In this document: positions 1 to 64,000 of the stretch, one piece after another
How the letters are laid out: each line of letters starts with the position of its first letter
How positions within the stretch are numbered: the stretch's first letter is position 1
Assembly (NCBI RefSeq): GCF_021869535.1
Contig: NW_026262668.1
Coordinates: 95,356,001-95,420,000, forward strand
Direction of reading: 5' to 3'
From: Mytilus californianus
Lineage: Eukaryota
Length of the DNA: 64,000 bases
Program-made: the position numbers and the translations under genes
Notes under the pieces: model-generated
The model's input: the letters and a program-made list of their open reading frames with translations, nothing else
Told to the model about the DNA's origin: nothing
Databases searched by the model: none

Positions 1-1378
1 TAAGCCAGTGTGACTTGCAAGTATTATGTTTTGGTTAACACACAGATATCCCTTATGTAAAATTTGGTTTAGTTGTGTTTGGAGCTGGTAATTGGTGTAC
101 AATGCTTAAATATGTGGGTTGCTGTCTTGACTTTAATTGAGATTTGCTCAATCAGGAGAGTTTACTTGAACTAAATATTGGACATTAGGACTTCTCATCA
201 ATACACACAGGAAATAATCAGGACTTCTTATCGATACACACAGAAAATAATTTACCTAAATTACAGCTGTAAAATACAGTTTGATGTGATCATTAAACTT
301 TTTATTTCATCAATGGAAGGCTTACATTATGAAACTTTGCTCTTTGGAATAGGTAAATAAATATAACTCAAAATTTTTAGTGAGCCTGCCATTGGTGACC
401 TACAATGTTTTGTTCACTGACACTATACATTTATAAAAGTCTTTGCATACCACTCAGACACAAATAATAAACAACCACCTTATTAAACTACAGAAAATAT
501 TTACACCTAACGAGATTTCAGAAAAGATTAGAGACTACAAGAAAATTACAATATGAGACTATTATACAGACTGACTACATACAACAGGTTTGAATAAATT
601 ATATCATATAAGGACAAATTATAACTTCAATAAAAAATTGACTTACATTTTTCAAGGATTTACAGTAGATCTTGCATTTTAGCTCATGTCATATTTACCT
701 ATCTAATACAGTTTTCTAGATATAAGACAATTATTTGTAATTTACCCCTATATAAAAATAAGAAGATGTGGTATGTTTGCCAACAAGACAAATTTTTACC
801 AGAGAGCAAATGACATTGAAGTTAGCAACTAAAGGTCACTGTACGGCCTTTAACAATTTAAATGAGAAAACTAATGGTCTGATTTATCAAAAAAAAGCTA
901 TATTGGTTGATAGATTGTAAATAATATTACACTATATATATCTAGTCTAGACACCAAAAAAATCATTAACGTCAATTTGGGTTTAAATTGGTTTAATAGT
1001 GAAAAAGATGAAGATTTTTGAAAAAAAATGTAAAATTGGGTAACAATCATCAACAACACAACCTCCTGTGGGATCTATACCATTTCATAATCTTACTGTT
1101 CATTAAAAATTCCATCAAAATAAAAAAAATTAGGGCTGTTTTCTCCCCAATGTTGTTTTGTTGACCATGTTGCTTGGCTCCCATGGTCATCTGTTTTTTG
1201 TTAATATTTGGTTGCTATTAGCACTGCTAAAGCTTTGTTTTGTTTAATTCCATTTAGTTATTTCAGAAGTGATGTTAATTGAAAAACTGACGATGAATGG
1301 CAAGTATAATGTCAAGTTTATACTGAACTGAACCTTTTGTAAACTAAAAGTATCTTTTAATCCATTAACAATACATAC

Positions 1379-18252
<16,874 letters not shown>

Positions 18253-19967
18253 TTTCCCTTGAAAACAGTAAGAAATGCATTAACAGGGTACGGTATAAAG
18301 TATGGTCGACGTTCTATATGTTGACACTAACAAAATTGCAAGGTGGAAAAATCGGATAACTGTAATATTTGGTCATATGACCCGTAACCGATAATTTTTA
18401 AAATTACCGCACCATGACTGAGTAGGCGTAGAAGTGTAAAATGAACTTCTTGTTGTTAAATTTAAAAGGCAGAATTCTACAACATTCTATTTTAACATGA
18501 ATTTCCTTGTAGGATAAAGAATTATTTTTAAATCGGTCAATAAAAAAAATGTCGAATATTGCAATAATTTCAAAATCAAATAAAACTTACAGTTTAAACC
18601 ATCACTTTTACAAGCAAATCAAAACAAAAAACAAATAAAAAATTGAAATCTTAATGATGTCATGGACATAATTTTCCCAGATGATGTCATACATGTAACA
18701 ATATATATGTACATTGTAGGAAAATATATGATTTATTTGTACGAGCTTTAGAAACAGGTCGAAAAGCAAGGCTCGCCGAGCTGTGCTCCTGTTTCGTAGA
18801 GCGTACAAATAGTTTTTATATCAGTTCATACTGGGTTTTATCCTGCAATTTATACCAGGCTTTATAGTTGTTTAATTTAAAGCCAAATAGTTGTCTCTGA
18901 TTTTTGAAAGAAATCGACATAGTTCAAACGCGGACCGCGAGGAGGACCAAACATGAAATGCCACACAAAAGGGATCGATAAAACTTAAAGCTAGTTTTTC
19001 ACACGTTGCCAGACGAGATTTTTAAATATGTGTGTGTTTATACTAAAAAAGTTGTAGTGTATTAAGCATAAATCTATGTATAGTATACTGATTACATTTG
19101 TATGCCCCAGGCTTAACTTTAAAAAACTCTCATCTGGCACCTTGGGTTTTTCATGAACAATCAAAGTGGTTTCAAGTCAAGTGCAAAACTCAGTTCTATG
19201 TTCATGTATTTTCTTTCTATGTATTGATAGGTTGTTTACGGTTGTTCGTCAATTTTCATGTTGAGTCGAAAAATACCCGTCTAAAAATTAGGATTAAAAT
19301 GTTGTAAAAATTACCATTTCCATAATAAACTCAACATCAAGTGCATTCCTCACAATTTTACAATCTGATTAATCAGACCTATATTCACTCGCGTGCTCGT
19401 ACATATAAGCTCATATGAGTATAACGAAATCAGATCTAACTATATTTTAATTAGATTGCACATTTTTCTTTTGTCGTTATGTTTTTGGTAACCGCGGGTA
19501 TTACCAAATTTAGTTATATCCTGTTACCAATATCAGTATAACATATCGCGTGAATAGCAGTATTTCATATTGTGTGTGCTAAATGAATTCACACAAACAA
19601 AGATTTCATTATGTGTAAATACATTTATATTTAAATGCCTTTGAAGACGTTTCAGTATAAAATAGTCTATGCTGTTACTGTTAACCATAGCAACAGGATT
19701 GACAAACTTTTGTATTCGTGAATGCTGTTGTGAAATAAATATTTCCATTTTTCACTGATAATGTTTTCCATTTGTGGACTTGGTTTCCAAAACGTACTGG
19801 CATTTTTACTAGTATTATAATGTTTCATTTGTTACAGAACATACAGGTTAGGGGGGGGCTCACAAACATGTTTAACCCCGTCACATTCTTTATGTGCCTG
19901 TCCAAAGTCAGTAGCCTGTAGTTCAGCGGTTGTCGTTGGTTCATGTCTGAAGTATTTGTTTTTCATA

Positions 19968-20130
19968 AAAGAGAGGCGAAAGATACCAAAGGGACATTCA
20001 AACAAAGTCGAAAATAAACTGACAACACCATGGCTAAAAAAGACCAACAGACCAACATTAGTACACAAAACACGACATAGAAAACTAAAGACTAAGCAAC
20101 ACGAACCCCACCAAAAACTGGGGGTGATTG
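19968..20130 (-). mobile_element. Short PLE 3'-end derived repeat (also at 25484-25630 and, inverted, ~60870-61080)
   Basis: AAAGAGAGGCGAAAGATACCAAAGGGACATTCAAAC...CACGAACCCCACCAAAAACTGGGGGTGAT is homologous to 42510-42680, the terminus of the RT-bearing PLE. Confidence 0.7.
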
Positions 20131-22619
20131 TTCTGTTATAAATTAGGTCGTTAGTTTTCTCAATTGAATCGTTTCATATATTTCATGTCGGGCCTTTTAT
20201 AGCCGACTATACGGTAGGTTTTCCTCATTGTTAAAGGTCGTACGGTTGCCTATAATTGCTTACATCCACTTCGTTTGAACTTTGGTGGATAGTTGTCTCA
20301 TTGGCAATCATACCACATCTCTTTTTTTTTTAAACTGAAACAGCAAAAATTGTCTACAATACAAGATCTACAAAAATGTTCAATGATTGAAACCTCAACT
20401 ACCTCGAAAACAAAAGTAACTATCTTTTAGTTTCAGCAAAATAGATGTAAATCGTGTTAACTATTCATCCTACAAACTTTCATTTCAAATCCAACAACGG
20501 CATTTTTATAGAAATATATATTTTTTAACATAGATGTACTGAAAATTTGTCATTTTATAATTTGACCAAAATATGAAATGAGTATTCTGAATGAATATCT
20601 GGTCTTCAGAGTAAATTGAAATAAGACCTTTTTCACAAGTTTCGTGCGTTCGAAGCGCCTTTCTTGTTTAGCCTTTTCCAGGAACGTTCAAACCTAAACA
20701 TCAATATTGAATACGTAGAAAGGTTGTCAGCTATATGATCAAAAGGGACCAAAAAGATAACTGTCAAACTACATGTGAATCAATTATGGATACTGCAAAA
20801 ATCCAAACGGCACTTCAATCCCTTAGTGGTAGGGTGAGCAGCTGAGACATCCAGTACCCTACCCTTTTCGTATATTTTGAATATTAAAAAAAATACATAC
20901 TCTATCGTATATTTTATGACCGTGAAAAATTATAGCAATATCTATTAGTAATCAGAACAATCGAGTCCCTTTATACAATTATGCTGGACGGTCGAAAAGT
21001 TCAAATTCTTCACGCGCGATTACGAATGAACAGTAATTCATTGAACTGTCACCTATTTCAAAGAAATTTAGTAGATTCTCCACAATCTCGCATTTTTTTA
21101 AATTATTTTTCCTATCATATGCAGACATATAAGACAAGAAATAATAATGTCATTTGAAGGGTTAGAATTAACTGTACTTAAGGACAATGAATTACTATCA
21201 AACGGTTCAAATCTGATTTCAAATGAAGAATACATTAGTTTATTTGTTATGGCACAAAGGTTCATAATTAAATCTAAAAGGTTTACAAACTAATAATTCA
21301 CACAATATACCTGTTAGCATTTCATATTAATAGTTGTTTTTTTCAGATCATCGTGAAACTTAATTGACATTTTCAATGTTTTTATTATGTGACAGAGTAT
21401 GTAAAAATTTATTTTTGTAAATTGTACTCAATTCAATTAGGAGACAAATTAATACAAGCATGTGTTGCTTGTTTCTGAATCCTATTTGCCAAAATGTGAA
21501 CTTATATTGTATAAGATGTATTTAATTCATAATAAAATATTGTTTAAACTAAATATGGCTAAATTATATCGTGACTGCATTCTTTCATGGTAGCCACCGT
21601 AGATCAACAGAATATAACGACTGAATTATTCGGGTTAGTATCCGGGGATTCGACCAATCGATACGCATGGCCGCTGTTACTAAAAATAGAACATAGAGGT
21701 AAAACTGCAGTTTTGACAGGCTTATATCCAAAAACCAAAGCAGTAATAGGTTAAAACTGACATGAATGCAGGTTAAGGTCTATCTACCTTAAAACTTTTC
21801 GAAAATATTATTACGTATTTTGGAGTTGTTGGCTTTGAAATGTTCAGTTGACGTGACAAATTTCGCAACTTTGTTGTTATCATTCTGGAAATTATTAAGA
21901 CAAAGAGAAACTTTAGGTGCAAAAATGACCAGCAAAGTAAGATCTGCACACAAGTCAACATGACCGAAACCGTTACTTACCACCTCAAAGCTGGGACAAA
22001 ATATATAGTATACTATTCCCCGCTAAAAGGAATACAGAATCTAACTGCCTTATATGAGTTTTTGTCCTTGGATGACGATTTTTAACTTTTTTGTGTTTTT
22101 TTTTGTGCTATAATTTTGAAAACTAGAAAAAGTGATACATTGAACTTGAAAATGATCAGATAACAAAGATCTAGAAACAAGTCCAGATAGCCAAAATCAT
22201 CAATAATTGACCCCTTCAAGGAGTTATTGACCTAGAATTTCTAATTTTGCCCATTTATATGTATTTGATAGAAATTATAGTAAATCAGTAAAATTATACC
22301 TACAAATAAGTAAAAAGTGACTGAAATCGTTAGGCTACTCGGTTTGTGATTTATTGCCCTTACTTGGTAATTTTTTATACACAATTTAAGCGTTTTTACC
22401 TAATATATTGAAAGTTCTAATAGATAAACTGAAACATTGTGTACCATAAAAGATCAGCAACAAAATATCTACAAATTATTTTATATGAACAAAGTTGTCA
22501 ATCTACTCCTAAGTCCGAATTTAAATCTTTTTAATATGTTTGCTTATTATCTTTAACACTTTTATGGATATACAGGAAATTTGCTTCAGAAAAAATAATC
22601 AGCAAGACAAGATTTTATT

Positions 22620-23060
22620 CTACACAGGTTCCATTTAACACAAATATTCCTGCTGCATTATATCAATTGTATGCAATAGTTCCAGGTCAGGAATGCAGGG
22701 TCTTCTGAACCTATAGTTCATATTGATATCATTTCATCGAGAGTTTTACGGAAGCCATCATGATTTGGTTGATCGTTAGAGAATATTTGTGTCAAAGATG
22801 GTCACGGATAAGAAAATGTGGTATAATTGCCAATGCGACAACGTTCTTTTGAAGTAGCCGCAATTCAGCTCTTTTCACCCTGTCGATGCAATCATTGAAT
22901 GCAACTTTGAATGGTTTTTCCCTGACACGTATAACACGGCAGGTCCTACCGGTGGAGCTAGAACTGCTTTCAATTTCAAAGCACCCAAGTTCACCACTAG
23001 TTTTATAAAGAGGTTCTAATTTCTTTTGTTTCAGTTTTTAGTTTTGTATTTGTGCTATAT
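22620..23060 (+). mobile_element. Decayed 3' end of a PLE (RT tail plus 3' UTR) related to the 42.5-44 kb family
   Basis: EFYGSHHDLVDR*RIFVSKMVTD resembles KFYGRHHELVDRYGITVSQMISD; upstream NIPAAL; downstream GGTGGAGCTAGAACTGCT resembles the family 3' UTR. Confidence 0.55.
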
Positions 23061-24140
23061 CATTTTTTTAATGTTTGTGCATGTTGTTGATATTGGTAGC
23101 GGTCTTGTCCTATCATTTGGTAGAAAACTGAACTGTTTTAATTTCAAACTCCACCTATTCGATCACGTTTTAGGGTTTGAGAATTTACATGTGCAACTGG
23201 TTTATAAATTGTGTAATGTCAGCTTTAGTGAAGAGACATTTGCCAATCCGTTATAAAGCCTACTATGTAATGACTTAAAACTTGATATGTTTCATCATCG
23301 GGTTTTGACAGGAGTAAAAAAAACAGGTATCACGACTGACTGTTAGAGCAGGAACTATTGCATCTCGGAGCACCTGAGACCCTTCTCCAAATTTTTTTAA
23401 TGGGTTTGTGTAATTCACTCTTATCTTTGTGTTTGAGAATTGTTTGCATTTATTCTTTCCCTTTTCACAAAAAATAGATCAAATTTTAAAACGGAAGACC
23501 GAATGCACAGTATCCATTGTTTAAGTACACATAATTTCATATAGGAAGTTAATAAACAAAAATCAATTGTTAAACACTTATAGATTTCCTGTTTACTGGT
23601 TGTGTTATTTGACCAATCGTGTGAACTGAATAAATATGTAGTGATTCACGGCCGTGTCTGTTACTAGGAGGACCCGGTATTGCTTTTTGAAACCTGGTAT
23701 TGGTATTTGGAAACCGGTATTGGCATCCGATATTGGTATTGGGAACCTGGAATGGTAAAGAACTCTTAGAGTTAATCCAACAGCACGAGAAACTAGCAAA
23801 CGTTACAATAATTAGGGAACACGTCAGACCAAAACTTTCCAGATATTACAGTCATTTTCAAGTCGCGCCATAACTTCCGTCTCTCTACACAATTTTTTTA
23901 CTACAATGATTGCAATTGAGAATACGGAAAATACCCAAAATATCCATTTAAATGGGGCAACATATATAAAAAGATAAATGGTTAGTCTTCTTTATTTTGT
24001 TTTTCTACCATTATAAAATTCGAATAATACCACTGAACGTCCTTCCACTAGTGTAGTATATAGAAATCATCAAATATTTTGTCGCAGCCTTTAAAATGTC
24101 TCCTTTGCAACAAGAGAGTAAATAACTGTATATTTTTAAA

Positions 24141-24761
24141 AGGGCATATATTAACAGTTACAGGGGCGGTAATGACGTTGCTAACGTAAAATGTTATTTT
24201 GGCGACGTCAAACTGTGACATATCGGGAAAAGATGTATTTTTCGACTGATTTTTATCATTCAAACTGATTTAACTTGAAAACGAGTTCATGGACCCCTCT
24301 TTTTTAAAATTACATTCGGTTTGATTACGTATGAAGATTATTTGTACCAATTTTCATGAAAAAGTCAATAATGCATTTTTTTTAAATTTGATCAATATAT
24401 AGCAAAAAATGACGTTTTTTTCTACATTCATGAACATTTGATGAATTTGAGTTATTTCTAAACAAAAGATTTCATAAATTTATAGGATACTTATAAAAAA
24501 CACAAATTACAAATAATTTAACAAAAAACAGCTTGTGTTTATCTTTTAAAACAAAAAAGTTATGCATTTCTGTCGGAAGGTAAATGCGTCCACAAATCCG
24601 AATTTTGAGCAAATATCTGAAATTTCGAACTCATTTTACTCAAAAAGTAGCACATGAAGGTATATTTTTTATTACATATTTGATTTAATCAGGTAAAAAA
24701 TAGCCTATTTGCAAATATTCATCAAATTTTCATTATGGGATCAAAACTGTATCGTATGCCC
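24141..24761. mobile_element. Kolobok-like MITE
   Basis: Ends AGGGCATATATTAACAGTT ... AACTGTATCGTATGCCC followed by TTAA (24762-24765); TIR starting with purines and TTAA target suggest Kolobok; left TIR degenerate. Confidence 0.5.
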
Positions 24762-24981
24762 TTAACCTATTTCCGTACCTCGGTTAAATTCTTAATCAAA
24801 GAATACATTACTATTGTATAAAGTTTAATAATGGTGCCTAAATATGATAGTCACTATAAACATTCAAAGGTTGATACAGTCTATTCAAGGAACAACAGTA
24901 CAGTATTTGAAAAGGTTGCACTGTCAATTGGGGACGATGGCAACTTTTCAAATACGGTACAGTTATTTTTAGTCTTATACA

Positions 24982-25407
24982 GTGTTCGTGATGTTCAAAA
25001 TATCCCGGAACCGTCGTCTTATTTGAGATGTGCAGCGTTTGGGATGTTCAAAATATCCCGGAACCGTCGTCTTATTCGAGATGATGCAGTGTTTGGGATG
25101 TTCAAAATATCCCGGAACCATCGTCTTATTCGAGATGATGCAGTGTTTGGGATGTTCAAAATATCCCGGAACCATCGTCTTATTCGAGATGATGCAGTGT
25201 TTGGGATGTTCAAAATATCCCGGAACCATCGTCTTATTCGAGATGATGCAGTGTTTGGGATGTTCAAAATATCCCGGAACCGTCGTCTTATTTGAGTTGT
25301 GCAGCGTTTGGGATGTTAAAAATATCCCGGAACCGTCGTCTTATTCGAGATGATGCAGTGTTTGGGATGTTCAAAATATCCCGGAACCGTCGTCTTATTC
25401 GAGATGC
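24982..25407. repeat. Minisatellite, 54-bp unit, about 8 copies
   Basis: Unit GTGTTTGGGATGTTCAAAATATCCCGGAACCATCGTCTTATTCGAGATGATGCA, near-identical head-to-tail copies. Confidence 0.95.
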
Positions 25408-25914
25408 TACAATGGTTTGCTGTTAAAAGTATCTGTAAATCAATTAGAGTTTAAAAAGGAATAAGCAAAAAACTTTTCAATAAAAGAGAGGCGAATGATA
25501 CCAAAGGGACATTCAAACCGATAAGTCGAAAATAAACTGACATTGCCATGGTCAAAAAGGAAAAAGACAAACAGACAAAGAACAGTAAACAAAACAACAC
25601 GGGAAACCAAAGACTGAGCAACACGAACCCGTACAAGGTGTCAGTCGATGGTTTCAATCATTGAACATTTTTGTATATCTTGTATTGTAGAACATTTTTG
25701 CTGTTTCAGTTTCTAAATTAAAAAAGGAGATGAGGTATGATTTACAATGAGATAACTATCCATCATGTTCAAATGAAGTGAATGTAAGGAATTATTGGCA
25801 ACCGTACGTCTGTTTATTTAGGGTACTCTCAACGTAAAAGGAAAAACACTATGATTGATACAAAATCGTCATTTAAGAACTTCTAAAAATGAAAATAACA
25901 CTTACACAGTTTCC

Positions 25915-26950
25915 GTCTGAAGCGCTTTTCATGATTTGCCTTCATATAGTACACGACAACGCCAGAAGCTGTATGAGCAATGGTGACCTAAAAAGAATAC
26001 CCAAATTCATTCAAGGTTAACTTTGCCTGAGGGAGTTGAAACCTTAGTTTTGAAAAAAAAATAGTGACGGGGAATGTAAGAGAAAAAAGTGTTATAAATC
26101 ATATCAGTACCGAAGCACTGACCACTGAGCTAATTATACCACCAGGGACAAAAGTCCATAAACAGTGGTATCGACCCAGTGCTAGTAAATGAAAATAACT
26201 TTAATATAATTTAGTGCGTCCGAAGCGGTTTTCTGGATTTACATTTATCAGGAACGCTCAAAACCCAAAAATGTTGAAAGCCTAGATTGAATAAGACTTG
26301 ATAACGTGAGGAGTTTTATGACAAAAGAATAGCTTATCTTCTCAAACAAAATGAATATTACACTTTATAATTTCATGCGTCCGAAGCGTTTTTCTGGATT
26401 TACCTTCAGCTGGACGAATATTTGAAAACCAAGGATGTATCAGAATAGAAACAGTTGAAGAGCTATATGGTCAAACAGGACCTAAAATAACATTAACCAA
26501 AATCGTCTAAGGTCAACTTTGCATGCAGGGGAGTTGAAACTTTAGTTTCTGAAAAATTTCAAAGTTTATGAAGGGACAATTTAAGAAAAGTTTGTTATAA
26601 ATCATGTCAGTACCGAAGTACTTACTGCTAATATGATAATACCTCTGGGAACTAATAATTATAGTCCACCAGCAGCGGTATCGCCCAAGTGCTATAAGAA
26701 ATGCAGAGTATTACTTTGAAATATCATGCTTCCGAAGCGCTCTTCCGGATTTAACTTCATCAGGAACGCTCAAGGCCGAAGGATGTATAAGAACCGATAC
26801 AGCTGAAGAGCTATATGACTTTGCCTGAGGGAGCTGAAACTCGACAACTAAACGGACATTTAAGACAGGTCTGTTATAGATTATGTCAGTAACGAAGTAC
26901 TGACTACTGAGCTGATGATACCCTCGGGGACTGATAATCTACCAGCAGCG
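25915..26950 (-). mobile_element. Tandem array of ~330-350-nt retrozyme-like repeat carrying a type I hammerhead-like motif (decayed copies)
   Basis: The motif GCGTCCGAAGCGCTTTTCTGGATTTACCTTCATCAGGAACGC (plus strand) recurs at ~25914, 26216, 26377, 26728; its reverse complement folds as GCGUUC-CUGAUGA-AGGUAAAUCCA-GAA-AAGCGCUU-C-GGACGC. Related copies at ~20640-20770, 41990-42367, 49986-50370. Confidence 0.7.
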
Positions 26951-27859
26951 TAGTCAATTGATGGTTTCAGTCGTTACGTATATTATAAAATTTTGTAAAT
27001 CTTGTTTTGAGGATATATTTTTCTGATCCCAGTATCTGTCTTTTTATATTAGTTTTCACGATAAGAAAAAAAACCCGCTAATATTGGTCAAAAATCGATA
27101 CCTATAACTCCTATAAAGAGTTGTCTGACAATTTTCACCTTGTAATTTTTACTTCCTCCAGAATTTGTCTTTTATGGGTTTAAAGTTGTACATCTCTAAT
27201 GTATATGCAGAAATTCTAGAAAATTAGACTGTTTAAAACTCAGTGTAGGAGGAGTTGAATACACATACTCTTTCCTGGTCGCCAGATGTAAGACGCTTTA
27301 CACTATTACACCTTTAAAGTTTTCATACGAATCTTATCTTTTCATTTGGAGTTTATCAAAGAACAATACGACGAAAGCGCACGTATTCTAACCCTCCCAG
27401 GGAACCTGGTTATTTCCGGACGAACATATTACATGTTGTTTATCATTTCATAATTAGGATAAACTGCCTCAACCATAACCTAATATATGCAGTGTATTGA
27501 TTTTTTTTATTTACTTGAAGTATTACATTTATTACACCCACTTATAAGGCGTCATATACAAACGTATTAATTGATAAACATGAAGGCAACTGGAACAAAC
27601 AGGTGACATATTTCAAACTTAGTATTAAACAAATTATCAATTGATTGTCATTGGCAATTGTAATTGTTAAACAATAAATTTTGGTTTACCATTAAATATT
27701 CAAACGTACTTTGGGTGTGTTATTAAATGTTATTCTCCTACATATGCAAAAAATTCTCTTACGTGCACGATGCAAACAACAAATGAATTACTTTTGCTCG
27801 AGGCTACGTCTTCCGTGTACTAATATATAAATATAAGGATTCATGCACAAACTGCGAAA

Positions 27860-27948
27860 CAAAGGTAATCAATCCAGTTAATTGTTGTATTTTATTTATA
27901 TAATTTATCACTTACAGTCCCAGTCTTATTTATTTTAACAAGCACAAG
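27860..27948 (+). other. Putative non-coding 5' UTR exon of the Pif-like gene
   Basis: The ATG at 29307 is immediately preceded by an acceptor (ttttttcacttcag), implying an upstream exon; a strong donor AAG|GTAAGT lies at 27948/27949 and TATA-like TATAAATA at about 27826-27833. Start coordinate approximate. Confidence 0.45.
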
Positions 27949-29306
27949 GTAAGTCAATATTTTGTTACAATAGGAAGTCATTAAACAATAACTTCAGGAT
28001 TGAAAATAATACATAATAACTTGTATATCTATATTTATGTGTAATATGTACGTCTAGTTTGTGTATAAAGAAAAGTGTGCATTCACGCTGTTTTCGAATT
28101 AGTCTTTCTCAATTGATATATATATTGTTTGTAAATCATTATTATAACTTTAATTTCAAATTGTTCAGAGTATAAAATTGCATTAAAAAATTTAGTTATG
28201 ATCTGTAATATATCTGATTTGGGAAACAATTATGCTTGCAACTGCCGATCTCTACTTTTGATTATTTTCAAATTAACAAACAAACAAACAAACGAACGAA
28301 CAATCAAATAAATACATTGATAAATAAATAAATCCTAGTATGATAAGAAACACGATCTAGTTAATATGGGATAGCTGACAACCTTGTCGTGTCAGTTTTA
28401 TTGTTAATTTTAATTCCATAAATTCATTGTGCGGCACGACTAAAATTTATGTTGACCAGACAAGACCATATTTTACTTTTTTAAACAAAGGATATGAGGT
28501 AAATAATGCATAATTATGTATATATTTATACTTCTATAAAAAAAAATATGCATGTATGTTAACGTATATAGTACTATTGTGACAATTTTTGAATGACTTT
28601 ACGATGGTATTTATGACAAGATGATTATTATATGACATGTTTGCTCATTTATCCTTATGTTCATTTGAATAAAAGGTCAAACAGTGTATCTGGAGTATAC
28701 ACTACAGATAGATATGTCGGACAGAAAAACATACATATAGCTGGTCTTTTGATTTGGAAAAACTTTAAAACACGAAAATGCATCGTTCATTATAATTCAT
28801 GTCAATGACAAAGGTATAGCATGTAATGATCGACTGTGATCATCCATCTTTTACAACTTTGATGAATTTGGGGTTTTTTTTTTCTTTGTTTATCCAGATT
28901 TGGTTTAAAAATTGAAATGATAAAGAATGGAATTCAATAGAATCAAGTATAAAACAAAACGAAAGAACGAACGAACGATACATCTTAGCAATATAAGGTT
29001 AAATGCTCAAGATTTAATGAAAATATGAATGATCATTTTGTTTGCATTGTTTCGCTAATACCATTAATAATATAAAAGTAAAATGGAAAGGCAACCAATT
29101 AGCATATATGAACTGTAAAGAAACCAATATTTGGACCGGACCCTCATCTATGTATACGACTCGATTTATATTGAATTGCTAGTCTTTATCGCCACTTGTG
29201 TAAATACATTATCCATGTTTAACCTGTTTGGGAGATTTTGAATTACAGGGAAAAATCAACTAAAGATTGTTTAAAACTTAAATTATAAACATTTTTTTCA
29301 CTTCAG

Positions 29307-32300
29307 ATGTTAACAGAAATCCATAGAATTGTTATATTATCCATATTTGTCCACACATATATATACGCACAAGATGTTCAGAATATTGGAGGTAAGTTTG
29401 TTTCCACTACAGAACGATGAAATCGAGAAAAAAAAAACAGTTTCCATTTCCATTAAGTGGGTTTATATAACTGTTTTGTGTGTGTGTGTATTTTTTTTAA
29501 TAAATTGAATTAATATTCAAGTCAGCTGAACGTACACGTAATGAATCGTTTTTTACAACATTTTAGATTCTTCGATAAAATCCAAAACTAAATTGCCATC
29601 TTTTTTAGTAAGTTAACCTGATTGTCGGTAGATTTATTTATAATATGGGCTTTGTCTAACATTGTAATTTTCTTGAAACCCGTGCGTCAATATTCATTAT
29701 AAGAAAAAAATTGAGTGCCTACTTATATGTATTTTTGCAAAAGGTTTTTCTTTGTCTTACTTTCCATTTTTATTATATTGTTATGATTATTTCATTGTAT
29801 TATTATTGTTTAGGTATGGCGAGGATATGATTTGTTAGATTTCATTAGATAAATATATGTATATATTTTTTTTAAATCTTCCTTTCAGTCAATCTTAATG
29901 TAGAAAATGACCCTTTTGCAAGTCCAGGCGTGGACCCGTTTGGTAATGTGAAATCTGGTACTGGTTCATCCAAAACAATCAAGACAAGTAAGTCTTCATC
30001 GACAACACATGTTGCGGCAAGAAAAGAAACCAATGTGCAAGGATTAGACAAGGAGCCAGCTGTGGGTGCTGGGGATTTAAACACTATAAACGCTGAAGTC
30101 AGTTCTATTGGAGCCATCACCAGCGAGACAAAAAATGTCCAAAGTTCAGGGACAACAGTTTCGAAAGAAAACAGACGTACAGATATAAACACCGTTAAAA
30201 CAAGCGACACTGCGTCATCTAATTCACGTAGTTCAAGCCGGCGTGTACCAAGAAAAAGGAATCAAACACAAAAAACAAAAAGCGATATTACAACACGTAG
30301 AAACAGACAAAGGAAAAACAAAAATAAATCTAACCAAGATGTCTCAAGACAGTCAACCAGTGGAACTGGAACACAGAGCAATACAGCAACAAACTCTAAA
30401 GGACAAACAATCAGTACTCGAACATCAAACACAGATACACGGAATATATTAAGAAAAGATGGAGCTTTTTCGTCATCCATGGATTTTACGGATGAGGTTA
30501 GAAGAAATGAACAAATTGGAATGGAGTTTGATGTACCAACAACTGAGAAACCAGTAAGATACTTCAGACAACTGTTTGCCGATCAGAGTACGTATTTACA
30601 TATATATTAAAATGCATTAGAATAAACAAAAATAGCAGATAATGCATTGATTTACAATGAGGCAACAATCCATCAAAGATCAAAATACAAATATATACAC
30701 AATTACAGGTCACCGTACGGACTTCAACAATGTACAAAACCAATATCATGCATATAGAAAGATATAAATGGCCCTGGGATAACAAAATGTGAAACAATTT
30801 AAAAAAGGGAAAACTAACTGTCTTAAACATAAAACGAAAAACCATTATGTCAAACAACATACAGCAACAACCACTGAACCAATTACAAAGTATGTTAGCC
30901 TTTTTATAAACCCAAACAATATACAACGACAACCACTGAACTACAAAGTACGTAAGCTTTTTTATAAAACCAAACGATGTACAACGACAACCATACACTG
31001 AACCACAAAGTACGTAAGCCTTTTTATAAAACCACTGAACTACAACTTACGTAAGCCTTTTTATAAAACCACTGAGCTACACCGTACGTAAGCTTTTTTA
31101 GAAAACCACTGAACTACAAAGTACGTAAGCCTTTTTATAAAACCACTGAACTACAACGTACGTATGTATCCCTTTTTATAAAAACCAAATAGTTTACTGA
31201 CAAAAATAATTGATTATTTTCTTCAATTAATGCTTTATCTTGACATGAATGAAAATATTAAGATCTTTTGTGTAGGTGTTTCAAAACATTTCTTATCTAC
31301 AATTTCTCACAGAAATACAAATTACCTATCTAAAAATATTTTGTTGTTTTAAAATAGGGATATGTGAAATTCAAAACTGTTATAGCACCGACTGTTATTT
31401 TGAACATCCTGGTGACTGTCGGAAATACATTCGTTGTACGGCTAGTGCTGAGGGAGCTGGCATGGAGGCTCTAGAAATGAATTGTGCTTTTGGAACTTTT
31501 TGGTCTAGGATGAAAAATACATGTGATACTGCATCAAACGTAGTTTGTCCAAATGGTAAGTTTAATTCGAATACCGGAAGTTAATTTATATGATTTAGTT
31601 ACTAAGTATGACATTAAATTTGATACAAATACCACCTAACAGCCTAATGGGGATACCTGGACTTAACTCAAATAGAAGGAGACATGCCGAGTTTAAACGA
31701 TCCTGAAGCGTAATGTACTTATAATAATGTGCGAATACATTTTTCTTTGCAAACAAGAGAACTTTTTTATGCAAATGTTTATATATATTGTGTTTTGTGA
31801 TAATCTGTATGTTTTTAATCATTCTATAATAGTACGTATTGTTATGCAACCAATCACAATTTAAAGAAATTTTTTTGTGTAATCTAGTGTGTGTAAAACA
31901 GGTGGTGGCTTCGAAAACAGCTCCCTTTCATTTTGATTGAAATGTTTTATTATGTATATGTAGATCCATGTAGAGATAGAACACTAAAGAGTTACCCGTC
32001 AGGTTTGAACTGCAGAAGTTACTGGACCTGTGTTAATGGTCGGTCAGATGCAGAATGTTGTCCTGCTAATGAGGCTTATGTAAATGGCGTCTGCCAACCA
32101 AGCGATTCCTGTAAGATAGATGAATCTGAATGTCCATACAAATTGAGAGGTGATATGCCAGAAAAGAAGAAGAAAAACAGTAAGTTAATTATTGTCAAGT
32201 AGAGAATTTAATTTTGCATATCCGATGGAATAGAATAAAGAAACATTTTTGTTATTGCAATTTTTATGGTATCAACGGCTCATTTGTTATTTTCTTATAT

Positions 32301-35300
32301 TGTAATTGTAACTATTTCTAAAGTGTTTGATAAATCTGATTGAAGCTGCGTCCAATTACTACCGTCTAGAGCTAATTCAAGTACGTTTCAATCTACCAAA
32401 AAAAAAAAGTATTTGCAATAATGCACTTTCTGTAAATCTTAATAAACTAACCTGGAACAATTATTTAATGATATTGTTTTTATTTTAGGCTGCCCCTTTG
32501 AAAAACACCCAAAAGATGAATCATTATATGTTCTGAAATATTACGGAACAGTAATGAACTGTGCCACTGGAACACGGTTTGATGAAGATCAATGTACATG
32601 TGTTCGAGCTCTTTTCAAACGAATCAGTAAGTACGGCAACCATTATTTACAATTATTCAGACGAAAAACAAAATGTATCAATGAAACTTTTGTCAATATT
32701 TTTACCAGGAAAGAACATTAATTCATTTGGATTGATCCAATCAACAATGACAAACAGTTTTTCGTTCGAGAAATCATTTTTTTTACTACCATCAACCGAG
32801 AAAGGGGAACATCGATCTGAAGAGAAATATTCAGAGCTAGGTCTTCTAGATTAATAGATAATTAGATGAATTATTCAAACAATGTCATAGACATTTTTCA
32901 CAGTTGGTTTGACACAGTTAGTTGTTTTATTACTTATCGCTGTCACCTATAATGTCTCATGGGTTTTGTGTCCTATCTTGATCGTCGCAAGCCGAAATTG
33001 TTTGTCTTTTTTTGCTGTAAGAATGTAATTTTAATATGAAAGTATAGATACCGATATATTTATATTCTATATTAAAATGATCTAGTGCTAACTTATATTT
33101 CAAAATATTTTACCAATAAAAACAATGATACTGATAATAATTAAAGATAAAACATAGATTTTGATGGTTTTAACTTATACAATTGTACATTCTAACAGGA
33201 TGTGTACCAACTACAGACATAGCCTTTAACGGCAAAAGAGTCATCAGTGGTCGCAGTTATATCGAACCAAGCAACGTAACATTGACAGAAAGATCAGGTG
33301 GTCGATTCAACGGGAGAGCAGCTATCGCTGTTCCGTACTTCAAGTCTAATCAGAACATCGAGAGACACTTGGTAGTCCGAATGAGATTTTATCACAATGG
33401 CAAGGAAGGGTATGATTCGCAAGTACTGATCTCTAACTGCAAGACAGTATCTAGCAACGAACTCTCACCTTCGTTTGCAATTCTTCTCTCAAAGACAAAA
33501 AATCAAATCATTTTCTTTATTTCGACAAAACAAGGAAGCACAGACAAATCTGGTGGAACTGCATCGATTTCATTGCCATACACGGTAATATTTTTATCCA
33601 ATATGTTTTTGAATCATAAATACTAGAAAAATGTTTTTAAATAAGCCTTCATAGCTAAATAGCTCTGTACATTAAAGTCATTGGTCCATTATACTATTCA
33701 ATATTTTCCCATTAGAAGAGAAGATGAACTAGACATAAGTGCAGATGTATATTTCTTTTTCAATATCGATGTATCTGTATATCAACAAAAGATTGTTATA
33801 ATTTCAGCCAGGGAGTTGGACAGTGGTAGAGATGAAGTTCATAAACCAACAATTAAATGCTACCGTACAAACATTCCAGGCGGACGGCTCATCAACACAG
33901 GTTAATGACGTGAAAGATTTAAAGGGTATGTCAACGAAAACATTGCTGTCCTAAATTTCCTAAATTTTAAAAATAATTAGTTGTTATACACTCTGAAAAA
34001 TTAGATTCAAGATTGTTGATCAATTGTATTACTGTTTAAATGATGTACTTTTTTGGATTATTCATTGTGCAATTTTCTAGATTATCGAACGATTATAACG
34101 ACATTATAATTGTGCACCTTTCTGGAATATAGCTCGATTATGCTGAACGCAAACATTATAATAGTGCACTTACTGTTAAATCTCGAGTATGATGAACGTA
34201 CACATTATAATAGTGCACCTTTCTGAATTATCGCTCGATTATGATGATGATCGCAAACATTATGATATTGCTCTTTCTGTTAAACATCGATTATGACGGA
34301 CGTACTCATTATAATAATCCACCTTTCTGGATTATCACTCGATTATGTTGATCGAAACATTATAACAGTGCACTTTTCTGTTTAAACCTCATTATAATAA
34401 TGCCACTTTCTGGATTATCGCTCGATTATGCTAATCGCAAACATAATAATAGTTCACTTTTCTATTTAATGCTCGACTATGATGAAGCATAGATGATAAT
34501 AGTTATGAATTAGCTCTCGAACATGACGAGAATTAGCTCTCGAACATGACGAGAATTAGCTCTCGAACATGACGAATGCCGGCATTGTAATAATGCAGTG
34601 TTCTGGTAAACGCACGATTATGATGAATATACACATTAAAATAGTGCACTTCACGAAGTTGATAACCCATACATTCATGAAAACGCATATTGTTAAGGTA
34701 ACATATTTTTTATGAATATTTCATAGGAAGAATAAAACCAAGTGTTGAGCCAGTGATGGTAGGCAATTGTAACATGAACGACGGATTTGTTGGCTACATT
34801 GACGAGGTATGTTGAAAACTAAATCAAAATTGAAGTTACTTTTTCAGTTGCATTGTTTTTAAATATAGCACAATGGATAATTATCCATATATATCTCGTC
34901 ATGACTATTCCTATGTCATATTGAAATCACAATGAGAAATTTGATGAATCACTTGCTGTAATTAATTAACTGTAAATCATGAAAACTATTAATACTACAA
35001 ACTACTGTCAGTGTTGGGCGAAACATACCAGATTAGCATATATCTCTTCCAATGAATCTATGACGCAAACAGTTGACATTTTATATAAATAACACATGAG
35101 TGAGTGATAAAGCATATTGTTACCCCTAGAAAACTTTGTCATTCGGGACGAAGCTAAGGGGACGACCATTTGATATTCTGGGAGGGGCAGCAGGATTCTT
35201 TGCGGATTGAGTGTTCATGTTGTTACACGTGCTTATTTTTTTCCACACGAAAATTTATTTTCAGTTTTGTACACAACTGTTTTCTGCACCTATGCTTCAG

Positions 35301-35849
35301 ACTATTTAATTTCATCCTGACTTCTGCAAAGTTATTTATTTTCAACTCTTGCCGGACCAGGATATTGATTTTTAATATCCTCCTCCCCAAAAAAATCAAA
35401 TGGTCGTGTCCTAATCTATCACCCTCTAAACTATGATTTTATTTATTATATTGAATGTTCTGTTATTATTGTGTTTTAAATCAATGATTTAAAATTAAAG
35501 TCATTTTTCTTTAAACTTGTCTTTTAAATTGTTGATTCAAAATTAAACTATTGTCTGTTAAATTATTAATCATTAATGCATCTGCATTAGTGGGTAGTAT
35601 CTAAAAAATGTTACCCGCTAAACCATGTGATAGAGTAGATTGTCGCTCTCGTATTTGACCGAAACCAATTAAACTGTTAAACGTGAAGTATAATAAAATA
35701 TGATGAAAACTTCATCATACTAAAGTTACTTGAAACACAGATATTATATCACTTAATGTAGATGAAGAATAAATCTTATCATGTTTGGTATAATCAACTT
35801 TATTTATTTTCAGGTGAAAATATATTTATGCGACCCTTACGAAGCTTGA
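29307..35849 (+). CDS. Secreted Pif-like / chitin-binding (CBM14, peritrophin-A type) and laminin-G/ConA-like domain protein, 651 aa
   Basis: 9 coding exons, GT-AG, phases consistent, 1956 nt incl. stop: 29307-29391 (signal-peptide-like MLTEIHRIVILSIFVHTYIYA), 29889-30587 (Ser/Thr/Arg/Lys-rich low complexity), 31358-31555 (6-Cys CBM14-like: YFEHPGDCRKYIRC...CAFGTFWSRMKNTCD), 31964-32179 (CRSYWTCVNGRSDAECCP), 32489-32626 (CATGTRFDEDQCTC), 33199-33584, 33808-33925, 34727-34806 (GNCNMNDGFVGYIDE), 35814-35849 (VKIYLCDPYEA*). The CBM14 + beta-sandwich tail ending F.GYIDEVKIY.C is the architecture of molluscan Pif/BMSP-like shell matrix proteins. Confidence 0.85.
30871..31182. repeat. Intronic minisatellite, 37-bp unit
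   Basis: Unit ACCACTGAACTACAAAGTACGTAAGCCTTTTTATAAA (e.g. 31031, 31068). Confidence 0.85.
34075..34650. repeat. Degenerate intronic minisatellite, alternating 49/52-bp subunits, with a nested 22-bp tandem at ~34505-34555
   Basis: CTCGATTATG...ACATTATAATAGTGCAC units at 34133, 34182, 34234 etc. Confidence 0.75.
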
Positions 35850-37098
35850 TAGTAGCACCTGTTCATAGTTTCTGACATCAATAGTGCTCAACTCATATAA
35901 ACCCATTGTTTTTACATGCTGAATTTAAAATGACAGCAACTTGAATTGACTTACTTATGATGTATTGTAATATCAGTGACCACTGCCATAGAAAATATTC
36001 AAAATGTATTGACTATTAATAACAATAGTTGTCAAATTAACAAAAGAACAAAAAAAGAAGTCCATAAAGGCATATTTTAATTAACAATATACAACGACAT
36101 TTGTATAGTTGAATGTATTTATTTTTTAAATAATAAAAGTATTTATTTACTACTTACTGTGTTTTAATCTACGTGCATGTGTAAACGGTATTAAAAATAC
36201 TTGATCAAATGTCCTCACTCGACTCCATTTTGTCAGTCCATAACCCTTTCTCACGCTGACACAACATAAATCTACGATCTTGATGCTTAGATATTGTTTT
36301 CGAACAAAACTACCTTGGCGTATTGAGATACTTTTTAAGTGTTCTAACCATTGATTAATCAAATGTATCCCCTTCGTCCATCAGTTGAAATAGAAAAAAA
36401 AGTTTTTGCAACCCTGTATTGTTCACCGAGTAAAAGTACATACTTATTACTAAGAGATATTGAATAAGTCAGTAACAAAAAAATCACGAAAGATGACACA
36501 AACAACAAAATTGAAACAATACACGTTACTAGCTTGCAACTACATTATTTACAATATGTACTAGAAATTATGAGATGTAGTATGTTCCCGATGAGACAGC
36601 TATGATCATCAAAAAAGGGCAAGGATGTGAAATAAAGGGCACCGTGCAGCCTTCGATAAATATCAAACCCCATACCGCATAGTAAGCTACAAAAGACCTG
36701 GCGAGACAAATTTGATAACAAGTAAAAAATGAAAAGCAAGAAACTGATTTATTCTTAAACAAAAGACGAAAACAATTATAGCAGACAGCTAACAATAACT
36801 ACCAATGGACTACAGGCTCAGCATCGGGACAAGCACATAAAGATTGTGACGGGGTTAAACATGTTTGTAAGTGTCCAACCTTCTAAACATAAACTATCAG
36901 AATAACCAAATATTCTCAAAAGATAAATTAAGATATATGACCACGAAAACAACATTCAAGATTCCTTTGGATTGGCAATCAAATGTGACGGGTTTCAACT
37001 AGTGTTTTTTTTTATTATTATCTTAACACCCTTTCCCTTTTTGTTAGTCGACCAATAGAATTACAAAAGGTACACGATAAAATGAACAATACATATTA

Positions 37099-37300
37099 CT
37101 GTGACTTGACCGTAACTGTTGCTCTCCACCTTTTGCAGTTTATTCAAAATTCGGACCAAATTGCAATTTGGTGTATTAAACCAAACTATTCAACTGATCA
37201 GATTTAACAAACTGCTGCAGAAAACAGTCAAGTGGTGAAAGTGCAAGGTGATAAAATAGAGCATACTTACAATCTTATAAGACTTTAATTCCACTGCAAT
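37099..37300 (+). repeat. ~200-bp repeat, inverted copy at 40762-40965
   Basis: CTGTGACTTGACCGTAACTGTTGCTCTCCA...GCATACTTACAATC...CACTGCAATGATAT matches the reverse complement of 40762-40965. Confidence 0.8.
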
Positions 37301-37479
37301 GATATTTCGAAATCAAAGAGCTGAAAGCTCTGAGGAAAAATGACGCCACTGTCTCTAATATTGTGATATTTTTTATGCAAGTCTTGATTTTCACATACCG
37401 TAATTAGTTTAACATTCCAACATGTCTCGTAAGCATATAATTGATATTCGTATATGTGTGTGTTATGTAAAGATGACAA

Positions 37480-37735
37480 CTGGCTGTTTTTTAGTACAAA
37501 TGTATAGGTCAAGACTACCTGAATGATCTACAGTATCCAATGACTACTGGCTGTTTTTTCTATAAATAAATAGGTCAAGACTACCACAATGATCTACAAT
37601 ATCCAATGACTACTGGCTGTTCTTTTGTACTAATAAATAGGTCAAGACTATTTGAATGATCTACAATATCCAATGACTACTGGCTGTTCTTTTGTACATA
37701 TAAATAAAGACTACCTGAATGATCTAAAGTATTCT
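37480..37735. repeat. Minisatellite, ~67-bp unit, about 4 copies
   Basis: CTGGCTG at 37480, 37547, 37613, 37680. Confidence 0.85.
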
Positions 37736-38354
37736 AAGTAATGTGATTTTTGTCTTGCAATTACATTTTTCTAAATCAAGAATATAGACTACTAGTATCC
37801 TTTTCAAACCAAATGATTATGAAGAGCCTGTTGTTATCAAGCTCTTATACCCCACATACTCATTAAATAAGTTACTAGTGACCTAGTTATTTCTGTTACT
37901 TGAAGCAAATTATATTTCTGTAGATTTAGACAATAGTATAATATTGTTTTACTAGTTTTATTTCACCTTGAAGATTAGACAAATAGGGATACTCCTTTGA
38001 TTTTTTATTTCATGTCAGTCAGGTCGCTTTATATGAAACTTGAAACCACTTCTCTGCCATATTGTTATTTCATAACAACTCTGCCCTTGACCATGTTGAC
38101 CCATGTAATTGATATTCATTCTTTAACCATATATCATAGTCAGTTAGTTTTTGATTTTGCACTCCCACAACACCTTTCAGGTCAAATGTCTGTCTCCATT
38201 TAAGTTAATGACATTGAACAATCATGGTATTAAACACACATCCAATAGTGATAATGCTGTTCTAGTAGGTCACCATATATTCAACTCGGGTAGCATTCCA
38301 GTTATTGAAATTTGTGTCAGATTAGAACAATGATCTAGACCTTTAGGAATGGAT

Positions 38355-38615
38355 CTTACAATTTAATATGGAGCCATAGTATGGGACCCCTACACGGTAA
38401 CAATAAAAAAACAAGCTTGAAAAGATACAACGTCAAGCGGCAAAATCTATCACCAGAAATTACAAGTCAAGAGAGGATGGACGGGATACGTCTCTAAAAT
38501 GCTTGCCTAACTGGAACTCCAACAAGATCTCCAGACAAGACGAACAAGGAGTTGAAGCCAGAAGTTAATATTTATGTAAAAAGTAGTTGAGGGGCTGATT
38601 CCCGCTATTGAACCA
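38355..38615 (+). mobile_element. Decayed LINE 3' fragment (post-RT region)
   Basis: Translates with frameshifts as YGAIVWDPYT, KLEKIQRQAAKSITRNYKSRE, KVVEGLIPAI; typical of the EYxxxVWDP...LEKVQRRAAR region of CR1/L2-group LINEs. Confidence 0.6.
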
Positions 38616-38631
38616 TACTGTCATTCTATAA

Positions 38632-39607
38632 TATTATTGCGTAAGTATTTCTGTATTGTCCTTGTTATGGGTCCATGTCTTGGTGTATTGGTCTGAGGCG
38701 AAGCCGAAGGCCAATACTGAAGGCCGAGGACCAACAATAAGGCCAATACAGAAATACATGTAATAGTATCTTTATTAATTAACTACAGTGTTACAATATT
38801 TTTTTATTTCATTTCACAAGAGATAAACATTTTTACCTTGAAGTGGAACTATCCAAATCTCAGTTTCTTTTTATAAGATGCAATATCTAATGATTTGGTG
38901 CCGTTTCCATGTATCTTCAGCCTTTTCTCATCTGATGAATTTTTCTACCCTTTCCAGTCACTATAAAGTGTTACAACTTTAATTTAGACACAACACATAA
39001 ATAGTAATTGGAAAGGTACTGCCATTGCAATTGTGTAATGCAAATATATTTTTAAAAAAAATAATGTAAGAGTTGAAATTGATACAACTATCCATAAGCC
39101 AATTGACCAAAGAACGAAGATTTGCGCAATTACAGAATGCATATGCCTGGTTCGGGTTTAAAAATAAGAGACCGTTTACAAAACATGAGAAGCGAAAGTG
39201 AACAGTAAAAATCGACATGATGAAATTATGAGGTCGTCAAGAAATGAACTTTGTGATAATTTACTCGTTTCCTAAACCTGAAATAATCCCATCGTCTACT
39301 TTCAAAATGCTTTTCAAATGAATGGGACCGTCTTTAACCTAAAATATATGCCATACTGAAGGTTTCAGCTTGTTTATGGTGAGTAAATAAAAACTGCGTC
39401 GTACAAACAACTGTTTTTCCTTTCAGTTTGAGTTTATCGTGACTTACGATCTAAAAACTAGAGACGTTCCGAAATCCTGTTTTGGCCGGATCAGAACTCG
39501 GCCAATACGGAAAAAAAATCTGTATTGGCCGAGTTGACATCTTATATTGCATATGCAGTTTTCACCATTTTAAGTACAATAACAGTGTAGTTAATTAATA
39601 ATGATAC
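38632..39607. mobile_element. Non-autonomous element with terminal hairpin plus 29-bp inverted repeat (Crypton-like architecture, tentative)
   Basis: Hairpin 38645-38757 centred on GAGGCGAAGCCGAAG; GTATCTTTATTAATTAACTACAGTGTTAC (38766-38794) is inverted at 39579-39607. Confidence 0.5.
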
Positions 39608-40242
39608 AGTTACAGACTCTGCTGCTATAAATTTGTGAACAAAGATTCATACGCACCGCGTGGGTATAACCGTATTACTAATTTCCGATTATTAAAATCT
39701 TCGTAAATCTGGACAAAGACCAGTTTCTATCCAATGGATATCAAAATGATTCCGATTATTACTTTTTTAATGATTTTAAAGTTGAAATGGCATGAAAGGC
39801 TGACATTATTTAGGAGAACTATTTTGTCTAGCGATTGCTGATCATTGGAGGGTAAAAAGTCCAACACCATAACAAAACGGATCTATTTATCATGTATACA
39901 TACCGATTGTTTACGATTGTAAGACATGTGCATAAAAGTGAAAGCTCGAATAAATATGAAAAATATAACAAAGGGATAGCTCCAAATACCATTTAATAAC
40001 AAAAAACATATGGACAGGTCAAGATATCTTTTTGGTAAATAAAATAACGTATGTAAACTGGTTCCCGTCCGACTACAACACTTTAACAAAGACTTTGTTC
40101 GAGTGTAGCGTAATACAAGCAGATTCCAGTTAGTATGTAAAATAGTAAATATGAAACCGAGTGCGGTAGGCGGAGGCATAATCAACTTCCGTTAGTTCTG
40201 GTCAATGGTATCGGAAACATGCCGCTGATAGCGTCATTTTCC

Positions 40243-40759
40243 AAAAATCAGTCTGTCAATTTCTATACTAATTTTATTGTAATTGTCATGCAATAGGTGA
40301 TAGGTAGTAATTTTGAATTGGTATAAAAAAACTAAGCTTTCATACAATTTTTCTTTTGAAAAGTCTTCTATATTCATAAGAATCAGACATTATTTGAATT
40401 AAAACATCTTATATTCAGTAAAATATATGTGAAATTACAATACGTTGTTAGTAAGTTTCCATGGGAGATAATCAATTTTTCCTTCGAACAGTCTTCTATA
40501 TTCATACGAATAATGATTTTAGATTATCTCCCATGGAAACTTATTAACAACGTATCGTAATTTCACATATATTTTACTGAATATAAGATGTTTTAATTCA
40601 AATGATGTCTGATTCTTATGAATATAGAAGATTTTTTCCAAAGAAAAAATGTATGAAAGCTTAGTTTGGACATTTTTATAGCAATTCAAAATTACTTCCT
40701 ATCACCTATTGCATGACAATTACAATACAATTTGTATAGAAATGGATAGACTTATTTTT
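40243..40759. repeat. Fold-back palindrome, ~230-bp arms, 48-nt spacer
   Basis: 40243-40473 is the reverse complement of 40522-40759 with few mismatches. Confidence 0.9.
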
Positions 40760-41989
40760 CATTATATCATTGCAGTGACAGGATTGTAAGTATGCTTTAT
40801 TCGATCCCCTTGCACTTTCACGACTTCACTGTTTTTGTACATCAGGTTGTTAAAATTTTGACTAGTTGAACAGTTTGGTTTGATAAAACAAATTGCAATT
40901 TGGTCAGAATTTTTAATAAACTGCAATAGATGGAGAGCAACACTTACAGTCAAGTCACAGTAATGCCGGACAAGTATTTGATTTAAATATTAAACAATAT
41001 AATAGATAACAAAAACATAATTACAAACAAATATAATTTATAATATACAATTTAGTAGTCTACAATTTTACAGTATCGAAGAAAGCTCGCAGTTATTGAA
41101 AGCAAGCTCAAAATATACGTAACCCGCTAATGTGAAATCGTTCTGTCCTTCACTCTGATAAGGTTGCTGCACTTCATAACGAAAATATTACTTCCGTAGA
41201 AATCCGAGATGTCACTGACAACACGCGACTATCGACATAACTAAGAAATGTACTGAAACACCATAAGAAGGAGCCAATGAAACATCACCGTCAAGAAAAG
41301 AAAAATTAATAATACAATGGAAATGTCATAAATTTCGATATTAGGATGGGCATGAGAAATCAAGATATCGATTTCCAAAAAAACGGACATCGGTCATCAT
41401 TAATGTTTGATTGAGTAAGATAATAGAAAATGGAAAAAATGAGTTGTATGTTTAGAAAAAATCTTGATAGTTAACAGAGAGTGTATCGTCTATATATCTG
41501 CAGGCGTTGTAAAAATATGTATTAAGTGTTCTGTTTCGTAGGGTCTTTACGAAGTTATGCCATAAATTGTCCCTCATAACAAGTAAGAAATAAGTCTACA
41601 ATAAAAAGGTACACACTTGAAATACCATCGGAAAACAAATCAATTGTGGTATAATTTATCTTCCAAAAAAAACAGAAATGTCTCTGCATGTCAAATATTT
41701 CAAGTTTTATTACTTACAAAAAATAAAGGCATTGTAACAACTGCAATAGATGTAACAAGGAAACCTTTAATAAAAAAGTTTCTCTATGATTAGATCGTGT
41801 GGTAGTGTAACACACAGAGTAAAAAGTCATAATTGCCAGCGGAGACAAATAAACATACAAAAAACGCGTATCTTAACCAGACACATATAATAACATGGTA
41901 GTATAAGTCTCTCGTTCAACTAAGACGTCGAAAGAACTTTTTACATTCCAGAAAAAGTAAAAAAAAAATAAACAACAGTTTATAGATTT

Positions 41990-42367
41990 CATGCGTCCGA
42001 ATTGCTATTCTGGATCTACCTTCATCAGGAACGCTGGAAGCCAAATATTTGAAAGCCAAGGATGTATTAGAACCGAAACAGTTAAAATTCTATATTAACA
42101 AAAAGGACGTAGAAAAATAACCAAATCCACGGGGACGATAGTCCACCAGCAGCGGTATCGACCCAGTGCTGTAAAAAATGAAAACAACACTTTATAAATT
42201 TCATGTGTCCTAAGCGCTTTCCTGGATTTACCTTCATCAGGAACGCTTAAAGTCAAATATGTGAAAGCCAAGGATGTAGAAGAACCGAAACAGTTGAAGG
42301 GCTGTATGACCAAAAAGGAACTACAAATCCATCTAAGGTCAACTTTACCTGAGGGAGTTGAAACCTT
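41990..42367 (-). mobile_element. Retrozyme-like repeat, two hammerhead-like motifs (41993-42034, 42205-42246)
   Basis: Same family as 25915-26950; both motifs keep CUGAUGA and stem I, with mutations in G12A13A14 or stem III. Confidence 0.65.
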
Positions 42368-42509
42368 ACAATGTAGCAAAATCATAAAAGACAAAATACA
42401 TATCTAAACAAGTGGCAGACGATACCAAAGGGAGAATCAGAGGTACGAGTATTTACAGAAAGCATGTTCAAAGTTCACTTTCAACTAATACATAGACCAT
42501 GTTTGTCCT

Positions 42510-43980
42510 AAAAGAGGGACGAAAGATACCAGAAGGACAGTCAAACTCATAGATCGAAAACAAACTGACAACGCCATGGCCAAAAATAAAAAGACAAACA
42601 GACAAACAACATTACAGATGACACAACATAGAAAACCAAAGACTCAGCAACACGAACCCCACCAAAAACTGGGGGTGATCTCAGGTGCTCCGGAAGGGTA
42701 AGCAGATCCTGCTCCACATGTGGCACCCGTCGTGTTGCTTATGTTACTACAAATCCAGTAAATAGTCTAATTCGGTAGGTCACATTCGTGAAAAGGTAAG
42801 GGTATTGTAGTTACGACATAAGGAACATATCCGATATCATCTGTGAAACGGTTATTCCATAACGGTCAACCAACTCGTGATGGCGTCCGTAAAATTTACG
42901 AAGGGATGATTTCAACTTCACCATTTGGAACTCTTGGTTTAATAGCTTCCTTGTGAGCAGCAATCCTCTATCAAGGAAATCATGATAGGAAATACAAGCC
43001 CGGGAATATCGTATCAATTGGGAGATATATACTCCGTATGCAGGCGCTGCTGGAATGTTGCTACATAAAAATGGAAAGTTCACAATTGGGAAGCTGAAAT
43101 CATCTCTTTTGTCGTAAAGTTTTGTTTTCAACCGACCCTCATTGTCAATTTCTAGATGTAAGTCAAGGTATGAGGCAGACTTAACTGTATCTGTAGTATC
43201 CTTCATCTCTAGTTCGATGGGATAGATTCGTTCAACATAGTCACCAAATTTTGTATTATTTAGTGAGAGAACATCATCTATATAGCGGAACGTAAAGTTA
43301 AAGGATATTGCTAACTTCTTATCTTTCTTCCTAAGAAGTTCCTGTATGAAGTCAGCCTCATAATAATAAAGAAACAAGCCGACAAGAAGAGGGGCACAAT
43401 TGGTTCCCATATGAATTCCGACAGTCTGTTGAAAAACTCGTCCTCCAAACGTAACAAATATGTTGTCAATCAAGAAATCAAGCATCTTGATAATGTCAGT
43501 TTCAGAATTTTTTTTTGTTTGAATCAGAGTGATTCTTTACAAAGTAGGATTTATCCCTCCCCAAGACAAGATACTTGTATCTTCGTTCGCCATTCTTTTT
43601 AATGAAACAAAGTAATACCAACTCTTTCAATTTGTCTTTTAGTTTGGAATGTGGAATACTTGTGTAAAGTGTAGAAAAGTCAAATGTTTTAATACTATTG
43701 CAAGATGAGAGAGTCTTAGATTGTATGTACTCTAAAAGATCTTTGGATTTTTTTAGTATCCACATCTGATTCACGCCACCTCTAGAATAGGCAGTTTCAC
43801 AATAACTTTGGAGCCCGGCTTTGATTGCTGATAAAATAGATGTTAATAATTTAGAAAGAGGTTTCGTGGAGCACTTTGAAGACCCAGCAATATACCGTTG
43901 TTTGTAAGGACAATTATGTAGTTTAGGTATCCAATACAGTGATGGAAGATCCAGTTCTTCATCTTTGGTTGAAATTCCTA
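42510..43980 (-). mobile_element. Penelope-like retroelement (Naiad-type RT), second family, 5'-truncated, one frameshift
   Basis: LPSLYWIPKLHNCPYKQRYIAGSSKCSTKPLSK; TFDFSTLYTSIPH; frameshift in poly-T near 43505-43517; GIHMGTNCAP; FRYIDDVLS; SYLDLHL; LYDKRDDFSFPIVNFPF; AYGVYISQLIRYSRAC; stop at 42811, then ~300-nt 3' UTR ending in ...GGTATCTTTCGTCCCTCTTT. Confidence 0.9.
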
Positions 43981-45373
43981 ACTTGTATTGCAGCGAATTC
44001 GAAAGTAGTATTGTGATGTATGCCACTTCCATTTGGCGGTGGATATCTCTATGTAAGTACTAAAAGTTCCTAATTAAAAATCTCTACAGTAAGCACTATT
44101 ATAACTTCATATTAAAGAGAATAAAACACTTTAAAAAGGAAAAAAAGTAATTCCAAATACCAATGTTCTAACATAAATTAACAGTAGTTTACCGATGTTC
44201 AAATCTTTTAAATCGACCAAGAAGACAAATAAAGGCGACAAAGATGAGGGAATTGCATGAACTCCAGATTGGCAGAGGGAGCGATATCAGGAGAGTCGAC
44301 AATGTAAGCATCTCCTGCGAATACATGTAACTAGTGAGTTGAGACACTAACATATCGTATCGGTTAACCAATAAGTAGTGTCGGTTTCAGTCGTTCTCCC
44401 TCCTAACATAAATTATTCATCCTGAGCACACCTATTCAGAAAAATTGCGGATGTAAAGATCCAATGTCACTGAAGCATGTCTAAGTTGATGAAGCCTATT
44501 ATTATTATGGACCTAACCATAGTCTCCAAAAGAAACCGTAATTTAAGATCAAATGGTAATCGTATCAATCATAGTCAATGGAGACATTTTCGATCTTCTG
44601 TAAACCTTAAAGATCTATTCAATATCTTAGAAAACAACAGAAGGCTACTTGATTGATCAATTAATCAAATAAGTAAAATGAATTAAATGATAAACATTGT
44701 GTGTCTCTATACTAACTATGCGAATTATCACCTACAAAAAACCTAGCAGACATCTTATGTTTAACTTTATTGCTACCGATATTGATATTGTAAACTTGTG
44801 AGGTGTAGCTATGATCATTGTGGTCATGTGTTTACATTGACAAAGACCGAGGCTGATATATAGTCCATCTCTAAAATTAGCTAGAAGGAATGTGACAGAA
44901 AAATCATCGATTCCCTTTCCTCTAACTGAAAATTCTAGTGCAGAAACCTGATAAAAACCACTGGACTCCTTAAAACAATGCATGCATTTTGTTGATAATC
45001 GTAAAAATACCAAACATCCCCGTCTCATGTTTGAATTTACTCCTGTTTTTTTGCTATATCTGCGTTACATTTAGCAATCTTCTTTGTTGCAACGTTTTGC
45101 CATACACTTATAGTAGGGCTTTCAGCTTATGTTGAGAATTTTACTTACATGCTTTGTTTTAATAATAATTTACCTGCTTATGTGACATTTTAAAGTATTT
45201 TATATCCATGTAGTGTTTTGATTAATGCGTATGCATGCATATTTTTCTTTCCTTTGCTTGTTTTAATGTTAAGTATAAACTTTATTATTTTGCATGTTTG
45301 AATCTTATTACTATGGCAATCAGTTGTTAGTAAGCATTTGAGTTTCAATTTCATTAATATCTATTGGTCCACA

Positions 45374-45485
45374 TATTGAAATCATGTTGAGGTCATGCTG
45401 AAATCATATTAGGTCATATTAAAATTATCTTGAGGTCATGTTGAAATCTTGTTGAGGTCATATTAAAATTATGAGGAGGTCATAT
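45374..45485. repeat. Short tandem repeat, ~22-bp unit, 5 copies
   Basis: TATTGAAATCATGTTGAGGTCA-like units. Confidence 0.75.
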
Positions 45486-45519
45486 TTTTTCATAACTTTA
45501 TAACACTATATTAAATTTT

Positions 45520-47360
45520 CTTGAAAAAAAAAGAATTCAGTTACTTCGTCTTCTGTGATTTTTCCAAAGCATTTGATAAAGTATGGCATAATGGACTTAT
45601 ATATAAAATGAATTCTTATGGAATAAAGGGAAATTTACTTGCATGGACTAAAAATTATCTTTTTCAAAGAAAACAAAAAGTAGTTATTAGAGATTCGTCT
45701 TCGTCATTGTCCATTGTTTCTGCCGGGCTCCCCCATGGCTCTGTTCTCGGTCCCCTTTTATTTTTGCTGTATATAAATGATATTGGCGAACATTTATTTT
45801 CACTGACTAGACTTTTTGCTGATGACACGTCGCTGGGATATTCCACCGCAAGCATTACAGACTTAGAGGTAGTAGTTAATCATGATTTAAACAAACTCAA
45901 TGATTGGTCAAAAAATTGGTTAATGTTCTTTAACCCAGATAAAACGGAAATAATGATTTGCTCAAATACTAAGATTCCAATTAATTTAAGTTTTTCTTTC
46001 AATGAAAGATCAATATCTAACACATCAAGTCATAAACACTTAGGTGTAACTCTCTCCCAGGACGCAAAGTGGAATGAGCACGTAGAAAATATTTCCAAAA
46101 ATATTACAAAGCATTTAGGAGTCTTAAGAAAATTAACATATAAGATGAAAAGACAGAACTTAGAAAAAAATGTATCTGGTATATATTCGTCCTATATTTG
46201 AGTATGCTTGCGAAGTGTGGGACAATTGTGGTATTTGCTATTCAAACAAATTAGAAAAACTTCAACTGCAAGCTGCGAGGATTGTAACAGGACTGCCAAT
46301 CTTTACTAAAACCGAATATTTATATTTAGAGACTGGCTGGGAACCCCTTCACAGTAGGAGGCACAGAAGAAAACTCCAATTATTTTATAATATGTATAAT
46401 GGTCTCGCTCCACAATATTTATGTGATTTAATTCCCCCAACTATACAAAGTACAACTGTTTATCCACTGCGTAATGGCAATGACTTAATAGTCCCCTTTT
46501 GTCGACTCTCCTTAACAAATTCTGCATTTATTCCCTCGTCCATCAGAGAATGGAACAAACTTGATAATTCTATCCGTACACTTGATACCCTATCTAAGTT
46601 CAAACGCTATTTGTTGAATAATACATACGAAGCAAAGACTGTACCTAAGCATTTTATGTATGGTCCGCGGAAATTGAGTGTAATTTTAACACAGCTGCGA
46701 TGTTCAGCCTCATTTCTAAATAACGACCTATTTGAATCAAATATAATACAAAGTCCATATTGTGCTTGTGGCGCTCCGCGTGAGGATTCATTTCATTACT
46801 TCTTTAATTGCAATAAATACGCCGATATAAGGAACGATCTATTAACCAACATTCATCGTCTACAAGTGACAATAAATCTACAGTTGCTCACTGAGGGTAG
46901 CCAAACTTTAACATACGAGGAAAACTGTGAAATCTTTAAAGAAGTCTTTAGATATATAAAAAAATCAAAAAGATTCCTTGTAGTATAATCAAATAAGATA
47001 TGACTGAACATAAACATCGTGTCCACAGAATTTCATTTATTTTTTTTTCTTTATATTTGTATTATTTCCTATTTTTTCTTCTTTTTTTTTTTATTTATAT
47101 TTTTTTTTTTTTTTTTTCCCCTCTTTTTCTCAATTCTCTATCCTTTTCCTTGTTAATTGCGATAGGCTTTTTTTTCTTTCTTTTTCTTCTCTGACTGTGC
47201 AAATGCCTCATTTTACTATTACCTTTAATATATATATACTGAACTGTGCATGCTCTGTATAATTGTTATTGTAATATTATGTAAAGGAGAAGACTTCATA
47301 AGTTGGTTAAACTTGTGTCCGATCCCTTTTGTATCTATGAGCAAATAAAATCGTTATAAA
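45520..47360 (+). mobile_element. Non-LTR retrotransposon (CR1/L2-group LINE), 5'-truncated RT plus C-terminal CCHC finger and T-rich 3' UTR
   Basis: VFCDFSKAFDKVWH, GLPHGSVLGPLLFLLYINDI, LFADDT, HKHLGV, frameshift in A-run near 46161-46170, YIRPIFEYACEVWD, CACGAPREDSFHYFFNC, stop 46988, then long poly-T 3' UTR and AATAAA at ~47344. Confidence 0.9.
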
Positions 47361-47504
47361 CTATATGTTTTCACGCATTTTACGATCCAACTAATACGCA
47401 ATACATGATTTTTACACTTTAAAAAGCTCATGTTTATTGTTAAATGTATATATATATGTACACTCCAAATAAAAATTAACTTAACTTACTTAAATATAGT
47501 AAAT

Positions 47505-48080
47505 ACTCCAAAAGAGCATTTTGTTTTTGCACCATGTGACAGAGTAGACTGACTTCACTGAAATATTCGAAACTGAGACCACAAATTCGAGTACTTGCAT
47601 ACCTACAACCTCTACTGAAGATAAGATTGTAAATGAACACACTTCAACAACGACTGAACAGAAAGCTGCTACTAAGAGCACCAAAAGGCTCCCACTATGT
47701 ATTGGCTTCGTAAATTACTCAATAAATATTATAACTTTTGTTTTATATGTGAATCCAATAAGGTTCTACTACACATCTTTCGGTTCTTCTGAATAATGGT
47801 CTTCCAACTGCTGAAGAACTCTATACTAAATATTGTGACTAAGCATACGTTAATAGCTGTACTAACTATTCCTGGACGGTGTGAAAAATTATTTGGAAGT
47901 CTTGGAAAAATCACGATCTATTCAAGGTCAGTTTACCTCCGTCGACAGTTATGATTTATCTACCCTGTATACTGTGTACACTACCACACAAAATAATCAA
48001 AGAGAAATTCCATTAATGCAATGGACTTTCAAAATCGGGGTGTCACTATATCTGCTGCAGCTGTTACAATTCCATTTTCA
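47505..48080 (+). mobile_element. Highly decayed PLE RT fragment related to the intron-8 element
   Basis: Frameshifted matches: KAPTMYWLRKL (cf. KVATMYWLPKL) and KNYLEVLEKSRSIQGQFTSVDSYDLSTLYT (cf. KNSFEVLDKLHAYIGDFESVQSFYFSTLYT). Confidence 0.7.
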
Positions 48081-48755
48081 GTAATAAAACATTTTAAAAA
48101 TATTCGTAAAGGGTTCTGCAGAACCATGTGTCTCACCTGCGATTGCTGCTGTCAGTGTAAACGTGTAATGTTGACTTAAAAAGTTAGTTCATTTATCTGT
48201 AAAATACAGAATTAAAAAAAAATCCAACTTTTTCTTTAGTCTTGAGGATAAGCTTCTGTCCAGGTTTCATAACAATCCATGAACGTTAACAAATTTATCA
48301 TGTTACAAACATTTAGTCTCATTAAATGTCTCAATACTTATAATTAGGTATTTCGCATCCACCTTTCTGTTGTAGTATTGATAATAAATCTATAAAAGTT
48401 AACAAATTGTCCTTCAAATCTTTCTCTTTGGCTTAATAGACGTATTGATAAAGGTTATTATTATACGGTTGTTGTTTAGTCACTGCATCTTGTTTTTTTT
48501 CAGGGGATAAACATCAATTCATTAAAATTTATTTCTTTTGTTTTTCTGTATAGTTTGTTTTTGACTCTGCACAAGATCATGTCTTCCTGTTCGTCCTGTT
48601 CATGTATTGCTGTATTAGTTCTATAATTAAATACTAGTGTAGGATGGAATGATTTCATAGTAACTGTGAACATTCTTTATCTAAATATCTATTATTATAG
48701 TTTGTACCATCATTTTAAGTTCAGGGCTGTTTCTGTACTTATTGTAATTGAGATT

Positions 48756-49847
48756 AACTAGAGGCTCTAAAGAGTGTCGCTCACCAACGTCTATATTGTG
48801 CATCTTCAACAATGGACACTCATCAACATTGTGGAGTAAAATAGAATTCCGATGACAAAAATCTTGTTTTGTTGTTGATCTTCTATTGCTGATAACTTTT
48901 TTCTGTTTACAATCTCTGTCTACCTTCTTATTAATTTTACTCAAAACACAAAAAAGGACAAAATATCGTCACTAAAAATAAGGGCAATCACTGCTATTGA
49001 GTCTACAAAGGATTTTGGCAAATTTTAATTTATTTGTTAATCTTGTCATGCTCACGGATCATTTTTGCTATTTAAAATGTTAATCTATCTTCTAAAGTTT
49101 TAAAGATAATAGTCATAGATGCAATAAATTTGTAAAAATTGTAATTAAAAAGCATAAGGTCTAATAAGGAGTTGACTTGACGATTTCAAACATGGTGACT
49201 TAGATCTTGTCTTGTTGATCATTTTTGCTATATAAAGTGTCTATCCATCCATCCATCTATCTATTATAGTTTTCAAGATAATAGGGAAAACACTAGAATG
49301 GGTAAAAATTGTCATTAACTCATTCGACCCCAAGAGATTTATGATAATAGTTAATACCTACAGCCCATACCAGTAACGTATTGGCCATCAAAAGACTCTC
49401 ACCTACACCTGATTTTGGCTACTTTTCACGTTTTTCCGATTTTGAACTATAAAAAGGCCATTAAAGTTGCCATATTTTCATAAACACACATCTGAGAAGA
49501 GTTTATGGGCCATTAATTGCATGGTTGAAGTCCCTGCTGTCAAGACAGTTCTATAAAGGTATGGAGGGTCATACGGGCCATCAAAGAATGGTGGTCGCCA
49601 TCACGACTACAGGCGGCATTGGGGGCGAAGGGGTTAAAAAACAATAACTCCAATAATGATTCGGCTGACAACTTCGGCCATGTTAACTTATTTGTAGATA
49701 TTGTCTTGCTGATGATTTTTGCTATTAAAAGTTTTGGTTAAATTTGGCTAATAGTTTAAAAGATTTTTGTGAAAGTTAACAACGAAGACAACCCACTCCA
49801 AATGATGAGAATAGCTCACTTGTCCATCTGGGCCAGGTGAGCTTAAT
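48756..49847 (+). mobile_element. HINE-like element (AACTAGAGGCTC start) with degenerate internal repeats and nested MITE
   Basis: 5' GTCGCTCACC subTIR-like; 3' hairpin AGCTCACTTG...CAGGTGAGCT (49813-49843); internal recurring GCTGATCATTTTTGCTA units. Confidence 0.55.
49319..49633. mobile_element. piggyBac-type MITE (315 bp, TTAA target duplication)
   Basis: TTAA at 49315-49318 and 49634-49637; TIRs CTCATTCGACCCCAA versus reverse complement of right end CCCCTTCGCCCCCAA (12/15). Confidence 0.7.
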
Positions 49848-49985
49848 GGATGGAGGATTGATATCTAAATTCAAGAAGTGCATCTGTGCCTGTATCGCTC
49901 CCTTTTTTTAAAATTTTGCTTAATTAGGACTTTTATATGTACATACTATAGTGAGTACTGTATTGCTGATCATTTTGCTATTTAC

Positions 49986-50370
49986 AGGTAAATCCAGAAC
50001 GCTTCTGACGCTTGAAATTTATGTTTTACAGTAACTTGGTCGATACCTCTGCTGGTGGACTATCAGTCCCTGAGGATATCATCAGCTCAGTAGTCAGTAC
50101 TTCGGTACTGACATGATTTATAACAAACCTTTCTAAAATTGTCCATCAATAAATTTCAAAATTACCTGAAATTAAGGTTTCAACTCCCTCAGGCAAAGTT
50201 GACCTTAGATGGATTTGGCTACTTTTTGTAGGTCCTTTTTGGTTATTTAGCTCTTCAACTGTTTCTGTATACACCCTTGGCTTTCAAATATTCAGCTTTT
50301 AGTGTTCCTGATGAAGGTAAATCTAGAAATGCGCTTCAGACGTATGAAATTTATAATGTGTTGTTTTCCT
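49986..50370 (+). mobile_element. Retrozyme-like monomer in the opposite orientation
   Basis: Partial motif AGGTAAATCCAGAACGCTTCTGACGC at 49986, full motif GTGTTC-CTGATGA-AGGTAAATCTA-GAA-ATGCGCTT-C-AGACGT at 50302-50343; 329 nt between equivalent positions. Confidence 0.65.
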
Positions 50371-51174
50371 TTTTAACCTAGCTCCTATAGGTTTTTAGAT
50401 AACAGCAAAAACAGTAAATATCAACTTTTCAGGGGCAATAACTTCAAAAAAGGGTTTTGAAACTTCCAGAGTAAATGGATCCTGTCATGCTGATCATTTT
50501 GCAGTTTACACTTTTAATCTAGCTCCTTTGGCTTTAAGATTACAACCAAAAACTGCAAAAATGGATATTTCAGGGGCAATATCTCCAAAATAGGCCAACA
50601 CAATTCAAGGGTAGGTACATCTTGTTGTGCTGATTCCTTTTTGTAATTTACAATTTTAACCTAGCTTCTATAATGTTCAGGAAAACAGCCAATAACTGCT
50701 AGAATCGGGAAGAAATATAAGTTTTCAAGGTCATTAACTCCAAAACAAGTTGTTAGATTTTTCTCCAATTTTCAGGATGGATACCTCTCGTTATGCTGAT
50801 CATTATTTCAATTTGCACTTTTAAGCTAGCTCCTATAGTTTTTGAAACAATGGCAAGGAAATGCAAAAAAAGTACCAACATTTCAGGAACATTGACTACA
50901 AAATTCAAAATTTTCATGGTAGATGGAACTTGTTGTGGTGACCATTTTTATCCTTTTCAATGTTGTTCTAATTGCTATAGCTTGAGAAATGTGGAGAATT
51001 TTGTGCAGTTAGCAACATTTTGTTTCTGCTTATTTGATTCACAACTTTTATGAGACTAATGACCATTTAGAGCTTGAAATATTGTATAGACACATGTCTA
51101 TTGTTGAAGAATGTATGTTGTCCTCTATATGTCTTTAGGTTATTTTTGTCATTGGGTTGCTGCCACAGCAAATT

Positions 51175-51709
51175 CATCTTTGCTAACCAAGGGTTACGAT
51201 CCAGTCCCCTCCTCTCCAGCCTTGGCAGATTAAGCCAACATTTGTGATTTCAATGCTGCCGGTAGATTAAAGTCACGCCCATTCTGACCACATCATTCTT
51301 GACCAATGGCAGCACTTGAACTTTCTTCAGTGTGGAGGTGTAAAAAATGGTTGTGTCTAGTGTTTACAAATTTTGTGAAGCATGAACCGAAAAATTACAC
51401 TGACATTTCAACATTTGCGCGAGAAACATACCCAGGAGCTTCAATAAGTTGATTAAGAACTTTAAAATTGTCACTGAATATCGTCCTATGTTTTGGGGTA
51501 AAAACTTGTTGCGCAATCAGCACGTGGCAATTGTTTATTTACATTTTCTACATTTACACATGATTATCTTAAAGGTGCTTTTTTGATTGGATGCAGCCAG
51601 TTATAACTGCAACCAATGGAATTCATTACTCGTAGATCCGAAATTCTATCTTAATCCGCCAAGGGTGGAGAGGAGGGGACTAGATCGTAACCCTTGGCTA
51701 GCGAAGATG
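51175..51709. mobile_element. MITE with ~60-bp TIRs and 9-bp TSD (Mutator-like)
   Basis: Left CATCTTTGCTAACCAAGGGTTACGATCCAGTCCCCTCCTCTCCAGCCTTGGCAGATTAAG matches reverse complement of the right end; flanks CAGCAAATT (51166-51174) and CAGCAAAGT (51710-51718). Confidence 0.75.
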
Positions 51710-54700
51710 CAGCAAAGTATACCCAAAATATTTAATATAAGAAGAAGTCCATGTTTTCAGTAAAGGAAACCCAAAAAATCAGTCAGATCAAGCCGGTTTT
51801 AAGGAGTGGGATGTGGACGACAGAAGTGATCCCTATGTGTTGCTACAGCTTTGCCTCCATGCAACATAATAACAGGCAGCTACTTTAATAGATCTAAACA
51901 AACAAATACTGAAGCATTTATTCTGCTAATAGATTTATTTATATATCAAATAGTTTATGAAATAACACTATGAAAACCTTATTTCAATTTTGTCTTATTC
52001 ATGCAAGTATCATTTAATAAGTACAACTAACAAAGTTTCTTTACAGTATTGAATTTTATGTTGTCATATTTGTAGATGTTTTTTTTTCTTCCTTTTATTG
52101 CAAATAGCTATCTGGTGATATAAAACATGGTCAACAGCTTTTCATTACTTTTAAATGAAACAGGGTTTCCAAACATGATATATATCACAATTTTTGATAA
52201 CAACATGAACACATATATATTATAAGCAGTAATAATATAATATATTCTGCAATGAGTTTCAGAGTAACAATTAACATTATTTACATATAACAAGAAGATA
52301 CAAACTTGTAACTATTACAAACCACTATGAGACATAAACAACAGGTAACAAGAGCTATAGATATGATCAATTGAAAAAAGGGGGGATATGATATTGATGT
52401 ACACTAGGAATAAACTGATATTCAAGTGACCTTTCATTCTTGTTGTTCTTCATTTACGAGTAAATTATGTTAAATCATTTAAAGAAAGATCCTGATGGCT
52501 CATACTGTAAACATATGCAGACTTTAGAGATATTCCTAGATAATCACTTCTTTTTGAATACAATGGCTTATTTTGTTTATGAAGTAATATACTCATGAAA
52601 TTAGGAAAAAATTTACATGTATCTAATTTGCAATTAGAAAATAGATAGTTTTTGATTGACACAACTTGAGTAGGCTTATTTTCCTTTTGTCACCATGTTG
52701 GAGGTCAACATGAACATATTTCTTCATAAATCAGCCAAATTCATCTTGTTATACGGACCCCTAGACCTTAGAAAAAAAAATCATTTAGTTAACCTCCAAT
52801 GTGGTGGCCAAGGGAAATAACTCAAACTCAAACTCAAATTACATCATATTTTTACCTTTTTATTGTCTAGAAAGCGTTCTGCATGTAATTAGTATCTGGA
52901 ATAAGTCATTTTAAAAGATCTGTGAATTTTCCTCCTATGTCAGAGTTTTTTTTTATGAATTTTCAGAGATACTGTACCTTCATCTAAATCTTTTTTAAAA
53001 ATATTAATCTTTCTTCTCCAATACTTGAAATATTCAATAAATACAAAAATGTTTTGTGACAAGCATTTCAAATACTATTTGACTTTTTTCAGGAAAAGTA
53101 TATCATATTAAAAGAAAGAAGTTCAGCAGTTTGAGAAAATTCATGAAATTAAAATCTTTTTAACAGAAATCTAATTCTAGTAACAAATGCATGTCTGTGA
53201 TTTAGAAACTATATAAAAAAATAAGTGGTTATATGGGTGAAATAATCTAAAAGCAAACTACAATTGGCTATCTTGATAGGCAGACAGGGATCCTCATTTT
53301 TAATCCTGACATACAGCATAAAAGTATCACTTTGTAAAATAATGTAAGCATTCATTCAAGACATGTACTGGAATATTCAATACTGTGGAGTCATAACTAT
53401 TCATGGGGTAATATTTTTGAGAATTTCATAGCTGTAGTTGAACAATAAATTCCCTGTAAGCTTGTAAGTAGAACTGGTTGAAACCACAGAATCAAGTAAC
53501 CACACTATTTTCTTTAAATCACAAAAATTTGGAGCCAACATAAATAAATGAATCAACATTAATTATCAGCAATTTCTGATAAAAAAATCAATATTGGTGT
53601 TTGTAATTTCATCAAAGTCATGTTGGATGAATGATGATGAAACATCTATATAATTTTGAAGATAGACACTTTATTTGTGACTGTTAAAATGTTTAGTTCA
53701 AATTGGTATGGTGTTTCCAATATATTATTTTAACTAGTTAACAGACTATAGGTATAAGGTGATGCCATTCAGCAAAGTGAACAAAAATGAAATGATACAA
53801 AAGATATTTGAAGAATAATATTTGGTGAAATATGATAAAACTAAGGAAATTATTCAAAATAATGAAATAAGAACATGTCAACATGTATCTCACTGAAAAA
53901 CAGAAAATTCCTTTTGAATATGAAAAAAAATCTGTGATAGAACAATACATGTATCACAAAGCAAACAGAACACCTACATTAATAGCACTTATTCCTGATA
54001 TATCATCAATATATACAATACATTAAGCTAAAATACAATAATTCATTTTGTTTCCTTCTTTGATTTTAATTTTTTAAACTTGGAAATTACACACAAGACA
54101 GCAGTGTAAATATCTGTTGGGGGGTTCTATGATATAAAATTGTAAGTCTATATTTTACCTTTATTTCACTGCACCCTACTAAGGGGAAGTAATTCTTCAG
54201 CATTATTCATTAATGTAATCCTAATATCAATTTTTTTCTATATTTTTGCACACATTTTGCATTTTTTATACATAGATTTTAACTGTAACAAAGAAATGTC
54301 AAGAAACTAACAATAAATCAATCAGCAATTCAGAAACTTTTACAACAAGTTTTCTAATATAACAGCAGTGTGTTAATTTTAGTAGAGTTTCTAACATACA
54401 TTCATAACATGCATTTGAGGTAAGTTGAAAGATTATGCTAACTGGCAAATCTCAAAATCATATTGCACTTTCTGATATGACATAACTTTAAAATAATATC
54501 AAAAAAAATATTTCAACACAGTAAAAATTTTCTTACAATACATTCTGACACACTTCGGACCTTTTCAAAATCTGAATGACTAAAGAGCTTTGATTTAAAG
54601 AATACAACAAAATTGTATAATAAAGCTAAAGCCTAAATATATCTAATTTATAATAAAATAAAAAAAAAGTGAAAAATGGCAGGCTAAATAATCTATATAA

Positions 54701-54832
54701 AGTTGATGTAGGATACTTGAAAATGGACTTGACTGGTAATCTACTTTCCCCTACGAATCATTTAAAATGTGTAATGAATGTACTTATAATATTACAATAT
54801 TTTCTTTGTTTGTAATGAGATGATTTATAAAT

Positions 54833-55183
54833 AAATGGGGAATGTGTCCATGGGCCACAGATGGTGCCCCCGCTTGCATATAACTTAATAAAGGGATATA
54901 ACTCAAGAACTGTAAAGTGACGCTACCCAAATTTCATAACATTTGGTTGAGGCAAACTAAAGTTAGAGAATGGAAACGAAAAATTCAGCAATTTTTTCAT
55001 TTGTAAAGGGGCATAACTCTAGAACGGTAAAAGTGACGCCACCAAAATTCAAACTTGATCTGTGTTTTGTGGTAACAAGTTTCATTACATTTGGTTGAGG
55101 CAAATTAAAGTTAGAGAATGGAAACCAATTTTGGGACGTACGTACAGACGGACAAGGGTAAAACTTAATGCCCCCTCCGCTAC
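54833..55183 (+). mobile_element. HINE-like element, family B, short copy (in NOSTRIN 3' region)
   Basis: Starts AAATGGGGAATGTGTCCATGGG; ~160-bp unit ACATTTGGTTGAGGCAAACTAAAG; GACGTACGTACAGACGGAC; truncated 3' hairpin ATGCCCCCTCCGCTAC. Confidence 0.6.
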
Positions 55184-55530
55184 AATTACTTTTACTTGTG
55201 TTTTAGCAAAATAATTTATTCTTTTTGTATTTAAATCCAAAGTAAGGCCTTCAAAATTTGAATTAAGATTCAAAAATACTTACAGATAAAAACTTTTGAG
55301 GCCTTTTCCTTTACATAAATTGTATCAAGTCTTTTTTTTTTAAAATAATTCAGCATTTCTTATCTTAAAAACATAAAGGCAGTACAATAGGTTCATCATA
55401 TCTAACACCAAAATATTTGGAATTGTTAATTAACAAGCTTAGTTCACAATTACTTACTTTAAAAACTAGTCAATGCCATATTTAATATCTGTTACCACTT
55501 ATATCTTTACACAAATGTTCATGGAGAATA

Positions 55531-58500
55531 TCAGAATTCCTGTACATAAGTTGCTGGAAATATACCAATGTTACCCCCACATTCTCCTTGCCACCAGCCA
55601 TCTTGTTGTTTATCATACAAGTTTATAATATCTCCTGTAAAACATAACATTCAAATCAATTTGTCTCTCATTATAAAACGTTCCCCTTGAATCACAGCTC
55701 AACAAATTAAATTACTGACTCGTTTTCACTCAAAAAAAATTTGATACAAGAAGCTTTTGTGAGCAAGCTCACATACGCCCCCTAAAAATAGCTTATAACC
55801 TGATAGTATAGATTTTTCTGTTTTCTGCACAAATTTCAGTCTACTTTAAGTAACTATGTCCCTGATTGTTGACATAGTGGTATCAAAATCAATTTTACAG
55901 TTGGTTGATGGTCTGTAACATAATAAACATACTATAATCTAGACATCCTAAAGTCTTATTTTAAAATGGTAAAAAAGAAAATCTTTGACAAGTGATGGCA
56001 AAAGATCATACTTTGGTTAAGCCAGATAAGATTTCATATTCTTCACAAGTTTTTTTTTTAACTAATTGGCAATTTACTGCTGATAAACACCAATCTAAAC
56101 TACTAACATATAAAGTGTCATACACAACATTTATTTGCTCAGGCTTATAACAAAATCAAAATCACTGACACCAATGAATTTTGATGAGTTTATGAAACTT
56201 GCTTTTTGAGCAGTTATCTTTCAAGCTCAGTTATATTATTAATTTGTGATTCAACCCTATCCATAAGACACACATTATCCCTATTATAAGGCCATATTTC
56301 CTCTGCCGTAGTGGTAGCTTTACAAGAAGTCAAACCCATACTGTATAAAGAAACTGTTAAGAAAAAAATAGTACATTTCAAAATAAAATGTTTAGTGAAT
56401 GGAAGATATTATCATATTTATTTGTAATTTGTAATTTTTTACCTTCAGATATGGTCAACTCATCATGATGTGTAGCTTCATAATCATACAAGGCCTTACA
56501 CTGTCCTATAGATTCTGTTTCAAACTCATCATCAGCTGAAGAAGATAAAATACATTTAAGGGGCATTAGCTTCCAACAAGACGAAAAAATAAAATATGAT
56601 ATTTTTTTTTAACATTGATAAAAGCGGAATATATCATTCTCTTTGAGAAAACTTTGCATGAAAATAAAGGAACAAGTAGGTGAGAAGAGTAGGAATATTC
56701 CTAGAAATGCTGCTTATCAGTTAAAGTATCATGTAAACTATAACATATTGTCAGTTAAAGTATCATGTAAACAATAACATATTGTCACTTAAAGTATCAT
56801 GTAAACTGTAACATATTGTCCAGTTAAAGTATCATGTAAACCATAACATATTGTCAGTTAAAGTATCATGTACACTATAACATATTGTCAGTTAAAGTAT
56901 CATGTACACTATAACATATTGTCAGTTAAGGTATCATGTACACTATAACATATTGTCAGTTAAAGTATCATGTAAACTATAACATATTGTCAGTTAAAGT
57001 ATCATGTAAACAATAACATATTGTCAGTTAAAGTATCATGTAAACAATAACATATTGTCCAGTTAAAGTATCATGTAAACCATACCATATTGTCAGTTAA
57101 AGTATCATGTAAACCATAACATATTGTCAGTTAAAGTATCATGTAAACTATAACATATTGTCAGTTAAAGTATCATGTACACCATAACATATTGTCAGTT
57201 AAAGTATCATGTAAACTATAACATATTGTCCAGTTAAAGTATCATGTAAACTGTAACATATTGTCAGTTAAAGTATCATATAAACTATAACATATTGTCA
57301 GTTAAAGTATCATGTAAACCATCACATATTGTCCAGTTAAAGTATCATGTAAACCATAACATATTGTCAGTTAAAGTATCATGTAAACTATAACATATTG
57401 TCAGTTAAAGTATCATGTAAACCATAACATATTGTCAGTTAAAGTATCATGTAAACCATAACATATTGTCAGTTAAAGTATCATGTAAACCATAACATAT
57501 TGTCAGTTAAAGTATCATGTACACTATAACATATTGTCAGTTAAAGTATCATGTAAACCATCACATATGTCATCTTCAACATGTTCAAATGGGATATAAA
57601 ATTAACCAATATTTTATTTTATGACTTTTTTTCAAATATAACAAAGCTCTGTAAAAAATATCAATCTCATATTTTGCACCTACCAAAACCAGTTTCATTC
57701 TCATTGCCTTGACTAGCAAGGGTAGTAAGTGTAACCGATGTCACATCATAACCTGAATTCCCTTCATTGGCCAGGTTTGCTGGTAACCGTAATGTTGATA
57801 CTGCTACTCCCTGTTAAAATCAATATAATTAAGATAGATATTACAATGTATCTTGGTAACTAAGTCACATATAAATTCAAATTAACCATTTATACAATTC
57901 AGTTTAAAATTCTATTGTACCATTTTTCAATCACAGTGTTATAAAAGAGTGTATGTCTTGTCTTGATATCTTTATGATAACTAAAACTATGTTTAAAGTC
58001 TGTAAAGTCAAGGTAATACTAAACATATCATATTTACATGGGGTCATTGCAAACATATACCAGGGACCCAATTGCAAAAATTGCATATAAACAAATGAAC
58101 CATAAAATATCACCTATAAATTATTTTCGTGAGCACCAATTTTTCGTGGAAATTATTATTCATGGTTTTGCCAGTCTGCATATAATTGGAAGCCCATAGA
58201 AATTATCCCATGAATAGTGATGAATCCAATGTATGAGTTGCAAATCATATCTTTACCTCAGTAAAAAAAAATTGCATAAGAACTTTATTCTACAATTTCA
58301 ATGTTATTTTTTACTTCTTTCATTTGAGTGACTTTTGATCAGTACTTGATTTCCAATACTATTCACTGACCATTGACTGATACTTATGTCAGACTTTTGA
58401 CCAGCAATTGGATAGTTTTCTGAAATTTATGTCTGTTTACCAAATTTAGATAATCTATATTATTATTTGCTGTTGCAGAATAACAAACGTTCTAGATTTG

Positions 58501-61500
58501 ATGTGAATCTGATTAGTGGACACAATTACACACAAATAATCAACCAAATTATATCCCTATTTATAGTGTACAACCAATGAATCTGTCAATACTCCTAAAC
58601 ATTCTGATTCTGACAGCAAACTTCTATAATAGTCAAATTGATTCTAATTCATGTTCAATGACCTACCTGTTTATCTCTAGTAGTTTCTATATACTGGGCA
58701 AATTTGTGTTCCATTTTCTGTTGTTTATCTAAGGTAGCAAAACTGTTGGCTAATTTAAAATGGCTGGCTTCTAAGAAATTCATCATATATGTAACCTATA
58801 AAATAAATTTCATAATTCAGATTTTTGACTCAAAAATAAATATTACCCGTTTCCTTCTGTCGAAGTTATAAAGAATAGTAATTTTAAAAAATAAAAGAAT
58901 GTGTCCATAGGACACAGATGCCCCACTTATAAATATACAAGAGTCAATGTACTAATTAAAACCATTGACGTTTTGTTTTCTTTGACATTTGCTTCTGCAA
59001 GTTGTTATTAGAGATTGCCCCTGGGTTTGAGTGCTTTCATTGGTCAATAACAAACAGTAATGGGTTACTGGAGGAAGGTGAAAGTGACAGCACCAAAATT
59101 CACACTTCATTTGTGTTTGGTTGTAATAAGCATTGTGTATTAGTTTCATAACATTTGGTTGAAGCAAAGTAAGTTAAAGTGCTGAAACAGCAATTCAGCA
59201 ATTCAAAAATGAACGTAACTCATTGGTGAAAGTGATGCCACCCAAATTTGAACTTGATGTGTGTTTGGTTGTAGTAAGCATTGTGTATAAGTTTCTTAAC
59301 ATTTGGTTCAAAAATTCAAAGTATTGGCAAACAGAAAGTAGGTATCTGACAGATTTTAGGAATTGCCTTGGTTTATATAAAGGTAGCAGACAAATTTTCA
59401 ATGGATTTAATAGAACTACAACATGATTCAGGTTTTGTACTTGTTTTTAACATAGAATTAGTAAATAAGAGAGTTTCATACCTGCAGTAACCTCTGTTTG
59501 GTCTCAATTTGTGTTTCTGGGTCTGCAAAACCAGGTCTTTGGTTATATACTTCTACTAGTTTTTCTACACCTAAGAACATTCAAAATTATATTAAAATGT
59601 TTGTATGAATAGCTCACTGGCTAAGATGCATAGAAAGTTGAACTATATCTCTGAGTACAATTTATTAAACGCTATTACTTTGATAGAGGTTTAAGTCACA
59701 ATGACTATTTGCCAAAAAATCCAGGATATTTCTAATTTCAAAATATGGTTTCAGCTACTAGTGGAAGAGCTTTGGTAATAAATACCTTATGCATTCTTTT
59801 TTCAAAAAGCAATTTAAATAACAAGTATGAATTTGTACAAAGGTATTAAATTATTGCTAAATTGTCAACAACACTGAAGTTAACTGTTATAACTTATATT
59901 GTTTGACTTATTCAATTAGATAAGTGTCTTCAGGACCAAAGATATCAAGAGTAATAATAAATACCCACCAATAATTTTAGAATTTAATTCTACATTAGCA
60001 TTTAACTTTTGAAACCTGCTCAAGATTGACTATCAGGGATGTCTAGACATGATGTACAACAAACATAATGAATAGCAAAACTAGTTTAATAATTGCTTTT
60101 TTATTGACCTTTTATAGTACGCATTTTGTCTGCATTCCATTCTACATTACAAATTTACAAATGAAAACTCAAAATTACAAAAAATATTTATTGGGACTAA
60201 ATCATACAGCAATATCATGTCTAAATAATGTTTCAAATATTAAGTAAATCTACCTGAATATGGCAAAAAATTTGATAAATAAGCATGTAAGTATGTTCTC
60301 TACCAGTTCTGATCACTTTTAACAAATATAGTTTTAAAGATTAGAATAAAAGAATTTATCACAATAAGATAAACCTAAATTTTTATTTCTTTCTTAGAAC
60401 ATGGTTGAGACCTACCATCAAGTAATTTCTTATTTGTATTTTTAGTTTTAACATTCAATTGCTTCATTTTGTTTCTCTTTATATTCTCAATAAAATGCCA
60501 TAAATGTCCATACCTTCTCGCCCTTTTCTTTCTCTTTCTATTGATTGTCTTATAAATAATAAATAATTTTGTAATGAATTTTTTCGTCGTTCTGGTTTCA
60601 TAGAAAATTGCATATCTTCTGCCTGAAAATATAAAAAAATGCCAAAATAAACATTTCAATACATGATATATTTCTTGACTTTTAAAATTATGTTGTGTAT
60701 TCATATATTCCAAGGTTGACATATTGGCGATGATCTATAGTCACATCATATTTCTAAACAGGAAAGCTGTGTAAATAAATAGCTCGCCAAAATTAGTTGG
60801 TTTACAACATTTATAACACAAAACAATGCAACAAAATTCTCTCATGTGATTTGTAATGTACTTACCATGAGCAACCTGACAGGTGTCATATATGGAGCAG
60901 TTTCTGCTTACACTTATTGAGCACCATTTTTCACCACTGTTTTATGTGGGACTGGTGTTGCTGAATTCTTTAGTTTTGTAGACTTTTGTTTGTTATCTTT
61001 TGGTTTTTCATTGTTTGCCATGATTGTTTTAGTCTCTCTTTTACTATTGCATTTTGTTTCTCCCTTTTGTATCTTCTGCCATTTTTTTAAGCATCACATT
61101 TTGACCTATTTTTGCTAATATCTACATCATTTGGTCTCTGGTAGATATTAGTCTCATTGGCAATCGTATCACATCTCCTTATTTTATAAGAACAAAGGAA
61201 GAAAAAGTAATACAGGGCGGAGATCTTAGGTTGAATACATTTACTTACATAACAGTCAATTAATATCTGTTCTGAAGCTGCTACTCCCGATCCTTTCTTT
61301 TGCACTATTGTCCTCAGGTCTCCTTGTAAATCAACTGCCACCACAGCCTCATTTAGTCTATCACAACTCTGTATAAACAAAAAGATAAACAAATATTTTT
61401 TTTGATACTTGGAACTTTAATATTAATGTATTATAAATACACACTAATAAGCAGCTTATTATCTACAGACATGGGTATTTGGTTTTAACTTGTTCTCATA

Positions 61501-62439
61501 AAGTGTATATAAAATCTCAGAGATATTTGGTTTAATGGCTATCACATTGTACAGAAAAACTCAGGAAAATTTGGTTTATCTTGGTAATGGTTGAAGCATG
61601 TTCATTTACATTCCAATCAAAAGCAAATAAATGGGGAATGTGTCCATGGGACACAGATGATGCCCTCACTTGCATATAACGTTATAAAGGGACATAACTC
61701 AAGAACAGTAAAAGTGACATTACCCAAACTTGTACTTGATCTGAGTTTTGTAGTAATAAGCATTGTGTATAAGTTTCATAACATTTGGTTGAGGCAAACT
61801 AAAATAAGAGAACAGAAACAAAAAATTCAGCAATTTTTCCGTTTGTAAAGGAGCATAACTAGAACCGTAAAAGTGACACCACCAAAATTCAAACTTGATC
61901 TGTGTTGTTTGGTAATTAGCATTGTGTATAAGTTTCATAACATTTGGTTGAGGCAAACTAAAGTAAGAGAGCAGAAACGAAAAAATCAGCAATTTTTTCA
62001 TTTGTAAAGGGGCATTACTCTAGAACGGTAAAAGTAACGCCACCAAAATTCAAACTTGATCTGTGTTTTGTGGTAATTAGCATTGTGTATAAGTTTCATA
62101 ACATTTGGTTGAGGCAAACTAAAGTTAGAGAACGGAAACCAATTTTAGGACGTACAAACGTACAGTAGGGCAAGGGTAAAACTTAATGCCCCCCTCCGCT
62201 ACAGCGGGGGCATAAAAATCAAGATTTGATATTAAAAAGAAATTCCATCCAAAATATAAAAGCTTTTGTGGTTCCTCCATCCCAGAATGAAAAATAACTT
62301 TCATAAATTTATTTGGAAAAACAGATCATACCTGAGTTATTTTTGGACCCATCACTGACATGTGACTGTTGTATTGGTTTAAATATTCTGACATCTTTGA
62401 TATTCGATCCTCTTCTAAAGACTGGAGCTGGGCACTTCC
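55531..62439 (-). CDS. NOSTRIN: NOSTRIN-like F-BAR / HR1 / SH3 protein, 3' part; upstream exons lie beyond the right edge
   Basis: 8 exons with GT-AG and consistent phases (879 nt incl. stop): 62332-62439 (LQSLEEDRISKMSEYLNQYNSHMS), 61249-61368 (VAASEQILIDCY), 60514-60622 (AEDMQFSMKPERRKNSL), 59482-59570 (GVEKLVEVYNQRPGFAD, HR1-like), 58667-58795 (FLEASHFKLA), 57684-57810, 56443-56535 (CKALYDYEATHHDELTISEG, SH3), 55531-55634 (DKQQDGWWQGECGGNIGIFPATYVQEF*). Order and wording match the NOSTRIN C-terminal half as I recall it. Confidence 0.85.
56718..57570. repeat. Minisatellite, 34-bp unit, about 25 copies, in a NOSTRIN intron
   Basis: Unit CAGTTAAAGTATCATGTAAACTATAACATATTGT, head-to-tail without spacers. 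Confidence 0.95.
58896..59325 (+). mobile_element. HINE-like element, family B, degenerate copy
   Basis: GAATGTGTCCATAGGACACAGATG start and two degenerate ~160-bp units homologous to 61630-62218. Confidence 0.5.
61630..62218 (+). mobile_element. HINE-like element, family B, complete copy with about three ~160-bp units
   Basis: ACATTTGGTT at 61781, 61940, 62101; 5' GATGCCC; 3' hairpin ATGCCCCCCTCCGCTACAGCGGGGGCAT (62186-62213) followed by AAAAA. Confidence 0.65.
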
Positions 62440-62892
62440 CTAAAAACATATTTTTGTTAAATTCAGGAAAAAAAATTAATTTTGAAATAAACAATATAAA
62501 CAAAAACTTCACATTCAGAGAGAGGGTCTTTGGTTGCTGTGATTTTCAAATTCATATAAGCTACTGCACCAAAGCAGAATCCAAATTCAACTATTTGCTG
62601 GATAAGTGTATAATGACCATTTCTTTAATGTATTTGTATTGGTGTGCTTATTTCTACTTTCTGCATTGCAAGTCTTATTTCATCATTAGAAATTTTTATT
62701 TCCTTTTAAAAACTTAATACTCCAATATTTCAAATACAATTCCAGTCTATTGTTATAACTTATCTTATGTATCTTTATATCTAGACGTTACCTTACATAC
62801 ATTTAAGTACCACCTCAGCCTTAGGTAATACACATTTTATATATTAAGCCATACCTCAGTCTGTTATAATACACAAAAAAAGAGAGTAAAAT

Positions 62893-63945
62893 AACAAAAA
62901 TTCATAAGGGTTCCGTGGAACCCAGTGTCTCGCCTACTTTTGCTGTTAATCGCAGGCTCAACAAAAATGAGGAAAAAAAATAATAACAATATTACTTTCG
63001 ATACAATCTTTTGATTGTAAGAAGCTTCTGTCCCAATTTGGTAAAAATCCAGGATAGTTTATGAATCTAATAAATGTTTTAAATCTTTAACTGCAGACTG
63101 TATGTAATGTTAACTGGAAGAAAAACTAAGTCCATTTATAAGTAAAATACTGATAAACAGGTACAAAATTTTTAAAAATTGCCTTCAAGCTACTAGCTTT
63201 TGATCATAAACAAGCTTCTAACCAAGTTTGGTACAAATCCAGGATAGTTTAAGAAAGTTATTAAAATTTTAAAAACTTTAACCACAGAGTGAATGTAATG
63301 TTAACTGGCAGAAAAACTAAGTCCATTTATAAGTTAAATACGGAAAAAATGGAATTTTGTTTTTTACAAATTTACTTCTGGATACTATCTTATGATCATA
63401 AAAAAGCTTCTGTCCCAATTTGGTAGAAATCCAGGATAGTTTAAGAAAGTTATTAAAATTTTAAAAACTTTAACCACAGAGTAAATGTCATGTTAACTGG
63501 CAGAAAAACTAAGTCCATTTATAAGTAAAATACGGAAAAACAGGATTTTTTTTTTTACAAAATTTAATTCTGGATACTATCTTATGATCATAAACAAACT
63601 TCTGTCCAAGTTTGGTAGAAATCCAGGATAGTTTAAGAAAGTTATTAAAATTTCAAAAACTTTAACCACAGAGTGAATGTTATGTTAACTGGCAGAAAAA
63701 CTAAGTCCATTTATAAGTAAAATATGGAAAAACTGGATTTTTTTTTTTTACAAAATTTAATTCTGGATACTATCTTATGATCATAAACAAGCTTCTGTCC
63801 AAGTTTGGTAGAAATCCAGGATAGTTTAAGAAAGTTATTAAAATTTCAAAAACTTTAACCACAGAGTGAATATTTGTGGACGCCGCCGCCGACGCCAACG
63901 GAATGTAGGATCGCTATGTCTCGCTTTTTCGACAAAAATATCGAA
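62893..63945 (+). mobile_element. HINE-like element with ~192-bp internal satellite (about 4.5 units)
   Basis: 5' hairpin GGGTTCC-GT-GGAACCC and GTCTCGC subTIR; units AAAAACTTTAACCACAGAGT at 63271, 63463, 63655, 63848; (GCC)n microsatellite 63880-63897; second GTCTCGC at 63918-63924 with truncated hairpin. Confidence 0.6.
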
Positions 63946-64000
63946 CTCCATAGAAAATTCAAAATGGAAAGTCCTTTATCAAATGGCAAAATCAAAAGCT

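What the first reader, a model, noticed from the sequence alone, without database searches (positions are those of the whole stretch)
25915..26950. Tandem ~350-nt repeat with a hammerhead ribozyme consensus (retrozyme-like, circRNA candidate)
Consensus of the copies on the minus strand folds as a type I hammerhead: stem I GCGUUC/GGACGC (one G-U), core CUGAUGA, short stem II GG/CC with UAAAU loop flanked by an unusual A-A in place of the usual G10.1-C11.1, GAA, and stem III AAGCGCUU, a perfect palindrome with only 2 bp intramolecularly, then cleavage triplet UUC. Palindromic minimal stem III is the signature of PLE-associated hammerheads that cleave as dimers; tandem 170-400-nt units with type I hammerheads are non-LTR retrozymes that yield circular RNAs, reported in mussels among other animals (recalled literature). 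Each copy here carries a different core mutation (26216: CUGAUAA; 26377: deletion; 26728: A15.1 to G), so these copies are probably inactive, but the family may be a distinct variant with a non-canonical stem II junction.
Basis: partly seen in the sequence, partly recalled or inferred. Interest (0 to 1): 0.8.

Follow-up and report, generated by a model that had tools for sequence, protein, structure and literature searches.

The report
Decayed mussel hammerhead retrozyme array
This is a worn-out, roughly four-unit copy of an abundant non-coding mussel jumping element (a retrozyme) whose repeats carry a self-cutting hammerhead RNA motif; the class is already published for Mytilus, but this family's oddly built ribozyme seems undescribed and untested.

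Summary
On the minus strand, window 26950-25885 carries four hammerhead-like motifs spaced 351, 161 and 303 nt apart.

The copies belong to a dispersed family, here called V:
- The unit is 352 nt, 37% G+C, with no ORF.
- The intact motif CUGAUGA-AGGUAAAUCCA-GAA-AAGCGCUU-C occurs 2,107 times exactly in this genome.

V is a sister of the published Mytilus retrozyme Mg353 (Cervera and de la Pena 2020), whose hammerhead type occurs 4,152 times here.
- The bodies are homologous: 61% identity overall, 82% in a structured block.
- The catalytic core is identical.
- Stems I, II and III differ by compensatory changes.
- The usual G10.1-C11.1 pair is an A-A mismatch.
- Rfam scores the published type just under threshold and does not see V at all.

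In 65 V insertions the 5' ends vary, the 3' end is fixed about 41 nt past the cleavage site, and short junction repeats are enriched. This is the pattern of retrotransposition, and the published family shows the same fixed end.

RNA reads were inconclusive for cleavage or circles.

Verdict: an ordinary relic of a known class, and a new family member with an untested non-canonical ribozyme. The scan has already met this family on other DNA (s1-320606 and others).

The parts
25885..26950 (-). Whole decayed retrozyme insertion (V family). It is 5'-truncated, starting at consensus position ~c61, and ends at the family's fixed 3' end (~c39).
   Evidence: BLAST of the 352-nt family consensus against the window; family 3' end
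26849..26948 (-). First partial unit, c61-161 (conserved structured block), followed by a deletion of c162-252
   Evidence: 90% identity
26728..26771 (-). Hammerhead copy 1. CUGAUGA is intact (26763-26757), but A15.1>G (26742), 11.1 A>G (26746), 10.3 G>U and 1.4 C>A. Predicted cleavage after C 26734.
26383..26733 (-). The only full-length unit (351 nt, c1-352)
26377..26417 (-). Hammerhead copy 2. A 3-nt deletion inside CUGAUGA (reads CUGA-AGG) and a degenerate 5' strand of stem I. C17 at 26383.
26222..26382 (-). 161-nt unit: an internal-deletion derivative (c1-40 joined to c249-352)
26216..26259 (-). Hammerhead copy 3. CUGAUAA (G8>A at 26246), 10.2 G>U, helix III G>C. C17 at 26222.
25919..26221 (-). 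Fourth unit (303 nt): c1-246, then a diverged or deleted stretch, then c326-352
25911..25950 (-). Hammerhead remnant 4. CUGAUGA is lost (CUAUAUGA), 1.1 G>A. C17 at 25919.
25885..25918 (-). 3' tail (c1 to ~c39) ending in the T-run where almost all family insertions end

Best explanation
The stretch is one old insertion of a non-autonomous, non-coding retroelement of the metazoan non-LTR retrozyme class. It originally spanned about 3.9 units and is now riddled with deletions and point mutations.

Shown:
- It belongs to a family of 352-nt units with thousands of dispersed copies.
- The family's consensus carries an intact type I hammerhead core and is homologous, body and ribozyme, to the published Mytilus retrozyme.
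- Insertions have variable 5' ends, one fixed 3' end about 41 nt downstream of the ribozyme cleavage site, and short junction repeats.
- All four ribozyme copies in the window are broken.

Inferred, by analogy with the published sister family and from the anatomy:
- Master arrays are transcribed, and hammerheads cut out unit-length RNAs. They probably pair two by two through the 8-nt palindrome AAGCGCUU, because the intramolecular helix III is only 2 bp.
- A tRNA-type ligase circularises these RNAs.
- A reverse transcriptase supplied in trans, most likely from a Penelope-like element, starts cDNA synthesis at a fixed internal site. This site lies just 5' of the conserved structured block (c46-130).
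- The enzyme runs through the ribozyme and round the template for a variable distance. This gives 5'-truncated solo fragments, dimers and multimers.

The window copy is a dead product of that process and has no function of its own.
For: Family and intact motif: (47 units, mean pairwise identity 90%).

Homology to the published element: construct and circRNA consensus in PMC7229834 supplement. The same hammerhead string occurs 4,152 times in this genome. Unit alignment is 61% overall and 82% in c46-130.

Fold conserved between the two families:
- 87% of cells are paired in stems I and III, against 18-43% when slid.
- Two pairs show changes on both sides: 1.1-2.1 G-C/U-A and 15.2-16.2 A-U/C-G.
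- Stem II pairs 10.2-11.2 and 10.3-11.3 are also exchanged compensatorily (alignment).
- All core positions are identical.

Retrotransposition anatomy:
- 3' ends lie at c37-44 in 47 of 65 insertions by BLAST. Most of the rest show the same tail by eye.
- 5' ends are spread from c17 to c330.
- Junction repeats are enriched: 5 nt or more in 49% against 27% of permuted pairs, permutation p 0.001.
- The published-type family ends at the homologous position.

Helix III: the 2-bp hairpin is +4.7 kcal/mol, against -10.1 for the 8-bp intermolecular duplex. The active published ribozyme shows the same pattern, +2.4 and -13.3.

Class features: 37% G+C, longest open frame 72 aa.

Partners available: at least 1,480 GIY-YIG candidates, many in 755-911-aa open frames.

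Literature on Penelope origin and dependence: PMC8557442 and bioRxiv 10.64898/2026.07.22.740005.

Window copies broken.
Against: - No self-cleavage, circle or unit-length RNA has been shown for this family.
- Raw RNA reads cross the predicted cleavage sites without any pile-up of ends. Their depth could be explained by traces of genomic DNA, given thousands of copies.
- The A10.1-A11.1 mismatch replaces the most conserved helix II pair. The only natural mismatch reported there is U-U, said to be the best-tolerated mispair (PMC3088659). Activity may therefore be low.
- Rfam's type I model does not score V even at E 10.
- The hammerhead is no better conserved among copies than the rest of the unit.
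- No insertion starts at the cleavage site, so genomic anatomy gives no trace of cleaved templates.
- The circular MFE of the V unit is not unusual (z -1.3).
- The reverse-transcriptase partner was not identified.
Confidence: 0.85

Rival explanations
1. The V family is a SINE-like parasite whose hammerhead is a vestige. It spreads because a reverse transcriptase recognises its 3' module or structured block on ordinary linear, uncleaved transcripts. Self-cleavage and circles play no part. The A-A mismatch reflects relaxed constraint on catalysis.
For: - Every insertion contains an uncut ribozyme junction followed by the 41-nt tail.
- 26 of 40 insertions in the unbiased sample are shorter than one unit, with a single hammerhead.
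- 5' ends cluster at c274-294 (16 of 65; 8 of 40 in the unbiased set, against 2.4 expected). This could mark a defined linear RNA 5' end.
- There is no read-end pile-up at the cleavage sites.
- The A-A sits at the most conserved helix II pair.
Against: - All 13 core positions and H17 are unchanged between V and the active published ribozyme, although the units differ at 27-33% of aligned sites around it.
- Four stem pairs changed on both sides while keeping pairing. This is not expected of a vestige.
- The sister family has the same insertion anatomy and is experimentally a circRNA producer (PMC7229834).
Confidence: 0.25
2. The stretch is ordinary satellite DNA that grew locally by unequal crossing-over. 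The hammerhead resemblance is chance.
For: Tandem arrangement with irregular unit lengths.
Against: - There are 2,107 exact 30-nt motifs dispersed over all large contigs, and none for the reversed control.
- Insertions have a fixed 3' end with variable 5' truncation and unrelated flanks.
- The unit is homologous to a ribozyme proven active.
Confidence: 0.02
3. The units are terminal repeats (pLTRs) of an autonomous Penelope-like element rather than a separate non-autonomous family.
For: - Penelope elements carry hammerheads near their 3' ends and 30-40-bp tails (PMC8557442).
- Vertebrate retrozymes are related to pLTRs.
Against: - Units follow each other head to tail every 350-353 nt with no ORF between them.
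- The V consensus has no BLAST match to the Naiad copy in the window.
- Helix sizes differ from Penelope minimal hammerheads.
Confidence: 0.05

Closest known systems
Mytilus galloprovincialis non-LTR retrozyme Mg353 with hammerhead families A/B (Cervera and de la Pena, Nucleic Acids Res 2020, PMC7229834)
   Same: - Unit size is similar: 352 nt against 350-390 nt.
- Both have low G+C and no ORF.
- The body is homologous, including the block CACUGGGUCGAU...GUCAGYACUUCUGURCUGAC.
- Both carry a type I hammerhead with an identical core, a 6-bp stem I, a 2-bp helix III inside an 8-nt palindrome, and C17.
- Both have the same fixed insertion 3' end position.
- Both families coexist in this genome.
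   Different: - Stem II is A-GG-UAAAU-CC-A instead of GUC-N7-GAC, so the G10.1-C11.1 pair is replaced by A-A.
- Helix III is AAGCGCUU instead of ACGCGCGU.
- The 1.1-2.1 pair is G-C instead of U-A.
- Identity is only 61% overall.
- The published divergent primers would not match V, so none of the published cleavage, northern or circRNA data covers it.
- Rfam RF00163 gives 32.5 bits for the published type and nothing for V.
Amphibian satellite 2 / axolotl retrozymes (Epstein and Gall 1987; Forster et al. 1988; PMC7229834)
   Same: Tandem units of about 330-350 nt. Type I hammerhead with an unstable palindromic helix III that cleaves efficiently only as a dimer.
   Different: No sequence homology. 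The amphibian stem II is canonical.
Minimal hammerheads of Penelope-like elements (Cervera and de la Pena 2014, PMC4209133)
   Same: A palindrome at 15.2-16.2, proposed dimeric action, and an extra unpaired nucleotide between A9 and stem II, if the V motif is read as A-bulge plus G10.1-C11.1.
   Different: Penelope minimal motifs have a long helix II (6-8 bp), a short helix I (4-5 bp) and no or almost no helix III, and they sit in pLTRs around an RT/GIY-YIG ORF. V has a 2-bp helix II, a 6-bp helix I and an extra A on both sides of helix II, and there is no ORF.
Natural hammerheads with a U10.1-U11.1 mismatch (Perreault et al. 2011, PMC3088659)
   Same: The most conserved helix II pair is replaced by a mismatch in a natural, otherwise canonical hammerhead. 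Two-bp stems II are common.
   Different: Here the mismatch is A-A. The paper cites U-U as the best-tolerated mispair, so A-A is expected to be worse. Activity of the V motif is untested.

Membership tests
Hammerhead ribozyme, type I | Conserved core C3-U4-G5-A6-N7-G8-A9 ... G12-A13-A14, A15.1-U16.1, H17 | tested here: met
   Met by the family consensus. NOT met by any of the four copies in the finding: G8>A, a 3-nt deletion, A15.1>G, and loss of CUGAUGA.
Hammerhead ribozyme, type I | Three-helix junction with open stem I, supported by compensatory change | tested here: met
   In stems I and III, 87% of cells are paired against 18-43% when slid, and two pairs changed on both sides between V and the published type. 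Stem II pairs 10.2-11.2 and 10.3-11.3 are exchanged, U-A>G-C and C-G>G-C (read).
Hammerhead ribozyme, type I | G10.1-C11.1 (or another Watson-Crick) pair closing helix II | tested here: not met
   A-A in 2,107 exact copies. Single-base variants at either position total only 42 and 47 copies. The pair-restoring A>U is not enriched over the family's A-substitution spectrum (chi-square about 4.3, 2 df).
Hammerhead ribozyme, type I | Match to Rfam RF00163 at gathering score | tested here: not met
   No hit in the window at gathering or at E<=10. No hit in intact V copies of L027 at E<=10, while the published type in L031 scores 32.5 and 28 bits against a gathering score of 34.
Hammerhead ribozyme, type I | Site-specific self-cleavage | not testable with these tools
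   Raw RNA reads show no excess of ends at the predicted sites, but random-primed libraries are a weak test.
Metazoan non-LTR retrozyme | Head-to-tail units of about 170-400 nt, each with a type I hammerhead | tested here: met
   Spacings of 344-361 nt, up to 10 or more units per array.
Metazoan non-LTR retrozyme | Low G+C (<45-50%), no ORF, no LTR/PBS/PPT | tested here: met
   37% G+C, longest stop-to-stop frame 72 aa in a tetramer. No terminal repeats other than the units themselves.
Metazoan non-LTR retrozyme | Sequence homology to a characterised retrozyme | tested here: met
   61% overall and 82% in c46-130 to genomic copies of the Mg353 type. These copies carry the published hammerhead string.
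Metazoan non-LTR retrozyme | Dispersal by retrotransposition | tested here: met
   Fixed 3' end at c37-44, variable 5' truncation, unrelated flanks, junction repeats enriched with p 0.001.
Metazoan non-LTR retrozyme | Expression as unit-length linear and circular RNA | tested here: inconclusive
   Reads with the V-type ribozyme are present in RNA runs X21 and X8. Neither circles, nor ends, nor exclusion of DNA carry-over could be shown. Strand-biased reads in X22/X23 are of the published type.
Penelope-like element minimal hammerhead / pLTR | Helix II of 6-8 bp, helix I of 4-5 bp, no helix III; located in repeats flanking an RT/GIY-YIG ORF | tested here: not met
   V has a 2-bp helix II, a 6-bp helix I and a 2-bp helix III, and no ORF between units.

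The most novel reading that the evidence does not exclude
The V-family motif is a catalytically competent natural hammerhead in which the near-universal G10.1-C11.1 pair is replaced by an A-A mismatch (or a symmetric A/A insertion). It would act as a dimer through its palindromic helix III. Mussel retrozymes of both families would be copied by a telomerase-related Penelope-type reverse transcriptase that starts at a fixed internal site, immediately 5' of a conserved structured RNA block, on a circular or multimeric template. That would explain the invariant 3' end and the multimeric, 5'-truncated insertions.
Probability: 0.35. Interest if true: 0.55.

Novelty: new member of a known kind. Interest (0 to 1): 0.3.

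Why it matters
The locus itself does not matter: it is a dead copy.

The family is of modest interest to ribozyme and transposon specialists, for two reasons:
- It is an abundant, recently active natural hammerhead lineage. It keeps every catalytic nucleotide and shows compensatory stem changes, yet lacks the most conserved helix II pair. Standard descriptors and Rfam miss it. Published mussel counts of about 5,000 motifs in two families therefore probably undercount hammerheads.
- The insertion anatomy shared by both mussel families is a fixed 3' end next to the best-conserved block, with variable 5' ends. This gives a concrete, testable handle on how retrozyme RNA is reverse-transcribed, which the literature still treats as a tentative model.

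Tried and rejected
- Tandem Repeats Finder on 24000-29000 found no array at the locus because the copies are too diverged.
- Rfam at gathering score and at E<=10 gave no hammerhead in the window.
- A strict gapped DNA pattern for an intact motif gave 0 matches in the window.
- Thermodynamic folding does not discriminate. The hammerhead fold of an intact V copy is -3.8 kcal/mol against an MFE of -12.8, and the proven-active published ribozyme is just as unfavourable (-0.4 against -15.1).
- I asked whether insertions start preferentially at the cleavage site, which would be a genomic trace of cleaved templates. Four apparent starts at c1-c3 turned out, on inspection of the junctions, to continue upstream. 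I rejected the idea.
- I asked whether pair-restoring variants at 10.1/11.1 are enriched. They are not significantly.
- tRNA-like or Pol III origin of the GGGTCGATACC block: ARAGORN finds nothing, and the many internal T-runs argue against Pol III. Dropped.
- Conservation profile: the ribozyme is not better conserved among copies than the body, as expected for neutrally decaying copies. This is uninformative.
- Read laying on a young dimer with four RNA runs showed no end pile-up at the cleavage sites. The 'goes back' joints correspond to shorter-unit variants, not demonstrable circles.
Exact V or published-type motifs on contig C1 do not lie within 5 kb of listed GIY-YIG hits. This is a weak negative.
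- Full-text search for the motif string found no paper.
- ORFs near the array have no Pfam match.

Full report
**What is there**

On the minus strand, window 26950-25885 holds four copies of a hammerhead-like motif. The predicted cleavage-site Cs are at 26734, 26383, 26222 and 25919, giving unit lengths of 351, 161 and 303 nt.

Tandem Repeats Finder sees no array, and ungapped copy identity is only 66-80%.

Against the family consensus the array reads c61-161, c253-352, c34-352, c1-40, c249-352, c1-246 and c326-352, then a 34-nt tail. It began as about 3.9 units and has since lost internal pieces. The 161-nt 'unit' is a deletion derivative.

At aligned sites the units differ from the consensus by 9-19%. 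Typical copies differ by 2-12%. This is an old copy.

**The ribozyme copies in the window are dead**

- Copy 1 has A15.1>G plus three stem changes.
- Copy 2 lacks 3 nt of CUGAUGA.
- Copy 3 has G8>A.
- Copy 4 has lost the 5' core box.

**The family**

A search of the window's own 1.65-Gb genome with one unit gave 4,057 first-look candidates. Matches occur on all large contigs, often in arrays with 350-353-nt spacing.

This 30-mer occurs 2,107 times exactly, and the reversed control occurs 0 times.

Forty-seven distinct full units give a 352-nt consensus with mean pairwise identity 90%. The consensus has 37% G+C and no frame longer than 72 aa. I call this family V.

**Relation to what is published**

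Cervera and de la Pena (2020, PMC7229834) described about 5,000 type I hammerheads in Mytilus galloprovincialis, in two closely similar families:
- They sit in 350-390-bp repeats.
- They self-cleave in vitro with kobs of about 0.1 per minute.
- They are abundant as circular RNA in gonad and mantle.

Their construct Mg353 carries GAGCGUCA CUGAUGA GUC-UUUUGUA-GAC GAA ACGCGCGU C UGGCGU. That motif, with loop 2 free, occurs 4,152 times in this genome. Both families therefore coexist here.

A V unit aligns with such a unit at 61% overall. By region the identities are 67%, 82%, 75%, 69% and 73%. The best is c46-130, a predicted long imperfect hairpin plus an 8-bp hairpin that shows a compensatory U-A/C-G change.

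In the ribozyme, all core nucleotides, A15.1-U16.1 and C17 are identical. The stems differ as follows:

| Pair | Published type | V family | Kind of change |
|---|---|---|---|
| 1.1-2.1 | U-A | G-C | both sides, pairing kept |
| 1.2-2.2 | G-C | G-U | one side, pairing kept |
| 1.3-2.3 | G-U | A-U | one side, pairing kept |
| 1.6-2.6 | U-G | C-G | one side, pairing kept |
| 15.2-16.2 | C-G | A-U | both sides, pairing kept |
| 10.2-11.2 | U-A | G-C | both sides, pairing kept |
| 10.3-11.3 | C-G | G-C | both sides, pairing kept |
| 10.1-11.1 | G-C | A-A | pair lost |

Only the 10.1-11.1 pair is lost. In stems I and III, 87% of cells are paired, against 18-43% with slid partners.

Both families keep an 8-nt palindrome as helix III. 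Intramolecularly it is a +2.4 to +4.7 kcal/mol 2-bp hairpin. Between two molecules it is a -10 to -13 kcal/mol duplex. This is the general metazoan type I design that works as a dimer (PMC4209133), not a Penelope-specific trait.

Rfam's type I model scores the published type at 32.5 bits, just under the gathering score of 34. It gives nothing for intact V copies at E<=10.

No paper in the library contains the V motif string. The published hammerhead descriptor (GAAAY, RUH, perfect helices) would not accept it. I therefore take V to be an undescribed sister family. This rests on a limited literature search.

**How the family spreads**

I examined 65 independent insertions. Twenty-five came from the similarity search. 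Forty were taken in order along contig C1 from the exact-motif list.

- The 3' boundary is at c37-44 wherever BLAST reaches it. The same T-rich tail is visible by eye in most others.
- The 5' boundary lies anywhere from c17 to c330.
- Flanks are unrelated between loci.
- In the unbiased 40, 26 insertions are shorter than one unit.
- Short direct repeats at the two junctions are enriched over permuted pairs: 5 nt or more in 49% against 27%, p 0.001.

This is the pattern of target-primed reverse transcription from a fixed start with incomplete extension.

Twelve insertions of the published type end at the homologous place, about 40-48 nt past the cleavage site and just before the conserved block.

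Every copied template therefore contained an intact c352-c1 junction and extended 3' of it. This fits a religated circle or an uncleaved multimer.

That initiation occurs next to the conserved block, and that the enzyme is of Penelope type, are inferences. The genome has at least 1,480 GIY-YIG candidates, many in long open frames. The literature links retrozymes to Penelope elements.

A post-hoc cluster of 5' ends at c274-294 remains unexplained (16 of 65; 8 of 40 in the unbiased set, against 2.4 expected).

**Is the V ribozyme active?**

This is unknown.

For activity:
- The core is intact and stems changed compensatorily despite 27-33% divergence around them.
- The family was recently active, with copies 97-100% like the consensus.

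Against activity:
- The A-A sits at the most conserved helix II pair. The only natural mismatch reported there is U-U, described as the best-tolerated mispair (PMC3088659).
- Pair-restoring variants are not enriched.
- Four RNA runs give no end pile-up at the cleavage sites.

Reads with the V ribozyme exist in two RNA runs, but DNA carry-over cannot be excluded given thousands of copies. Strand-biased reads in two other runs are of the published type.

**Surroundings**

- No gene is evident within several kb. ORFs of 90 aa or more nearby have no Pfam match.
- The window holds at least three more V insertions, at 50021-50375, 42368-41960 and 20701-20652, and a 54-nt minisatellite at 24980-25406.
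The V consensus has no BLAST similarity to it.

**Earlier scan notes**

The same family was met on other DNA of this genome. Note s1-320606 was followed up. Notes s1-320692, s1-279560 and s1-282054 are first readings. I re-derived the copy number, the odd stem II and the fixed end independently here.

**Organism**

Several results point to a Mytilus-type mussel:
- The published M. galloprovincialis ribozyme string matches exactly.
- A run holding the sequence is labelled 'mollusc metagenome'.
- The genome is 1.65 Gb.

I did not establish the species.

**Verdict**

The locus is an ordinary, dead relic of a known class. The family is a new member with a non-canonical, untested hammerhead. Interest is low to moderate.

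Noticed in passing
window 50021-50375 (+): Another V-family insertion (c34-352 plus the 3' tail, about 87% to consensus). Its hammerhead keeps CUGAUGA and GAA but has 15.2 A>U, 11.2 C>U and 1.1 G>A. It ends at the family's fixed 3' end.
   Followed up: partly
window 41960-42368 (-): A V-family insertion with internal deletions and two hammerheads, one with A13>G and C17>A, the other with A15.1>U. A further hammerhead remnant lies at 20652-20701 (-), and a 34-nt fragment at 40309-40342.
   Followed up: partly
window 24980-25406: Minisatellite of 7.9 copies of a 54-nt unit (95% matches), about 480 nt beyond the 3' end of the retrozyme array. An artefactual 154-aa ORF runs through it.
   Followed up: no
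65 V-family insertions in loci L002-L030 and L043-L082 (consensus coordinates): 5' ends of V-family insertions cluster at consensus positions c274-294 (16 of 65; 8 of 40 in the unbiased sample against 2.4 expected). This gives size classes of about 110, 460 and 820 nt. The window was chosen post hoc, and the cause is unknown: an RNA 5' end, an RT stop or a joining preference.
   Followed up: partly
L031-L042, around position 1532-1580: Insertions of the published Mg353-type retrozyme also end at one fixed point, about 40-48 nt past the cleavage site. This is homologous to the V-family end and lies directly 5' of the block best conserved between the two families.
   Followed up: partly
L015, about 1931-1990 (minus orientation): A V-family insertion sits inside loop 2 of a published-type hammerhead (nested retrozymes).
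   Followed up: no
G000:C110:55838761-55860851 and other places: GIY-YIG domains in 755-911-aa open frames, some in tandems with 3,927-bp spacing. These are probably intact Penelope-like elements and candidate suppliers of reverse transcriptase. The DNA could not be fetched.
   Followed up: no
L027:1-60 (+): Weak SECIS_1 match (23.3 bits against a gathering score of 35, E 0.51), cut off by the locus start, beside a V array. It is possibly the SECIS of a neighbouring Naiad-type element noted elsewhere in this genome.
   Followed up: no
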